A DNA stretch of 64,000 bases from a virus (taxonomy: Duplodnaviria; Caudoviricetes), in the IMG/VR virus record IMGVR_UViG_3300021185_003947, one strand, 5' to 3'. Shown here one piece after another: positions 1 through 64,000 of the stretch. The first letter of the stretch is position 1. Every line of letters starts with the position of its first letter. The notes under the pieces are model-generated. The model was not told the origin of the DNA. It saw only the letters and a list, made by a program, of their open reading frames with translations, and ran no database searches. Both the position numbers and the translations under genes were made by a program.

Positions 1-3000
1 GTTCGCCAAGCTTCATCGGCCCTGCGCTCTTTATAACCAAATAGCAATCCGCCATTTTGGATTTTACCAATACCACTGTCTAATGTAAATCCAGTTTTAA
101 ATATAGCACTATCTTCAAATGTAAACTGTGTAGTAGCTTTTGCTGAACCGCTATCCCCTTCACTAGCAATATTTAAATTACCACTTAATAAAATTTGTGG
201 ATTGCGAAGATTTCTATCACCAATAACAGAAAGAGGACCTTTAACTGTAAGAGATGCATCATTCTTTCTGCTTCTTGTTTTAACTTTAATTTGATCGCCG
301 ACTGCCAATCTTGTATTAGCTTCTGAATCATAAATGTGTATGAGAGAGTTAGTTACTTCTTCCCATTTCTCTCCACCAGATTCAAGTTCAATATCATTAA
401 TAAATATTTGTGTTAAACCATTTTTAATATATTCAAGAACATTAGGTGAAGTTGAATTATCAGTATCTTGAAGTCTTAGTCCACTGCGGGACGAGATTGT
501 AGATGAAGTTAAAAGATGTAAACCTCTATTAATAATGTCAATAGAATGAGTATGTGTCATCGACGGAGTACTGTCATATCCAGGAATAGATTGCTCGCGT
601 ATTTTAATTTGATTGCCATTGACCCAAGCCCAATCACCGGTAGATATTCCGTTTCCAACAGCGTTTAGCGTTCCTTTTGTTAAAGCGGTAGAATCAAATC
701 CACTAGTTAATGGGCTAGTAACATCTTTAGGAGTAACTAACATCACACTCATAAAATTTGAGTCTAGTCCAGGCGTTCCACTGATACTAAAGTCTGCTGC
801 AGATTCACCATAGGGCAGACCTGGGCTTGTCGCAGACGTCAGTATTGAATATAATACAGGATCACCATAAATTATTGAATTAGGATGTGTGATGAAATAG
901 CTATCAGCTGCATTTACAGTAAAATTAAATATGTATTCTGAATCTACTGTTACCTTAGATCCTTCAATAATACTATGTCCACCAGCGCTAAATCCAGAAT
1001 CAACTCTTACATCACCTCTAACGTATAACTTAGATCCAGGATGATCGATAGGTGCACTATCAGCGCCAATCGCCACGTTAGCATATGAGTTAAACCCAAC
1101 ACCACCAAAATAAAGAGTATGACCATCAGCGGATCTTCTCCAATGTGAACTATCATTAGCATGATGAAGAATATAGTTAGGACTAATAATAGTTTTCATA
1201 TAACCAGAATCAATAACAGAAGAAATAACTGCCGAGTCAATATTCATTCTATTTTTTACATAATCATTAGTAACAATCGTTGCAATATAGTCTTCGGTTG
1301 GCCAAGCAGCTTCGTTTCCAAGATTATTAGTAGTAATAATAGGAGATTTATGATCAATTGCAGCTTGACGTGAAGCCTTGTCTTCTGCTGGCCTAGAAGC
1401 ATAAGCAGCTGGAATATCTATTCTAGCTTTACCATCCATATCAAGCTGGAATTTCCATCTTGCATTCCCAGTTGCATCGACTTCTTCATAATCTGCAGCA
1501 TTGACATCTATATTATTTTTATTAATTACGACTGGATTTGTTCTGCCCGGGCTTTGGTCATTAATAAGCTGATTGCCACCTTTTAATGACCAGAAATTAT
1601 CAATAGAAACTCTTGCTTGAACATATGCAGAATCAAGATGATTTTCTAGAATTGGAATAAGTCCACCAGTTGGTCTTACAACAAAACTGTCAAATGACAT
1701 TCTTTCACCAGTACCAGGATTATCACCAATTGTAAATGTACTACCTGCAATAGATTGTCTAAAATGAACTGAGCCTTCTACAGTAGCGCTATCACCAACA
1801 GTTAATTTACCTAGAACATTTAAATTAGCGCTTGAAGTAGTTTTTTGTTTAGGTATGACATGAATATAATTTGCTGAGGTAGTAACTGGAGTTCCGGTAT
1901 AATCTGCGCTTAAAACTGGAACTGTTAATACATCATCTGTAAATAATTCAAATTTATTAGTATAACCAGCATCTAGTAATCCATCAGCATTTGCATCAGG
2001 TCCAACAAAATATGTATTTCCATTTAGATCTGTAAATGTTCCGCCAGTAATACCTGATAATCTAACACCATCACCTACTGTTAATCCATGAGCTGTTGAT
2101 GTAATTGTTAAATTTGTTCCGGTAGTATCAAATGCCCATGCAGCGCCTGAGACGGGTGCTGCAACTATTACAACTTCATATGATCCGGTCGGTGGGCTTG
2201 GAACAAATATAGTTTCACTTTGAGTATCAAGTGCAGTAGTACATGCTCTATCAGTAAATAACTCAAAATTATTAGCGTCAACTGCCTGAACAAAATATAC
2301 ATTATCAGCAGCAGATGTATAATTAAAGCTACTAGAAGGTCCAGCATTTCCATCAGTGAGACCACTAAATTTAACAGCTAATCCAGATCCAGCCCCACCT
2401 CCACCAGGATGCGTCAATGCAGTACCACCTCCACCGGCTGATCCAAGTAAATGCCCGCCAGCAGGTACGTTTACAACCGCCGCCGCGGCTTTGGAAACAG
2501 AAAATGCTGATGTTTGTACAGAGGGTGGAGTAACCGGGGTAGTTTTTATTACACCAGTAACAACAACTGTTGGAGCAGTTCCGGCAATATAGTCTTTAAT
2601 ATTAAGACCGCCGATGTGAAGTGTAGCACCACTATCAATATTTACATCACCATGAATATCTAATGTATAATTTCTATTAAAGCCAGAATTATAAATTGTA
2701 GAATTACCATGTGCCACCTGCGCAGTTTTACCAATCATAATATTGGTATTATTTAAACCTTTATTAACAAGAGCGCTATCAAAAAGACTTGATCCAGAAT
2801 CGTTAAAAATTGCTGGCTTCATAATCACAATGCCGTTTTCTAATCCTGTAGGGATAAACGCATTTCCACCTATGAAAGTTGTATTTTTAGCCCCACCGCC
2901 AGTTATTCCACCATATTGTGGATTTACATTATTAACTGAATGTGAATCTTTCCAACCAGCACCAATAATATAATTGTTAGTAAAATTATCATGGAAAACT

Positions 3001-6000
3001 TCGTTACTTTCACCAAATATGAAATTTTGATTTCCATTTGTATAAAGAGTATTACTTGTTCCTATTACATAAGATTTATTTGTACTTCTTACTGTAGAAG
3101 CATTTGCTAATCCGAACAAATTATCTCTACCTATAGTATAAAGATCTGTTCCACTATTCATTGAGTCTTGAATATTATTTTGGCCAAGGAATAGATTATT
3201 ATCTGTTAAAATAATATTTTCTTTACCGATAGCAATACTGTTTCTACCTTGTGTAGTGGTAGCAGTGCCTCTAAATACTATATTTCCTTGACTTCTTCTT
3301 TGTCCAACTTTATTTTTTTCGCCAAGAGATATAGAGTTTTTACCTCTAGCATAAGGTTCTTCACCCATACCTATAGAGAAGATTCCTAAATCAGAATTTA
3401 CATGCTCATCAAGTAAAACCTTACCGGCTCTAATAAGTCCAGCTCTTGAACTATACATAAACATATTATTATATGTGTTACCTGGGAAGGTTCCGGCAGA
3501 ATCAAATATAGCAGAATCTGTGGATGCATAAGTTAATAGCGTAGTTCCATCAACTTGGAAATCACCTCTAATATCAAATTCTGTATTAGGAGTCGTTTTT
3601 CCAACACCAACATTCCTTGGTGTTTCCATAAGAATAAATTCTCCATTGTCTTCAAATGGATTGCCGGCGATTGGAGACCCGCCGAGCGGATTTAATTTCA
3701 TTACGTCCCCGCCGTAAAGAATATCACCGCCTACAAATAAATTACCAGCACCTTTAACAGATGGATCAAACATATCAGATTCTCTACCAATCGATACGTT
3801 ACCACCTTGAATAGCTAAAAGATTTTCATCATCAACTTGACCCACAATATTCCGAAGTGTATTAGCCGGATCTTGACCAGCGCCTGGAGTTGCTGTTGAT
3901 GGTCTTAAACTAATATTCATGCTGTTATTAGCAACAACCTTACCGCCGCCACCAATAGCAAACGAGTTAGCTCCCTGAATAACTTGATCATGGCCTATAG
4001 CAAACGATGTATTACCAGAAACTTTATTATTAAAACCAAAAGCAAACGCCAAAGTTCCGCTAACTGAATCTAAAGCACCAAATATAAATGATGATTGTCC
4101 GTCAGCTATATTATCAATACCAATTATATTATTGTTATTGCCACCAAGCGACCTATTTCCTGCACCAATTAACAATGTGCTATTACCAGATGGTAAAGCC
4201 ATATTGTTTTTACCAAACATATAGCTTGCATTTCCAGCAGTAGTATTATTATGGCCAATCAGAACACTATTAATACCAATTGTTGTTGCAAACCCACCAC
4301 TTCGATCTGAGTTTTCAATTCCTATTAATACATTATTCCCACCTTTAACTATATTGCGCTGGCCCATAGCAATTGAATTAGTGGCGCCGGTGTTAACACT
4401 ACTACTATCACCTACAACAAAACTAAAATCACCTTTAGCTTTAACATTTTTGCCAAATGCTACGGAATAAGTACCAATATCGTTCCAGCTGTAATCGTTA
4501 TGATTTGTAAAATAGCCGCCGCGAGTTGCAGCTTTACCCGGAATAAATGAAAACCTTGAACCTTTATCTGAATCTATATCAGCTTCATCATAATTAGCTA
4601 AACCACTATATATAGTTTTTGCATCTAGATGCATTGATATCTCACCTGAAGTTTGGGGAGAATAGCCAGCATCTGTATTAAGTGGACCTTTAACTTGGAA
4701 TGGGCCACCATGTACTTCAAATCGTGCTTTAGATCTAGTAGTTCCTACACCTATTCTACCAAATCCTCCAGATGGATATGTAGCAGTAAAATCTCTTGGC
4801 TCAAAATAAGCATTATCTATATTATCAGATGTAAATAGACCGCCGCCAGTAAACGGAATTCCGTTTTGCATAAGAGAACCGGTGAAGTTAATAGTACCAT
4901 CTTTATGAACTTCAAATAAAGAGCTATCTTCAAGAGACATTGCTCTTATTAGAACTGATACATCTGAATCGTTTGCAGCATTAACACCATCTCCAGGAAA
5001 TCTTCTAATCGATGCCCCGTCTGCTTTTGATATATCACTTTTAAAATAGTTGATAGGTAAAGTAGATTGTAAATAGTGTCTACCCTGTGAGTCTTTTCCA
5101 GCGTGAGAAGCACTTATTTTTAAACCATAAAAATCTCTTGTTTGAGCTGAATCAGGAAAATATACTGAGTTAGCATCAAAATTATTTCTTAATTCAGGTC
5201 TATATTTGTAAGATCCAATTTTTACTCCGGATGCATCGATATTACCAGTTGATTTATGAACAATAAATCTATTCCATCCAGAGTCTTGCGCAACTTGTTT
5301 TGCTGTCATAAGACCATCAAAAGAAGCACCCGCCGCTAAACCGTAATAGAAAGATTGATGTTCGCCAAAATGTAATTCGCCGCCTTGAATTGAGTCGCTT
5401 AATCCTACAGTTAAAAGCGCACCAGGCACTAAAGAGTTAACTCTGAGTTTATCAAACACAGCTGGTGCATATGATATAACTTCACCGGTTGGTAAAATAG
5501 TTAATCCTGTATTTACTCCTTGTGTTGCTCCAATCCGTAATCCATTAGTTGAATCATATAAAAAGTCAGAATCGCCTTGTAAAGAAAAATCAGGTCCTAC
5601 ATGTGCAACCGCGCCTAATTTTAATGCGCCGCCCGGAACATTTAAATCTAGTTTATCAACTTTTAAATACTCAACAAAAGCAGAATCTGCTTTAAGGTAT
5701 TTGAAATATGCTGAGTCAGCTTGTAAATCTTTATTATAGAAAAGTCTATTTGTTGTCCAATAATTTTCATATTGTGTTCCGGCAGCTCCAGCCTGCCAGG
5801 TAAAAGATGCTCCAACAGGACCGCCTACTGTAATGCCTGCTCCTGATGCAAATGCAGAGTCGGCAGCATTATCAGCCACAACAATGTTTTTATCTACAAT
5901 AGTAACAGTTTCAGATTGAATTGATGTTGTTGTTCCTTGCACATTAAGATTACCAATAATATTAACATCACCCGCAACATCACCAAACGGAAATGGATCA

Positions 6001-6938
6001 ATATTAATAGTAGTTGGACCACGATATTCCGGGCTATGTGCAATACCAAAACTATGATATAAAGAATGTCCACTGTCAATTAAAGCCCCGTCAATATGGG
6101 CATAAGTTAAATGAGCAGAATCAACATCAAGTTGGCTAATATCAGCTGAATCTGCTTTAAAATGACTAATATATGCGCTATCAACATCAAGCTGACTGAT
6201 GTAGGCAGAATCACCCTTTAATCTAGAAATAAACGCAGAATCGACATCGAGCTGACTGATGTAGGCAGAATCGCCCTTTAATCTTGAAATATAGGCACTA
6301 TCAACATCTAACTGAGAAATGTATGCGGAATCGCCCTTTAATCTAGAAATAAACGCAGAGTCAACATCTAACTGACTAATATAACCACTATCAACATCAA
6401 GCCTTGAAATATACGCAGAATCGACATCAAGCTGACTAATATATGCTGAGTCTGCAGTTAGCCTTGAAATATATGCAGAGTCCACATCTAAATCAAATAT
6501 GTATGCTGAATCTGCTGTTAATCTAGAAATATAACCCGAGTCAACATCTAATTTCCATATAAACGCTGAGTCTGCAGTTAACCGTTTTAAATGGGCGCTA
6601 TCAACATCTAAATCTTTAATATGAGCTGAGTCTGCGGTTAGTCCATGGACATATAATAGATCAACTGCTTTTTCTGAGTCAAGAAGAAGAAATTTATTTC
6701 CAACTGCAATACCAGGATTTCCTGCTGACTGCAATAGAGACATAAATTTTTCGCCGCCAACTGCAGCTACTCTACTTGCTATTTGTGGAACTGCAGTTGA
6801 GTCAACGGCTGGTCCTACGCCAACATATAATGTTCCGCCTGCAATACTATCATAATATGAATATGCTAATTCACCTAGTGCTAAACTTGACGGTGCAGTT
6901 GCCGTGCCTGATCTTTTAATCTGGATTATAGATGCCAT
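1..6938 (-). CDS. Giant tail fibre/adhesin-like protein, 3' end outside the window (>2312 aa)
   Basis: ATG at 6938 reads MASIIQIKRSGTATAPSSLALGELAYSY. The frame is open wherever checked and still open at position 3; the track presumably omits it because it has no stop. It contains 10-aa DSA repeats and adhesin-head-like Gly/Asn repeats, with a TATAAATA upstream. Confidence 0.85.
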   Translation of the reverse strand, partial: MASIIQIKRSGTATAPSSLALGELAYSYYDSIAGGTLYVGVGPAVDSTAVPQIASRVAAVGGEKFMSLLQSAGNPGIAVGNKFLLLDSEKAVDLLYVHGLTADSAHIKDLDVDSAHLKRLTADSAFIWKLDVDSGYISRLTADSAYIFDLDVDSAYISRLTADSAYISQLDVDSAYISRLDVDSGYISQLDVDSAFISRLKGDSAYISQLDVDSAYISRLKGDSAYISQLDVDSAFISRLKGDSAYISQLDVDSAYISHFKADSADISQLDVDSAHLTYAHIDGALIDSGHSLYHSFGIAHSPEYRGPTTINIDPFPFGDVAGDVNIIGNLNVQGTTTSIQSETVTIVDKNIVVADNAADSAFASGAGITVGGPVGASFTWQAGAAGTQYENYWTTNRLFYNKDLQADSAYFKYLKADSAFVEYLKVDKLDLNVPGGALKLGAVAHVGPDFSLQGDSDFLYDSTNGLRIGATQGVNTGLTILPTGEVISYAPAVFDKLRVNSLVPGALLTVGLSDSIQGGELHFGEHQSFYYGLAAGASFDGLMTAKQVAQDSGWNRFIVHKSTGNIDASGVKIGSYKYRPELRNNFDANSVYFPDSAQTRDFYGLKISASHAGKDSQGRHYLQSTLPINYFKSDISKADGASIRRFPGDGVNAANDSDVSVLIRAMSLEDSSLFEVHKDGTINFTGSLMQNGIPFTGGGLFTSDNIDNAYFEPRDFTATYPSGGFGRIGVGTTRSKARFEVHGGPFQVKGPLNTDAGYSPQTSGEISMHLDAKTIYSGLANYDEADIDSDKGSRFSFIPGKAATRGGYFTNHNDYSWNDIGTYSVAFGKNVKAKGDFSFVVGDSSSVNTGATNSIAMGQRNIVKGGNNVLIGIENSDRSGGFATTIGINSVLIGHNNTTAGNASYMFGKNNMALPSGNSTLLIGAGNRSLGGNNNNIIGIDNIADGQSSFIFGALDSVSGTLAFAFGFNNKVSGNTSFAIGHDQVIQGANSFAIGGGGKVVANNSMNISLRPSTATPGAGQDPANTLRNIVGQVDDENLLAIQGGNVSIGRESDMFDPSVKGAGNLFVGGDILYGGDVMKLNPLGGSPIAGNPFEDNGEFILMETPRNVGVGKTTPNTEFDIRGDFQVDGTTLLTYASTDSAIFDSAGTFPGNTYNNMFMYSSRAGLIRAGKVLLDEHVNSDLGIFSIGMGEEPYARGKNSISLGEKNKVGQRRSQGNIVFRGTATTTQGRNSIAIGKENIILTDNNLFLGQNNIQDSMNSGTDLYTIGRDNLFGLANASTVRSTNKSYVIGTSNTLYTNGNQNFIFGESNEVFHDNFTNNYIIGAGWKDSHSVNNVNPQYGGITGGGAKNTTFIGGNAFIPTGLENGIVIMKPAIFNDSGSSLFDSALVNKGLNNTNIMIGKTAQVAHGNSTIYNSGFNRNYTLDIHGDVNIDSGATLHIGGLNIKDYIAGTAPTVVVTGVIKTTPVTPPSVQTSAFSVSKAAAAVVNVPAGGHLLGSAGGGGTALTHPGGGGAGSGLAVKFSGLTDGNAGPSSSFNYTSAADNVYFVQAVDANNFELFTDRACTTALDTQSETIFVPSPPTGSYEVVIVAAPVSGAAWAFDTTGTNLTITSTAHGLTVGDGVRLSGITGGTFTDLNGNTYFVGPDANADGLLDAGYTNKFELFTDDVLTVPVLSADYTGTPVTTSANYIHVIPKQKTTSSANLNVLGKLTVGDSATVEGSVHFRQSIAGSTFTIGDNPGTGERMSFDSFVVRPTGGLIPILENHLDSAYVQARVSIDNFWSLKGGNQLINDQSPGRTNPVVINKNNIDVNAADYEEVDATGNARWKFQLDMDGKARIDIPAAYASRPAEDKASRQAAIDHKSPIITTNNLGNEAAWPTEDYIATIVTNDYVKNRMNIDSAVISSVIDSGYMKTIISPNYILHHANDSSHWRRSADGHTLYFGGVGFNSYANVAIGADSAPIDHPGSKLYVRGDVRVDSGFSAGGHSIIEGSKVTVDSEYIFNFTVNAADSYFITHPNSIIYGDPVLYSILTSATSPGLPYGESAADFSISGTPGLDSNFMSVMLVTPKDVTSPLTSGFDSTALTKGTLNAVGNGISTGDWAWVNGNQIKIREQSIPGYDSTPSMTHTHSIDIINRGLHLLTSSTISSRSGLRLQDTDNSTSPNVLEYIKNGLTQIFINDIELESGGEKWEEVTNSLIHIYDSEANTRLAVGDQIKVKTRSRKNDASLTVKGPLSVIGDRNLRNPQILLSGNLNIASEGDSGSAKATTQFTFEDSAIFKTGFTLDSGIGKIQNGGLLFGYKERRADEAWR
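6093..6638 (-). repeat. Coding tandem repeat, 18 x 30 nt (10 aa, [DV/TA/KG]DSA[YFH]IS[RQ]L), with a 60-nt super-period
   Basis: Translated by hand, e.g. DVDSAYISRL-KGDSAYISQL-DVDSAFISRL; consecutive 60-nt lines align. Confidence 0.92.
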
Positions 6939-6977
6939 GAAATAAACAACCTATCTAAATGCTTTATTATTTAATCT

Positions 6978-6985
6978 TATTTATA
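6978..6985 (-). promoter_or_regulatory. T4-type late promoter TATAAATA for the giant fibre gene
   Basis: Exact consensus in the intergenic gap, about 40 nt upstream of the ATG. Confidence 0.7.
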
Positions 6986-6990
6986 TGATT

Positions 6991-7227
6991 TTAGAAGGTA
7001 TCTCCACCATCTATTATTTGTGCCTTTAAGTGGCTTGTAGCTGTCCATTTTTCGGTTACACCATCAAATGCAATCATTGTTCCTTCTGGTATTTGACCAG
7101 CTGCAATAGCAGTATCACTTACATCTCTAAGACTATTTCTAATTCTAATTTCTTTAATTGCCGGAATTGGAGTTCCAACTTTAATATTTTTAACGATTGT
7201 ACGATTTGATGTTATTTTAATTGCCAT
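6991..7227 (-). CDS. Small tail-fibre-associated protein
   Basis: 78-aa ORF in the late fibre operon, ending IIDGGDTF. Confidence 0.6.
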   Translation of the reverse strand: MAIKITSNRTIVKNIKVGTPIPAIKEIRIRNSLRDVSDTAIAAGQIPEGTMIAFDGVTEKWTATSHLKAQIIDGGDTF

Positions 7228-7236
7228 ATCGTTATC

Positions 7237-7626
7237 CTATGTTGTTACTTGAGGAGAAAGTGTTAATTTTCCTTCTAGTATTCTTTCAACTACACCTAAT
7301 CCTGTATTACTATCTGTTCCTTCTAACTCAACATCATACACGTATCTACCAGCTTTCATACGGGTTGTTTGTGCATTTGTTAATGATAGTTGTAAAATAT
7401 TTTCTTGATTAAGTGGGTTAAATGCTGTAACGTTAAATAATTCAGCTGAATCTGTAGAATTATAGCTTTTTTTAATCTTACCTCTCATAAGATAATATGA
7501 TCCAAACGAACCAGCATCTGAATCCCAATTGATTAAAAGTTTCCTACTTCCATCAGGATTAAATAATTCAAGTTGGATAGTAACGTCTGATCCTTGGTCG
7601 ATTGTTAAGTCTTCGTAGTGTGCCAT
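7237..7626 (-). CDS. Virion adaptor-like protein (BppU N-terminal-like)
   Basis: LTIDQGSD...LSLTNAQT..MKAGRYVYDVE motifs; start placed at the ATG after a GAGG RBS; TATAAATA at 7651-7658. Confidence 0.6.
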   Translation of the reverse strand: MAHYEDLTIDQGSDVTIQLELFNPDGSRKLLINWDSDAGSFGSYYLMRGKIKKSYNSTDSAELFNVTAFNPLNQENILQLSLTNAQTTRMKAGRYVYDVELEGTDSNTGLGVVERILEGKLTLSPQVTT

Positions 7627-7743
7627 ACCCACCTCTTATCTATTTTACTGTATTTATAATGCTTTACACATGTAGGTGCAAGCAGAATAATGATCTATTC
7701 TGCTATTTATATATTTTTATTTTCAAAAAGTTGAAAATAGTCC

Positions 7744-7772
7744 TTTACAATCGCTCAAAAATGTGTTATAAA
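7744..7772 (+). promoter_or_regulatory. Sigma70-like early promoter TTTACA-N17-TATAAA
   Basis: Matches the early promoter family at 49-62 kb; followed by the RBS AAAGGAGA. Confidence 0.75.
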
Positions 7773-7796
7773 GGTATTAACAAAGGAGACTACCAA

Positions 7797-8318
7797 ATGG
7801 AACAGATCATTTCAAACTTAGAAAATGTCTTTACCGATCTCGATAAAAAATTCACCGAAGGGCAAATCGAATGGGCCTTAGGACGGAAAGTAGCTCTTAA
7901 AGAATGGCGGATGGATAACATCCTCGGACATCATTATGGTGCAAAAGTAAATAAAGGTTACAAAAATTGGGGTAGAGATAGCTGGGGTTTCTACGAAGAA
8001 ATGTTTCGGATTTGCGGCGGTAAAGGTCACTATAACACAATCACTCAAAATAACAATGCAGGAATTACTCAGATATTTGAAAAGAACTGCAAAAAAACAA
8101 TTGAAGCAAGAAATGCTAAAGTAGCTAAAAAGCTGGAAAAATTCGGTATCACAGAAGTTAAAGACTCAAATATTTCTAAAACCTCAGATGGTTTTCACGG
8201 CGTCTTTAATGTAGAAACAGACAAAGGAAACAAGCGGATTGAAATCGATACAATCTTAGCTGGCGGATATAACATCCAATGTCTTCACCTTCGTACTCTA
8301 GTAAAAATGAAGAAATGA
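7797..8318 (+). CDS. Hypothetical early protein (173 aa; the track start at 7602 is too far upstream)
   Basis: Promoter and RBS directly precede the ATG at 7797 (MEQIISNL). Confidence 0.75.
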   Translation: MEQIISNLENVFTDLDKKFTEGQIEWALGRKVALKEWRMDNILGHHYGAKVNKGYKNWGRDSWGFYEEMFRICGGKGHYNTITQNNNAGITQIFEKNCKKTIEARNAKVAKKLEKFGITEVKDSNISKTSDGFHGVFNVETDKGNKRIEIDTILAGGYNIQCLHLRTLVKMKK

Positions 8319-8348
8319 AAAGAGGAGTTTTATAATGCAAGTTGTAAT

Positions 8349-8374
8349 AAAGAGCTCTCAGGAGCTCTTTTTTT
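8349..8374 (+). terminator. Intrinsic terminator between convergent genes
   Basis: AAAGAGCTC-TCAG-GAGCTCTTT hairpin followed by a T run. Confidence 0.7.
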
Positions 8375-8933
8375 GTTTAATAAAAATATCGACTGGAACA
8401 GCTAGTCTAAGATTAGAGTGATATGTTTTTACTAGATGATAAACATATCCTGGCATAATTATCACATCACTAGTTTTAGGTGCGTACTCAATAGGTTTAA
8501 ACATTTCAGTGGTTTTACCAAAATAACCTCTGTTAGCATTTGCTCTTGGATCGTACGCTACTAGCTCTCCACCTTTATCAATATCATCAGCAAGAACATA
8601 AAATACTGCAGCAAACTGAGCTCCGGAATGATTATGAATATTCATTGAATATCCCTTTTGAGATCCTGTTAACCAAGAACTAAATTCATAAGACATATCG
8701 TTTAAATCACTATTAAATACTTCTTTAAAAAATTCTGAATATTTTTCTATAGCCAAATCTTTTAATAATGGAATTTTATCTGTCAGTGTACCGCTGTCGT
8801 ATTCAGCCTGTGGTTTCATAATATTAGTACTAAGTAAAATCTCTTGAACTAATTCTTCGCATTGGTCTGAAGTAATTTGAGTTTTGTATATTGGTGTGGA
8901 CCAACACTGATTAATACCCGATTTCAACATCAT
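8358..8933 (-). CDS. Putative 2OG-Fe(II) oxygenase (HxH...H type)
   Basis: HNHSGAQFAAVFYV...GGELVAYDP...PGYVYHLV...RLAV double-stranded beta-helix motifs. Confidence 0.75.
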   Translation of the reverse strand: MMLKSGINQCWSTPIYKTQITSDQCEELVQEILLSTNIMKPQAEYDSGTLTDKIPLLKDLAIEKYSEFFKEVFNSDLNDMSYEFSSWLTGSQKGYSMNIHNHSGAQFAAVFYVLADDIDKGGELVAYDPRANANRGYFGKTTEMFKPIEYAPKTSDVIIMPGYVYHLVKTYHSNLRLAVPVDIFIKQKKSS

Positions 8934-9315
8934 AATATCCTTTTATGTCACGAACCATACCATGAATTACCATCAGTGGCCAATCTATATTGTTGAGTAT
9001 ACTATCGTATATTTCTTTACTATTTTTATATGTTTTAAAATATGGATCATTACCAGCTAAAAGCATTGGATCATTTAACAAATCATAAAAATCTTCATTG
9101 AAGTCTTTACTAATCCAATAAGCATAGCATATTGCTACAACATAACTCTTGGCTGGATATAGCCATTCATCTACTTTTTCATTAAAGTGTCGAATAGCAT
9201 TTTTAATAATAACCTCTTGATTATCATCAAAAACTATTTCTACTTTATTTAAATCATCTGTATGATCTTTATTTAATCTATGGTAAACTTCTTGTTTAAC
9301 TTGCCATTCTTTCAT
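8911..9315 (-). CDS. Hypothetical protein in the radical SAM cluster
   Basis: 134-aa ORF overlapping both neighbours; no recognisable motif. Confidence 0.7.
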   Translation of the reverse strand: MKEWQVKQEVYHRLNKDHTDDLNKVEIVFDDNQEVIIKNAIRHFNEKVDEWLYPAKSYVVAICYAYWISKDFNEDFYDLLNDPMLLAGNDPYFKTYKNSKEIYDSILNNIDWPLMVIHGMVRDIKGYYDVEIGY

Positions 9316-10204
9316 GATACCAATCCAATAATCCTCTATATCCGTTACAGCTATTATTTAAATCTTTGACATATCGATAATGCTCTGTTAAGCAGTTTCC
9401 AAAATACTTACATGAAGCACATATAGGACTTATCATTTCTTCTTTTTCTTTATTTGTCCAATCAATGTATTGTTCCCAAGAATCCAATTCAAGAAAGAAT
9501 TCTTTATCCTCTTCATCAAATTCCAAGACACCAAATTTGCCAGAAGGAGTGATGTATATATGATCATCCGAAAATGCATTGTATCTTCCTTTCATTGATT
9601 CTATAATTCTGTCTTCATTTACAAATTCAAACTTCATAGTGTCTTTTAATTTAAGCCACTTTATAACAAAATCTTCAAAGTCTTTGTGTGTCACATTGTG
9701 AGCATTTGCTTGATTAATTGAATATGGTTTAATCTCAACAGATGTAATTGACGAACACATATTCAACATATTAATCATTTCAGATACATCTTTTTCTAAC
9801 ACCTTTGGAGAAGCTAAAACCAAAACTGCAATAGGTACTGTACTCATTAACATATTATTAAATACAAGTTCAGACTTTTCTCTTGCTTCAAAATCATATG
9901 AAACAGAAAGATATACATCATCATCAAAAAAGCCTGGATGCATCATAGAATAATTTGTGTTGATGCTAATTTTACCTGAATAGTATTTTTTTATAACATC
10001 TTTAATGCCATAAAAATATGACTTTTTCATTGCGCCAACTTCGCCGCCGTATAAGTCAATATGTTCAATATTATGTACCTGAGATAGCAATATGTCTAGT
10101 TTATTGAACGAAATTTGTTTTTGATCTCCAAGTTGCTTAGTAGATAGGTAACAAAAATCACATCTAAAATTACAAAAATATGAAGGATTGATCGATACGA
10201 TCAT
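9296..10204 (-). CDS. Radical SAM protein with a Cys-rich SPASM/twitch-like C-terminus
   Basis: CNFRCDFC (CxxxCxxC), GGE motif, C-terminal CASCKYFGNC...C. Confidence 0.88.
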   Translation of the reverse strand: MIVSINPSYFCNFRCDFCYLSTKQLGDQKQISFNKLDILLSQVHNIEHIDLYGGEVGAMKKSYFYGIKDVIKKYYSGKISINTNYSMMHPGFFDDDVYLSVSYDFEAREKSELVFNNMLMSTVPIAVLVLASPKVLEKDVSEMINMLNMCSSITSVEIKPYSINQANAHNVTHKDFEDFVIKWLKLKDTMKFEFVNEDRIIESMKGRYNAFSDDHIYITPSGKFGVLEFDEEDKEFFLELDSWEQYIDWTNKEKEEMISPICASCKYFGNCLTEHYRYVKDLNNSCNGYRGLLDWYHERMAS

Positions 10205-10815
10205 TACCTGGCCGGAAAGGAAATATTCATTACTACTGCAAGTCTATCTTCTTCACCATAATAAGGAGTTACTTCATGCCATACATGTGCCGGAACAATA
10301 ATAATTGTATTTTTTTCAGTCTCAATAGACATTTTAGATTTAGGTCTTGTTTTTATAACCTGGTTAAATGCTGGGTCATGAAAAATTAATTTGCCACCAT
10401 CTTTATCATTATCTACACAGTCTAAATAATAAACCGCAACCATTGAAGCACCACTATGACAATGCAAACCTTTATAATCACCATTTCTCATAAAGGGCAA
10501 TCTTCCGGTGGTCAATTCCATCCGTTCTAAAATTTCGGCATGTGTAATTGATTCATCATATTCATTAGCTAGTTTTAAAAATGACTTTGCAAAAAAATCA
10601 TATAAACTTTTTATTTCATTATAATTTTTAATATTATCATCTGTAAATAACGGGATATGCACTCCATCATCTCCACCATCTTGATATGAAAGACCGGCCA
10701 TAGCTAAATGATTTCTAAATATTGCTTGACATACTGAATTAAGTGTACTACTTTCTTCTTCATTAATATCATGCAATTCATGTAACATTTTTATTGGAAA
10801 AATAGTTTTTATCAT
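10204..10815 (-). CDS. Putative 2OG-Fe(II) oxygenase (HxH...H type), paralog of 8358-8933
   Basis: HCHSGASMVAVYYL...GGKLIFHDP...PAHVWHEV...RLAV. Confidence 0.75.
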   Translation of the reverse strand: MIKTIFPIKMLHELHDINEEESSTLNSVCQAIFRNHLAMAGLSYQDGGDDGVHIPLFTDDNIKNYNEIKSLYDFFAKSFLKLANEYDESITHAEILERMELTTGRLPFMRNGDYKGLHCHSGASMVAVYYLDCVDNDKDGGKLIFHDPAFNQVIKTRPKSKMSIETEKNTIIIVPAHVWHEVTPYYGEEDRLAVVMNISFPAR

Positions 10816-11846
10816 GCGTATTCCCTCTCATACGGCGTCAATTGTCTATCGATGCTATTTATACTGATTATATCAGTTGCTAAAGTCTTCATATGTTTAC
10901 AATGATCTTCTACCATATTATGCTGTTTTAAATCTTTAATAGTTTTTTTACATCCATTACAAATTTCAAACATAGGACAAGTATAACATGCATTTTTTAA
11001 ACTCATTAAACTTAAATCTGTTGCAAGAGGTGTTGAAAACCCACCACTCATTTCGTAATCAAAATCAATAGCCTTATCTAAATCATCGCCAAATGCACCA
11101 CATGAATAGTAGTCACCTTCAGGTTGAAGTGTCCGAATGCCAGAATCGCATGTTCTTGTTTGTGGACATATAGTAGATTCTCCTCTTAGTCGTACCATCA
11201 TCTGTTGAGTGTTATGTTCCCAATCGCTTAATCCAGCTTTCCATATTTCAACATAACGTTCATATATTTTCGATAATTGATATGGAGCAGACTGAGAACC
11301 TGATGCCATAGCATAATTTACTTTACAGACTACATCCATTTTCTTTGCAAGTTCAACTGTCTTAATATGAGTATCTTCATTCTCTTCAACAATAACTGCT
11401 ATGAATGAAGGTCTATACCCAACATGTTCAACCATTGCATCTGAACACTTCCAAAAATCTTCTTCTGTAAATTCACTATAATCACCTTTTAATCTCCCTC
11501 CTCCATATTGAAATGATGTAGCTACACCAACTCGAGGATGGTTAAAAAGTTTTTTCCATTTCATTGGTTTCATAAGAAATGGATATAAATTTGTTGTAAG
11601 TGATATTGTTGCAGGCAGCTCATGCTTATCAAGATACTCTATAATTTTCCAATAGTAATTTGGTTTCATCATTAATGGATCGCCACCATTAACAATAATT
11701 GTTTGAGTATCTGGAAAACGTTTTAAAAACTTAAATATTTTATTTAAATCAAGAGTAGCAGTATTATCTTCAAACGTAATTTTAGATGATGAACAAAATG
11801 AACATTTAAAATTACACAATTCTGTTGGTTTGACAATTAGGTCCAT
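10812..11846 (-). CDS. Radical SAM/SPASM-like protein
   Basis: CNFKCSFC, GGDPL, CPQTRTC...YSCG...CYTCPMFEICNGC. Confidence 0.9.
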   Translation of the reverse strand: MDLIVKPTELCNFKCSFCSSSKITFEDNTATLDLNKIFKFLKRFPDTQTIIVNGGDPLMMKPNYYWKIIEYLDKHELPATISLTTNLYPFLMKPMKWKKLFNHPRVGVATSFQYGGGRLKGDYSEFTEEDFWKCSDAMVEHVGYRPSFIAVIVEENEDTHIKTVELAKKMDVVCKVNYAMASGSQSAPYQLSKIYERYVEIWKAGLSDWEHNTQQMMVRLRGESTICPQTRTCDSGIRTLQPEGDYYSCGAFGDDLDKAIDFDYEMSGGFSTPLATDLSLMSLKNACYTCPMFEICNGCKKTIKDLKQHNMVEDHCKHMKTLATDIISINSIDRQLTPYEREYA

Positions 11847-12382
11847 GGCGAATTGCTAACTTTAAACCCAAAATTCATAGTGATTCTGTGCATATCAGGA
11901 TCTCTGAAATGTTCAACTCTGTGTTCGAACTGTTTATCTTGGCTTCCTACTACTACATCATATTTTTGAGGTAAATGAAAGGCTGTGATTCTATTATTTT
12001 GTGATATATTTCTAAACATAATTTCACCACCAGCGTCTTTATTCATATCAGTAAAATATAAAAGAAACATTATATTTGCACCTTCACAAAAATCATTATG
12101 CCAATGACATGAAGTTTGTTCGGTGCCATTCCAACAATGATAATAAATCAAATCTTGTTTTTCTGAATATGGTTTTAAATAATGATTAAAAAGATAATCA
12201 GCAGTCATTAGCATTTTCTTTCGCATACCCAATATATAATAATTTAAAGGAAATCGATAATCTTTTCTATTACCAATACCTCTAAGCCATTTTATATTAG
12301 GAATAGTATCTTCTAAATATTGAAACGCTCGAACGTTATTTTCTGTGTAAAATCCATCATCCATTTTCCAACCATTTTTCAT
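11837..12382 (-). CDS. 2OG-Fe(II) oxygenase (prolyl-hydroxylase-like)
   Basis: HWHND (HxD)...GGEIMF...FEHRV...RITMNF. Confidence 0.75.
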   Translation of the reverse strand: MKNGWKMDDGFYTENNVRAFQYLEDTIPNIKWLRGIGNRKDYRFPLNYYILGMRKKMLMTADYLFNHYLKPYSEKQDLIYYHCWNGTEQTSCHWHNDFCEGANIMFLLYFTDMNKDAGGEIMFRNISQNNRITAFHLPQKYDVVVGSQDKQFEHRVEHFRDPDMHRITMNFGFKVSNSPWT

Positions 12383-13524
12383 AGCATTTTTACCTTTTGT
12401 CTAAATCCATATGATAAATCATCTTCACCATCACGTTTTGGTTTAAATCCCTTTGTTTTTTTAACGTAGTTAAACGTTTCTTTAAAAACACATTCTTCCA
12501 TATCATTGTGATCACCTGGCATATCAGCTTTTACAAAGCATGTGAATGGACAGTTTTCATAATATTCACACTCAAAACAATTATATTTTTTTAAAAACTT
12601 TTCTACCATCTCTCCTGTTTCAAATAGTGTTTCACCAGTTTTTTTATCTCGCTGATATGCTACACCACAACATCCACCGGGTGATGAACCATCAGGTTGA
12701 ATAGTTATTGAATTACCTCTTGTGCACATCATTGCACCAGTTTGATTCAATGGATCATGAAATGCATCCATATTTTCGCACTCAGGATAGTTATCTACTA
12801 AATATTTATTGAATGCTAATAACTCACTGTCTTTAGGAATTAATTTTGCATCTGCTTTAATTAATGGCGATGGCATATAAGCATCAAAATCAACTGGGAA
12901 GTTTTTATACAAATAATCAAAAGTGCTTTTATCGTTACTTTTTATAATTGTTTGTACATTTTGGCTAGTAGTAACAATTGAAACGTTTCTAATATAATCT
13001 TTAAAAGTCTCAACATTTTCTAAGAATATTTCTAGTTGACCTTTGTTAAATCTACCTCTTGGATCATAAGAAGTTGAAAGCTTTACATCGTGCTTATTAC
13101 AAAAGTCCATAACCTTATCTGAATTTTTTTTGTCAAACATAAAATTAGTAAGATAATTAAAATAAATTCTTTTGTCACCAATGTTAATCTTGGATTTGAC
13201 TAAGTCCATAAATTCTTCATATACATCTAAAAAGCCTTTTTCAATCCATAGATCTTCAAATAATTCTCCACCTAATAGATGTAATTTATAGTCTTTTGAT
13301 CTTGGCGAATTGTTAATAAATTTAGCAACAGTATCGCTTTTTGCTAAAATTTCTTCTCGAGTAGCTCCAACCATTGAGTTATGATCTTGTGGACAAAACA
13401 CACATTTTAAATTACAATGTTCAAAGAATATTATAACAAGTTCACTTGATCGAGTAATCTTGCTTCCTAAGATTTTGTATATATCAAAATCAAGTGGAGC
13501 TGGATTAATAGGTGCTACAGACAT
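12379..13524 (-). CDS. Radical SAM/SPASM-like protein
   Basis: CNLKCVFC, GGELF, CTRG...CCG...CFECEYYENCPFTC...C. Confidence 0.88.
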   Translation of the reverse strand: MSVAPINPAPLDFDIYKILGSKITRSSELVIIFFEHCNLKCVFCPQDHNSMVGATREEILAKSDTVAKFINNSPRSKDYKLHLLGGELFEDLWIEKGFLDVYEEFMDLVKSKINIGDKRIYFNYLTNFMFDKKNSDKVMDFCNKHDVKLSTSYDPRGRFNKGQLEIFLENVETFKDYIRNVSIVTTSQNVQTIIKSNDKSTFDYLYKNFPVDFDAYMPSPLIKADAKLIPKDSELLAFNKYLVDNYPECENMDAFHDPLNQTGAMMCTRGNSITIQPDGSSPGGCCGVAYQRDKKTGETLFETGEMVEKFLKKYNCFECEYYENCPFTCFVKADMPGDHNDMEECVFKETFNYVKKTKGFKPKRDGEDDLSYGFRQKVKML

Positions 13525-15185
13525 TCTTTACTTACCTCTGACATAATTATATGTCTATTTTTTTCTATAAATTTATTTATAGTATTTGCTCTAAACTCTT
13601 GATTTAAAACTTTAATGCTTTTTGGTTGAGAATTTGGATTAAATATATCTCTTATTTCAGAATGTATATCATCCCATCTATCTAATTTACTTATAGCTTC
13701 ATATGCTTTTTTAGTAAAGACTGATGGCGATATGCTATTTTCAAGCATAGGATAAAAGTGCTGCAATAAATAATTTCCAGCACTATTCATAAACCACATT
13801 TCATGCATTTCTTCAATTGTAAACGAAAAGCACGATGATATTGTTTTGAAATACGATTTTTTATTTTTGTACAAATTATTCCAGCTATCAATTCCCTGTT
13901 CATCCGCAATATCAGTATAAACTTCAACTGTTCGAATATCATATTTAATTTTATATTCCTGAGAATTAAGCGCTGAATCCGGAAGAAACATATAATCATG
14001 TCTATAAGAACCAAACGATTTAAAATTCCAGATATATTCCATTTCATTATAAAAGTCTTCTATTGTAGAACCTGGCATTGCAAGGATCATTTCTAAATTA
14101 GGTATCGGAAACCCATGCTTTGAACATTGCTCATTAATGTGTTTACTTAATTTTAATTTATCTTCTGTATTTAAATCAACTCTTTCAGCTATTTTCATTG
14201 CAATGTCAGAACTGCTTTGAATAGACACTGATGGAACTATCGATATATTGGCCATCTCACTCCACATATCTTTTCCATTTTTCATATTTGGAGAAGTGTA
14301 ATTTGTTCCAACAATTTCAAAATACTTATCAATTAATTTTTTTCTTCTATTTAAATCCTTAGATTTCATGGTAGAAATATCAGTTAAATTAAAACCATTT
14401 GTCCAAGCATATTCGAATATTTCAAAGTCTCTTTCAAAAAAAGCTCCAAAGTTTGCATCATTTAAATAAGCAGATCTATAACCGGCTTTTAGCATAGCAT
14501 TGATATCACGTTTTACTATGTCCAAGGATTTCTTATAAATCTTTGTATTAATACCTCCACCCCATTCGCAAAATACACACTTATAAGGACAACCTCTTGT
14601 TGTCTCTAAAACAATAAACGGTTCCATTTTATTATTACGAGCGTATTTAAGTAATTTTGTAAGATATTCTAAATGATCTTCGTATACTGAATAATCTTCT
14701 TTTGATAAATCATGTATGAATTTTACATCAGATCTTAATTCCCATGGAATACTTGTTGGATCTATTCTGTTTTCAATAAACTGATCGATAAGCTCAGCCA
14801 TAAATGGCTCACCTGGTTTAGTAGGTCTACAAATTAAATCATACTGAGGACGTGATGCTAATAGTTCTGGTTCATTGGTTCCAATATGTGGACCACCTAA
14901 AACTAGTATTTTTTCTGGATATTTATTTTTAATTTTATTAGAAATTTCATCACATATCATATAGTTCCAAGTATAAGAAGAAAACATAATTATATCTGCT
15001 TCAATTATATCATTTATTACTTCATCATAAGATTTATAGCTATTCCATTTATATGGTGATTCTAACCACTTTACTTTTTTACTGTATTTGCCAAAACGAG
15101 AATAGTAACTTTGCATTAATAAAAATGTAAAGTTATTTGCTAGTGACCAGTCAGCGTGAGGAGGATTAATAAATGCTATAATCAT
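13515..15185 (-). CDS. Radical SAM protein with an N-terminal B12-binding-like domain (class B-like)
   Basis: N-terminal IAFINPP...FSSYTWN...VLGGPH and ETTRGCPYKCVFCEWG. Confidence 0.82.
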   Translation of the reverse strand: MIIAFINPPHADWSLANNFTFLLMQSYYSRFGKYSKKVKWLESPYKWNSYKSYDEVINDIIEADIIMFSSYTWNYMICDEISNKIKNKYPEKILVLGGPHIGTNEPELLASRPQYDLICRPTKPGEPFMAELIDQFIENRIDPTSIPWELRSDVKFIHDLSKEDYSVYEDHLEYLTKLLKYARNNKMEPFIVLETTRGCPYKCVFCEWGGGINTKIYKKSLDIVKRDINAMLKAGYRSAYLNDANFGAFFERDFEIFEYAWTNGFNLTDISTMKSKDLNRRKKLIDKYFEIVGTNYTSPNMKNGKDMWSEMANISIVPSVSIQSSSDIAMKIAERVDLNTEDKLKLSKHINEQCSKHGFPIPNLEMILAMPGSTIEDFYNEMEYIWNFKSFGSYRHDYMFLPDSALNSQEYKIKYDIRTVEVYTDIADEQGIDSWNNLYKNKKSYFKTISSCFSFTIEEMHEMWFMNSAGNYLLQHFYPMLENSISPSVFTKKAYEAISKLDRWDDIHSEIRDIFNPNSQPKSIKVLNQEFRANTINKFIEKNRHIIMSEVSKECL

Positions 15186-15218
15186 ACTTCATTCTATACA
15201 TTACAAATTAAAAAATAT

Positions 15219-16349
15219 TTAAACTGTTACATATTTAGCAATAGTTGTTTTATCAGAAACAGAATTAGCATCTAGTAGCGAATGAATTAAATAATGATTT
15301 ACAGTTTCAAGTTCTAATGCAAAGAATTTTTCAGGTTCTTTATCATCTGATGATTCAATTAAAATAAGCTTATCTAATAGTTCATCTGTTAATTCAGTAT
15401 TAATTGCTGGTAAGAATTCTAATATGCTATCATCTCTTAAAGTAAAATCAGACCATTGACTTTCTATAATAGCTACAAACTCTTTAATAGTATTAAGATC
15501 TGAATCAGAAATATTTTCGAATATTACATTATCACTACTAGAAGCGCCACTTAGATATTTTATAGACCACATATCGTCTTTAATAAACAGTTGAGCAAAT
15601 TTAGAAGTATCTGTAAAAATGTCATTAATATTATTTAATGTGTAAGTTTTGTCTAAATTTAATTTATTAGCAAAAGATTTAGTTAAGAAATGTTGAAAAA
15701 ATATTTCTTTTAATTCGTAAAGATATTGTTCAAACACTTTTTTCAGCAAAGGTTTAACTACACCTTTTAACTCTGCTTTTGAAGATTTGTCATTAAGATA
15801 ATTTGCTAGTAGATGTTCAACACTTATTGTGCTTTTATATTTTACCATAAACGCTTTTTTCTTGGCGGCTGAAGGGGCTTTAACACTATCATAAATGGTA
15901 TTGAAATTTTCTACTTTTAAAATTTCACCAGATCCTAATTTTGCATTATTACTTGAAAACCTGCCTCTAAAAAATGTATTAAATTTAAAAGCATGTGCTT
16001 TTACTAATGATTCTACTGAATCAGCTTTCGGAGTTTTTAAAATAAATTTATACCAAGTAGACATAATAAATTGAAATGCTGCACTATCGCAATAAACAAC
16101 GATTCTTTTATTTGTAGAATCACATTTGGCAGCTAATTCATCAAAAAGAGTTGTAGCATCTTTAAACGTTTTATCTTTTCCTAGAATATCATTCCATTCA
16201 AGTCCATATGCAATGAGTTGACCAGATAATATTTTTTGAAGATCTTCTAAAAGATTAAAACCGTTACTTTGCGATACAACAATACGATCAAAATTTGGAT
16301 CGATGATATTATCTGTTGTTACATAAATCTTCTTAAACAGATGTATCAT
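15219..16349 (-). CDS. Hypothetical protein (376 aa) in the cluster
   Basis: Long ORF coupled to the upstream gene; no recognisable motif. Confidence 0.75.
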   Translation of the reverse strand: MIHLFKKIYVTTDNIIDPNFDRIVVSQSNGFNLLEDLQKILSGQLIAYGLEWNDILGKDKTFKDATTLFDELAAKCDSTNKRIVVYCDSAAFQFIMSTWYKFILKTPKADSVESLVKAHAFKFNTFFRGRFSSNNAKLGSGEILKVENFNTIYDSVKAPSAAKKKAFMVKYKSTISVEHLLANYLNDKSSKAELKGVVKPLLKKVFEQYLYELKEIFFQHFLTKSFANKLNLDKTYTLNNINDIFTDTSKFAQLFIKDDMWSIKYLSGASSSDNVIFENISDSDLNTIKEFVAIIESQWSDFTLRDDSILEFLPAINTELTDELLDKLILIESSDDKEPEKFFALELETVNHYLIHSLLDANSVSDKTTIAKYVTV

Positions 16350-16993
16350 AACTGTTCTCCTGTGGCGATTGAACTTGTTAGTAAAAACATTGGGTTATTA
16401 ACATTCGCCCAATAACTAAATAGATTATTTCCTTTAAACATATACTCATTAAAATATGATTTATAATATGTTTTATGATGTTCAATTACATTGGCATAAA
16501 ATAAATAAAAGCTTTCGTATTTAAGTAAATTTACAAAATTTATTCCAGTTAAATCTTTTGTATCATCTTCTGGAAATGATTTAACGTAGTCTTTTAATTC
16601 ATCACATTCAACAGTGTACAAATTATAAAGCGAAAGTGAATCTAATTTCTTAGCCCAAGTAGTAAGTATTTCAACGTTATCATCAATAAAATCTTTTTCT
16701 ATTAACTCACTAATACCTTTCATCTGCAATAATAAACTAATTACTCTTTCTTCAAGAATAGGAATACTTATAATAAAATTAGCTAAAAGATATTCTCTAG
16801 TAAGATCATCAAAATCTTTCTGATCAGTAAAACCAATATTGCATGGCAATTCCAGATTACTGAGATATGTTAATAGCTTTGTTCCCTGCAATTGTGAATT
16901 TTCATAATCAACCATATAAAAAGTTTGATCATCTTCAAAATACAATTTCAAATCTTCAATACTAAATGGTGCAGTAACATCAATAACTTTCAT
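16346..16993 (-). CDS. Hypothetical protein (215 aa) in the cluster
   Basis: Start at MKVIDV gives an ATGA overlap with the stop of the CHxS-protein gene. Confidence 0.72.
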   Translation of the reverse strand: MKVIDVTAPFSIEDLKLYFEDDQTFYMVDYENSQLQGTKLLTYLSNLELPCNIGFTDQKDFDDLTREYLLANFIISIPILEERVISLLLQMKGISELIEKDFIDDNVEILTTWAKKLDSLSLYNLYTVECDELKDYVKSFPEDDTKDLTGINFVNLLKYESFYLFYANVIEHHKTYYKSYFNEYMFKGNNLFSYWANVNNPMFLLTSSIATGEQL

Positions 16994-17553
16994 CTTCTTC
17001 CTCTCGAGCCATGACAACTGCTATGACAACTTGCATGACAAATATTAATATTTACAGTAACAGTATTGGAAACTAAACTATTAAAACGGGTCTGTAAGTC
17101 TGTAAATTTAGCTTCAAGACCAGAAGCACTAATTTGAGTACCAGCAGTTAAAGTAACTCCAGCCGCAGATAATGTTTGTGCATAACTACTGTTTAAATAA
17201 GCTTTTCGTGTTTGATTAAAAATTTGTCCAGGATTAGGATATGTTCCTGTATTACCACCAGGGCCTGTTACTGTTCGGGTTGCCTTTAAATTTCTAATTT
17301 GACTATACGCCGCGGTTTCATTTTCAATTGCAGTATTGATAACAGAAGCAGTGATTGGATTTTGATTTATATCGGCTCCAGTAATTCCAATGCTCCGACC
17401 AGCAGTCGTTCCACCAAAATATGATGTAGAAAATCCACTAAACGGAACTGAATTAGTACCCCAAACAATACCAGAGTTTGCACTTGCCGGTGCAAAATCC
17501 GCAAATCTATCTATTATATTCTGTGCGCTAATTGGACTTGTTAGTGTAGCCAT
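16990..17553 (-). CDS. Thr/Ser/Gly-rich protein with C-terminal CHASCHSSCHGSRGRR; candidate substrate of the cluster enzymes
   Basis: 187 aa; every Cys and His lies in the last 16 residues; GAGG RBS and late promoter upstream. Confidence 0.85.
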   Translation of the reverse strand: MATLTSPISAQNIIDRFADFAPASANSGIVWGTNSVPFSGFSTSYFGGTTAGRSIGITGADINQNPITASVINTAIENETAAYSQIRNLKATRTVTGPGGNTGTYPNPGQIFNQTRKAYLNSSYAQTLSAAGVTLTAGTQISASGLEAKFTDLQTRFNSLVSNTVTVNINICHASCHSSCHGSRGRR

Positions 17554-17579
17554 TTCATTCCTCTTTTGTTATATACGTG

Positions 17580-17587
17580 TATTTATA
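17580..17587 (-). promoter_or_regulatory. Late promoter TATAAATA for the CHxS protein
   Basis: Exact consensus overlapping the stop of the upstream radical SAM gene, 26 nt before the ATG. Confidence 0.75.
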
Positions 17588-18602
17588 CATGTTTTGCGAG
17601 TTCCATCATTAAACTTTTTGGTGCACCACAAATATCTCCATCCCATCCTAATTGATGACAATCACCTCCACAAAATCTAGATACAGGGCAAGATAAACAA
17701 TTAGGATTACGCATTTTTTCTTCTAATATAGTACGAATTCTTTTTGGACTTTTTAACAATGTATCAATTGAATCGTCTAAACTTCCAAAGGCTTGTTCTG
17801 GCGCGCTGTTTGGACATCCTGCAATAGTACCATTGCCGTTTATTGTAAATAGCTTTTGTTCACAATCTCTACAAAAAGTTCCACATGTAGTCATAGTCTT
17901 TTCAAACTTAGCATATACATTTTCTAGAAAGTCGTTTTCAAACCAATCTCGTGCTCCGTGCTCTTCACTTTGCATGTGCATTTTTAAAAAATATTCATCA
18001 AGTTCTTTATTGCTTGGAAATATTTCTGATGCTTCTCGGGCACTACCATTATTAGTTAGTCTTTCCAGTGAAACTTCTTGCACACCAAGTCGGCGGCACC
18101 ATCTTAATAATACTATGGGATCTTTTGCAAGCGTATCTTTTGTAAGACTAATAAACAAACGAATAGTAACACCATCTGCCAAAAGTGTTTTAACATTTTT
18201 ATGCCAAAGATTATATTGGTTTTTATTTTCAAATCGAATCTTACGATCCCACGATGTGCCAAGTCTATTTCCAAGAGGACCTTTAATAAAATCCATATGC
18301 TGATCTTTTAATTTAAAAACTAAATTAGTTGTGGCACCCCACGACATTTGATCCCATAAACCATCACATGCATCATATACCTTTCGCATTTGGCCAACCG
18401 GCACAAGAAACGGTTCACCGCCATGAAATTCCATATGTATAGAATCTTGTGCTGCAGGTTTTTCTTTTCTAAATCTATGAATCCAGTCAACTAGCTTATC
18501 AGTATTCCAATAAATCTTTTGACCACTTCTTCCGCTTGTAAAACAATGCGCACAATTAAGCTGACATGTTTCTGTTGTTTTGAGATACATCAGCCAGTTC
18601 AT
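17583..18602 (-). CDS. Radical SAM/SPASM-like protein
   Basis: CQLNCAHC, FHGGEP, CGTFCRDC...GCPN...CLSCPVSRFCGGDC...C. Confidence 0.92.
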   Translation of the reverse strand: MNWLMYLKTTETCQLNCAHCFTSGRSGQKIYWNTDKLVDWIHRFRKEKPAAQDSIHMEFHGGEPFLVPVGQMRKVYDACDGLWDQMSWGATTNLVFKLKDQHMDFIKGPLGNRLGTSWDRKIRFENKNQYNLWHKNVKTLLADGVTIRLFISLTKDTLAKDPIVLLRWCRRLGVQEVSLERLTNNGSAREASEIFPSNKELDEYFLKMHMQSEEHGARDWFENDFLENVYAKFEKTMTTCGTFCRDCEQKLFTINGNGTIAGCPNSAPEQAFGSLDDSIDTLLKSPKRIRTILEEKMRNPNCLSCPVSRFCGGDCHQLGWDGDICGAPKSLMMELAKHV

Positions 18603-19083
18603 TATTAATTTTATCCTCTGTATAATTTTCTAAACCAAAGCTTAAAGTTAATGCTTCATCTTTATTTAATGCTTGATGAGGCGTATAAGCTGGTATATGT
18701 ATATATTCTCCTTGAATAATAGTCACTGGCTTATCATCAATTATTAAAGACTTAGATCCTTCACAGCAATATATAACAACATCATCTGGATCGGTATGCA
18801 TATCAAAAGAATAAGACCCAGCCATTGCAAAAAATAAATGACATGTAACATGTTGTTCATGTTTCCAATCAGTTTTTATTTTCCAACAATATTCATATAT
18901 TGTTGAATTAAAGTTTTCCATACGTTCGATTTTTATAGAATGGTTTTGTTTTTGTACTTTACAAAAATCACTGAAACTAGTAATTAGCTGTTCACGACCC
19001 TGTTCATCTATAGCATAAACCATATTTTGTTCATACATATGATTTGCAGTAAGTGCAGATATGAGTTGAGATTTATTAATCAT
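18556..19083 (-). CDS. Cupin/JmjC-like oxygenase
   Basis: FDMHTDPDDV (HxD)...IHIPAYTPHQA. Confidence 0.72.
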   Translation of the reverse strand: MINKSQLISALTANHMYEQNMVYAIDEQGREQLITSFSDFCKVQKQNHSIKIERMENFNSTIYEYCWKIKTDWKHEQHVTCHLFFAMAGSYSFDMHTDPDDVVIYCCEGSKSLIIDDKPVTIIQGEYIHIPAYTPHQALNKDEALTLSFGLENYTEDKINNELADVSQNNRNMSA

Positions 19084-19089
19084 TATTTA

Positions 19090-19118
19090 ATTATATACTA
19101 TTTTTAATTAAATGTAAA
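19090..19118 (-). promoter_or_regulatory. Sigma70-like promoter TTTACA-N17-TATAAT at the head of the enzyme cluster
   Basis: Near-consensus hexamers with 17-nt spacing immediately upstream of 19083. Confidence 0.75.
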
Positions 19119-19125
19119 CAGTTAT

Positions 19126-20685
19126 TTACACTTTAAGGACACATTCTATCAATTTTTCTTCATCTACAGTAGACGATTCTAAAGCTACACCTACCATCAT
19201 AGCTCCATTAAATTCTTTACTTGCTCGGCCATTATGGTGTGTATATACTGGATCACCTTTATGAACTCCACCAACAACCCTTACTGGAACTCTTCCTTTA
19301 AGACCTAAAGCTTGACCAGGAGCGTCTGCATTCATTAAATAAGCAGGTTGAGCTGAAATTACGCCGACTGGAATTCCACTTGATGTGCAAGGAGTAGTTT
19401 CTTCAGTTTTATTAAATGACGCCATCATTACTGTTCCAACTGGATGCTCTTCGCTTGTAGTATATTTTTCTGCAAGGTCAGCATAATTTGCAGTTGCAGC
19501 ATTACCAGCAATTGTACCGGAAGATAATGTTTGTGTTGATGGATTATACATTAAATGTCCATCATCAGTATCAATATAAGGTCTTTGATAACCTGTGCCA
19601 TTATTATCGCTAAATAATACTTGGTAATTTACATCGTCATTTTTTTCATCAACTTTTACAAAATCAGCTTCGCCTCCAGAAACTGTACAAGCGCCAGTAT
19701 TTGCCATTGTAACATGACCAGATAATGCTGCAGTAGTAAAACCTGAGCCATTACCAATTAGAATTTGTGTGTCTGCTACTGTAATATCTGAAGGATCTGC
19801 TGCTGAAGAACTATTTCCAACTTTTACTGAATTTGCTGGCATATTGGCAAGCTTATCATTAGTCACAGCATCATCAGTTATTTGACCTGTTATTACTTGC
19901 CCTGCCTGAATACCTCCAGATGCTTGGCGACCAATTACAGTATTAGTTCCTGCTTGTACAGAGCCAATATCACCAGCAGCTGATCTACCAATAACTGAAT
20001 GATCTGGTATTGCTAAATCTCCTGGATCACCACTAGTACCTGCCTGGCGAGTTTTTATTGTATATCCTGCCATATTAGCAAGCTTAGCATTAGTTACTTG
20101 ATCATCTGATATCATATCAGTTTGAATTTGCACTTCTTCAATTGTTCCAGAATCTGTTTTACCAAGCACTCTATTTGCAGTTACGATGTCTTGCATTTTA
20201 TCATAGGTTACAACATCAGGCTGAATTGTGACCACGCCAGCATTTGTCATAAGAACATCTTGAGATAAAGCGGTAGATGTAAAACCAGTTCCATTACCAA
20301 TTAAAATTTGCTCGTTAGTAACTGCCTTATTTGATGATGCTCCAGTAGTTCCGGCATCTCTTACCTTAACAGTATTTGCTGGCATATCTTCTAATTTAAG
20401 ACCAGATGCTTCTTGAGTTAAACCGTGACCACCCGCTACTGAAAATGTTCCACTTGAATCTCCAGTAAGGTTTCCATTAACACTAGTTTTTAAAATTCCA
20501 TTTCCTGCATTATAGTTTCTTCGCACAGCTTTACTAAAATTTAAGGCTTTTACTATATTTGAATCATGGCCAGCATAGTCACTACTAAGATCATCTAGAT
20601 CACCGATGTGAGCAGCAATATTATTAGATTTTACTCTAAAAGTGTTAATTGTATCACTTAAATTTATAACTGTCTGTCTAGCCAT
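19126..20685 (-). CDS. Tail fibre-like protein with VTNxKLANM repeats and a C-terminal chaperone/autocleavage-like domain
   Basis: Repeated VTNAKLANM and ILIGNG[TS]GFT blocks; C-terminal NYADLAEKY...GRVPVRVVGGVHKGD. Confidence 0.72.
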   Translation of the reverse strand: MARQTVINLSDTINTFRVKSNNIAAHIGDLDDLSSDYAGHDSNIVKALNFSKAVRRNYNAGNGILKTSVNGNLTGDSSGTFSVAGGHGLTQEASGLKLEDMPANTVKVRDAGTTGASSNKAVTNEQILIGNGTGFTSTALSQDVLMTNAGVVTIQPDVVTYDKMQDIVTANRVLGKTDSGTIEEVQIQTDMISDDQVTNAKLANMAGYTIKTRQAGTSGDPGDLAIPDHSVIGRSAAGDIGSVQAGTNTVIGRQASGGIQAGQVITGQITDDAVTNDKLANMPANSVKVGNSSSAADPSDITVADTQILIGNGSGFTTAALSGHVTMANTGACTVSGGEADFVKVDEKNDDVNYQVLFSDNNGTGYQRPYIDTDDGHLMYNPSTQTLSSGTIAGNAATANYADLAEKYTTSEEHPVGTVMMASFNKTEETTPCTSSGIPVGVISAQPAYLMNADAPGQALGLKGRVPVRVVGGVHKGDPVYTHHNGRASKEFNGAMMVGVALESSTVDEEKLIECVLKV

Positions 20686-20917
20686 TTGATTCTACCATTT
20701 TCTTTGTTATTTGCGCCAGCATTTGTTTTATTTCGCTTACATCATTTTTCAACTCGGCAAGTTCTTTTTCTTTTTCAGCGTCTAATTTTTTCTTTATTCT
20801 AGCTCTATTGATAGCATCACTATTAATATTTAATATAGCACCACTATTTAAATCTTTAACTAAATTGGGATGGCCCTGAATTTTTATACTGTTTATTTTA
20901 CTTTTCACCTTAAACAC
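20678..20917 (-). CDS. Small coiled-coil hypothetical protein
   Basis: 79 aa, overlapping both flanking structural genes. Confidence 0.7.
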   Translation of the reverse strand: MFKVKSKINSIKIQGHPNLVKDLNSGAILNINSDAINRARIKKKLDAEKEKELAELKNDVSEIKQMLAQITKKMVESNG

Positions 20918-23900
20918 CCAATGCTATAACTCTTAAATCTTTAACTGTTGGAACTTTTGAACTATTATTAGCAAAGAATACTATTTTTATTTGAAACGTA
21001 GTAAATGCTGGTATAGTTCCATCAGTTCCACCAATTAAATAATTGTATTCTTTATATGAATATGGATCATCTGATATTGAAACTGGCGCTTCAAGTGTGG
21101 CAAGTTCCCAATTAATATCTGTCAATATAGTATCTTCTGTACCCGTTTTAAAATATACGTCAAATAAAGCACCGGTTGGTCTATTTGCTGCTAACATTAC
21201 TTTTAAACCAACTGCAGTATTTGTTAACGTTACAGGTTTTGTAATATGTTTAGCAAGCGCACTTCCACTAAATGGTGTTGTTTCTGCAGCATAATCGAAG
21301 ACCACGTTTTGACCAGAAGTAGCTACATCAATAGGTCTATCAATTTCATTTTTTGTAAGTACTAATGAAGCTCTTTGTAAATCTATTACTGGAGAAACAA
21401 ATGAACTTGTTGTACTTAATGATATTCTTAAAGATCCAGTATTAACTCCACCTAATCCACCAATACCTGTTGCAGTGTCTTCTTTTACGGCATTGGCTAC
21501 CATTATTGGATTTTCAAAATGATTTTTTTGATTAAGCGCAATATCAGTATATCCTCCAGCTGGCGCAATGTATGGTGTTTCTAATGCAACATTAGAATAT
21601 CCACTATAAATGCTTGCTTTTGGAATTACACTTGTTAAAGGTGGATTAAGCATTTGAACAATAGGATATAAAGTATTTCCTTGAATATTTTTAGTTGCGG
21701 ATATTACACTACCACCACCTTGAGCAGCTGAAGTAGCTGATCCTGCAGCTAATGTAATTTTATATCCTGTTGGATCTATATGCGTTATCGTATGAGTAGT
21801 GTTAAGTTGAACGGCTGTAACACCACCAACTGCTATAGCTCCAGTAATAGCAACTTTATCTCCAACAAATAAATTATGATTCTTATGGAAAACTCTTATT
21901 GAAGTTGGAGCTGAAGTATTTGTTAGAATTGGATTAGGACCTAATAATGCAAGAGGTAAATCTGCTGTATTAAGTTGAGCAATTGCTTGTATATTAGTAG
22001 CAAAATCAGCTCTATATAATGTAAATTTCATATCTTGTTCTTGAGAAGCTTCCCAAGTGGTACTGTTTTGCGACTTAAAGAAAGATCCTAAGAATGGTTG
22101 TTTTGTAATTCTTCTTGAAGTAGAACCTAATTCAAAGTCACCCATGAATGATGTCCATAGTAAATAATCAGTATTATCACATATACATACAACTGCATAT
22201 TCAGTTCTACCAGACAAATAAATCGGCTCATCAAAAGTAAATGTCGTAGGAAGCGATGCATCATCAGAAATACTAACATTTCCAGGTGATAAGTATTTTC
22301 TAGATCCTGGTACAATTGTATTTGATGCTGGATAGCCATTTACAAGAGGTCTTAATTCAATCCATACTGGTAATGTAGCATGCTTTGTTTTAAAATATAA
22401 ATCAATTTTGCAAACAAATATACCTTCATCTTGAGGAATATAAAACGATTGACCTAATGGATCCCTTTGCCTATTATCATCCTCCACCCGCACAGGTGGT
22501 ATAGGTCTCAATCTAGATCCAGTAACTACTCTACTACTACTTGAAACTCTAGAGCCAACTACAGTAAGATGTCGAGTAGATAATATTTGTTCTTGAAAAG
22601 TTTCTAGAGCGCCAGAAGCATTATATGATGTTACTGCAGATGATCCTACCACGCCTCCGTTTTCAGGAGTTTCTGTAACATCAAGTAACATAAAATCAGC
22701 TTGACCAGTTCTAAATTTAGTTGTACTATTATTGGGAATAAAAAATGATCCTGATATTCCTCCTAGTGCATCACTAAGTAAAGCACCTGCCCCATCCGGG
22801 TGAGTTGTAAGATTATTTGGTGATTCAAATTCAACTCTTGCTGAATTAATTCTATCAAAGTTTCCAGTACTTCTAACAAAATCATCCATTTTAACGTTAT
22901 TTAAGTATGCAAAATGATATGCATTTGGCCGCAACCCAATAGCTTCAAAACTAACTTTTCTACTTCTCATAAATGGTATAACTGCTACATCAATAATTCT
23001 ATCACCCAATGATGTTCTAATAGTTTCAGAAGCTACTACTCTATTTACAATTGAACTTGTGGTTTGGTCAAATCCCCAAACAGTTAATCTTCCACTAGTC
23101 TGAGAGAATGCTCGACTAGATGATGTTGTAGTTCCTGCTACTGTAGTTTCATCACCAACTTCAAGACCTTCAATATCATTACCTAACCAACCCCATTCGG
23201 ATTGATCAAAGAGAAGTGCTTGGTCAAGATTTAATCTTGTTCCACCATCTATTACTTTTGCCGCCGCTCTTTGATCTACTTTCCATTCATCTGATTGAGG
23301 AGATAGATTTATTGACCCATTATATATAGAAATCATATATGGATTAACATTTTCTGTACGAGATACAACTGTTTGACTGATATATTCAACATCTGTATAT
23401 TTAATGTAAACGTTATCTCCTTTTAGAACAGTATCTGGAGTATCTACACCACTAACAGTCCTTGAAGAAGAAGTTGCAGCATCATAAATAAGTCCTACAT
23501 TGTATTCAGTAAATGGTGGATGTAAAGTCATAGTTTTTGGATTAACTGAAGCTCTATATTCTACTGAATTAGTATTTGAATGAAATAGATCTTTAAAATT
23601 GTCTACAAGAAATCCAGATTTAGTTCTATTATTTCCACTGCCGTCAACTACTTCAAAAGCGTTTGTATCAAGTTCTAATAAACTAAGTGATACGGTTTCT
23701 TCAAGTAAATCTACTCGCTTATCGATTTTACCAATATCTTTCATGGTATAACCTTTATTTTCAACAAACTTAACGACCATGTCAGAAGAAGAAATTGTAC
23801 CACCATTAAGTGATGATCTATATAGTTCTAAAGATTTAGGTGGTTGAGATGGTAATACTGGATTATCGGCTGGAGTTCCTTCTAGATTTTCTAAAATACC

Positions 23901-26174
23901 CTCAGCATTTATAATGATTCTATCTTGTCTTGGTAGATAGTGCTCGATTCTAACATTTATGAGTGTATCGTTTTGAGGCAACTCGTTAACTACACCACCA
24001 GTTGCTCCGCCGACGTCGTTATATACTGTTCCGCCTGGTGCAATTGCTGATCTAAAATCTACTACATCTCTTAATTGAACTACTGTTCCATCTCTCATAA
24101 TATATTCTGGAATATCACCATATGCTGCTGGAAGACCAGGATAAGATCCTACCGCAAAACATACACCAGCTCCATGTTGATAATATGTGAATTCAACATA
24201 AACATTACCAGTAAGACTGCTTGTAGATTTTCTTATTAATTTTCCAAGACCATAAAAGCCATCTCGCTGACCATTATCGACTACAAATTGATCACTTACA
24301 TCTGCTCCGCTTGAAGATCCGGCTTTAATCATTGTTACTGCAATAATATCATTTTGATCTAAATCAACTGTACCAATACCACCACTTACAGAAATAGCAA
24401 TTGTCTTTTGCTGATTAGCCGAGATTGTTTTTGATCTAACAGAGATATTACTTGATTTTTTAACGTATGCTAATACTTCAACATCATTAGTAGCATGAGG
24501 CAAACTAGTAATTTGAATTGTTTGACTACCTGGCGATCCTATTGTTGCTGCGGTTGTAACTGTTCCACCTTGCATTACAATCCAATCACCAGTATTATCA
24601 AATACTTCTCCAGAAAGTGCTGTAAGTGTTATGGAATTACTTGAAGGTGTTCCAGTAAATTTTCTCATTACTGTTAAATTAACAATTGCAATATCTTTAG
24701 GTCTTTTATAAGGAACTTCAAAAAATAAATTATTATCATTTGCTTCTTTAAGAACTGCTCCAGCAGGGCTTCCTTCTAATACTAATGTTGAACATGCACT
24801 TGTACTAGGACCAATTTTAACTGCATCTCTAAAACTATTTGTACCTGTCATTACTACATCAAATATAAAGACTCTAAAGTTAGAACCAAATGCTGCCGGA
24901 GCATCAACGTGTCGTACTCTACAAGTTCCTAATACTGAATTATCAGCTTTGTAAATATTGACTGCTGGAAATGTAGTTTTTTGATTGCCACTTGGTGAAT
25001 CCATTGGTAATTCACCAACAAATCCTGATACAATTACATAGCTTCCATATTCTGCAGGAATAGAACTAATATCGCCAGTTGAAGTATTTCCAGCAAAAGT
25101 AGTAGCTTTATTAATAGCTAATGTCGTTTGAGTGGGACGATTAATTCTATGTCCATTCACATATGCTTTACCTGAACTTAATACCGCATTAAGTGTTGAA
25201 GCTGATCCAGAATCATATGTTAAATAAAATGGATCTACAACATAATTACCAGATTCTTCAGAAGTTCTTTGAGCAATTAAATCATTAATTTTATTGTATT
25301 GATTAAAACCAGTTGCTTGTTCGACTATTACAGAATTAATTATATTTGCAATATACATAAACGTTTCTAAACCTGGAGTAGATGGTTTAGTTGCAAGTGT
25401 TAACGTTATTCTATAACGATCAGCTCCAGGAGCAGAAATATTTGGAAATTGTCCTTGATTATCAAATAATGAAACGTCGTCAGATGCTGTAACAATATCT
25501 TGAACTACATTAAATCCTACAATTCCTGTAAAATCATTACTATATTTGGAAATAATTTTTGATTGCGATTTAGCATGGACAAAATGTCCTTGAGCAAAAT
25601 AATCACCAGCCGCAACCGATAGTCTTACACCTTGACCATATGATGGATCAGCATCTGTATGGTTAGCTTTAATTTTATATGACTCACTACCATTGTCTAT
25701 TTGAATAGTTTCATCTGGTAAAAATCTTAATGTAGATGTCCCAGCGGTTTGCGATCCTCCACTTCGATACATAATATAAAGTGTAGGTGGACAACTTGCA
25801 GTGCCATCGCCGTTTTCAGCAGAAATAATCTCAGCGCTAATGCCAGATGTTAATCCATTAAATATGGCACCTGGTACAGCTAATGTATTTGCCGGCCATT
25901 CAGTTGCAGGAGCTTGTAAAACACTAGGTTGTAATTTAACAAATTCAATATTAGCATTAATACTAATACCGCCTGGATTAACCATTGCTCCTTCTTTAAA
26001 GATATTTCTACCAAACCGCTCCAGATCTTTTTGAATAATAGTTTGAGACTGAGTTAGTTCTCTGGCCTGTAGAGCTCGCCGAGGATTAAAAAGAATTCTT
26101 TTAAACCCGTCACTATCGGAAAAATCATCCTTATAGGTAGCATTCATTAAGTTTTCTGAAAAAGTTACTGTCAT
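20910..26174 (-). CDS. Large virion structural protein (DUF4815/VrlC-like)
   Basis: 1754 aa; YKDDF...RILFNPRRALQARELTQSQ N-terminus; follows gp8. Confidence 0.8.
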   Translation of the reverse strand: MTVTFSENLMNATYKDDFSDSDGFKRILFNPRRALQARELTQSQTIIQKDLERFGRNIFKEGAMVNPGGISINANIEFVKLQPSVLQAPATEWPANTLAVPGAIFNGLTSGISAEIISAENGDGTASCPPTLYIMYRSGGSQTAGTSTLRFLPDETIQIDNGSESYKIKANHTDADPSYGQGVRLSVAAGDYFAQGHFVHAKSQSKIISKYSNDFTGIVGFNVVQDIVTASDDVSLFDNQGQFPNISAPGADRYRITLTLATKPSTPGLETFMYIANIINSVIVEQATGFNQYNKINDLIAQRTSEESGNYVVDPFYLTYDSGSASTLNAVLSSGKAYVNGHRINRPTQTTLAINKATTFAGNTSTGDISSIPAEYGSYVIVSGFVGELPMDSPSGNQKTTFPAVNIYKADNSVLGTCRVRHVDAPAAFGSNFRVFIFDVVMTGTNSFRDAVKIGPSTSACSTLVLEGSPAGAVLKEANDNNLFFEVPYKRPKDIAIVNLTVMRKFTGTPSSNSITLTALSGEVFDNTGDWIVMQGGTVTTAATIGSPGSQTIQITSLPHATNDVEVLAYVKKSSNISVRSKTISANQQKTIAISVSGGIGTVDLDQNDIIAVTMIKAGSSSGADVSDQFVVDNGQRDGFYGLGKLIRKSTSSLTGNVYVEFTYYQHGAGVCFAVGSYPGLPAAYGDIPEYIMRDGTVVQLRDVVDFRSAIAPGGTVYNDVGGATGGVVNELPQNDTLINVRIEHYLPRQDRIIINAEGILENLEGTPADNPVLPSQPPKSLELYRSSLNGGTISSSDMVVKFVENKGYTMKDIGKIDKRVDLLEETVSLSLLELDTNAFEVVDGSGNNRTKSGFLVDNFKDLFHSNTNSVEYRASVNPKTMTLHPPFTEYNVGLIYDAATSSSRTVSGVDTPDTVLKGDNVYIKYTDVEYISQTVVSRTENVNPYMISIYNGSINLSPQSDEWKVDQRAAAKVIDGGTRLNLDQALLFDQSEWGWLGNDIEGLEVGDETTVAGTTTSSSRAFSQTSGRLTVWGFDQTTSSIVNRVVASETIRTSLGDRIIDVAVIPFMRSRKVSFEAIGLRPNAYHFAYLNNVKMDDFVRSTGNFDRINSARVEFESPNNLTTHPDGAGALLSDALGGISGSFFIPNNSTTKFRTGQADFMLLDVTETPENGGVVGSSAVTSYNASGALETFQEQILSTRHLTVVGSRVSSSSRVVTGSRLRPIPPVRVEDDNRQRDPLGQSFYIPQDEGIFVCKIDLYFKTKHATLPVWIELRPLVNGYPASNTIVPGSRKYLSPGNVSISDDASLPTTFTFDEPIYLSGRTEYAVVCICDNTDYLLWTSFMGDFELGSTSRRITKQPFLGSFFKSQNSTTWEASQEQDMKFTLYRADFATNIQAIAQLNTADLPLALLGPNPILTNTSAPTSIRVFHKNHNLFVGDKVAITGAIAVGGVTAVQLNTTHTITHIDPTGYKITLAAGSATSAAQGGGSVISATKNIQGNTLYPIVQMLNPPLTSVIPKASIYSGYSNVALETPYIAPAGGYTDIALNQKNHFENPIMVANAVKEDTATGIGGLGGVNTGSLRISLSTTSSFVSPVIDLQRASLVLTKNEIDRPIDVATSGQNVVFDYAAETTPFSGSALAKHITKPVTLTNTAVGLKVMLAANRPTGALFDVYFKTGTEDTILTDINWELATLEAPVSISDDPYSYKEYNYLIGGTDGTIPAFTTFQIKIVFFANNSSKVPTVKDLRVIALGV

Positions 26175-26189
26175 ATTATTACTCTACTT

Positions 26190-27599
26190 TTATAGTTGGA
26201 TGATGACTTTAATGTCTTCGGATTGGTTTGCAGTTCGTTGAACTGATGCTCTATTATCTAGATATAATACATCTCCAGTTAATCTATCAACTTCAGCGTT
26301 ATTATCAAATGATTCCATTACACCTTCACCATTTCCATCTACTTCTTGAATAGTTTCACCTACATTAAATAATTTAAATCCTGTATCAGGAGATTGATGA
26401 TAGTGAATTCTTGTTCCACCTGAAACACTTGAATCTACGTTATCTATATATGCTTGTGCACTTGAGCTTACACCTTTAATTTTACGATCTTTACTAAATG
26501 CAATAGTATAAGAAGATAATTTCATATTTCTTGTAGCTATGCCAGTAAGCTCTGTAAAGAGACCTGTAGAATCAGGTTGAAGTGGATTTTTAATAAGACC
26601 AACTTGTCTAAAATCCTGAGATAAAATAAAATCATCATCAGCATCTAAAATTTTAGATCTAAACATTACTGCATCAGCTTTTAAATCTTTTCTAGCGTCA
26701 AATCCAAATCCTGGAGTTGGACCTACAACTGGCCTTGCTCGTGCACTATCTCCACCAGATCCATCTGGTAAAATAATAAGTTCAGCATAATCATAACTAT
26801 CTAAATAATTTAAAGTAGAGCCAGCTGATTTAGTTTGAATTGCTGTAATTGTTCCATTATCTGAGTCAATAATAGGTTTTAAAAAGTTTGCGGCGGAATC
26901 ACCAAATGTTAATGTACCGTTACCTCTAATAACAAGATTAGGAATTGCGCCGGCAGTGCCATATCCACTACCACCGTTTGTCATTACAAATGAAGTGATT
27001 CTACCTGGTACAGCATTTTGCTGAATTTCATATTGTTTAATTTCAATACCAGTAGAATTAGAATCAGGTGCAGTTTCTTGAATATGAACAGGCATATATT
27101 GAGAAGATAAAAAGAAATTTGCTTTCAAAGCACTGATTGTATAAAGAAATTTCCATACATAACCATCAGATGTAGAAAACGGCGCAACATTTTCATTGCC
27201 ACTAGGTTTAACAAGAGATGGTTGTGGGACTCCTTGTTTATTTACACCCGTTCTTAAACAAATATATACTCCAAAATTATCTGTTAAAACATAATATCTT
27301 TTACCAACACTTAAACTTCCTGCTCGTCGGTCATCCCATTGTGGATAAATTGTTCCATATACCCAATCTTGTCTTGGTACAATAAAACTGGCTGCTTCTA
27401 CTTTTTTAACAGATTGAAGTTTTTCTTTAAAATCAATTGCATCAAATTTTGAGTTTAATGGGGTGGTAGCGGCATCATTACTATCCCATTGTTCAGATCT
27501 GCCAATTCCAATATAATACTCATTACCAGCTGAATTATAATCAGCTAATAACTCTTTTAAAATATTGTGTTTTAAATCATCAGTGACGATAGCTACCAT
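26190..27599 (-). CDS. gp8: Baseplate wedge subunit gp8-like
   Basis: YYIGIGRSEQW, PRQDWVYG, YICL, SDGYVWKFLY motifs; late promoter at 27665-27672. Confidence 0.85.
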   Translation of the reverse strand: MVAIVTDDLKHNILKELLADYNSAGNEYYIGIGRSEQWDSNDAATTPLNSKFDAIDFKEKLQSVKKVEAASFIVPRQDWVYGTIYPQWDDRRAGSLSVGKRYYVLTDNFGVYICLRTGVNKQGVPQPSLVKPSGNENVAPFSTSDGYVWKFLYTISALKANFFLSSQYMPVHIQETAPDSNSTGIEIKQYEIQQNAVPGRITSFVMTNGGSGYGTAGAIPNLVIRGNGTLTFGDSAANFLKPIIDSDNGTITAIQTKSAGSTLNYLDSYDYAELIILPDGSGGDSARARPVVGPTPGFGFDARKDLKADAVMFRSKILDADDDFILSQDFRQVGLIKNPLQPDSTGLFTELTGIATRNMKLSSYTIAFSKDRKIKGVSSSAQAYIDNVDSSVSGGTRIHYHQSPDTGFKLFNVGETIQEVDGNGEGVMESFDNNAEVDRLTGDVLYLDNRASVQRTANQSEDIKVIIQL

Positions 27600-27685
27600 A
27601 GTTTATTTCCTATCTTAATATGTTCAAATTGTAATACTAAAAATATTAATTCTGTTGTTGGTTATATTTATATAGTTTTTTGCCT

Positions 27686-28864
27686 TTATGGTCTTAAATC
27701 TGAATCATAAAGTGGATAAGCTTGTGTCATATCAGAATCTGCAGCAAAGTGAGATGCACCAAGTTCAGCATATGCAAGCGATGTAGTAATAATAGATGGA
27801 TACGGAGTTTTCATATAGCTTGGATTATCTCCAGTGCCAACATAGAATGATGGATATGTTCCATAGTAACCATAAGAATCGATACCGTTTCCAAGATGAA
27901 GCGATGGATTACTATCAACTCTAATTAAAGTAGCACTATCAGTTGTTGTATTCCAACTTTGTCGTGTTTGTGCTGCCCAAGCATATGTAGTAGGATATGC
28001 TGCATTTAATTCAGCTATAGTTCTATTTAAATAAATATTTTCGCTTAATGGTCTAACATGTAATCGATAGTTATAAGAAATTCCATTATATACTTCTGAT
28101 ACAAGAGCAGTAATATCAACTAACTGTAAAGTATCTTCAACTGGTCTTGTTCCAAGTGAATCATATATAAAATTATCTGATAAATTTGCATTACTAATTA
28201 CAGAAAATGGAAAAGTATCTGCAAATGGTACGGGTGCAGCTGAGATTGCAGCATTAATTGCCGGCTCTTGAATTACTATTTCAGCCGCTAAATGAAAACC
28301 TGCGGGATGTACAAATTTCTTATATAACTCTTCCCACTCTGGCATACCTCTATCTGTTCTAATAAGGTGTGATAATAACTGATATATTCCGCCATCCTGT
28401 ATAACTTTTTGTTGGTCCACACCAATTTCAGAACTACTATCATTAAGATAAAACAAATCATTTTTTGGATAATGTATTTCGGCATCGGTTAAAAAGAAAG
28501 CTCTAAAAAATCCTTCAGATGAATATTTAGAACCTTTTACTCGATAAAATTTTGCAAAATTACGAATAATTTCTCTTGGCTTAACTGGGAATTTTTTAAT
28601 GCCTACACCTAAAGCAAATTCATTTAATAATAAATCTAATTGTTGTAAAGAATTATCTTCAATATCTCTACAAGTGTAAATATCTTTTATTAAACTACCA
28701 AATCCTTCAGCATCCATAAAGTCATAATAATATTCTAAAAATAAAATAATATTTGGATATTCTTTAATAAAATATTCTGGTAAGATTTCTTTTACAGAAC
28801 TCCTATGTAATTCTAATGGAAGTCTATTAAAATCTTTTAATGTTCTTTCGCGGCCATTTGACAT
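27686..28864 (-). CDS. Baseplate wedge initiator gp7-like (short form)
   Basis: ILPEYF..EYP...FLEYYY and FYRVKGS motifs; lies between gp6 and gp8. Confidence 0.65.
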   Translation of the reverse strand: MSNGRERTLKDFNRLPLELHRSSVKEILPEYFIKEYPNIILFLEYYYDFMDAEGFGSLIKDIYTCRDIEDNSLQQLDLLLNEFALGVGIKKFPVKPREIIRNFAKFYRVKGSKYSSEGFFRAFFLTDAEIHYPKNDLFYLNDSSSEIGVDQQKVIQDGGIYQLLSHLIRTDRGMPEWEELYKKFVHPAGFHLAAEIVIQEPAINAAISAAPVPFADTFPFSVISNANLSDNFIYDSLGTRPVEDTLQLVDITALVSEVYNGISYNYRLHVRPLSENIYLNRTIAELNAAYPTTYAWAAQTRQSWNTTTDSATLIRVDSNPSLHLGNGIDSYGYYGTYPSFYVGTGDNPSYMKTPYPSIITTSLAYAELGASHFAADSDMTQAYPLYDSDLRP

Positions 28865-28866
28865 TA

Positions 28867-30792
28867 TTAATACCCGCCTCCGCCAGAGCCATTAGATGAT
28901 ACACTGGAACTACCAGTTGATGATGTACCTACCACAGATCTACCGCTTGAACTATTTAATACTATATTTGTATTTTGGTAATCAATATTAACACCAACAA
29001 CTAAATTTGTTTCAGCAACTTTTAAAATATAATTTCTAAGAGGTTTAACCGATGTTTGATCTTGAGGAGTAGCTGAAATTTTAATGCTTGTTGAACCATC
29101 AATAATTGCTCTTGGTTCAAATCCATTTAATTGAACTAATCCACTTTGTGGAAAGTAAGATCCAATATTATCAACTAACACTGAACTATTTGCATCAATA
29201 ATTTGAAGTATTGTAGTATTTAATTTATTTCTCATTCTTGCAATAGTATTATTTTCACCATATGTAAAAGATGTAGATGTAATACTATAAGCATCTAAAC
29301 CAGGTTGTTCTAATCTTATTGGAAAATATATACTATAAGTATCTTGTAAATTTAATGTCGGTTTAAATTCAATTTGAAGTCTAACATTCATGCTTGAAGA
29401 AAGAATTGATTGATCATATGCATCAATCTGAGTTAGTAATGTTGATCTTCTGAAGGTTTTACCAAATCCTTTTAATACTGTATTAAAATGAGTAGTAATA
29501 AGTTCTTTTACTCTACCTTCAATATTACCAGATTTTAGACCAGTAAGATTAGGATCCCATTGAACTCTTGTATCTAGTTCAAAATTTAAAACTACTGGAT
29601 CTACAAATTTTGTTCCAATAGCCATAATTCCAAGATTGTTTGCATATGTATTAACTATATTTGCTTTAATATCTGTTTGTTCTGCTACAGTAGTAGTATT
29701 AGCAAATTGAGTGCTAATATAAACACATCCATAATCAACTGGAATATTATCTTGACTACCCCAACAAGCTACTGCTTCTATTTGTGGAAAATTAGCTTTG
29801 ATCATAGATTCATAATCAAGAGCTGTAACTAATCTTTGTTGAGTAGCAAATGCTGCTGGAGCTAACTGCTTAATAGTATCAATAGACTGTAATTCTGAAC
29901 CACTAATAGATTTTGTAATTCCAATAACATTTACGGGGTAACTTTGACCAAGTACACCAATGGTATCATTAGCTGTAAATGTAACTCCACCATTGCCAAC
30001 AGATCCTGCTGTGCTAAGATAATTAATAATAATTTTATTACCAGCAACTGGAGCTCTACCAAATGATACACCATCACCAAAATTTAACTCATAATATCCA
30101 TTAGGCATTTCTCTTAATGTGTAATAAGCTGAAGTAGAATCTACTGTTACTGCTCTACTTAATTCAGTATAAGTGTCGTAATCTTCTGATGTTGTAGAAT
30201 TATATACATCTACAACTGCAGTTTTAATATCCATATTTGGATCTGGTATTATATAAACTTGTCTATCAGATGTTTCACCAACATAAAAAGTTTTTGTAGT
30301 TACTTTACCTTCATATGCCATAATTTCTTGAACACCAGTATCTGTTGTAAATGTATATACGCCATTTGCTTCTATACCAGTATATTTTTGTCTAGTATGA
30401 AATTGATATGTATTGCCATCAATATTTGTATTAAAAGTAAAACCAGAAGGAAGAAGAATTGAAGTAGGTCTTCCTACAACTAAACCAGTATTGATACTTA
30501 CTCTTAATGTAACTTTTGAAGATGTTTTTGATGCAACATCTAAACCAAGCATTTCTGCGTGTGATACTACCGAAGGTCTTAATTGTGCTGTATCAAGAAA
30601 TGATTCGTTTAATGCAAAATTAGCTATAAGTCCATTATAGTGTGTATTATATGCTAATACATCTAAAATATTATTTAAACCCGATGCTTCAAAATCATAA
30701 TCTGCAAACTCAGATTTTGCTTTGAAAAAAGTTTTTAATGAAGACTTAATATTTTCAAAGTCAAGCTGCGTTGATGTAATATTAGTTGCCAT
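28867..30792 (-). CDS. gp6: Baseplate wedge subunit gp6
   Basis: LDFENIK...DYDFEASGL..ILDVLAYNTHY...FLDTAQLR; AQQRLVTALDY. Confidence 0.93.
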   Translation of the reverse strand: MATNITSTQLDFENIKSSLKTFFKAKSEFADYDFEASGLNNILDVLAYNTHYNGLIANFALNESFLDTAQLRPSVVSHAEMLGLDVASKTSSKVTLRVSINTGLVVGRPTSILLPSGFTFNTNIDGNTYQFHTRQKYTGIEANGVYTFTTDTGVQEIMAYEGKVTTKTFYVGETSDRQVYIIPDPNMDIKTAVVDVYNSTTSEDYDTYTELSRAVTVDSTSAYYTLREMPNGYYELNFGDGVSFGRAPVAGNKIIINYLSTAGSVGNGGVTFTANDTIGVLGQSYPVNVIGITKSISGSELQSIDTIKQLAPAAFATQQRLVTALDYESMIKANFPQIEAVACWGSQDNIPVDYGCVYISTQFANTTTVAEQTDIKANIVNTYANNLGIMAIGTKFVDPVVLNFELDTRVQWDPNLTGLKSGNIEGRVKELITTHFNTVLKGFGKTFRRSTLLTQIDAYDQSILSSSMNVRLQIEFKPTLNLQDTYSIYFPIRLEQPGLDAYSITSTSFTYGENNTIARMRNKLNTTILQIIDANSSVLVDNIGSYFPQSGLVQLNGFEPRAIIDGSTSIKISATPQDQTSVKPLRNYILKVAETNLVVGVNIDYQNTNIVLNSSSGRSVVGTSSTGSSSVSSNGSGGGGY

Positions 30793-31236
30793 TTATCTTA
30801 GCCTCGCTACTGATGTTTCAATGACTTCTATTGAGCCTGTTGAAATTACTTGAAACTCTATTCTACAAAAAATATTGTTTAAGTCTGGTTGAATTACTGA
30901 TTGAACATTTATAAGCCTAGCTCTTGGTTCCCAATTTTTTATTGCCATTGCAATTTCTTCATTTACATCATCTTCTATTAAATCATCATTTAATTCAAAT
31001 AATAAACCTGATAAATCAGCACCAAAATTATGTGAAAACGGTTTTTCAAATTTATTAGTCATTAATAAATTCTTTATGGCCTGTTTAACTGCTGCAGCAT
31101 CTTCTTTTTTAAAAACATCACCATTAGTTTTTTTATTAAATGATAAATTAATATCCTTGCTCGTCCGCGTTCCCGAAGTAATAATACTCGGAGTAGATAA
31201 AATGCCATCTTCTGTTGCAAAAGCTCTTGTTACCAT
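30793..31236 (-). CDS. gp25: Baseplate wedge protein gp25
   Basis: AVKQAIKNLLMTNKFEKPF...FG...AIKNWEPR; late promoter at 31262-31269. Confidence 0.9.
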   Translation of the reverse strand: MVTRAFATEDGILSTPSIITSGTRTSKDINLSFNKKTNGDVFKKEDAAAVKQAIKNLLMTNKFEKPFSHNFGADLSGLLFELNDDLIEDDVNEEIAMAIKNWEPRARLINVQSVIQPDLNNIFCRIEFQVISTGSIEVIETSVARLR

Positions 31237-31279
31237 TTTGTTTATCTTCTATTGTTTATTCTATTTATACATTTATTTG

Positions 31280-34200
31280 TTATTTTAAACTCCAATTAAG
31301 GCCTCCGCCGGTGCGAGATGCGCCTAGAATAAAGTCCTCTGCGCCTTCTTCAATAGCTATATACAGATGTTTAGATGGGATGGCTCTACTTATATACACT
31401 TTATATTCTGAAGGACCAAATCCATAGCCATTGGATCCATATCTATCAAACCATTCTTTTTCACCTTCAACATCATGATATGTAAGAGTACTTCCTGGAG
31501 CATGTTTACCAGCTTTTGCTGCTGCCAATAATTCTTCTCTACTGCCATACGTACCAGATGGTAATTCTGTTTCTATTTTAGCTTTTTTCGGTTTAGGTTC
31601 TTGTACCTGTTTTTTCTCTTCAACCGGTTTTGCTGCTTCAGCTTTTGTTTCGGCAGTTTGATAAACTTTATTTGTCCTCGGTGCTGGTAATGATCCACCT
31701 TCTTCATCTCTCATAGAAAACAAACTAGCATCCTTATACACAGAAAAATCACCTCCCCAGCCAAGACCATGCTCTCGAGCAATTTGCGATATTGCACTAG
31801 GGAAATCATGAACTAATGTAGTACCTTTTAAATTCTGAGAAATATTTATGTTTATTCCTAATCCAGATGCGTTTGATGTCCATAAATCTTCACCAGTAAA
31901 TTCATCTGGAAGATTTGAATATTTTTGAGTAGTGGTCGCATATCCATCAAGAGTTTTGATTTCATAATTATAATCTGGTCCTTCAAGTTTATTAATAAAT
32001 GCTTGAAAGTTATTCCATACAGCACCAGAAACAAATGTGTAAAAGCCATTTTTTGTTTTAATTTTCTTTAACCCTTCAGCAGTAATTGCCGGCGTTGTTG
32101 GTTCTTCAAGTTCAACTGATCCTGTTTCACTTAAAGAGATTTCAATTAAGTCTTTAGTTGATTGAACTTCGTTATTAAAGTGAGTTTCTATTTCTTGCTT
32201 AAAAGTAACATTATAATTTTGAGGTATTTCTGGCATTACTACAATAATACTAGCGTACAATATTTTTTCACCAGAAGATAATTCATCAATTTCATAAGTA
32301 TCATAAGACATTATTAATTTATCATATTCAGCATTATCTTTTAAGTATGCTGCTAAATCAAATGTAACGCCTGGAGATAGATCTCCACTTCTTGAGTTAC
32401 GTACTTCAAAACCAACTACTCTTCCTGTTGCAGATAGTTTTGTTATAGAATCACTTGGTGCAGAAACATCTGTTGTTCCTAATTTTTGTACCCCTTCAAC
32501 TATTTTTATGTTAAAGCCTTCCATAAACTTTGGTACTTTTACTAATTTTAATAATTTAACAGTTGCAACTAAATTTCTTGCCATTCTGTGTCTTTCAACT
32601 TGACTCATATCATTCATTGTTTCAGAGTTCGGAAAGAATTTAGCTACTGGTATTCCAGGTGAAAGAAGAGTACCCATTTTAATGTCTTTTATATTATTTG
32701 GATTATATTGTGCTTCAGGAACAATAAATTTAATTTGCTTTTTAGATGTGTCTGTTGGTTTATATCTAATAGTTTTAGCTCCTGGATCAGCAGCTCCAAT
32801 AGTATTAGAACCCATTCGTGATTGAGTTTTCTTTCCTAATATTCTATTGACATGTGGCGGGACTTTTTCTGTATAAGAAGAAGATAATGTATCATTTGCA
32901 ATACACTCATTTACAAATGCTAAGTTAGATTTATTTGCTGGGTTCCGTAATTTAATTCTTATTTCAGCTGTGGTAAGTGGTTTATCAGTAACTCCAGCAG
33001 TTGTAACTGTTTTATCCATATAATTGTATATGCCATCATCGTCATCTACAAAAACTGATTGTACCATATAAGCAGATTTATCTAAAAATAATGATGTAGT
33101 AGTTTCAGTTGGCAATGGTTTTAAATTATCTAATCCACTTGGACCATAATCACTTGCGGCATCAGTTGGCCATTTCTTTGGACCCTTTGTAGTATTTGCT
33201 GCAGTCGCATCTACAGCATCAGCCGTAGTATTAACATTTGTAAATCCAGCTGCAACGCCATTTGTTGGCCCTACATTTGCAGTATCAGCAGAAATTGCTT
33301 GATCGGCCATTCCAGTTAAGTCGCCATGAAATGTTGTTGCGTGCATAGATGTTGAATTTACTCGAGTTGAATTAATGGTTTGAGTATCTAATGTATCAGT
33401 TGCGTACATACTTTTTGTAGTAACAGTATCAAGTGCGTTTATTGAGTGGCCAGTGTACATATTATAGTTATACATTACGATATTCTCACCACCAATAGTT
33501 CCGGTATTACCTGTAGCAGTTAAATCCTGAGCAACAATATTAATATTAGGTGATGTTAAACTAATTTCGGTTTGTGATGTAAGAGTTGTAGATCCTTTGT
33601 GGTTATAATCTGATTCACCTCTTACAATAAATTCATAATCTTCTTTTACTGAAGTGCTTAGTTTTCCAAGAAATGTATTTGTAACATCTTTTAATACTGT
33701 AGTGCTTTTTACTTTTTGAATAGTTTCAGCCATCATACCAATAATTCGTTTAGTATAAGACCCGAAGACATTTACAATCCAATGACCTCCAACTTTTAAA
33801 TTATAATTACCACCAACATCAAGATTAAAATCTCCACCAATATTCATAGTCAAATCACCTGAATAAGTAAGATTGCCATTTCCTTCTGTAAATAGATGAT
33901 GATTTCCAGTTACTAGATCTACTCTATTGCCTCTTGCATTAACAATAATAGATCCATCTGGTTTCATTTCAACCCCAGCACCTGACATATGCTTAAGTAG
34001 AATCCTTTCACTGCCGATAGTATCGTCATATAATGCTACATGGCCTTTTGGTGTTGTTTTAATCGAAACCTGCGCAGCGTCAGATGGCGTTGAATGTGTC
34101 AATGATATATCTTCACGACCAATTACAGTACTTACATCAGTTTCTAAATTATGAATCGAAACACCGCGTGTACTTTTTTCAGTACCCTGTTCAAAGAAAT

Positions 34201-34321
34201 AATCAGCTGTTGGATTTTCACCTGATGCATCTTCAAAACCAGTTCCTCGAACAGTTCCTAGTAGAAGAGCTCTTCTATTTTGTGCAGCTACATTTTCAAG
34301 TTCTTTATTATTTAAACTCAT
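31280..34321 (-). CDS. gp5 C-terminal-like spike protein with a degenerate M15-peptidase-like domain
   Basis: YDDTIGSERI..KHMSG...EMKPDG and beta-helix-like repeats; C-terminal LGWGGDF region. Confidence 0.65.
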   Translation of the reverse strand: MSLNNKELENVAAQNRRALLLGTVRGTGFEDASGENPTADYFFEQGTEKSTRGVSIHNLETDVSTVIGREDISLTHSTPSDAAQVSIKTTPKGHVALYDDTIGSERILLKHMSGAGVEMKPDGSIIVNARGNRVDLVTGNHHLFTEGNGNLTYSGDLTMNIGGDFNLDVGGNYNLKVGGHWIVNVFGSYTKRIIGMMAETIQKVKSTTVLKDVTNTFLGKLSTSVKEDYEFIVRGESDYNHKGSTTLTSQTEISLTSPNINIVAQDLTATGNTGTIGGENIVMYNYNMYTGHSINALDTVTTKSMYATDTLDTQTINSTRVNSTSMHATTFHGDLTGMADQAISADTANVGPTNGVAAGFTNVNTTADAVDATAANTTKGPKKWPTDAASDYGPSGLDNLKPLPTETTTSLFLDKSAYMVQSVFVDDDDGIYNYMDKTVTTAGVTDKPLTTAEIRIKLRNPANKSNLAFVNECIANDTLSSSYTEKVPPHVNRILGKKTQSRMGSNTIGAADPGAKTIRYKPTDTSKKQIKFIVPEAQYNPNNIKDIKMGTLLSPGIPVAKFFPNSETMNDMSQVERHRMARNLVATVKLLKLVKVPKFMEGFNIKIVEGVQKLGTTDVSAPSDSITKLSATGRVVGFEVRNSRSGDLSPGVTFDLAAYLKDNAEYDKLIMSYDTYEIDELSSGEKILYASIIVVMPEIPQNYNVTFKQEIETHFNNEVQSTKDLIEISLSETGSVELEEPTTPAITAEGLKKIKTKNGFYTFVSGAVWNNFQAFINKLEGPDYNYEIKTLDGYATTTQKYSNLPDEFTGEDLWTSNASGLGININISQNLKGTTLVHDFPSAISQIAREHGLGWGGDFSVYKDASLFSMRDEEGGSLPAPRTNKVYQTAETKAEAAKPVEEKKQVQEPKPKKAKIETELPSGTYGSREELLAAAKAGKHAPGSTLTYHDVEGEKEWFDRYGSNGYGFGPSEYKVYISRAIPSKHLYIAIEEGAEDFILGASRTGGGLNWSLK

Positions 34322-36555
34322 TTTTTGCCTACACTTTCTTTATACGATTTAAGGCTATTAATAGGAATCCCTAACATATTTTTTATACCAAGTGCTCCTC
34401 GAGTAGCTTCAATTATAGATTTTCCTTCAGCTATAAATTCAGCTTGTTTTTCTCTATCTAACACAACATTTACAACTTCATCTGTAATTAATTCTTTTGG
34501 TTTTACTATATCACCTTCTTTTAACATATCATTATTAAGAAGTTGTACAATTTCATCATATCCATGAGCTAAAATAGGTATAGCTCCAGGTAATGGTGCT
34601 GCAGTTTTTACTTGCTCTTTATCTGGTACAGGAGGAATTATAGCTGGAGCTGGAGAGGGCGTAACAAATGGAGCATTATTTTCTGTAATAGCATCAGATA
34701 ACATAACTTGCTCTGCAACTAATGCATCTTGGTCTACATTTTCTAATTCCGGATCTGTTTGATTAGTAGTTTTAAATCTATTTTTTAAATATCCTCCAAC
34801 ATCAAATCCAGGATCTTGAGCCCAATGTTCAATATCATTATGTCCAAAAACACTACATCCCGGCCATATTGCATAATACGATTTTACTATTATATCAAGA
34901 GTTTTCATTTGAGCTGTCGTTAAAGATTCTTTACCATATTTCCAATATTCTTTCTTTTCAGTTGAATAAGAATTCAATCCACCTATAAAGACTACACCAA
35001 TACTATATTTGTCATGATTATCAGTATGACGACCTTCAATATAAACTGGTCTGCCTCTTTCTATTTGTCCATTTTTCTTTACAACGTAATGATAACCAAT
35101 GCCATCTTGATTCAGCGTTATAGCTCTTTCATGTACTTCTTCAGCACCTGCATGAGATTGATCTAAAAAATGTTCACTCCAATGCAATACGAGTTCTGTA
35201 ATTTCTCTTTTAACACTATTAAATTCTGCAACTAATTCTTCAGGTGAATTAACTCGAGTAAATGCGTACTCACCTGGATTTTTAACTTTTCTTTTACTTT
35301 CAGAAATTACCGTTTGTGCACCTGACCAATTAGATGCAGCTTGACCTATTTCAATTCTTTCAGATGCAAGAGGAGGACTATCTGCATCATCTGGCACAAT
35401 ATTGGTAGAAAGATCTGTTGTAAGACTATTAACCTTTTTTTCAATATCAGTAGTAAGTTTACCTATTTGATTTTCAATAATAGCTCGAGCCTGTCCGGCT
35501 GGTATACCTGGTATTGTTATTTTACCCGTGTCTGGATCTAAGTATGGAACAATCTCTGCACCAAATGTTGTTATTTTACCCGTGTCTGGATCTAAGTATG
35601 GAACAATTTTTCCTAATTTAGCGCTTTGTAATATTGCGGCCGAATTAATGTCATTAATTACTGATGTAAATTTTTCATTTTTTAAATTTTTTACGGCTTG
35701 TAAAGTTTGATCAACATCTAAAACCGCGCCGGCAAGATCTTTTATTCCTCTTGTTAAATGATCATCTGCCGATAATTTAGCATTTTGAATTAATCCTAAT
35801 GCGTTGTTAATTTCAGCATCAACATTTGTTACGGTATTTAAAATATTATCTACATCTTTAATTGATATATCTAAATCTACATTCAATGCGTTTTGTAAAC
35901 CACCTAAGCCATTAGTTAATTTTTTTAGCTGATTAGGAAGAGCAGTTATATTGTTTAATGCACCAGTTAGATTTGTTTCAAGAGCATTAGCAGCAGACTC
36001 TAATGCAGCAACTTTTGCTAAACCATCTTTTGCAAAATCTGATAATTCTGCTGGAACAATTCCTTTCATAATTTTATTAAAATCAGGAAGTTCGCCTGTA
36101 ACTTTATTAATAGCCGATTGAATTGATTGTGGTGTTCCAACTAGTTTATTAGCTTTTTTTATTCCAGATCTAAGTGTTGCAACTGCAGTTTTTGGTGTAA
36201 ACACTTCTCCAGTATCAGGATTTGTCCATGGTCGAGCACTCATTTGTTGAACAATTTCTTCTTCTGCAGTAGTTAAAGCCTTATTCATTTTATCTTCAAG
36301 CCCTGGCATTTCATTAGTTAAAGTTGCAATAGGTGCTACCGCTACTAAATTTGCTATGCTTTCTTTTGCTACTGGCAAAGATTCAGTAAGTGATTTAATA
36401 CCATTGATAGAATTACCAACTTTATTTAAAGCTAATTTAGTTTCATTTAAAGCTTTTACTTGATTACTAACTTTATCTATTTTAGAAGTCAAGTTTTGGA
36501 AGTCTAATGTACCTCGTACATTATTTAATTTATCGTTTAATCCTCTAATATCCAT
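34318..36555 (-). CDS. Tail-associated protein with an N-acetylmuramoyl-L-alanine amidase domain
   Basis: LVLHWS...IGYHYVV..NGQIERGRP...SIGVVFIGG...FGHND...DPGFDV; long helical N-terminus. Confidence 0.8.
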   Translation of the reverse strand: MDIRGLNDKLNNVRGTLDFQNLTSKIDKVSNQVKALNETKLALNKVGNSINGIKSLTESLPVAKESIANLVAVAPIATLTNEMPGLEDKMNKALTTAEEEIVQQMSARPWTNPDTGEVFTPKTAVATLRSGIKKANKLVGTPQSIQSAINKVTGELPDFNKIMKGIVPAELSDFAKDGLAKVAALESAANALETNLTGALNNITALPNQLKKLTNGLGGLQNALNVDLDISIKDVDNILNTVTNVDAEINNALGLIQNAKLSADDHLTRGIKDLAGAVLDVDQTLQAVKNLKNEKFTSVINDINSAAILQSAKLGKIVPYLDPDTGKITTFGAEIVPYLDPDTGKITIPGIPAGQARAIIENQIGKLTTDIEKKVNSLTTDLSTNIVPDDADSPPLASERIEIGQAASNWSGAQTVISESKRKVKNPGEYAFTRVNSPEELVAEFNSVKREITELVLHWSEHFLDQSHAGAEEVHERAITLNQDGIGYHYVVKKNGQIERGRPVYIEGRHTDNHDKYSIGVVFIGGLNSYSTEKKEYWKYGKESLTTAQMKTLDIIVKSYYAIWPGCSVFGHNDIEHWAQDPGFDVGGYLKNRFKTTNQTDPELENVDQDALVAEQVMLSDAITENNAPFVTPSPAPAIIPPVPDKEQVKTAAPLPGAIPILAHGYDEIVQLLNNDMLKEGDIVKPKELITDEVVNVVLDREKQAEFIAEGKSIIEATRGALGIKNMLGIPINSLKSYKESVGKK
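35514..35607. repeat. 40-nt exact direct repeat with 54-nt period (IVPYLDPDTGKIT twice)
   Basis: Copies at 35514-35553 and 35568-35607. Confidence 0.85.
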
Positions 36556-36565
36556 AACTTATCTC

Positions 36566-37672
36566 CTATGTACCACTAACAAATTTACGATGATACACTA
36601 AAGCATGTGTAATTCGAGTTCTTAAAGTTGGTGACCAATATCTTCTACCAGCAGAATTTTGACTAGTTCCTTGTGATGTGTAAGGACACGCCCCAAACTC
36701 ACCACCATACCTTACAAATTTGTTAGATGGTCTTTCATAATATCTACATACACTATAAGTAGCGTTTGGAACATCAGCTCCACATGCATTAACATATCCC
36801 CATGCTTTCTTTTCATTATCAGGCCCAGAATCTGTGCATTCGTGCCAAATAAATCTGCATTGAGCATCTAAACTTTGCCATGGTAATCCAACATTTTCTG
36901 AAAATTTTATTAAATTTTCCCAACGCTGACCTCTCCATTGACATAAACCAAAAGCTGGCAAACCAACATCATCTGGATTAACTATTTCACTCCATGGCCC
37001 GCTTTTAAAAGATACATTTTGGCCTTCATATATGCTTTGATATTGCTGCCTTTTACTTACTCTAGTTACTGTATAGATTCCATTAAAATCTTTACCTCGT
37101 CCAGGCCCAGATTCAGCTCTTATATTTCCCATAAATCCACAAACTTGCGCCGGTTCCATAAAGTTACTAAGTGAAGTAAATATTTTTTCTTCTACACCAT
37201 TACCTGGCATTGCCTTTGCAATTGCTTCAATTTCTTCAGCGTTTGGCTGAACTGTTTGAGCTTCTCCTGCTGAATATACACTATTTGTTCTTGAAGATGT
37301 AACACCACCCGCATCTACTAATGGTGATAAAAGAGTGGGATCAGAGGCTTGTATATAAGAAGGTTCTTGTATAGTAACATAGCTTCCAAAAATTAGTGGT
37401 ATTTGAGATAATTCTCCATCTAAAAACATGCCATGAACCATTGCACCTTTTGCCAATACTGAATTCTCTCCTTGGCCCGAAATTCCTGGAGAAGTTGTAG
37501 GAATTAAACATTGCGCCCAAGGAAGATCATTATCTTCTATTTCAAGATTATCATGAATGCCAAATATTCTAACTTGCACTCTTCCCATGCCTTTTGGATC
37601 GTCATTTCTTCTGACTTTTCCTATAAAAAATCTTGGATTATCACCCCAATATTCATTAGATATACTTTTCAT
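36566..37672 (-). CDS. gp5: gp5 N-terminal OB-fold fused to a phage tail-lysozyme-like domain
   Basis: FFIGKV...DPKGMGRVQVRIFGIH...LPWA; GNIRAESG...FGLCQW...YERP. Confidence 0.8.
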   Translation of the reverse strand: MKSISNEYWGDNPRFFIGKVRRNDDPKGMGRVQVRIFGIHDNLEIEDNDLPWAQCLIPTTSPGISGQGENSVLAKGAMVHGMFLDGELSQIPLIFGSYVTIQEPSYIQASDPTLLSPLVDAGGVTSSRTNSVYSAGEAQTVQPNAEEIEAIAKAMPGNGVEEKIFTSLSNFMEPAQVCGFMGNIRAESGPGRGKDFNGIYTVTRVSKRQQYQSIYEGQNVSFKSGPWSEIVNPDDVGLPAFGLCQWRGQRWENLIKFSENVGLPWQSLDAQCRFIWHECTDSGPDNEKKAWGYVNACGADVPNATYSVCRYYERPSNKFVRYGGEFGACPYTSQGTSQNSAGRRYWSPTLRTRITHALVYHRKFVSGT

Positions 37673-37682
37673 TTATAAGCCT

Positions 37683-39161
37683 TTATCTTTTCTGATGTGA
37701 TAATTTACATAATCCTAAAGTGGTAGAAAAAGCACCGCTACCTGCAGGACTAAATGTGTGTTTAGCTGTATATATTAAATAATTGCCCGACTTTTTTATA
37801 TCTAATTCTTGACTATTTTCAATGTTATCATGCATTGCATTCTTTTTAATTTCTACGCTTATTCTATTACTTATAGTCATATTTGCATCTTTTGCTAAAA
37901 AGTTTTTACCCGGTACTTCGATAGTTAAACTTGATTTATGCAAATACCCTCTTAATCCACGGGCTGTTACTTTTAAGTTATGCAAATCACCTGTATGATA
38001 TTCGTTATACCCTCTAATAAGATCAGGCGAACCATTTGGAACTCCACTTTGTGAGCAAGTTGTAGTAATGTTAGTTATTGTTGATGCGTTATATTGACTT
38101 ATATTTTTACCACCAAACATTGCTTTATCATCATAAACTGGCACATCATCTTCAGGCATAATTCCTAACATTTTTGCTCGGGCAAATGTTTCTCCAGGAT
38201 TATGTTTTCGTACATGTATTGTTCCACGATACGTATCGATAAAATTATATGTTGAAGGGCCTAAACCAATATTATTATATGTATTCTGGCTTTCAGAGTT
38301 TTTCATTGAATAACTTTTTATAATAAAAAGTTTTTCTATTGGTTTTAATGTATGAGCTTTAGCTGCAATCGATTCAGAATAAGTGTATGGTAATAATCCA
38401 CTTCCAGGATTATTTACTGTTGGTAATTTAAGCATTGTTTCTAAATCTAAAAATCTAATTCTATCATCACCCATACTGGCAAAGATATAAAATGGATAGC
38501 CATTGCCAGTTATACACCTATCGCATAACCACGTCAAAGCATCTAAAGGGCCAATATTTGGTATCAATATTTTTAAAGTTCCATCTATTAGTGGTTCAAT
38601 ATCTTTATTAGATAATAATTCGTTATTTAAATAATAATCTGAACCACTAAATGTATATCCATTTAATTCATTTAATAAGCTTTGCATTATTTCAACTGGG
38701 TTACTTACAAACCCGCCATCGTTTAATCCGCCGCGGCTTTCAACCGCTTTAAATACTTTATTGATTGCCATTAAATTAGATTGGAAAGCTCTTTCTTCTA
38801 TTAAATGCAATAATACAATTTCATTGTTATCATTACTTTTTCCAGAATTAGTTACTTTATTTACAATAAAATGTTTAGTGATAGTGTTTATTTTACTGTC
38901 TTCAAGTTCTTCACCTGAAATAAGTGTTATTGAAACTCTTTCTGTTCCAAAGAAAGGAAATTTATCTCCTAAATTTTCATTGTCTAAAAATGCTAAATTA
39001 GCAGTCAAAAAAGGTTTTTCTATTGATTCAAAAAAGCTTATTTCATTTATTACATTCTTAATATCATAACCTTCAGGCGCAAAGGTCCAACGGTGAGCTG
39101 TTATAATCACTGATTGAATTACAAATTCATAAGGATTTGAATACTTACTAACTTCAGCCAT
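37683..39161 (-). CDS. Baseplate hub-like protein (gp27-like position)
   Basis: ISFFESIEKPFLTA...FPFFGTERV; G.YLI...KHTF C-terminus; between gp53 and gp5. Confidence 0.55.
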   Translation of the reverse strand: MAEVSKYSNPYEFVIQSVIITAHRWTFAPEGYDIKNVINEISFFESIEKPFLTANLAFLDNENLGDKFPFFGTERVSITLISGEELEDSKINTITKHFIVNKVTNSGKSNDNNEIVLLHLIEERAFQSNLMAINKVFKAVESRGGLNDGGFVSNPVEIMQSLLNELNGYTFSGSDYYLNNELLSNKDIEPLIDGTLKILIPNIGPLDALTWLCDRCITGNGYPFYIFASMGDDRIRFLDLETMLKLPTVNNPGSGLLPYTYSESIAAKAHTLKPIEKLFIIKSYSMKNSESQNTYNNIGLGPSTYNFIDTYRGTIHVRKHNPGETFARAKMLGIMPEDDVPVYDDKAMFGGKNISQYNASTITNITTTCSQSGVPNGSPDLIRGYNEYHTGDLHNLKVTARGLRGYLHKSSLTIEVPGKNFLAKDANMTISNRISVEIKKNAMHDNIENSQELDIKKSGNYLIYTAKHTFSPAGSGAFSTTLGLCKLSHQKR

Positions 39162-39169
39162 TAAAAAAA

Positions 39170-40003
39170 TTACCTACCTATGTTTTCGATGAAAGCCCGA
39201 TGAACAGTTCTTATTACGCTTGGCTTTAATACTTTAATTTTTCTTAATTTATTATTTTCATTTTGAAGATGCTGAGAGTAAGTAACTTCTGTTATAAATG
39301 CACTTTGATTTTCAGATAGTGGATTAATGTCAACCCAATTACCATCTGCATCTTCATGATGATGTGAAGCATTTATTTCAAGAGATGCTGAATGTAATCG
39401 AGCATTCTCAAATAAAGTAATATCTGGATAAGGTATAATTGCACCTGGATCTAGTAATGCTAAAGGATTAGCAATTATTCTATCAAATTTAACTGTTTCA
39501 CCTGGTATCCAAGAACCAACAGACCCACTAATAATTATTTGACCAAGATCTAATTTTTTTCTAATAACCGTGCCTCTTGCGGCGGATTGTGTACCCTCTA
39601 CTAAAGATCCTACTTTAAATATATTAATTAAGTTTGAGGTACTAGTTGGATTCCCAATATGTGGAACACCATTATCATCTGTACGAAAATTAAGCACTGT
39701 GTTAGGATAAGATTGATCTAATTGAGATTTTATGTTTCTATAAGTTAATGGCCAGCCCTGTCTTCGAAGATGATCGTTCATTAAATAGAATGTCCAATAA
39801 TATTTCTGATCGCCATACATTTTTGCAGATAGTACGTCTGGTCTATCTCCTTCTAAAATTTCATAATTTAAGTAATGTTGAAACGAATCTTTAAACTTAT
39901 CTACTATATCAGCATAAGAAGATATGTTTTGAAAGATAGAAAATGCGTTATCTTCTTCACCAAATTTATATCTTACATTATCAAAACCTGCAAAGTATCC
40001 CAT
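39170..40003 (-). CDS. gp53: Baseplate wedge protein gp53
   Basis: YEILEGDRPDVLSAKMYGDQKYYWTFYLMN...WP; ENNKLRKIKVLKP. Confidence 0.88.
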   Translation of the reverse strand: MGYFAGFDNVRYKFGEEDNAFSIFQNISSYADIVDKFKDSFQHYLNYEILEGDRPDVLSAKMYGDQKYYWTFYLMNDHLRRQGWPLTYRNIKSQLDQSYPNTVLNFRTDDNGVPHIGNPTSTSNLINIFKVGSLVEGTQSAARGTVIRKKLDLGQIIISGSVGSWIPGETVKFDRIIANPLALLDPGAIIPYPDITLFENARLHSASLEINASHHHEDADGNWVDINPLSENQSAFITEVTYSQHLQNENNKLRKIKVLKPSVIRTVHRAFIENIGR

Positions 40004-40004
40004 A

Positions 40005-41111
40005 TTAGAATCCGTCCTGTATATCTTTTTTATTCAACAATTCATTTTCTCTTAAGGTCATGGATATAGTGGTTTCTTGAAAATGACCACCTTTGAAAAA
40101 AGCCGCAGAAGGAGCATTAAATGTAGCTTGAAAATTAGTTAAATAACATGGTTTAAATTTTATAAAGTTTTTTCCACTATTATCACCCTTTCCATAATGT
40201 AAACTAATTTTAATTTCATTTGGAAATCTATAACCAAATGGAACACTAATTCCACCAAGTGTGTCTGTATTAAATGCATCTGGATATAATTCAGTTCTAA
40301 AAAATTTAACAATTTTTGATACCATTTCTGCTTCTCTTTCAGATACAGGTTGCATTTTAAAGCTAAAAGAAAATGTTCTTAGTTGAGGTTTATCAAATAG
40401 CATAGTCATATTAGCCACAGGCGAAGTTCTTAATGTTCCTCGTACTGCTCCATCTATTACTCCATTTTTACCAGCCATACCTGCAAGTCGTGTAGCACCA
40501 AGTCTTGCAGCATCTTGACTGACTGAACCTTTTAATGCATCATAAAGATTTCCTAATGATTGAAACCCACCAGATGCTAAAGATTCTATCATTCCTTCAC
40601 CCCTAGCCATTCCTGCAGCTGCTGCGCCGCCAGCTAAACCAATATCAGCAGTTGAATAACTAACACCATCTTGAAAAACAATACTAGAAGGCATATACAT
40701 TTTACAACTTGATCTAGAATTTGTTTTATTTTCATTTGTAAGTATAGATTGAGCCTTAAATTCTGCGCCAGCCCCGGCCTCTCGTTCTACAGCAGACATG
40801 CCATCCTCGCCTATGGCATCGCCATCGACAACGGCATTACCAGTAGCAGCTGTATAAGTCGTATCACTTATAAATTTTATCATTTCTCCAATTGCACCTG
40901 AAGCGCCGCCTCCTAAATTTGGTGGTGTCGTAATTACTGGTTGAAATAAAATATATGCTGGATATTCATCTTCGTTATGAAGAGGAAATTTTAATCTTGG
41001 TGGTGTGTGAGGTGGGGTTTGCATTTCATAATCAAGGCCCGTTCTTGCAACTCTCGCAGCTCTAATTTTGTCGCCTCTTAAGTGAGTAGCCGGATCTGTT
41101 GCAAATACCAT
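40005..41111 (-). CDS. gp48: Baseplate tail-tube cap gp48-like
   Basis: MLFDKPQLRTFSFSFKMQPVSEREA; KFKPCYLTNF. Confidence 0.75.
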   Translation of the reverse strand: MVFATDPATHLRGDKIRAARVARTGLDYEMQTPPHTPPRLKFPLHNEDEYPAYILFQPVITTPPNLGGGASGAIGEMIKFISDTTYTAATGNAVVDGDAIGEDGMSAVEREAGAGAEFKAQSILTNENKTNSRSSCKMYMPSSIVFQDGVSYSTADIGLAGGAAAAGMARGEGMIESLASGGFQSLGNLYDALKGSVSQDAARLGATRLAGMAGKNGVIDGAVRGTLRTSPVANMTMLFDKPQLRTFSFSFKMQPVSEREAEMVSKIVKFFRTELYPDAFNTDTLGGISVPFGYRFPNEIKISLHYGKGDNSGKNFIKFKPCYLTNFQATFNAPSAAFFKGGHFQETTISMTLRENELLNKKDIQDGF

Positions 41112-41123
41112 ATTAGAATTTCC

Positions 41124-41159
41124 TATAAATAAGTCTAAATTATCTTAATTATATTTATA
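41124..41159. promoter_or_regulatory. Back-to-back late promoters: TATAAATA on + (41124-41131) and on - (41152-41159)
   Basis: Two exact consensus copies between the divergent gp48 and gp4 genes. Confidence 0.8.
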
Positions 41160-41168
41160 TAGGAAACT

Positions 41169-41663
41169 ATGAAAACATACTCAGGCAAATTTAAACCAAA
41201 GAATCCAAAAAAATATAAAGGAGATTATACCAATATAGTGTATAGATCAATGTGGGAGCGTCATTGTTTTAAATGGTGTGATGAGCAAAGTGATGTTATA
41301 TCATGGTCAAGCGAAGAAGTTGTAGTACCATATTTGTATGAAGTTGATAAAAAATATCATAGATATTTTGTTGATCTTAAAATTACATTTAAGAATAAAA
41401 AAACTATATTGGTTGAAATCAAACCAGATAAAGAAACACGACCACCGAAAAATCCAGGTAAAAAAACAAAACGTTATATTACCGAAGGATTGACTTATGT
41501 AAAGAATATGAATAAATGGAAAGCCGCAAAAAATTATGCAGATGATCGCAATTGGGAATTTCAAATATGGACTGAAAATACTCTTGATAAAATGGGAATA
41601 AGGCCAAAGGGCAAAAGTTTAAAACCCCTGCCGGCAATGAAGAAACCTAAGAAAAAAGTATAA
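41169..41663 (+). CDS. gp4: Head completion protein gp4
   Basis: YSGKFKPKNPKKYKGD...YRSMWE...WSSEE...HRYFVD...EIKP. Confidence 0.93.
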   Translation: MKTYSGKFKPKNPKKYKGDYTNIVYRSMWERHCFKWCDEQSDVISWSSEEVVVPYLYEVDKKYHRYFVDLKITFKNKKTILVEIKPDKETRPPKNPGKKTKRYITEGLTYVKNMNKWKAAKNYADDRNWEFQIWTENTLDKMGIRPKGKSLKPLPAMKKPKKKV

Positions 41664-41671
41664 ATAGATTC

Positions 41672-42259
41672 ATGACAGAGATATTTAAAACACTAGAACT
41701 CGAAGCTTTTCGTGCTGGAATTACTCCTCGCACTAAGGAGTCGCGTGAATGGTTTCGCCGTAAGATAAACACCATGCGTGGAAGAGAATATCGTAGAATT
41801 AAACGTGGTCAATTGATGCAAGAAGATGAATTGACTCTTAACAATAACACTGATATTGGTAAAATGTGCATGTTCTTTTATGATCCAAAGCATAAAGATA
41901 CCTTACCTTTCTATGATAGTTTTCCTCTTGTTATTATTATTGGCAAAGCAAAGGGTGGGTTTCTTGGTATGAATTTACATTACTTACCTCCACTATTAAG
42001 AGCTAAGTTTCTTGATGCTTTAATGGAAAATGCAAAAGAAGATGATTTCAATGTTACATATCGAACAGTAAAAGCTGCAAGTAATATGCAATATTACAAA
42101 CCAACTATTAAACACTATCTTAAAAAACATTTAAGAAGTAGATTAGCAACTGTACATGCTCCGGAGTGGGAAATTGCAACTTTTCTACCGACAGCTTCTT
42201 GGCAAAAAGCATCTGGTCGTGAAGTATATAGAAATTCAAGGAGTATACTAAATGGGTAA
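41672..42259 (+). CDS. gp2: DNA end protector gp2
   Basis: FFYDPKHKDTLPFYDSFPL...GFLGMNLHYLP; TATAAATA at 41659-41666. Confidence 0.92.
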   Translation: MTEIFKTLELEAFRAGITPRTKESREWFRRKINTMRGREYRRIKRGQLMQEDELTLNNNTDIGKMCMFFYDPKHKDTLPFYDSFPLVIIIGKAKGGFLGMNLHYLPPLLRAKFLDALMENAKEDDFNVTYRTVKAASNMQYYKPTIKHYLKKHLRSRLATVHAPEWEIATFLPTASWQKASGREVYRNSRSILNG

Positions 42260-42983
42260 TAAATCAATTTTTAATATTGATGCAATGAAGGGTGCTTTGA
42301 AAGATGGTTTAGCAAGACCAAATAAATTTTTAGTATCTTTGCCTGCCGGTAATACAATTGGAAATGATAATAAAACATTTAAAGGTAGAGAAAGCAAACA
42401 CGCAAATGATCTACCCAATAGACCAAATTTAACTTGGCTGTGTAGATCATGTAGTCTACCTATAAATCAAATGTTGACGTCTGAAAGACTGATTGGTATG
42501 AAACAAGAAAAAATAACATATGGATACGCTCAATCAGATGTTATACTTTCTTTTTACGAACCAAACTCTTGGCCTATAAGAAAATATTTTCAAACTTGGC
42601 AAGACACTCAAGTAAATCAAGATACTCAAGAATTGAATTTTAAATATGGAACACCTGGTCGACCAGGATATGCAAAAGATGTAAGAATATTTGCAATGGA
42701 TACAACTGGCAAAGCAACATATGGTGTTCTTTTAATAGATGCATTTCCTACAACTTTAAATGCTCAAGAGTTTTCAAATGAGAATAATGGTATTGTTGAT
42801 ACCACAATAACTTTAGCTTATACTAGGTACCAAACTTTAGCAGTAGGATATAAACCAACCGCATCAAAAGCTGATCTAGACTTTGAAAATGGATTAGATG
42901 AATTTGTTCAAGGACAGGCAAATGCACGATTATATCGAGAAAGAGATGATGCAACAGGATTAAGTACTAGTACATTTATTTAG
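42252..42983 (+). CDS. Tail tube initiator/tube-like protein (gp54/gp19 family)
   Basis: GLARPNKF, FQTWQD, DAFPTTL motifs. Confidence 0.7.
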   Translation: MGNKSIFNIDAMKGALKDGLARPNKFLVSLPAGNTIGNDNKTFKGRESKHANDLPNRPNLTWLCRSCSLPINQMLTSERLIGMKQEKITYGYAQSDVILSFYEPNSWPIRKYFQTWQDTQVNQDTQELNFKYGTPGRPGYAKDVRIFAMDTTGKATYGVLLIDAFPTTLNAQEFSNENNGIVDTTITLAYTRYQTLAVGYKPTASKADLDFENGLDEFVQGQANARLYRERDDATGLSTSTFI

Positions 42984-43022
42984 CATAATTTTTTTATAAT
43001 TTTTAAACCATGAGGTAATATA

Positions 43023-43736
43023 ATGGCACTACCAATTTTAAATGATACACCAAAATATGAAATGACAATTCCATCTACTAATCAAACACTTAAGTTTAGA
43101 CCATACTTGGTTAGAGAAGAAAAAGTTTTAATGATTGCAATGGAATCTGAAGATACAAACGAAATGTTTTCAGCCATTATTGATACTATTAAAGCATGTG
43201 TATATGATCCCAAAAATTCTGTTGTTTGGGATTCATTAGCAATTTTTGATATTGAATATATGTTTGTTACAATTAGATCTAAATCTGTTGGTGAAACAAG
43301 TAAACTTAGTTTAAAATGTACTGAATGTGAGACAGCAAATGAAATTAAAGTTGATTTGTCAGATATTGCACCAGCGATGCCTGATATAAGTAACACAATT
43401 GTTCTTACTGATGATATTAGTTTAGAAATGCAATGGCCAGCATATGCTGATTTATATAAATCTAATATAGAAAAAATGAATTCAACAGATATGACAATGA
43501 TGATGATTGGTAAATGTATTAAATATGTGAATACTGCTGATGATCAAATTATATTAAAAGACGAACCCCAAGCATCTGTTGATGCATTTATAGAATCTTT
43601 AAGTACTACTCAATTTGAAATGATTAAAAACTATACTGAACAAATGCCACAAATAGTAAAGGATATTAGCTTTACCTGCGTTAATTGTGGACACCATAAT
43701 AATATTAAATTACAAGGAATGTCTGATTTTTTTTAG
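43023..43736 (+). CDS. gp26: Baseplate hub assembly protein gp26-like
   Basis: MALPIL...KFRPYLVREEKVLMIA...FDIEYMF..IRSKSVGE...C..C; ends GMSDFF. Confidence 0.9.
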   Translation: MALPILNDTPKYEMTIPSTNQTLKFRPYLVREEKVLMIAMESEDTNEMFSAIIDTIKACVYDPKNSVVWDSLAIFDIEYMFVTIRSKSVGETSKLSLKCTECETANEIKVDLSDIAPAMPDISNTIVLTDDISLEMQWPAYADLYKSNIEKMNSTDMTMMMIGKCIKYVNTADDQIILKDEPQASVDAFIESLSTTQFEMIKNYTEQMPQIVKDISFTCVNCGHHNNIKLQGMSDFF

Positions 43737-43786
43737 TTTGCCTCTCTCATGAAAGTCTCATAAACTTTTACAAGAGTAATTTCAGG

Positions 43787-43927
43787 ATGATGCAAGATCA
43801 TAATTATTCATTAAGTGAACTGGAAAACATGATACCTTGGGAACGAGAAATTTATGTGATGCTTCTTGCTGATCATATAAAAGAAGAAAACGATAAAGCA
43901 AAAGATCGTAAAAACGGTCTTATGTAA
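43787..43927 (+). CDS. gp51: gp51-like small protein (46 aa from the ATG; may instead be translated by frameshift from gp26)
   Basis: MMQDHNYSLSELENMIPWEREIY; below the ORF-track length cut-off. Confidence 0.8.
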   Translation: MMQDHNYSLSELENMIPWEREIYVMLLADHIKEENDKAKDRKNGLM

Positions 43928-43941
43928 TAGAAAGAATAGAT

Positions 43942-46272
43942 ATGGCAACTATAGAACAGTTAACACAGCAGCTCATTGATGTAAATAAAGATCAAGTTGT
44001 AGTCAATGAAGAAAATGTTGATGCAATTGATAATCTTACAAAATCAGTTAATAAACTTCTTAAGTTCCATGAAAAAGCTGCTCAAATGACTGGAAGACAA
44101 TTAGAAGCAGAAAGAGAAGCATCACGAAGAGGTGTTCGTGGTGGTGCTGGTGCAACAACTACAAGTAGTTCATCAAGTAGTTCTGGCCCTTCACTTATAA
44201 TGCCTCCAATGGGATCATTTGCTATTCCGGCCCTTGTTGCTCTTGGAGCATCTTTGACGGGACTCGATGCAGTAATAAAAGCTCTTGCTCTTCCAAAAAC
44301 GTTTAGTCTTTTTGGAAAAACTATTACTACATTTAAAAATACCATAACTGGAATTGGCACCACAATGTCGACATTTGCTGACAGTGTCAAAAATTTTAAA
44401 ATCAAACTGCCAGATTTACCAAAAATACGATTTGTAGATCTTGCGGGCGAGCCATATGATTTTAGTAAATGGACTAAAAATATACCAACAATTGATGTAA
44501 CAGCAATAAGATCTAATGTTACAACATTCTTTGATGATATTGCAACTAAAATTAATACAGATCTTGTAGATAAGATGGATGATTTTAATGTTGGTATGAG
44601 TTCTATCAAAACTAGAGTAAACTTATTTCTTGGCGGCATATATTTAGAATTTGATAAAGCATGGGCTGGCGCATCAGACGAATTTATTAAACATATGACA
44701 AACATTAAAACTAGAAGCCTAAGTTTTTTTACAGACATAATAGCTAAATTAAATTTTTTACTTCCCGGAGCTGGAACTGAAGGATTTAAAACTCTTACTG
44801 AAAAACTTACGTCTATTAAAACTGGTGTTAGCGGATTTTTTGATAGCACTAAACAAATGGTAACAGAAAAGTTAACATTACCAGAAGCTTTTACAAATAG
44901 AATTACAGCCATTAAAACTGGTGTTAGCGGATTTTTTGATAGCACTAAGACATTTGTAGGAGATAATCTAAAATTTGATATGGGAAGTAAAATTGCAGAC
45001 ATTAAAACATCTGTTGGTACATTTTTTGATAACATTCCACGTATTCAATTTGAAATGCCAGCAGGCGCGGATAAAATAGGCGAGAAATTAAGAAGTGTAA
45101 TAGGAACATTAAGTGCAGGACCAGGTGGAGCAGAAGCTGGAACTGGTATACTAGGATTTTTAAATCGTGTATTTACATTTGTAAGGCCTTTGCTTAAGCC
45201 ATTTGAATTTGTATTAAGAACAGTAATGAGACCTCTTACTCAAGTATTCATAACTTTAATAGATTTTGTAACAGGATTTTACAAAGGTTTTACCGAAGCT
45301 GAAGGAGAAGGATTTCTTGATAAATTAAAAGGAGGTATTGAAGGCGGAGTACTTGGTATTATTAAAGGATTTACAGAAGCAATAGATGCTATATTTATTG
45401 CTCTTCCGGCGTGGCTTCTTAAAAAATTAGGATTTGAAGGTGTTGCTAAAGATTTAAAAGAATTTAGTTTAACAGCTCTTGTTGATCCAGCATGGGAAGC
45501 AGTTAAAGACTTCTTTACTACAACAATTCCAGGCAAGATGGAAGAATGGAAAAAAGCATATGTTAATTTTGATCCAATGGAATTTATTACTGAAAAATTT
45601 GAAGCAGTTAAATGTTTCTTCACTCAAACTATTCCAAACAAAATTGCTGAATTTGATCCACTTAAAGATTTTGATCTAATAGGATCACTTACAAACTCAA
45701 TATCTGAATTATTAGATTCAATTGTAAGTATTATTCCAAGTGGTGAAGCAATTAAGAAAATGTTAATAAATGCTGCTAAGCTAATTCCACAAGGGGAAAG
45801 GATATTAAAACTAGCAGGATTAATACCAGATCCTGAAGCAGAAGCGGCAGCAGCGCGAGCTACAGAAGTTGCAATGAATTTGCCAGCTGAACTTAGCGGC
45901 GCGAGTATGGATGGGACTAAAATGGGCACACGTTCTTTGACTTTAGCAAATTTAGAAAAAGCAAAACTTGAACGGGATTATGGTATGTCAGCGGCCTTAG
46001 CTAGAAAAGAAGGAGCTAATCCTGATCTTGCTCGAAGACTTGCAAAAGAGTTAAATCCAGTGATAGCCAAACGTGAACAAGATATTAATGACGCGCTTCG
46101 TTTGGCCGCCGCTGTGGCAGCCTCCCAAGCAAGAGAACAAGCACGAATAGATCAGCAAATGTCGAGAACAGTGCAAGAAGGATCAGTGTATACCACAAAT
46201 AATTATGTTGCTGCATCTCAAGGTTCAACTGATACTGAATTAAGTTGGGTAGAACGATTTTTTCTGAAATAA
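43942..46272 (+). CDS. Tape-measure/baseplate hub-like protein (gp29-like)
   Basis: 776 aa, helical, with internal repeats (IKTGVSGFFDST twice, 38 nt identical at 44815 and 44911); follows gp26/gp51. Confidence 0.6.
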   Translation: MATIEQLTQQLIDVNKDQVVVNEENVDAIDNLTKSVNKLLKFHEKAAQMTGRQLEAEREASRRGVRGGAGATTTSSSSSSSGPSLIMPPMGSFAIPALVALGASLTGLDAVIKALALPKTFSLFGKTITTFKNTITGIGTTMSTFADSVKNFKIKLPDLPKIRFVDLAGEPYDFSKWTKNIPTIDVTAIRSNVTTFFDDIATKINTDLVDKMDDFNVGMSSIKTRVNLFLGGIYLEFDKAWAGASDEFIKHMTNIKTRSLSFFTDIIAKLNFLLPGAGTEGFKTLTEKLTSIKTGVSGFFDSTKQMVTEKLTLPEAFTNRITAIKTGVSGFFDSTKTFVGDNLKFDMGSKIADIKTSVGTFFDNIPRIQFEMPAGADKIGEKLRSVIGTLSAGPGGAEAGTGILGFLNRVFTFVRPLLKPFEFVLRTVMRPLTQVFITLIDFVTGFYKGFTEAEGEGFLDKLKGGIEGGVLGIIKGFTEAIDAIFIALPAWLLKKLGFEGVAKDLKEFSLTALVDPAWEAVKDFFTTTIPGKMEEWKKAYVNFDPMEFITEKFEAVKCFFTQTIPNKIAEFDPLKDFDLIGSLTNSISELLDSIVSIIPSGEAIKKMLINAAKLIPQGERILKLAGLIPDPEAEAAAARATEVAMNLPAELSGASMDGTKMGTRSLTLANLEKAKLERDYGMSAALARKEGANPDLARRLAKELNPVIAKREQDINDALRLAAAVAASQAREQARIDQQMSRTVQEGSVYTTNNYVAASQGSTDTELSWVERFFLK

Positions 46273-46288
46273 CCTAAATGGAAGAATT

Positions 46289-46320
46289 AAAAAAAAATGC
46301 CGGCAATTAAGCCGGCATTT
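46289..46320 (-). terminator. Intrinsic terminator after gp32
   Basis: AAATGCCGGC-N6-GCCGGCATTT hairpin with a T run on the minus strand. Confidence 0.8.
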
Positions 46321-46339
46321 CTCAGTTATATAGTTATAT

Positions 46340-47236
46340 TTAATCGTTAACTAAATTAGCAAAATGTGACATGATATCGTCTTCATCATCTGAACTAGCT
46401 ACAGCACTCATTGCAGGTTCAGGAGCTGATTTAATAGGTGGCGCTACTTTTTCTTCTCCAAGGCTACGCTCTTGGGCCACAGTGGGAGCTCCAGCAACTG
46501 CTGATTCTCCAAGCACACTCATCAATTTAGTTTTTAGCTCTGTATAAGACTTATACTTAGTAGGGTCAGTATACTCAGCCAAATCATGCATTGAATTGTA
46601 AATACCTTCAAGTTTTGCATCATCATCAGAAAGTACTTCTTGAGAAGCAAATTCTGATTTATCGTAGTTGCGATAACCTTCAACATCCCGAATTTTTAGT
46701 TTGAAGTTAGCACCAGTCCAAAAATCAAATGGATTGATTGGTTCTTCATCTGCAAATTCTGGCTGCATTGCATCCATTAGTTTATCAAAGATTTTCTTAC
46801 CATATTGATAGAGAAATACCTTACCTTCATTGGCAGGGTTACCCGGATCAGATACGATAAGAACGTTTGATACATAATGCAAACGACGTTTTTGGTTACG
46901 AGCGGTTGTCTTATCAGACTCAACACCACTATTCCAAAGACGGCTATTGACTTCACCAACTGGATCATCTTGTCCAATAGATGTAAGTGATCGTTCAATG
47001 TACCATTTACCAGTTGGGCCTTTAAAGCCATGATCCCAATAACGAACCCATGGCAACTCAGAACCTTCTGTAGCTGGGAGAAAACGAAGAACAGCATAAC
47101 CATTATTCTGTTTATCGACTGTAGGTTTCCAAATACGATCATCTGTGTATTTGTTTGTAGAACCGCCAGCAGATTCTGCTGCTGCTACAAGTTTATCAAT
47201 TTGACCACGGTTCCGTTTTAGATTTGCAAAAGACAT
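46340..47236 (-). CDS. gp32: Single-stranded DNA-binding protein gp32
   Basis: DDRIWKP.VDK..NGYAVLRFLP...NPFDFWTGANFKLKI...YRNYDKSEF; acidic tail. Confidence 0.96.
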   Translation of the reverse strand: MSFANLKRNRGQIDKLVAAAESAGGSTNKYTDDRIWKPTVDKQNNGYAVLRFLPATEGSELPWVRYWDHGFKGPTGKWYIERSLTSIGQDDPVGEVNSRLWNSGVESDKTTARNQKRRLHYVSNVLIVSDPGNPANEGKVFLYQYGKKIFDKLMDAMQPEFADEEPINPFDFWTGANFKLKIRDVEGYRNYDKSEFASQEVLSDDDAKLEGIYNSMHDLAEYTDPTKYKSYTELKTKLMSVLGESAVAGAPTVAQERSLGEEKVAPPIKSAPEPAMSAVASSDDEDDIMSHFANLVND

Positions 47237-47324
47237 ATTATATTCCTTATATTTGCTGAATTGTGTTTTGTATTAACTGAATTATTATACCACATTTTTG
47301 ACATGAAGTATACCTTTATTTATA

Positions 47325-47519
47325 TTATTTTCTGACAAAAATAACTGTCTCTTTACCAGTGTCAGGATTAACTGATGGAATTGCAACATGACCTTCTGGA
47401 ACAGGTTGTGTTCCAACATATTCCCATTTTAGACCGGCTGCTTTATTGGCATCACTTACTGCAAAAAAATCCTCATTTTCATTTGCAAATAGGCCAAAAA
47501 TCATAATTAGTTCAAACAT
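47325..47519 (-). CDS. Hypothetical protein (64 aa)
   Basis: Start reassigned to MFELIM, overlapping the upstream small ORF. Confidence 0.6.
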   Translation of the reverse strand: MFELIMIFGLFANENEDFFAVSDANKAAGLKWEYVGTQPVPEGHVAIPSVNPDTGKETVIFVRK

Positions 47520-47643
47520 TCTTGTTTTCCTTTGTGTGTTTATATAGTTGATAATAGTAGTCAAAAGTTACTGGATAGTTGTCTGGATCGGGTAGCACTC
47601 CTTTAAACATTTTAATAAATTCATTTATTTCTTCATTGCTCAT
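47512..47643 (-). CDS. Small hypothetical protein (43 aa)
   Basis: Translated by hand: MSNEEINEFIKMFKGVLPDPDNYPVTFDYY... Confidence 0.55.
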   Translation of the reverse strand: MSNEEINEFIKMFKGVLPDPDNYPVTFDYYYQLYKHTKENKNV

Positions 47644-47797
47644 GATTACACCTTAAAGCACAATACCATTCCCAAAAATAATAAGCATTTAAGAACATTG
47701 CCCCTACGATTATAAGGTTACTAGAAAGATTAATTGCAATATATGAAAGTATATCTGCAAATATGTATATTACTACATAATCCCACCATCTTATCAT
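47633..47797 (-). CDS. Small membrane protein (54 aa)
   Basis: Translated by hand: MIRWWDYVVIYIFAD...; ATGA overlap with the gp33 stop. Confidence 0.5.
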   Translation of the reverse strand: MIRWWDYVVIYIFADILSYIAINLSSNLIIVGAMFLNAYYFWEWYCALRCNHEQ

Positions 47798-48033
47798 TCG
47801 AATAGCAATTCATTTTGTTTTGGTAAAAAATTAAGACTCATTGCTTCAGCTTCAATTTTTTCTCGAATCACATTTGATATAAACTTTTTTACATCTTGTG
47901 GATCAATATTAGTGATCTCACATGTCTCAATAACAGCGTCCATATATGATAATTTTTTATCAACGACTTGCTCTTCAATTAACTTACCAAACTTGGCTCT
48001 GTTCATGAACTTAACTTCTTCTTGCATAATCAT
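47794..48033 (-). CDS. gp33: Late transcription coactivator gp33
   Basis: IEEQV..KKLSYMDAVIETC...IREKIEAEA..LNFL. Confidence 0.9.
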   Translation of the reverse strand: MIMQEEVKFMNRAKFGKLIEEQVVDKKLSYMDAVIETCEITNIDPQDVKKFISNVIREKIEAEAMSLNFLPKQNELLFE

Positions 48034-48038
48034 CCTTT

Positions 48039-49181
48039 CTATTTAGCCATAACTCTAACAAGGATAGTATCCTTATTGATGCGACCATTTACTTTATCTT
48101 TAGTTTTAGTCGTGAGCTCAGACCATTCTTTTCTAATTTGATTTGCAGATTTTGTCAAAACCGCTTTTATAAAATCATCCGGTTTGCGAAGTTTAGTACT
48201 ACGTGAAAGATCAGCATCAAGGCCTAGAATAGTAGTACCCTTTACTTCAAAACCAATAGATTTTTGGCATACATATTCTGTTAGCTCTTTGTATTTTACA
48301 TTAAAGGTATATAAACGCATTGCACCAATTATAGAAGTTGGATGGATTGAAGTGAGCTTATATTCTTTTGACTCTTTTGCATAATTAAGTTTTTCGACTT
48401 GCTTATCTGCAGTTTTAACTTTTGGCTTACGAGTAGTACGCAATGCCTTTTTTGATGCCATGAATTTATCAGTATCGTTTACAAGTTGATTAAGAAATTC
48501 AAGATATTTTTTACGTTCTGGAACAGAAAGATGTGAAAATGCTTCAACCAAATCTTCGGTTTTATCTTCAACTAATTCTTTTGCTTCATTACGAATAGGT
48601 GTATAGTAATCCAAAACAGCTTTGGCTGTATTATTTGCAGCATCAACTTTTTTTAATTCATCATAGAGTGAATACTTCATGCATTCCTTATGATTTTTAG
48701 GATCATATTGATCAAGAACATGTTCAACTTGGCCAATAAATTCTGATGTTTTTTCTTTTAAAATTTCCTGTATAGTTTTTCTTTGAGGTGATGGATCATC
48801 AGCAAGGTCAGCTTTTCTAGCAATGTTTTTCTTTCCACGGCCAAGAATTTCTTTCATATGGCGATTTAAACATTCTTCGGCTTTCCACCACATTGGAAAT
48901 TCTTTATCCATTTCTTTCCAAGCAATAGTAGCAGCTACAAAAGGTAAACCAGTAAAAGCCCATTCAGGTGCTTCAAGAGCAATCTTAGCCTGATCCTTTG
49001 GCATAGTTGTTTTAATATAAGACTTAATCTTTGATGCAATATCTTTTTTATCAAGATCAGTACGGCAATAGTCGTTAAAATCACGAAAGTTTCCCATTGG
49101 CCCAGCAGTAAATCCAGTTGACTTACGTCGGGAAAATGTTTGCTTGACTTTAGCTTTCTTTGTAAGCTTACGAGTTACCAT
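48039..49181 (-). CDS. Hypothetical protein (380 aa)
   Basis: Long ORF; SIIGAMRLYTFNVKYKEL...KLRKP...GRINKDTIL. Confidence 0.7.
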   Translation of the reverse strand: MVTRKLTKKAKVKQTFSRRKSTGFTAGPMGNFRDFNDYCRTDLDKKDIASKIKSYIKTTMPKDQAKIALEAPEWAFTGLPFVAATIAWKEMDKEFPMWWKAEECLNRHMKEILGRGKKNIARKADLADDPSPQRKTIQEILKEKTSEFIGQVEHVLDQYDPKNHKECMKYSLYDELKKVDAANNTAKAVLDYYTPIRNEAKELVEDKTEDLVEAFSHLSVPERKKYLEFLNQLVNDTDKFMASKKALRTTRKPKVKTADKQVEKLNYAKESKEYKLTSIHPTSIIGAMRLYTFNVKYKELTEYVCQKSIGFEVKGTTILGLDADLSRSTKLRKPDDFIKAVLTKSANQIRKEWSELTTKTKDKVNGRINKDTILVRVMAK

Positions 49182-49374
49182 TATTAAAGTCCTCTATTTT
49201 GATTAAATCATAATCTCCATCATCCATTTCTTCGTAATGAATATAGCCATCATGACATAGTTTAGTTATTACAAGATCAATTATGCCTTCAACGTTTTCT
49301 TCTTTTGCGCTTCTACGACCAATAATATAGGATGTAATAATAATCCCACTTACAAGTAAACCAAGTTCAAGCAT
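49168..49374 (-). CDS. Small early membrane protein
   Basis: N-terminal hydrophobic helix; GGAG RBS and TTTACA-type promoter at about 49400-49427. Confidence 0.65.
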   Translation of the reverse strand: MLELGLLVSGIIITSYIIGRRSAKEENVEGIIDLVITKLCHDGYIHYEEMDDGDYDLIKIEDFNNGNS

Positions 49375-49453
49375 AGTTATCTCCTTAACATATGACTATA
49401 ATAACATATATAAGAGCGATTGTAAACCCTTAAATGCATTTTTTTTATTTTTT

Positions 49454-49681
49454 TTATGATTTACCTGCAGTAACATATGAGCCTTCAGCCATATCATACG
49501 CCGCTACTAATTCTTTTAACATGTATGGTGATATTACCACAATATTAAAATCATCGTCATCAGTGTATTGACGAATATAACAGAGTTCTTCGTCAACTAT
49601 AATTTCAACATCATCGGTTTTTCCATTATTATCTAAAATGGTAATAATACTATGATCATATTTATGTTCAACTGTAATCAT
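49454..49681 (-). CDS. Hypothetical protein
   Basis: 75-aa ORF in a coupled run of genes. Confidence 0.6.
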   Translation of the reverse strand: MITVEHKYDHSIITILDNNGKTDDVEIIVDEELCYIRQYTDDDDFNIVVISPYMLKELVAAYDMAEGSYVTAGKS

Positions 49682-49793
49682 AATTTTCTAAGTAAACCTT
49701 TTAATTTTACAATTTCAGCATTAGTAAGAGCTGCGTGAGGGACTTTTAGAAGTCGATTCACTGCATTAATGATAAAGTCTCTATCGTCTTGAT

Positions 49794-50081
49794 TCATTTC
49801 TTAGCAGTCTTTCTTAAGCTCTTAAGGGCCTCTGAGATGATAGTTGGATATTTTCCAATGTAACTACCTGCTTCTAAAACATCCTTGCTTAGTAGATGTT
49901 TATGATAGTGTTCAATATTGTCCCATTGCTTCAGGATATTTTTTGCTAATTTATCATAAAAATCATCAGACAATATTGGATCGTCTTTCTCATAATAAGC
50001 ATACGATGCCATAAGATAATATGGCACCGTCATATTTACATTATTAGTAATTATTCTAATAACATGTTTATCTAAAATCAT
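49794..50081 (-). CDS. Small protein resembling NAD-dependent DNA ligase subdomain Ia
   Basis: SYAYYEKDDPILSDDFYDKL matches the Y..D.P.ISD..YD motif. Confidence 0.55.
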   Translation of the reverse strand: MILDKHVIRIITNNVNMTVPYYLMASYAYYEKDDPILSDDFYDKLAKNILKQWDNIEHYHKHLLSKDVLEAGSYIGKYPTIISEALKSLRKTAKK

Positions 50082-50410
50082 CTACGCATACTCGCCGCAT
50101 CAACTGCTGCCTGTTTATTGTCTTTACGAATTGGCATAAGATTACTTTTGTGTGTTACAACAATACCAGCAATCTCATTACCTGTATATTTATTCGTTTC
50201 TTTTAGTGTACCATTATCAATACTATTTGATAATTGATCTCTTGAAACTTTAAATTTTGGGCGCTCATGGCGATAGTCTTGTTTAGTACCTTTTACACCC
50301 ATACGATCAAGAAAAGCTTGATGTTCAGCTTCTCTTTCTTTCCATCCAGGCTTCTTTTTGATTTTTGATTTTCCGTGCACTTGCACGCCTCGAATCATGT
50401 GCATAGACAT
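50078..50410 (-). CDS. Hypothetical protein
   Basis: Start reassigned to MSMHM after a GGAG RBS, downstream of tRNA-Leu. Confidence 0.65.
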   Translation of the reverse strand: MSMHMIRGVQVHGKSKIKKKPGWKEREAEHQAFLDRMGVKGTKQDYRHERPKFKVSRDQLSNSIDNGTLKETNKYTGNEIAGIVVTHKSNLMPIRKDNKQAAVDAASMRR

Positions 50411-50428
50411 TGTATACTCCTTTTTATT

Positions 50429-50513
50429 TGGTGTGGATGGAGAGACTCGAACTCTCACGCCGTAAAGCACTAGAACCTAAATCTAGCGTGTCTACCAATT
50501 TCACCACATCCAC
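50429..50513 (-). tRNA. trnL: tRNA-Leu(UAG)
   Basis: 85-nt class II cloverleaf folded by hand; loop TTTAGGT; encoded CCA. Confidence 0.93.
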
Positions 50514-50522
50514 ACACGTTTT

Positions 50523-50597
50523 TGGCTGGAACGGTAGGACTCGAACCTACAATCACCTGTACCAAAAACAGGGGCATTACCATTATGCTACGTTCCA
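50523..50597 (-). tRNA. trnQ: tRNA-Gln(UUG)
   Basis: 75-nt cloverleaf; CCTGT-TTTTGGT-ACAGG anticodon arm; encoded CCA. Confidence 0.92.
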
Positions 50598-50628
50598 AAA
50601 ACTTCTATGTCAAGCAATAAATCTCTTT

Positions 50629-50829
50629 TTATGTTTTTTCGTTTGATGCTCCATCTACTTCTTCATAACCAGTTCCAAAACAAAATTCACATTCCATTTT
50701 CGAAATCTCGGCAACACCAGAACCATCACAATTCTCACAAACTTCGCCTCGAAACCACTCGTCGATGTTATCCTCCACTCGCTCTAACCACTCGTCGATG
50801 TTATCATCACCCCATATAGATATAGTCAT
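50629..50829 (-). CDS. Small protein with a DnaJ-type CxxCxGxG zinc-finger pair
   Basis: CENCDGSG...CEFCFGTG; early promoter and RBS upstream. Confidence 0.6.
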   Translation of the reverse strand: MTISIWGDDNIDEWLERVEDNIDEWFRGEVCENCDGSGVAEISKMECEFCFGTGYEEVDGASNEKT

Positions 50830-50913
50830 TTTTTTGTCCTTTCAGTGACAAGTGATTCTTCCTACTCTATTAATCTATCACACTTTTAAGCAATTGTAAA
50901 GGATTATTTTGAT

Positions 50914-51198
50914 TTACACAGAATAAACTTTTGGACGATAAACATATTTACATTCTTGTACGCTATCAACACGAAAAGAACGCCAGCCTTTTGCGGTCGT
51001 GTCCCAGCATGGAATGACTTCAGGATTTACAGCACGAACTTTCTTTTGAGTAATAGGTTCATCTTTTTCAGCAGATGGAATCATACCTTCTAGCAAAGTA
51101 CAAGTCATAACTCGCTTATCACCATTTACTTTTGTAAAGGTTACTTCACATACTCCTGATGTAAGCATATTCATATAGTTATCACGATCTTCAGTCAT
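50914..51198 (-). CDS. WYL_2/SH3-like hypothetical protein
   Basis: EVTFTKVNGDKRVMTCTL...WDTTAKGWRSFRVDSV. Confidence 0.7.
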   Translation of the reverse strand: MTEDRDNYMNMLTSGVCEVTFTKVNGDKRVMTCTLLEGMIPSAEKDEPITQKKVRAVNPEVIPCWDTTAKGWRSFRVDSVQECKYVYRPKVYSV

Positions 51199-51559
51199 TG
51201 ATATTACCCTTTCCGGTAAATGCATCATTTTCTAAATGATACTTGTTAATAAGTTTTCTTAAGAATTTATTAGTATCGTCTGCTTCATCTCTTTGCCGTT
51301 CAATACGACTTATAGATTTCCACATATGATCTTGTATTTCTTTTTCTTTTTCTAAAGCGTTTTCAAGTTCAATAATATATTCAGCTGCTTTCCAAGCATA
51401 ATGTTCAGTGCATCTAGCCTTCCATTCTTCACCTGCTTGGTTTTTAAGTGATTGAACAACTTCAGATTGCTGTGGACGAGGATTAATATCTAAATAAACC
51501 TTGTCCACAACATCATGCTCATTTTCCTCCTTTTCAAAACCGTGAGTTTGAACTTCCAT
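51191..51559 (-). CDS. Hypothetical coiled-coil protein
   Basis: Start reassigned to MEVQT (TAATG overlap with the upstream ORF). Confidence 0.6.
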   Translation of the reverse strand: MEVQTHGFEKEENEHDVVDKVYLDINPRPQQSEVVQSLKNQAGEEWKARCTEHYAWKAAEYIIELENALEKEKEIQDHMWKSISRIERQRDEADDTNKFLRKLINKYHLENDAFTGKGNIND

Positions 51560-51753
51560 TAACCCCACCGATCTTTTCGTGTTTGACCACGATCTAAAAA
51601 CCACCGATCATTATTTAAATTTTCACACATTTCAATAGCAGCTTCTTCACTACGACAAATAGTAACTAAAGTTTTACCAGTTACAATTTGCCATAACTCT
51701 TGGCCAAGTCTTGCTGGATCTTTATGAACCTTCCATTTAAAATCATTAGTCAT
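51559..51753 (-). CDS. Hypothetical protein
   Basis: 64-aa ORF with a GGAG RBS. Confidence 0.65.
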   Translation of the reverse strand: MTNDFKWKVHKDPARLGQELWQIVTGKTLVTICRSEEAAIEMCENLNNDRWFLDRGQTRKDRWG

Positions 51754-51764
51754 AGTAGTCTCCT

Positions 51765-52316
51765 TTAAAATGCCAACTGAATATCAGCTGGACCATTATA
51801 GTATTCGTCATCGTGCATACCCATAGCTTCAAGCAATTCATCAGTTTCTTGCTTAAATATTTTATAGAACTTTGGATCGTGTTTTTTGATACTTTTGCGA
51901 TTGTGCTCAATATCAAACTTCTTGATTAGTTTTACCCAACCCGGTGCTTTTGCTAAGCGGTCTCGATCAAGTTCTTTTCGAAGTGCGCGATTGCCAACAA
52001 ACAATTCGGTATTAGTTAAAAACCATACACCTTTTGCAACTTCATCTGAAAACCGCTCTCTGATGTCCACATGATCAAATGGTGTATCTTCAACAACATC
52101 ATGAAGAAGTGCCACAGCCATGGCCACAGTAACATTAACTGGGCTTGGACCATGAGGATCAGTGTAGTGTGGATTTTCATCAAGATGCTCTTCAATCATA
52201 TCCGAAACTGCAAGACAGTGTGAAAAATATGCTTCACCTGTGTACTTACGGATTTGATTAGCATGTGCACGTTTTGCAAATGAAATCGCTTTATCTAACA
52301 TCACATGATCTTCCAT
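51765..52316 (-). CDS. HD-domain hydrolase, SpoT/Mesh1-like
   Basis: AISFAKRAH..Q.RKYTGEAYFSH...ALLHDVVEDT...IKKFD. Confidence 0.85.
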   Translation of the reverse strand: MEDHVMLDKAISFAKRAHANQIRKYTGEAYFSHCLAVSDMIEEHLDENPHYTDPHGPSPVNVTVAMAVALLHDVVEDTPFDHVDIRERFSDEVAKGVWFLTNTELFVGNRALRKELDRDRLAKAPGWVKLIKKFDIEHNRKSIKKHDPKFYKIFKQETDELLEAMGMHDDEYYNGPADIQLAF

Positions 52317-52467
52317 TACATATCCTTACGTATAAACATATCCCAGAACATCCATACTAGAGCGGATGCTTGCATTAGCATAATTCCTATAAGTACACCT
52401 ACAAGGAAACCAAAAGCAAGGCTGAAACCAAAAGCAAGGGTTTCTTCTAACAATTCATACATTACTA

Positions 52468-52659
52468 TTAATCCTCTTCTTCATCTTCTTTTTCGATAAA
52501 CAGTTGATCTGTATTGTTTGCTATAAACAGCCAAACTAATACGCCATAGCACATTAAGTATCCTGCAATCGAGTCCAGTATTATAAGACAAATACCAAGC
52601 CCACCGAAAAATAGAGTGAATGCGATCCATAATGGATTAATCATTAGTAATCTCCCCAA
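52468..52659 (-). CDS. Small membrane protein
   Basis: Two hydrophobic segments and an acidic tail. Confidence 0.5.
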   Translation of the reverse strand: MGRLLMINPLWIAFTLFFGGLGICLIILDSIAGYLMCYGVLVWLFIANNTDQLFIEKEDEEED

Positions 52660-52934
52660 TCTGTATCATGACGAGTTGTTTCGTGTAGTGTCTCGCCATA
52701 GTGTGTTTTAGCATATTTAGATGCATCAGTATAATGATTAACATTATCTTGACCACCAGTAAAATCAGTTAGTTTTTTATCTTCAGCTGTACGCTTTTTA
52801 CGAGCAACGATACGAACTTTTGCAGTATTTTTACGAATTGTTGCCAACCGCTCTTTGCGAGCCTTTTCGTTTTTTTGCTTTTCAGCAATTGCTTTAATTA
52901 TTGCCAGCCGATCATCTAGGTTTTTAGCAATCAT
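52644..52934 (-). CDS. Basic hypothetical early protein
   Basis: GGAG RBS and early promoter cassette at about 52955-52990. Confidence 0.7.
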   Translation of the reverse strand: MIAKNLDDRLAIIKAIAEKQKNEKARKERLATIRKNTAKVRIVARKKRTAEDKKLTDFTGGQDNVNHYTDASKYAKTHYGETLHETTRHDTDWGDY

Positions 52935-52954
52935 GATATTCTCCTTTGTTAGAT

Positions 52955-53398
52955 TTAATCTATCACACTTTTGAGCGATTGTAAAGGATTATTTTCAATA
53001 TTTTGAAAAGAATTCCAAAGAATTTCTTCTTTTTCAAATGCATCTATTTCCCAAGGGAGATCTTCATAATCAATCCCTTCATATGTTTCACCAAACCAAG
53101 TCTTTTCGATATCACAGAATTTTTCTTCAAGGACTTGTTGAACATGGACAAGTTCATGAAAAATTGTTTTTATTATTTCTTCGACTGATTTCTTACTATT
53201 AATTTCGATAGCAGCAACACCATCTTCTTCATCGCCAATACCGTCAAAATAACCACAATTATCTCCATTTTTACTTTTAAATACAATTTGAAGCTCTTCA
53301 AGGTCTTCAAGAATAAGCATTTCATTTGCATATGAAACTACCGAGTCAAGAACTTCGTTTGAAATTTTTGTGGGTTTATTGTATGTATCGAGAATCAT
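52955..53398 (-). CDS. HExxH zinc-metalloprotease-like protein
   Basis: IFHELVHVQQ...LPWEIDA; start reassigned to MILDTY. Confidence 0.65.
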   Translation of the reverse strand: MILDTYNKPTKISNEVLDSVVSYANEMLILEDLEELQIVFKSKNGDNCGYFDGIGDEEDGVAAIEINSKKSVEEIIKTIFHELVHVQQVLEEKFCDIEKTWFGETYEGIDYEDLPWEIDAFEKEEILWNSFQNIENNPLQSLKSVID

Positions 53399-53402
53399 AT
53401 TA

Positions 53403-53594
53403 TTATACCGCCATGAGGTCAAAGGGATCGTCGTATAGTTGTTCCCAGCATTCTTCAAGGGCATCCTCATCATTTGAAGAGAAAGTAACAGTATTGTCAG
53501 GATTGATTGTGTAGTCAATCCCTAATCCATCAGTGAAGATAGGAAGAAGTGAAAATTGAAAGGTTGGGTTAGGTTGAAAAGTGAAAGATTTCAT
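53403..53594 (-). CDS. Hypothetical early protein
   Basis: Directly follows the promoter/RBS cassette at 53600-53700. Confidence 0.65.
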   Translation of the reverse strand: MKSFTFQPNPTFQFSLLPIFTDGLGIDYTINPDNTVTFSSNDEDALEECWEQLYDDPFDLMAV

Positions 53595-53599
53595 TTAGT

Positions 53600-53700
53600 T
53601 TCTCCTTTGTTAGATATAGTCTATACTATTCAAGCACAAATGTAAACAAAAAAATGCACCCGAAGATGCATTTAATTATAGGTGTAACATATTTGTCACA
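53600..53700 (-). repeat. 101-bp promoter cassette, copy 1
   Basis: Near-identical to 54978-55078; contains an operator-like inverted repeat, TTTACA -35 and a GGAG RBS. Confidence 0.88.
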
Positions 53701-53703
53701 CTA

Positions 53704-53910
53704 TCAATACTCTTTATAACAACCATCTTCTTCATTATCATTAAATCCTTTAGTATAAGCTACAATTTCTTTTGACGTCATATCTTCCATTTTAATACAT
53801 GGACTATTATATGTACCCTCAACAAAATAATGAGGATTGAAGCCTCTTCTATAATAACTATCGGCGCTGCCTCTATCGTATGGCCCACCATGACGTTTAT
53901 CATATGTCAT
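53704..53910 (-). CDS. Hypothetical protein
   Basis: 68-aa ORF (RHGGPYDRGSADSYYRR) with a GGAG RBS. Confidence 0.7.
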   Translation of the reverse strand: MTYDKRHGGPYDRGSADSYYRRGFNPHYFVEGTYNSPCIKMEDMTSKEIVAYTKGFNDNEEDGCYKEY

Positions 53911-53949
53911 TATATTTCTCCTATGTTAACATTGCTATAAGAAGACACG

Positions 53950-54159
53950 CTAGGAAGATGCCTTCAAGAATTGGTTGTTCGAACATTTTTGTACCTCAAT
54001 TTGTTTCATTATGTATTCCATGTAGGTTGATCCTACTTTGTTCTTTACTTCTTCGATAATTGACCTATCGTCAATATTGTCAGCCAATCGTTTTGCCACC
54101 AACTTAGAAATAAATTCTAAATCGTGATAATCATATAAGGCTGGCTGACATATTTTCAT
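53950..54159 (-). CDS. Hypothetical protein
   Basis: 69-aa ORF in a co-oriented run. Confidence 0.55.
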   Translation of the reverse strand: MKICQPALYDYHDLEFISKLVAKRLADNIDDRSIIEEVKNKVGSTYMEYIMKQIEVQKCSNNQFLKASS

Positions 54160-54162
54160 ATT

Positions 54163-54801
54163 TTATTCTTCCATTTTTAATTTGCGAGCGGCGGTTAACC
54201 GATCATAGCTTTTCTTCCAGACTTCTGGAGATTTGATATTCGATGACTCAGTAACTTTTAACTTTTTTTCTTTAAAACAGGCTTTAAGATAATCTGCATT
54301 TTCACTACTCATAAACCGAGAAACCAGTTTAAGAAGAGTGATACGAAAGCGTACATCATGGTGCATATTGCCTGCGCTATGTGCCATTTCATGGAGAAGA
54401 ACATATTGATTTAAACCGCTTCTACGATTAAGATCAATATTATGAGCCCATGCACGACCAGCTGTTCTACTGCCAGACATTTCAGCCAAAGCAATATTTC
54501 TTACACCGGCAGTTGATATTTTTTTCCAAGTCTTTGAAGCTAAAACTTTGTCACAATATTTTTGAGCTTCTTTAAGATTTTTAAACTTTTTACCCTGACC
54601 ATAAGTACGCTCATACTTAAACTCAGCACTGTAAACTTTTGATTTATCTGAGTCACGAGAATATTTGCCATTCTTACGACCAGTTTTAATCAAAGTTTCT
54701 TTTTTATTTACATAGTCAAGAAACTTCATAATAGTATCATCATCCCAACCTTTACTTTTGAGATCAATTACAACTGGCCTTTGATAAGAACGATAAATCA
54801 T
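54163..54801 (-). CDS. SprT-like HExxH protein
   Basis: YVLLHEMAH...HHDVRF. Confidence 0.65.
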   Translation of the reverse strand: MIYRSYQRPVVIDLKSKGWDDDTIMKFLDYVNKKETLIKTGRKNGKYSRDSDKSKVYSAEFKYERTYGQGKKFKNLKEAQKYCDKVLASKTWKKISTAGVRNIALAEMSGSRTAGRAWAHNIDLNRRSGLNQYVLLHEMAHSAGNMHHDVRFRITLLKLVSRFMSSENADYLKACFKEKKLKVTESSNIKSPEVWKKSYDRLTAARKLKMEE

Positions 54802-54971
54802 ACTTCATTCCTTTGCATTTCTACAATCATATCCAATTCAATAGTATCAGCCTTATCATCGAAGACTTCTGACAAAGCCATGATGTGGCCAGCTGGAATT
54901 GGATCTTCTGATGATTGTGTATTAGCAATTAGCTGGCGAAGCATTTGTGCGATTTCTCTATATTCTTGCAT
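54798..54971 (-). CDS. Small acidic early protein (57 aa)
   Basis: Translated by hand: MQEYREIAQMLRQL...; follows cassette copy 2; ATGA overlap with the next gene. Confidence 0.65.
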   Translation of the reverse strand: MQEYREIAQMLRQLIANTQSSEDPIPAGHIMALSEVFDDKADTIELDMIVEMQRNEV

Positions 54972-54977
54972 AATGTA

Positions 54978-55078
54978 TTCTCCTTTGTTAGATATAATCT
55001 ATACCATTTAGGAGTAAATGTAAACAAAAAAATGCACCCGAAGATGCATTTAATTATAGATGTAACATATTTGTCACA
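54978..55078 (-). repeat. 101-bp promoter cassette, copy 2
   Basis: The 63 bp from the -35 region outward differ from copy 1 at one position. Confidence 0.88.
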
Positions 55079-55079
55079 A

Positions 55080-55328
55080 TTAACCTTTATATATTTTTGT
55101 AAGATGTGTTTCAAATGATTCGACTTTGGAAAGTCTATTTGGCCAAAGAATATATTCTTTTTCAGGATTTTTCTTTAAATTATTTAATAGCGGAATAATT
55201 GCATTATACAAATCGTCTAGTCTTGTTTGACTCGATTCAGCATCTGATGCTGAACTTATAGCTTGTTTTGAAACTTCTAATTCGTCTTCGGTAACGGCCG
55301 TAAAGCCAAAATCAAAAATATCACTCAT
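55080..55328 (-). CDS. Hypothetical protein
   Basis: MSDIFDFGFTAV...KEYILWPNR. Confidence 0.7.
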   Translation of the reverse strand: MSDIFDFGFTAVTEDELEVSKQAISSASDAESSQTRLDDLYNAIIPLLNNLKKNPEKEYILWPNRLSKVESFETHLTKIYKG

Positions 55329-55531
55329 GTGTTTTCCTCTAGTTCTCTGTATCTTCTTGCAATGTACGCATGATAGCTTTCTTGTTTTTCAACTGGCATT
55401 ACTTTCATATCCATCATTTTACCTCTAAATGCTGCGTCTTTGATATTCTGTCTAAATCTTAACATTCTTTCTTCATGATAATAATCAGACATTTGCCGGT
55501 TTAATTCAAGTTGAATTTCTTCTTCAGTCAT
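55325..55531 (-). CDS. Hypothetical protein
   Basis: 68-aa ORF with ATGA overlaps on both sides. Confidence 0.6.
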   Translation of the reverse strand: MTEEEIQLELNRQMSDYYHEERMLRFRQNIKDAAFRGKMMDMKVMPVEKQESYHAYIARRYRELEENT

Positions 55532-55800
55532 ACCATTATGCCTTCTGGTTTTTTCTCTTTGTTTTTATTAATTATTGGAACTCTGTTCATATGATCACCA
55601 CCTTTTTCTACACATCCTATTTCCAATGCTTTCCACGTATTTTCGCCATAAGTATTATTTAACTTTGTTACTAGTGATTGAGATAATCTTACAATATTTT
55701 GGGTTGTCATTTGTACACATTGAGCTTTACTTTGATAATGTGTTCCTTCAAAAATAAATTTTTCGTTCGGCTCTACAAGCAAAAAAAGCGAATAAAGCAT
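55528..55800 (-). CDS. Hypothetical protein (two Cys)
   Basis: Start reassigned to MLYSLF. Confidence 0.55.
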   Translation of the reverse strand: MLYSLFLLVEPNEKFIFEGTHYQSKAQCVQMTTQNIVRLSQSLVTKLNNTYGENTWKALEIGCVEKGGDHMNRVPIINKNKEKKPEGIMV

Positions 55801-55810
55801 CCATACACCA

Positions 55811-56275
55811 TTACCCACCGTCTCTGCCACCAGCAATAAAATCAGTGCCATTTGTTATAAGACATGTATAACCGCTTTGACTTACAACCATAGTCCATTT
55901 ACCATTATCCATATTTACATAAAAAGACACAGGAGCTGCAAATGGTTGAGCAAACTGTGGAGGACGACCTGCAGGAATCATATGCAATAAACCTGTGGCA
56001 TCAAATAGTTTTTTCTCACCGTATTCTTCTAACAAGTTCATCACATAACCAGTATTATCACAAGGAATTCTCATTGCCTGCATAGTTGGATTTCTTGGAA
56101 GTTCTTCGGTTGGAGCAGCATAGTTTTTATCGGCTAATTGCTTATCTTTTTTATCATCTAATATATTAGGTGCTAAGGGTTCTAGATACAATTCTGGATC
56201 TGCTTTTACTGATATACTCGCTGTACACGATGCAATTACGAATACCGATATTAATACTAATACTTTTTTAATCAT
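55811..56275 (-). CDS. Exported/lipoprotein-like hypothetical protein
   Basis: MIKKVLVLISVFVIASC resembles a lipoprotein signal peptide. Confidence 0.6.
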   Translation of the reverse strand: MIKKVLVLISVFVIASCTASISVKADPELYLEPLAPNILDDKKDKQLADKNYAAPTEELPRNPTMQAMRIPCDNTGYVMNLLEEYGEKKLFDATGLLHMIPAGRPPQFAQPFAAPVSFYVNMDNGKWTMVVSQSGYTCLITNGTDFIAGGRDGG

Positions 56276-56436
56276 TTGTTAATTCCTTAATTCTTTTTAT
56301 ATAACCATACTTTTCTTTCACTTCTTCTTTTATTTGTTTTCTTAACATTTCTATTTCATTGGCTTGTTGCAAGAGTATTTTTCGGTACCGTTCAGCTTCT
56401 GTATCGTCTGTTAATTGTACCATACTAACTACTCTT

Positions 56437-56712
56437 TTAATGTAAATATTTACTATGAGCAGCCATCAGCATATCTTCGATACTAGCTTTTTCAGTTCGA
56501 ATAAATGGATTTATACTATCTCGACTTTTACTAATTTCATCAATCATAGCATGATAGTCGTCATCTTTTAATATTGATTTATAAATACTTAACGAACAAG
56601 CAGCCAATATGCCAGCGACTAATTCGGGTTCGTTACCCTCATCCATTAATTTACAGCTAATATAATTTATAATCTCTGCCATTCTTTCTATGTCCATATC
56701 ATCTCTTCTCAT
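56437..56712 (-). CDS. Hypothetical protein
   Basis: 91-aa ORF in a coupled run. Confidence 0.6.
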   Translation of the reverse strand: MRRDDMDIERMAEIINYISCKLMDEGNEPELVAGILAACSLSIYKSILKDDDYHAMIDEISKSRDSINPFIRTEKASIEDMLMAAHSKYLH

Positions 56713-57068
56713 TATGGTAACCCATCCACATAAATTGTTGACCCGATATATTGGTTTCCTGTTACTACAGTATGACCTCTATATAGTCTGCCATAGCTTT
56801 CAGCTCGCCAAAACACTGTTCTAATTCTTTGACATCTTTGGTTATTCATTGTTGATCCTAAAGCTGCACCGGCAATTGCACCTCTATCATTTCCAGTAAT
56901 AATATGTCCAAGAGCTGCGCCCATAAGTATTGAACTTAAAAGATTAGTAGAATTTTGACATTGATAACCACTATCTTTTACATGTGTTATATGCGCTAAA
57001 CGAGTGGCTGCACTACTAGACGTTGCTAAAATAGCCAGAGCCGAGCATATCAATATTATTTTTTTCAT
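56712..57068 (-). CDS. Exported protein with a glycine-zipper motif
   Basis: Signal peptide MKKIILICSALAIL; GAALGHIITGNDRGAIAGAALG. Confidence 0.7.
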   Translation of the reverse strand: MKKIILICSALAILATSSSAATRLAHITHVKDSGYQCQNSTNLLSSILMGAALGHIITGNDRGAIAGAALGSTMNNQRCQRIRTVFWRAESYGRLYRGHTVVTGNQYIGSTIYVDGLP

Positions 57069-57223
57069 ACTTATCTCCATTTTATCTAGATATAATTCTA
57101 ACACATTTTTAACAAAAAGTAAACAGTTTATTTACATAGCTCATATATCCAATGTGTACAATCATCGCATGGGTCGTCATAGGCCCAGTAAGAAGGAAAA
57201 TGCATTAGTAGTGTCCTAGACCA

Positions 57224-57991
57224 CTACTCTTTCATATTTTTTATATTCTCTATGTAGCAATCCATACTATGATCACTAAAATTATCTATCTTTAATTTCA
57301 TGACACCAGCAGCCATGCCTTTTAGTCTATCCCACAATCTTTTAAAACCAGATATTTTTACTATTTGACCTTCTGAATTCATATAATGTTCTGTTCCATG
57401 ATGTCTATAACCCATCATTACTAAAGGTACACGAGTAACAACGTCGTTATTATTTACGAATCTATGATGGATTACGCCAAGTGAATTACAATATTTTTTA
57501 AAGCCTACACGAGGAGAACCAAACGTATACAATTCAACCGGATCGTTTAAAAATAAATTATGTAGACATCTTGAGGCCATAATAGTTGCCATGCCTGCTC
57601 CGAGTGAATGACCAGTAAACCAAAGAGTCTTGCCATTATTCTGTTTTCTAGTTAAATCTTCGCATATTGCAGGCCACAATTCATCAACTTCTGATTTAAA
57701 TCCTTTATGAACTCTAGATACTGTTTCTGCCATTACCGGAATCGATTTTAAGTCTGCTTTAATGTCATTGAATTCATTTGGTTGAGTTCCTCGACAAGCT
57801 ATAATACAATCATACTTATTCATAAATCTATATGCCTGTGCGCCATTGACATCATAAAATTCAATTGTATTGAATTCAAGTCTACGCGCAGCGCCCGTAG
57901 CTTCTTTAAGGTCAGAGTACGCAATTGCTGATAGTCGAGCAAACAAGAGGCTTCTGGCTTTAAAACTTAATTGATTTATTGGTCGTGCCAT
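57224..57991 (-). CDS. Class 3 lipase-like alpha/beta hydrolase
   Basis: IACRGT, VHKGF, FTGHSLG (GxSxG), TFGSPRVG, NNNDVVTRVP. Confidence 0.9.
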   Translation of the reverse strand: MARPINQLSFKARSLLFARLSAIAYSDLKEATGAARRLEFNTIEFYDVNGAQAYRFMNKYDCIIACRGTQPNEFNDIKADLKSIPVMAETVSRVHKGFKSEVDELWPAICEDLTRKQNNGKTLWFTGHSLGAGMATIMASRCLHNLFLNDPVELYTFGSPRVGFKKYCNSLGVIHHRFVNNNDVVTRVPLVMMGYRHHGTEHYMNSEGQIVKISGFKRLWDRLKGMAAGVMKLKIDNFSDHSMDCYIENIKNMKE

Positions 57992-58035
57992 AATAGTAAT
58001 ACCTTGTATTCTTTTAGATAATACTATTTATATGT

Positions 58036-58227
58036 TTACTCACTTAGAAAGACTGCTTCGCCTTTAATGACTCCACCTTCTTCACGAAGTTCAGCTTTTG
58101 CTTTTTTTTCATCTTCTAACTTTTTAATTTTAGCTGCCTGATCTCTAATAATTTTCTGTTGTGCTTCAATAGTCATAAATTGTTTATCCAATTCTGATGT
58201 TTGAGGAAATTCAATAATTTTACTCAT
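58036..58227 (-). CDS. Small coiled-coil protein
   Basis: 63 aa with a GGAG RBS. Confidence 0.65.
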   Translation of the reverse strand: MSKIIEFPQTSELDKQFMTIEAQQKIIRDQAAKIKKLEDEKKAKAELREEGGVIKGEAVFLSE

Positions 58228-58261
58228 TCGTTATCTCCTTATAATATATATTATATATATT

Positions 58262-58371
58262 TGGCTCCAAGGGCAGGATTCGAACCTGCACGAATATAAA
58301 TATTCTTTTGCTAAGACTATATATTCACAACATAAACAGTGCTGCGTGTCTACCTATTCCACCACCTTGGA
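58262..58371 (-). tRNA. Atypical 110-nt tRNA with a GUU (Asn) anticodon and a 38-nt variable arm
   Basis: Acceptor TCCAAGG/CCTTGGA, G73, CCA; anticodon arm CAGCA-CTGTTTA-TGTTG; T arm GCAGG-TTCGAAT-CCTGC. Confidence 0.8.
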
Positions 58372-58377
58372 TTATTC

Positions 58378-59202
58378 TTACTTTTTAAGAGTATCGATCG
58401 CGCTTATCATGCGTGTCATACCAATTCCACCACCAACTCTTGGAAAGAAATCAAATTCAAGAAACTTTTCAAGTTCTGTTTCAACACGATCTTTACCAAA
58501 TAATTGGTTAATAAGACCAGCATATTCTCCATTTGAAATAGTATGAAATGTATCTCGCATTTGGTCTTTATCAGTACTGCGTTCTGCACTACCAATTGTT
58601 TCCATACCACCAAGGATAACATCAATCTTCTTACTTGTACCATCTTCATTTCTTGACATATTCCAAAATGGACTTGTAAATTCAGGAAATTCTGTAATCA
58701 TAGAACTACCAAAACTAGCTTCCATTGCTAACTCGTGCTGAGCATCTAATTCTGTAGTAGAACTTAGACCGTAATGTTGTTGCCATTCACGATATGTTTT
58801 TTCTGTTGGAATATCAAATCCTAAGTGATTACATAATTGATATTCCATAGTCTTAAGATCATCGATGTCTCCTGGCATTTCAAATTCAAACATCGGAAAA
58901 ATCGTATCATGTCTTCCAGGAATTGCATTTGGTTCTTGTCTATACGAAGTCGAGACACAAAAAAACCCCTTCGAAGAGGGGCGAGTTAATAATTCATATT
59001 CCAACCACATCTGGCCAGTTTGAGGAAGAGGCCATATTTGCCCTTCATAATTATATGTTGCTACATTTTCTGGATCTTCACATGCAGCTAAAATGCTTAA
59101 TCGGTTTTGTGTATGTACTTCTTCAAAGCCTCTATTCAAAAAAAATGACCTTAAAAGGTCAACTGCTTTTGTAAATTTTTTTGGTTCAATCAATTGCGTC
59201 AC
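58378..59202 (-). CDS. Class IIb aminoacyl-tRNA synthetase paralog (Asp/Asn/Lys family), catalytic domain only
   Basis: Motif 1 LRSFFLNRGFEEVHT, motif 2 YRQE...RH..IFPMFEFE, motif 3 GGGIGMTRM; no N-terminal anticodon-binding domain. Confidence 0.85.
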   Translation of the reverse strand: MTQLIEPKKFTKAVDLLRSFFLNRGFEEVHTQNRLSILAACEDPENVATYNYEGQIWPLPQTGQMWLEYELLTRPSSKGFFCVSTSYRQEPNAIPGRHDTIFPMFEFEMPGDIDDLKTMEYQLCNHLGFDIPTEKTYREWQQHYGLSSTTELDAQHELAMEASFGSSMITEFPEFTSPFWNMSRNEDGTSKKIDVILGGMETIGSAERSTDKDQMRDTFHTISNGEYAGLINQLFGKDRVETELEKFLEFDFFPRVGGGIGMTRMISAIDTLKK

Positions 59203-59411
59203 TATCTTATCCTTTTCTTATATTTGCCACATTGGGAATATTTATACAAATAATTTCCATTAATATCATTATTAGCTGAATTATATAAAGCCCAACGAAA
59301 ACAATTCCAAATATTATATGAAGTGTGATAGTACCAAGGGAAAGGAAATTCGTGTCTCCTTTCCCTTAATTGTTTATACCAAGCAATAAATAATTTTATT
59401 CTTCTATTCAA
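59202..59411 (-). CDS. Hypothetical aromatic-rich protein
   Basis: 69-aa ORF coupled to the aaRS-like gene. Confidence 0.5.
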   Translation of the reverse strand: MNRRIKLFIAWYKQLRERRHEFPFPWYYHTSYNIWNCFRWALYNSANNDINGNYLYKYSQCGKYKKRIR

Positions 59412-59604
59412 AATGCTTACTTAACATTTCAAGACGTTCACTTGCATGACCCATAGTGCTAAGCTCTTTTTGCATAGCCTCTACAATATCGCTATGTTCG
59501 CCAATACCAGCAGGATTATTTAAATAAACCATAAAATTAGTTTTAGCTCTTTCTAGTTCACCTTCGGCATGCATACGACATGCTAGCAACAATTGTTCTT
59601 TCAC
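59404..59604 (-). CDS. Hypothetical protein
   Basis: YLNNPAGIGEHSDIVE motif; coupled run. Confidence 0.7.
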   Translation of the reverse strand: MKEQLLLACRMHAEGELERAKTNFMVYLNNPAGIGEHSDIVEAMQKELSTMGHASERLEMLSKHFE

Positions 59605-59933
59605 TTACTTATCTCCCCTAATGGAATTACATCTTTTGAATCGATATAATCGTCCAGTGTGTATTTTCTTACATTAACTTCTTTTATCATTATTCCATCA
59701 CGCATTCTATACGTAATAAATTCTTGTCTAATTACTCCTTCTGTTGATGCTTCAAATGCAGATTTAAATGGGCCAGATATATCCATTTCATCTGAAATTT
59801 CAAAAGTATAATCAACCATATCACTAGAACTATCTACTATATAGCTTTGTTCATGTTTATTATGTTCACCATGTCCCCAACCAGAATAGTATTTTGGTGG
59901 AACAATATCATTTGGTCCAATTGACTTAGTCAT
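59601..59933 (-). CDS. Hypothetical protein
   Basis: 110-aa ORF with ATGA overlaps. Confidence 0.6.
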   Translation of the reverse strand: MTKSIGPNDIVPPKYYSGWGHGEHNKHEQSYIVDSSSDMVDYTFEISDEMDISGPFKSAFEASTEGVIRQEFITYRMRDGIMIKEVNVRKYTLDDYIDSKDVIPLGEISK

Positions 59934-60184
59934 GCTTTTATATCTACCCTTTTTGCTTCAACTTGTGGAATATGTGTTTTTCTACCATCAGCGCCATAAG
60001 TCCCATTATGTCCTTCATAAGATTGTGCTAAAGCTTTTTGTGGAGCCTTTATTGATTGTTCTGTTCTTCGTCGAATATTTTCAACAATATTCATTTGTTG
60101 TTCTTTTGCGGCTTGTGTCTTTACTATTAACTCAAGAGGTTGAGTAGCATAATGGTGTGAAAAACCTGGTCCTTTTACTTCCAT
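59930..60184 (-). CDS. Hypothetical protein
   Basis: 84 aa; GGAGG RBS downstream of tRNA-Leu(UAA). Confidence 0.65.
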   Translation of the reverse strand: MEVKGPGFSHHYATQPLELIVKTQAAKEQQMNIVENIRRRTEQSIKAPQKALAQSYEGHNGTYGADGRKTHIPQVEAKRVDIKA

Positions 60185-60202
60185 TTATAATCCTCCTTAT
60201 TA

Positions 60203-60288
60203 TGGTGCTCTCACCCGGACTTGAACCGGGACGGCCTATGGCCAACAGATTTTAAGTCTGGCGTGTCTACCTATTCCACCATGAGAGC
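60203..60288 (-). tRNA. trnL: tRNA-Leu(UAA)
   Basis: 86-nt class II cloverleaf; loop CTTAAAA; encoded CCA. Confidence 0.93.
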
Positions 60289-60308
60289 GTTATTGGTATT
60301 ATTAATAT

Positions 60309-60384
60309 TGGTGCGAAAGGTAGGATTTGAACCTACGATCAACCCGTTATGAGCGGGGGGCTTTAACCACTAAGCTACTTTCGC
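60309..60384 (-). tRNA. tRNA with a CAU anticodon (elongator Met or Ile2)
   Basis: 76-nt cloverleaf; loop CTCATAA; paired G1-C72 argues against initiator; encoded CCA. Confidence 0.88.
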
Positions 60385-60552
60385 GAATTCTTCTACTACT
60401 TTAGCATTTAATAGATTAGCAACTTCAAGTGCTTTATTTTTGTTATCAAATGTTAAATCGACTACAGTAGGTGTTTTATATATCATATATCCTAATTTAC
60501 CAGTCATTACAACTTGTTGAACTATTTTATTATTTCTCATTAATTTATACAA
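60370..60552 (-). CDS. Small hypothetical protein overlapping the tRNA(CAU) 5' end
   Basis: 60-aa ORF; the last codons lie inside the tRNA. Confidence 0.45.
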   Translation of the reverse strand: MYKLMRNNKIVQQVVMTGKLGYMIYKTPTVVDLTFDNKNKALEVANLLNAKVVEEFAKVA

Positions 60553-60579
60553 CTCGTTAATCCCTATATTAATAAATCA

Positions 60580-60739
60580 AAGGGGAGACCTTCTGCAGTG
60601 CCTCCCCTTCTATCTGCATTTTACGTATGCAGCAACCGGCTGAGTTTCGCGGTATCAGCGCTTGTACCGACCTATAGATCGGGGCCTCCAAAATCTATAG
60701 GGTTTCACTAACTAATCCCCTCATTGTTCATAGTTAGTG
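60580..60739 (-). ncRNA. Candidate structured RNA in the tRNA cluster
   Basis: Five consecutive hairpins in 160 nt; GC-richer than the flanks; no long ORF. Confidence 0.45.
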
Positions 60740-60741
60740 TC

Positions 60742-60818
60742 TGGCGGACCCTAGAGGATTCGAACCTCTGACCTAGTGCTTAGAAGGCACTTGCTCTATC
60801 CAGCTGAGCTAAGGGACC
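60742..60818 (-). tRNA. trnR: tRNA-Arg(UCU)
   Basis: 77-nt cloverleaf; AGTGC-CTTCTAA-GCACT; encoded CCA. Confidence 0.93.
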
Positions 60819-60828
60819 AATACTTATA

Positions 60829-61137
60829 TTATATTGCGAAACTTTCTCCACATCCACATTGAGCTGTTGCTTGTGGATTTTTTACAACTAAATAGTTTCC
60901 ACCTAGTTCGGTTATATAGTCAACCGTACAACCAAATAAAAACATTTCAGCCATAGCATCAATAACTAAAGTGCTATCTATAACTGTCCCTTTTGAGTCA
61001 TCATCTACATATGTCCAATCATATTTAAACCCGCTACACCCGCCACCTTTTACTTCAAGAAGTACATAATTTTTATCAGCCAAAACTAACTGATTCGTCA
61101 TATATTCTTTTGCTTTTTCAGTAAGTGATACAATCAT
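60829..61137 (-). CDS. iscA: A-type Fe-S cluster carrier (IscA/HesB family)
   Basis: GGGCSGFKY and NPQATAQCGCGESF. Confidence 0.93.
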   Translation of the reverse strand: MIVSLTEKAKEYMTNQLVLADKNYVLLEVKGGGCSGFKYDWTYVDDDSKGTVIDSTLVIDAMAEMFLFGCTVDYITELGGNYLVVKNPQATAQCGCGESFAI

Positions 61138-61385
61138 TTCTGCATATACTTCAATAGTTCTGGATTGTTAGTTTCTAGAACAACGAAATGGCCAAAATAT
61201 TTTTCAAATACTTTTACCAATTTATAGTAATCTGTACCTGCACACATTTCAGACATAATAGGCGATGCTTTCATGCCCATTGAATGAGCATATTCTTTTG
61301 CTACTTTTAATAGATAAAATGCGTTACCATTAGGACCATCAAGGTCAATAACTATCTCAGAAGCTCTTGTTGTTTTACGAATCAT
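61134..61385 (-). CDS. Hypothetical protein
   Basis: IDLDGPNGNAFYLL motif; start reassigned to MIRKT. Confidence 0.7.
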   Translation of the reverse strand: MIRKTTRASEIVIDLDGPNGNAFYLLKVAKEYAHSMGMKASPIMSEMCAGTDYYKLVKVFEKYFGHFVVLETNNPELLKYMQK

Positions 61386-61615
61386 ATTAAGGCACCGAAT
61401 ACATAAGGATTTCAAGATATTTGCACAAAGCACAAAAGGCTAAGAACCATACAATACATTTAAATGTATCTGCAATGGTATCAATAAAAATTTTGATAGC
61501 TTCTATCATTTTTTGGAGTCTTTCCATGCATGTTTCATACCTAAAACATAGCCCATCACAAAAGCTGAGATTGACATTGCACAAGCAATAAGTGTAATAC
61601 TAACTTGATAATCCA

Positions 61616-61900
61616 TTATACATTACCCTCTTTAGTGTGAATTAAAGTTTGTGGACCAAGAGCAATTTCAAAACCATTATATTCAGTTTCATATACACCA
61701 TTTTGTGGTTCATAACGAGGATCAACTACTTTAGCTTTAACCATTGATATAGAATGTTCACCTTGAACATTTTCAAAACCATTTATGCGTTGAAGCTCAT
61801 TAAAGATAGCTTCCCTAGGGAAGTTAGAATCTATCGCCTTAAGCTGGGGCTGAGGGGTATTTGTATCAATCATAATCATATCCTTTGTTGTTAGATACAT
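61616..61900 (-). CDS. Hypothetical early protein
   Basis: Follows the early promoter cassette at about 61900-61930. Confidence 0.6.
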   Translation of the reverse strand: MYLTTKDMIMIDTNTPQPQLKAIDSNFPREAIFNELQRINGFENVQGEHSISMVKAKVVDPRYEPQNGVYETEYNGFEIALGPQTLIHTKEGNV

Positions 61901-61954
61901 ATTAACACATTTTAAAGCGATTGTAAAGGATTATTTTCAATATTATGCATTTTT

Positions 61955-62974
61955 TTAATTTTGTTTATGAATTGTACAGTGATGCACATCAATTCTATGA
62001 TGATCTTTATCACCATTTGAGTCTATCACAGTGTGATAATGATGTGTAGTATGCGAGTATTTTAAATGTGTTCCAGGTGGAAGTACCGTTTCTGCTTCAG
62101 CAGCATGTTTGTTACCTTCTACACCACTCATATGAATACCTTTATCACTAGCTTTTGCGTCAACGTGAATCATATGTTTGGTTGTTTTACCTACATTTTC
62201 ATTATCTGTATTTTTATTTAAAGGGAAAAACTGTGTACTATCATGTCCAGAATGAACTGCAAATCCAGCGCCAGTGTGCACATCATGAGTAGTGGAAATA
62301 TGAGCTGGAGAATGAACAACGCCATCAGTATGTTTTTCAGCATGTTTGATAGCTTTTACAAATGAAGGATGAACACCAGAATAAAGATGTACCCTATGGC
62401 CAATAGGTTTAGCTGCGGTTTTAAGATGATCTGCGGCGTCTTTATCTTGACCAACAAGTGCATGTGGATGGTATTCACCCAACTTTTTATTTTCTGTCTT
62501 AAGTTTATGCTTAGTTATAAAATGTTGAGCTATATGACTAGATGCCCATTTTTTACCATCGCCAACTGTGTCAGATTTTCCAGCTGTAAAATGACGAAAA
62601 GCTTTGTGTTGCGATGGTGTCATTTTTTGTTCAAGTTTACTTGATAAAGAGCCTACTTCTTCTATGTCAGATCCGCGATGTGATGTGCTGAGTTCATGAC
62701 CAGTTTCACCAAAGATATTCTTATTCATCTGAACATCATCAATATGTGTTCTTTTTTTATTATCATGTAAGTCATCACGAGCCTCGTGATGTTTATGATC
62801 GACCCGTTTTTCTTTTTTTGCCTGCTTAAAACCGGTAGTATCAAATCCTTCAAATATACCTCTTTCAATTCTTTTTGTTCTAGGAGTTTTGTCACCTATA
62901 GCTTTGCTGAGAGTAACCACACCATTGCTCATATAAAAACCTTCATCTTTTATGAATGATCCAAATCTTTCCAT
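61955..62974 (-). CDS. His-rich ADP-ribosyltransferase-fold protein
   Basis: LYSG...HISTT...AEAETVLPPG resembles the exoenzyme ART core (Arg replaced, STT and ExE present). Confidence 0.6.
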   Translation of the reverse strand: MERFGSFIKDEGFYMSNGVVTLSKAIGDKTPRTKRIERGIFEGFDTTGFKQAKKEKRVDHKHHEARDDLHDNKKRTHIDDVQMNKNIFGETGHELSTSHRGSDIEEVGSLSSKLEQKMTPSQHKAFRHFTAGKSDTVGDGKKWASSHIAQHFITKHKLKTENKKLGEYHPHALVGQDKDAADHLKTAAKPIGHRVHLYSGVHPSFVKAIKHAEKHTDGVVHSPAHISTTHDVHTGAGFAVHSGHDSTQFFPLNKNTDNENVGKTTKHMIHVDAKASDKGIHMSGVEGNKHAAEAETVLPPGTHLKYSHTTHHYHTVIDSNGDKDHHRIDVHHCTIHKQN

Positions 62975-63840
62975 TATTTACTTTCGTTATGTGATTTAAA
63001 ATGATTGAATATATGAGTGTTGCCATCCTCATCAGTATGGCGTGTAGTTTTAAAATGTTTGTGGTGAGAACCTGGCTTTATACCAAATTCTTCTTCTTCT
63101 TTCATATTACTATGAGGTTGCATATGTAATACTTCGTCGTCAGGATGTGTATGATAGACATTATAATAATGTGTATTTGATTTATCTGATTTTTTATTTT
63201 CAGCAAAAGCTTTAGCAATAGATAATTTTGGTGTAACCGAAGCGTAGCTTACGTGCTCTATAACGCCGTCTTTAGAATCTTTAAGCGCATTATGTGTTCT
63301 CGCGCTGACACCCGCAAATAATTTCACGTGAGTACCTGCTTTTCTAAAACCTTTCATTAAATGTGAGTGTTCTTTTTCCCAATGGTCAATATTGTCTTTG
63401 TATGGAGTTTTATTACCATTTTTATCTTTTTTAGCTTGACCAAGATGCTTCCAATGATCTTTTGGAACGGGTTTACCATGTTTTACCATGTGCTTATGAA
63501 TTAAATGATTATTTAAATTATATGATCCGTTACTATAATTATTTATTGCTTCTTTTGTTTCTTTAGTAACATCACCAGTGTTTTTTGCTATTTCTTTATG
63601 TAATTTTTCGAAATGTTCGCTACCAGCATACATATCACGCCCGCCATGTCTACGTAACTCGATTTCCATCGGAGCGCCACTTTCAACGTTAGGCTTATAA
63701 GACTCTTTGATATTTTTCTTTTTAGATCTATTAATCCTATGATTACCAATAGGTTCAAGAATAACTGCTACGCCATCCTTGTTAATATAATAACCCTTGT
63801 CTTCTTTTGAATCTTTTGAATACTGTTTAAACGTCTTCAT
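62974..63840 (-). CDS. His/Lys-rich ADP-ribosyltransferase-fold protein with a capsid-targeting-like N-terminus
   Basis: Start reassigned to MKTFKQY; AINNYSNGSYNLN, LFAG, YASVT, EEEF..KPG. Confidence 0.65.
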   Translation of the reverse strand: MKTFKQYSKDSKEDKGYYINKDGVAVILEPIGNHRINRSKKKNIKESYKPNVESGAPMEIELRRHGGRDMYAGSEHFEKLHKEIAKNTGDVTKETKEAINNYSNGSYNLNNHLIHKHMVKHGKPVPKDHWKHLGQAKKDKNGNKTPYKDNIDHWEKEHSHLMKGFRKAGTHVKLFAGVSARTHNALKDSKDGVIEHVSYASVTPKLSIAKAFAENKKSDKSNTHYYNVYHTHPDDEVLHMQPHSNMKEEEEFGIKPGSHHKHFKTTRHTDEDGNTHIFNHFKSHNESK

Positions 63841-63943
63841 CGTCATCGTCATCCCTGCCATATGGATATTTAAAATGAATAGGTTCAAGAATAACTGCTA
63901 CGCCGTCGTCATCAATATAAAAGCCTTCATCTTCTTCTTCCAT
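63827..63943 (-). CDS. 38-aa acidic peptide sharing a motif with the downstream ART N-terminus
   Basis: Translated by hand: MEEEDEGFYIDDDGVAVILEPIHFKYPYGRDDDDDEDV; GGA upstream of the ATG. Confidence 0.55.
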   Translation of the reverse strand: MEEEDEGFYIDDDGVAVILEPIHFKYPYGRDDDDDEDV

Positions 63944-63945
63944 GA

Positions 63946-64000
63946 TTATTTTCCTATTTTATCTAAAGTCGCATGAATATCTTTTCTGAGCTGGTCATAA
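63946..64000 (-). CDS. 3' end of a CDS that starts beyond the window
   Basis: Reads YDQLRKDIHATLDKIGK-stop. Confidence 0.45.
   Translation of the reverse strand, partial: YDQLRKDIHATLDKIGK

Follow-up and report, generated by a model that had tools for sequence, protein, structure and literature searches.

A bare class IIb synthetase core and a long-arm tRNA(GUU) probably form a self-contained pair in T4-like marine cyanophages

Results

Organization of the locus

The window, the whole 64,000-nt stretch of DNA analysed here, is that of a T4-like marine cyanophage. Its minus strand carries an ORF (58378..59202) encoding a stand-alone, AsnRS-like class IIb aaRS catalytic core of 274 aa, identified with Pfam, PHROG and an AF2 model, which begins with a GTG start codon and ends with a TAA stop codon at 58380-58378. 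The stop codon is followed by a spacer of 6 nt as read from the sequence (58372..58377, minus strand; mostly 5–25 nt in relatives) and by a 110-nt tRNA(GUU) with class-II (long-arm) architecture (58262..58371, minus strand), supported by Rfam, a cloverleaf MFE fold and covariation. The initial annotation had placed a GUU tRNA 6 nt past the synthetase stop on the same strand, and the tRNA indeed begins at 58371.

The T4 late-promoter-like motif TATAAATA lies 37 nt upstream of the GTG (59239..59246, minus strand) and is a weak hint only, as its 16 occurrences in the window against 14.3 expected represent no enrichment; a scan for sigma-70-like promoters scored below chance. Contigs from RNA libraries of three studies span the locus and join the ORF to the tRNA, although transcription, transcript ends and processing are not provable from such contigs. 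No match to this region turned up when the phage collection was searched with Megablast. Asn codons are used at 62 per 1000 in this phage.

Domain content, motifs and amino acid pocket of the enzyme

The sole Pfam match of the protein is tRNA-synt_2 (PF00152, class II D/K/N; E 6e-14, 52.2 bits against a cut-off of 25). Since this match fills residues 10-269, there is no room for an N-terminal OB-fold; alignments correspondingly begin at residue 131-141 of full-length AsnRS, and the phage protein has no N-terminal OB-fold anticodon-binding domain. PHROG 29758, whose function is unknown, also matches (E 6.5e-135). The description of a core that starts close to motif 1 and keeps motifs 2 and 3 holds: the start lies ~10 residues before motif 1, and the residues of motif 2 (fRxE...RH..EF) and motif 3 (GxGxGxxR), namely R88, E90, R97, H98, E106, E108 and R264, can be matched to those of E. 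coli AsnRS by alignment. Across 66 relatives (31–91% identity), these residues, the arginines of motifs 2 and 3 among them, are retained in 85–97%. Motif 1 departs from the class pattern, with Gln in place of the invariant proline (GFEEVHTQ compared to GFFWVSTP in E. coli AsnRS), and Gln is also the family consensus. In class II enzymes this proline belongs to the dimer interface. Some distant family members (P0176, P0264 and P0269) lack catalytic residues.

The pocket motifs look like those of AsnRS, not AspRS. QTGQMWLE aligns to VSGQLNGE of AsnRS, and Leu67 stands at the position of the Lys in QSPQLFKQ of AspRS; FEFE aligns to LEPE and SAER to GSQRE of AsnRS. When aligned with the E. coli enzymes AsnRS and AspRS, the protein shows an Asn-type pocket, with Glu following motif 2, Arg in the G-S-x-R motif and no Lys at the position it has in QSPQLFK of AspRS. 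This pocket is made up of Leu67, Glu68, Glu106 and Arg208, all conserved in the family, whose roles we take to be those seen in published structures of the two enzymes. Because Leu occupies the AspRS lysine position, we set aside an Asp-charging, ND-AspRS-like role.

Fold, profile comparisons and phylogeny

The AF2 model reached a pLDDT of 96 (a single-sequence model with a pLDDT of 37 was discarded) and, together with the above-threshold PF00152 match, places the protein in the class II fold, with Z scores of up to 27.6 against AsnRS and AspRS cores. The closest solved folds are AsnRS (Z 27.6–26.6, 21–22% identity) and archaeal AspRS (Z 26.6–26.1), ahead of the stand-alone AS-AR (Z 23.9–23.5, 240 residues aligned, 20% identity) and EpmA/GenX (Z 23.8–23.3). 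A family profile was needed for sequence-level comparison, because a phmmer search of the PDB with this protein alone returned no more than marginal matches to LysRS and AspRS. With the profile, AsnRS was matched at 1e-14 and AS-AR at 1e-6 over ~100 residues. In hhalign comparisons, E. coli AsnS scored a probability of 95.8, AsnA 3.3 and EpmA/GenX 93.9. The protein remained below the cut-offs of the asnS equivalog TIGR00457 (18.7 bits against 342.6) and the asparagine synthetase A model NF005055 (15.2 bits against 389), both from NCBIfam, and of the EpmA/GenX model TIGR00462 (12 bits against 286.9).

In a tree built with bacterial references, the phage family branches outside AsnRS, AspRS and LysRS, and EpmA groups with LysRS, apart from the phage clade. 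Archaeal and eukaryotic AsnRS/AspRS and AS-AR sequences are not part of this tree, which shows only that the family is not nested in bacterial AsnRS, AspRS or LysRS/EpmA.

A chimeric tRNA with an Asn anticodon and a long extra arm

The tRNA scores 44.7 bits with the Rfam tRNA model RF00005 (gathering score 29) at 58265-58371, but was missed by ARAGORN, which reported nothing at 58262-58371. The minimum-energy (MFE) structure shows a cloverleaf that bears a long extra arm. The acceptor stem pairs 58371-58365 with 58272-58266 and is followed by G73 (58265) and an encoded CCA (58264-58262), all on the minus strand. The anticodon GUU (58335..58337, minus strand) sits in the loop CUGUUUA with U37. 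The variable region comprises 38 nt (58290..58327, minus strand) and folds into a 7-bp outer stem (GAAUAUA/UAUAUUC) and a 4-bp inner stem with the apical loop AGCAA. The D-arm region (58346..58364, minus strand) is of the tRNA-Leu type, with a 3-bp stem and an 11-nt loop; a run of ~20 nt including this block is identical to the tRNA-Leu(UAA) of the window (60203-60288).

Covariation among 56 distinct relatives supports this structure, with 99.6% of cells paired (80.6% in shuffles) and compensatory changes in 18 of 23 pairs. U33-G34-U35-U36, U1-A72 and G73 are invariant in all 56, and U1-A72 stays fixed while the other acceptor-stem pairs covary; position 37 is U, A or C. The variable region ranges from 13 to 39 nt and from 2 to 12 bp, its three foot base pairs covary, and 41 of the 56 relatives display a GNRA-type motif, mostly GCAA, in the apical loop.

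The paired variable arm, 3-bp D-stem and large D-loop make this a class II (long-arm) tRNA. GUU, G73 and U1-A72 are marks of bacterial tRNA(Asn) that it has in common with the tRNA-Asn of the hosts, whereas its long arm, Leu-type D-arm and U37 differ from the class I body and A37 (the t6A site) of bacterial tRNA(Asn). Position 37 is a purine near-universally. The host tRNA-Asn is ordinary, with 72 nt, A37 and a 5-nt variable loop. The best non-self matches of a covariance model of the phage tRNA (R1) are tRNA-Leu genes, and blastn with the tRNA returned only partial chance-level matches or tRNA-Leu/Ser.

Linkage of the enzyme and the tRNA

The pair travels together in hundreds of ocean viruses, and its co-occurrence is far from chance. 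Starting from the protein, we found the tRNA in 75 of 80 IMG/VR loci with close homologues; starting from the tRNA motif alone, the enzyme was present in all 113 loci with enough upstream DNA to assess. Thus no assessable tRNA lacked the enzyme, while the enzyme sometimes occurs without the tRNA. The flanks vary (24 upstream and 19 downstream context groups), from which we conclude that the two genes move as a unit, and the linkage persists down to ~50% protein identity. The proposal of a genomic linkage is therefore strongly favoured in both directions. The annotations of P-SSM2, P-SSM5 and P-SSM7 list the two genes but make no remark on them, and in P-SSM2 the partner tRNA is the only match of covariance model R1. 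A search of the open-access literature found no description of a cyanophage synthetase paired with a long-arm tRNA-Asn.

More distant homologues (39–49% identical) often have no such tRNA nearby: none of the partner type was found within ~3 kb in the huge phages LR756501 and LR756508 or in P0138 and P0176. A scan of viral contigs with the distant member P0154 found nothing. The partner tRNA of P0121 has a short variable region only, and that of P0127 a nominal GUC loop, yet the enzyme pocket there is unchanged. Clustered at 90% identity, the proteins of the enzyme family as a whole form more than 8000 clusters. One member, P0231, lies in a bacterial lpxB/rpmB context.

Asn-tRNA formation in the hosts

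None of four complete picocyanobacterial genomes contains an asnS above the cut-off, and AsnRS is absent from all 121 genomes of the host family, that of Prochlorococcus (0/121). These hosts make Asn-tRNA solely by the indirect route through ND-AspRS and GatCAB. An AsnB-type synthetase above the cut-off is absent from one of the four host genomes examined. According to published work (PMC2811023), GUU, G73 and U1-A72 are also marks for ND-AspRS and bacterial GatCAB.

Discussion

A candidate minimal AsnRS with its own tRNA

Judging from sequence, the two genes are probably a natural, self-contained enzyme–tRNA pair. The best reading, to which we assign a probability of about 0.5, is a minimal AsnRS that is blind to the anticodon and charges its own tRNA. 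The anatomy, conservation, linkage and fold and the absence of AsnRS from the hosts are established by the data above, and from these we infer the amino acid, its attachment to A76, the function of the arm and the orthogonality. The two genes would then constitute a self-contained aminoacylation module of T4-like cyanophages, in which the 274-aa class IIb core would use ATP to activate Asn, or a small polar amino acid closely resembling it, and would then attach this amino acid to the 3' terminus of the chimeric tRNA(GUU) transcribed together with the enzyme gene. Because it has no anticodon-binding domain, the enzyme would have to read the acceptor end (U1-A72, G73), probably together with the body formed by the Leu-type D-arm and the long arm, and the invariant GUU anticodon would be needed only later, when the ribosome decodes AAY codons. 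The variable region of a tRNA is turned towards the enzyme in class II complexes. The phage enzyme may therefore use the long arm as a handle, in keeping with the suggestion of the initial annotation that the arm stands in for anticodon recognition, and the arm may also sterically exclude the full-length AspRS of the host, which would render the pair largely orthogonal. As the hosts lack AsnRS and rely on the indirect route only, the module could supply an AT-rich, Asn-rich phage with a direct and independent source of Asn-tRNA.

A more far-reaching version, which we consider possible but somewhat doubtful, takes the genes for an orthogonal viral pair: the core would read the shape of the tRNA (acceptor end plus GNRA-tipped long arm), the tRNA would be closed to host AspRS/GatCAB, and direct asparaginylation would be installed in the infected cell. 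In its radical variant, the core would amidate or otherwise modify the tRNA-bound residue as a one-protein replacement of GatCAB.

Several observations count against a minimal AsnRS that charges its own tRNA. The bare catalytic core has no obvious domain for binding a long arm, and U37 (or C37) is odd for a tRNA decoding ANN codons. Direct AsnRS activity requires a pool of free Asn, yet one of the four host genomes examined has no AsnB-type synthetase above the cut-off. The 39–49% identical homologues without the tRNA, the short variable region in P0121 and the GUC loop in P0127 also speak against it, and the tree position outside bacterial AsnRS, AspRS and LysRS, obtained with the references used, does not demonstrate membership in AsnRS. 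Moreover, the host could charge the phage tRNA itself, since U1-A72, G73 and GUU are likewise used by host ND-AspRS and GatCAB (PMC2811023).

Alternative explanations

The simpler alternative named in the initial annotation is an asparagine synthetase that supplies free Asn. In this reading, the protein would be an amide ligase like AS-AR that makes free Asn from Asp, NH4+ and ATP and needs no tRNA to do so; host enzymes would charge tRNA(GUU), and the two genes would be linked only through a shared demand for Asn. We regard this as unlikely, and as less likely than a minimal AsnRS. The phage protein is, like AS-AR, a stand-alone class IIb core of ~270–290 aa, AS-AR structures align well with it (Z 23.9–23.5), some homologues have no nearby tRNA, and the tRNA retains all marks for ND-AspRS/GatCAB (GUU, G73, U1-A72; PMC2811023). 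Nevertheless, AsnRS/AspRS are nearer than AS-AR by ~3 Z units and eight orders of E-value, resemblance to AsnA is minimal (NF005055, 15.2 bits against 389; E. coli AsnA, hhalign probability 3.3), and Leu replaces the Lys of QSPQLFKQ in AspRS. In hosts without AsnRS (0/121), there would be no way of loading free Asn onto a tRNA, so that the pairing would lose its rationale, and a tRNA that never occurs without the enzyme (113/113) is unexpected under host charging. Fold and profile comparisons, the pocket and the hosts thus weaken this alternative.

A still less probable explanation is that the enzyme acts on its tRNA other than by 3'-aminoacylation with Asn. It might amidate the Asp that host ND-AspRS has placed on the tRNA, doing the work of GatCAB as a single protein with ammonia. 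It might instead aminoacylate a base in the anticodon loop, in the manner of GluQRS, a GluRS paralogue without an anticodon domain that acts on Q34 of tRNA-Asp, or it might load an amino acid for use outside translation. Truncated synthetase paralogues with non-canonical acceptors are exemplified by GluQRS, EpmA and AS-AR, the hosts use the indirect pathway, and U33-G34-U35-U36 is invariant despite an enzyme lacking an anticodon-binding domain, with position 37 free, and U1-A72 stays fixed in a stem that otherwise covaries. However, decoding also accounts for the conserved GUU, the encoded CCA and intact acceptor and T arms suit use of the 3' end, and the full set of adenylate-forming residues with an AsnRS-like alpha-amino-acid pocket most simply indicates normal activation and transfer. 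Very improbable, in our estimate, is a relic or an enzyme with an unrelated protein or small-molecule acceptor, similar to EpmA, beside a tRNA that is an ordinary phage supplement, the adjacency reflecting shared inheritance in one lineage. The similarity to EpmA/GenX (Z 23.8–23.3; hhalign probability 93.9), the loss of catalytic residues in the distant P0176, P0264 and P0269 and the lpxB/rpmB context of P0231 would fit such a scenario; by contrast, the linkage survives changes of both flanks and identities down to ~50%, catalytic residues are clearly conserved in the phage clade, the QTGQ..LE pocket motif is unlike the LysRS/EpmA pattern in alignments, and the tRNA architecture is far from ordinary.

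Implications

Should the enzyme prove to charge its own tRNA, no smaller class II synthetase would be known to work in translation, and nature would provide a rare example of an enzyme that ignores the anticodon yet has a private tRNA for a sense codon. The pair would also show how a phage bypasses the indirect ND-AspRS/GatCAB path of its host to Asn-tRNA, allow tests of the old question of how far a bare class II core can recognise tRNA identity, and be a compact candidate for an orthogonal pair in genetic-code engineering. If the enzyme is an amide ligase instead, it would represent a new, very large viral branch of the class IIb paralogues. With more than 8000 protein clusters in the family, the carrier viruses are among the most abundant of the ocean.

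Relation to known systems

With the catalytic domain of AsnRS (P. horikoshii 1X54, human 8TC8, B. malayi 2XGT), the phage enzyme shares the fold (rmsd 2.1–2.5 over ~248 residues), motifs 2 and 3 and the aligned pocket motifs. It differs in having neither OB-fold domain nor hinge, a shorter helical insertion between motifs 2 and 3, Gln for Pro in motif 1, a score far under the asnS cut-off and a tree position outside bacterial AsnRS. AS-AR ('AsnRS2'; 3P8T, 1NNH), which forms an adenylate, resembles the phage protein in size and in consisting of a class IIb core on its own, with no anticodon domain, but its structural and profile similarity is below that of AsnRS/AspRS; bacterial AsnA is not detectably similar by hhalign. 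We know of no tRNA linkage for either AS-AR or AsnA, whereas the phage enzyme is near-obligately linked to a dedicated tRNA in hosts without an AsnRS to use free Asn.

Among truncated paralogues without an anticodon domain, EpmA (GenX/PoxA) is a LysRS-derived class IIb enzyme with a Lys-type pocket that ligates beta-lysine to EF-P, a tRNA-acceptor-like substrate; its partner is hence a protein and not a tRNA, and the phage enzyme does not reach the TIGR00462 cut-off. GluQRS (YadB) also does without an anticodon-binding domain, and its substrate tRNA belongs to the G34-U35 family, but it is a class I enzyme that modifies Q34 of the ordinary host tRNA-Asp and has no private tRNA. If the reading as a minimal AsnRS holds, the closest functional parallels would be PylRS–tRNA(Pyl), SepRS–tRNA(Cys) and allo-tRNA systems, in which an anticodon-ignoring class II enzyme serves an unusual tRNA that host enzymes may be unable to use. 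These belong to unrelated lineages, while the phage pair would combine a sense codon (AAY), a presumably canonical amino acid, a bare core and a viral carrier.

A synthetase core adjoining a long-arm tRNA in a T4-like cyanophage

The window (33.5% G+C), with gp32, radical-SAM genes and a tRNA cluster, belongs to a T4-like cyanophage. On its minus strand, a 274-aa synthetase-core ORF (58378..59202; GTG start, AGGA 8 nt upstream, stop codon TAA at 58380-58378) is followed, six nucleotides past the stop, by a 110-nt tRNA (58371-58262), as the initial annotation had described in every particular: a 274-aa core, then a long-arm GUU tRNA six nucleotides on, on the same strand. Read directly, the tRNA has an acceptor stem UCCAAGG/CCUUGGA with U1-A72, then G73 and an encoded CCA; a D-arm with a 3-bp stem and an 11-nt loop; an anticodon arm with stem CAGCA/UGUUG and loop CUGUUUA (anticodon GUU, U37); a 38-nt variable region (58290-58327, minus strand); and a T-arm GCAGG-UUCGAAU-CCUGC. 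ARAGORN did not call this tRNA; the Rfam tRNA model matches the RNA with 44.7 bits (gathering score 29), and by minimum free energy it folds into a cloverleaf that bears a long extra arm.

By tblastn, relatives of the protein occur in the Prochlorococcus phages P-SSM7 (70% identity), P-SSM2 (66.5%) and P-SSM5, where they carry the annotation 'tRNA ligase' (T4-GC 194), and in three uncultured huge-phage records (44-49%). An 85-88-nt tRNA-Asn(GUU) lies 7-10 nt past the gene in P-SSM7, P-SSM5 and P-SSM2, and in P-SSM2 this partner is the sole match of R1, a covariance model built from the tRNA family. Gene and tRNA are already annotated in the GenBank records of these three phages; open-access text yielded no literature on what the enzyme does, on its chimeric tRNA or on the two as a pair. 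The protein family comprises at least 8000 clusters at 90% identity in marine metagenomes, forms 672 clusters at 50% identity (E up to 1e-3) and is found at no fewer than 588 places in IMG/VR, with 'tRNA ligase' or 'aspartyl/asparaginyl-tRNA synthetase' as its only database names. The pair combines a paralogue of class IIb synthetases with a non-canonical tRNA dedicated to it.

The tRNA is constrained and chimeric

The tRNA is a real, constrained molecule. In an alignment of 56 distinct partner tRNAs, the cloverleaf and the foot of the extra arm are paired in 99.6% of cells, compared with 80.6% in shuffles and 38-63% in slid registers, and in 18 of 23 pairs both partners have changed. U1-A72, G73 and U33-G34-U35-U36 never vary, nor does the greater part of the D-loop and T-loop; changes are seen in acceptor pairs 2-5, in the anticodon stem, at positions 32 and 38 and at position 37 (U, A or C), and the variable region differs too (13 to 39 nt, 2-12 bp). 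Although stem lengths differ, 41 of the 56 have a GNRA-type tetranucleotide (mostly GCAA) in the apical loop of the variable arm; this tetranucleotide may serve in recognition or in a tertiary contact.

Over ~20 nt, the D-arm block matches the window's own tRNA-Leu(UAA) exactly, while the marks of the T-arm and acceptor are like those of the host tRNA-Asn, an ordinary 72-nt molecule with U1-A72, G73 and A37. The best non-self matches of R1 are tRNA-Leu genes; the tRNA is thus a chimera in which a class-II (Leu-like) body bears the identity marks of Asn.

Enzyme and tRNA are linked in both directions

The linkage between this protein family and long-arm GUU tRNAs, put forward in the initial annotation as a check, holds whichever gene is taken as the starting point. 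Among 80 IMG/VR loci found via the protein (76-99% identity), 72 have a complete long-arm GUU tRNA 3' of the enzyme on the same strand, mostly after 5-25 nt (a small ORF intervenes in four); three more are imperfect (two with one acceptor mismatch, one cut by the contig end), and five have no long-arm GUU tRNA within 3 kb. Conversely, we scanned the collection with a motif from the tRNA alone, GGTAGACACG-N5-CTGTT-N-A, which covers one sequence variant of the tRNA. This gave 120 stretches; the enzyme gene lies directly upstream in 113, seven are too short upstream, and no tRNA with 400 nt or more of sequence upstream lacks the enzyme (113 of 113 assessable). Grouped by the kilobase on each side of the pair, the loci show 24 unrelated contexts upstream and 19 downstream, and the two genes therefore move as a unit. 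An enzyme sometimes found alone and a tRNA never found alone would be expected if the tRNA depends on the enzyme, and would be unexpected for a tRNA chargeable by host enzymes.

The enzyme resembles AsnRS within class IIb

Pfam detects tRNA-synt_2 (class II D/K/N) alone (E 6e-14, residues 10-269); the protein is therefore a catalytic core with nothing N-terminal. It falls into PHROGs family 29758 (function unknown; E 6.5e-135), and all NCBIfam matches are sub-threshold at 12-26 bits (AspRS(Asn), LysRS, AsnRS, archaeal asparagine synthetase A, EpmA). The AlphaFold2 model, made with a 66-relative alignment (pLDDT 96, pTM 0.92), has AsnRS as its top Foldseek match in both the PDB and the Swiss-Prot models. 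VIA-align Z-scores are 27.6-26.6 for AsnRS (rmsd 2.1-2.5 over ~248 residues, 21-22% identity), 26.6-26.1 for archaeal AspRS (17% identity), 23.9-23.5 for the archaeal asparagine synthetase AS-AR, 23.8-23.3 for GenX/EpmA and ~23.5 for LysRS. The family profile against the PDB gives AsnRS 1e-14, archaeal AspRS 2e-13, P. horikoshii AsnRS 7e-11, AS-AR 1e-6 and GenX 1e-5, and hhalign probabilities against E. coli proteins are 95.8 for AsnS, 94.9 for LysS, 93.9 for EpmA, 89.4 for AspS (N-terminal half only) and 3.3 for AsnA.

In the hhalign alignments, the phage QTGQMWLE aligns with VSGQLNGE of AsnRS, placing Leu67 at the lysine position of the AspRS motif QSPQLFKQ; FEFE aligns with AsnRS LEPE (IDVE in AspRS), and ETIGSAER with AsnRS EIIGGSQRE. 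Both motif arginines are kept. Following the published structures, we take the aspartate side chain to be read by Lys and Asp in AspRS, and asparagine by Glu and Arg in AsnRS. Q61, Q64, L67, E68, R88, E90, R97, H98, E106, E108, R208 and R264 are each retained in 85-97% of 66 sequences.

In a maximum-likelihood tree, the phage family forms one clade (95/93) outside a clade (98/94) of E. coli AsnRS, E. coli and cyanobacterial AspRS, LysRS and EpmA. Judged by this tree, whose references do not include archaeal-type sequences, the family branches off deeply and separately within class IIb and is not host-derived. Of the enzymes named for comparison in the initial annotation, the tree covers bacterial AsnRS, AspRS and EpmA.

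Distant homologues vary in enzyme and tRNA

Behind the gene of P0121, a relative with 55% identity, comes a 77-nt GUU tRNA that shares the D-arm but has a short variable region. The gene of P0127 (49%; GC-rich 191-kb Logan contig) precedes a 135-aa ORF, beyond which lies a 105-nt long-arm tRNA (L204:4021-4125) with U1-A72, G73 and loop CGGUCAC, nominally GUC, with G33 replacing U33; its enzyme pocket motifs are unchanged despite this loop. P0138, P0176 and the huge-phage relatives have no such tRNA nearby. P0231 (33%; L200:3001-3849) lies between lpxB and rpmB/rpmG in what looks like bacterial surroundings, with partly altered catalytic residues (FEFV, GAEH) and no tRNA nearby. In the alignment with distant family members, P0176, P0264 and P0269 no longer have the arginines of motif 2 or motif 3, nor that of the pocket, and may be pseudo-enzymes or have changed function.

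LR756508.1, a huge phage with a 44% homologue, carries further long-arm tRNAs with non-class-II anticodons (~9418-9515 and ~10212-10308), one with loop CUUUGGA (UUG, Gln), U1-A72 and G73, another with loop CUUCGAA (UCG, Arg); neither adjoins the ligase homologue.

A proposed minimal AsnRS charging its own tRNA

Four complete picocyanobacterial genomes were reached via the phage psbA (Prochlorococcus MIT 1012, MIT 9302 and SS51; Synechococcus RCC307). In these, the asnS model finds only LysRS and AspRS (~100-118 bits vs a cut-off of 342.6), and it exceeds the cut-off in 0 of 121 genomes of the same GTDB family vs 6 of 14 control genomes. With no AsnRS in the host family, Asn-tRNA must therefore come from the indirect ND-AspRS/GatCAB route, an established pathway. 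An AsnB-type synthetase is above cut-off in MIT 1012, SS51 and RCC307; none is in the high-light strain MIT 9302, which may thus lack any way of obtaining free Asn. Asn codons in the phage number 62 per 1000, a frequency close to that of high-light Prochlorococcus samples and ~3x that of the Synechococcus RCC307 sample, all host samples being small.

The simpler alternative in the initial annotation, a free asparagine synthetase (or amide ligase), makes little sense next to a tRNA and is disfavoured: hosts without AsnRS would be unable to load free Asn on tRNA, and the protein resembles AS-AR less closely than it does true synthetases, and is unlike AsnA. A minimal AsnRS charging its own tRNA is the most economical account. 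As the yeast AspRS-tRNA and SerRS-tRNA structures show, class II enzymes have the variable region of the tRNA turned towards them; the long arm could therefore give a core without further domains a grip, and could collide with the hinge and OB-fold of host AspRS. Bacterial GatCAB recognises U1-A72 and the D-loop and excludes tRNAs with extra D-loop bases (PMC2811023), so the Leu-type D-loop may also bar this tRNA from the indirect pathway. We give this explanation as a whole, mechanistic steps included, a probability of about 0.5.

Several features fit the minimal AsnRS poorly: a tRNA reading ANN codons would hardly be expected to have U or C at position 37, U1-A72, G73 and GUU are host identity marks just as much, and the bare core has no evident arm-binding module. 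These, and the variation among distant homologues, leave room for less likely rivals: besides the amide ligase, the enzyme might act chemically on the anticodon loop or on Asp carried by the tRNA, by analogy with GluQRS, or might have an unrelated acceptor.

Neighbouring genes and signals

Just downstream of the pair lies a class-3 lipase/esterase-like gene (PHROG 21992; 57224-57991, minus strand), also present there in P-SSM2 and P-SSM5; other phages have a different downstream neighbour. An IscA/HesB-like small protein, assigned by motif (60829-61137, minus strand), stands beside the tRNA cluster Leu(UAA)-Met-Arg(UCU), and two radical-SAM proteins, one with a B12-binding domain, are encoded farther from it (10812-15185, minus strand). 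The ligase ORF itself contains two terminator-like hairpins with T-runs (58965-58982 and 59146-59161, minus strand); the 1.8 kb scanned has four such sites vs 0.9 expected, and the hairpins may just reflect Phe-Phe codons.
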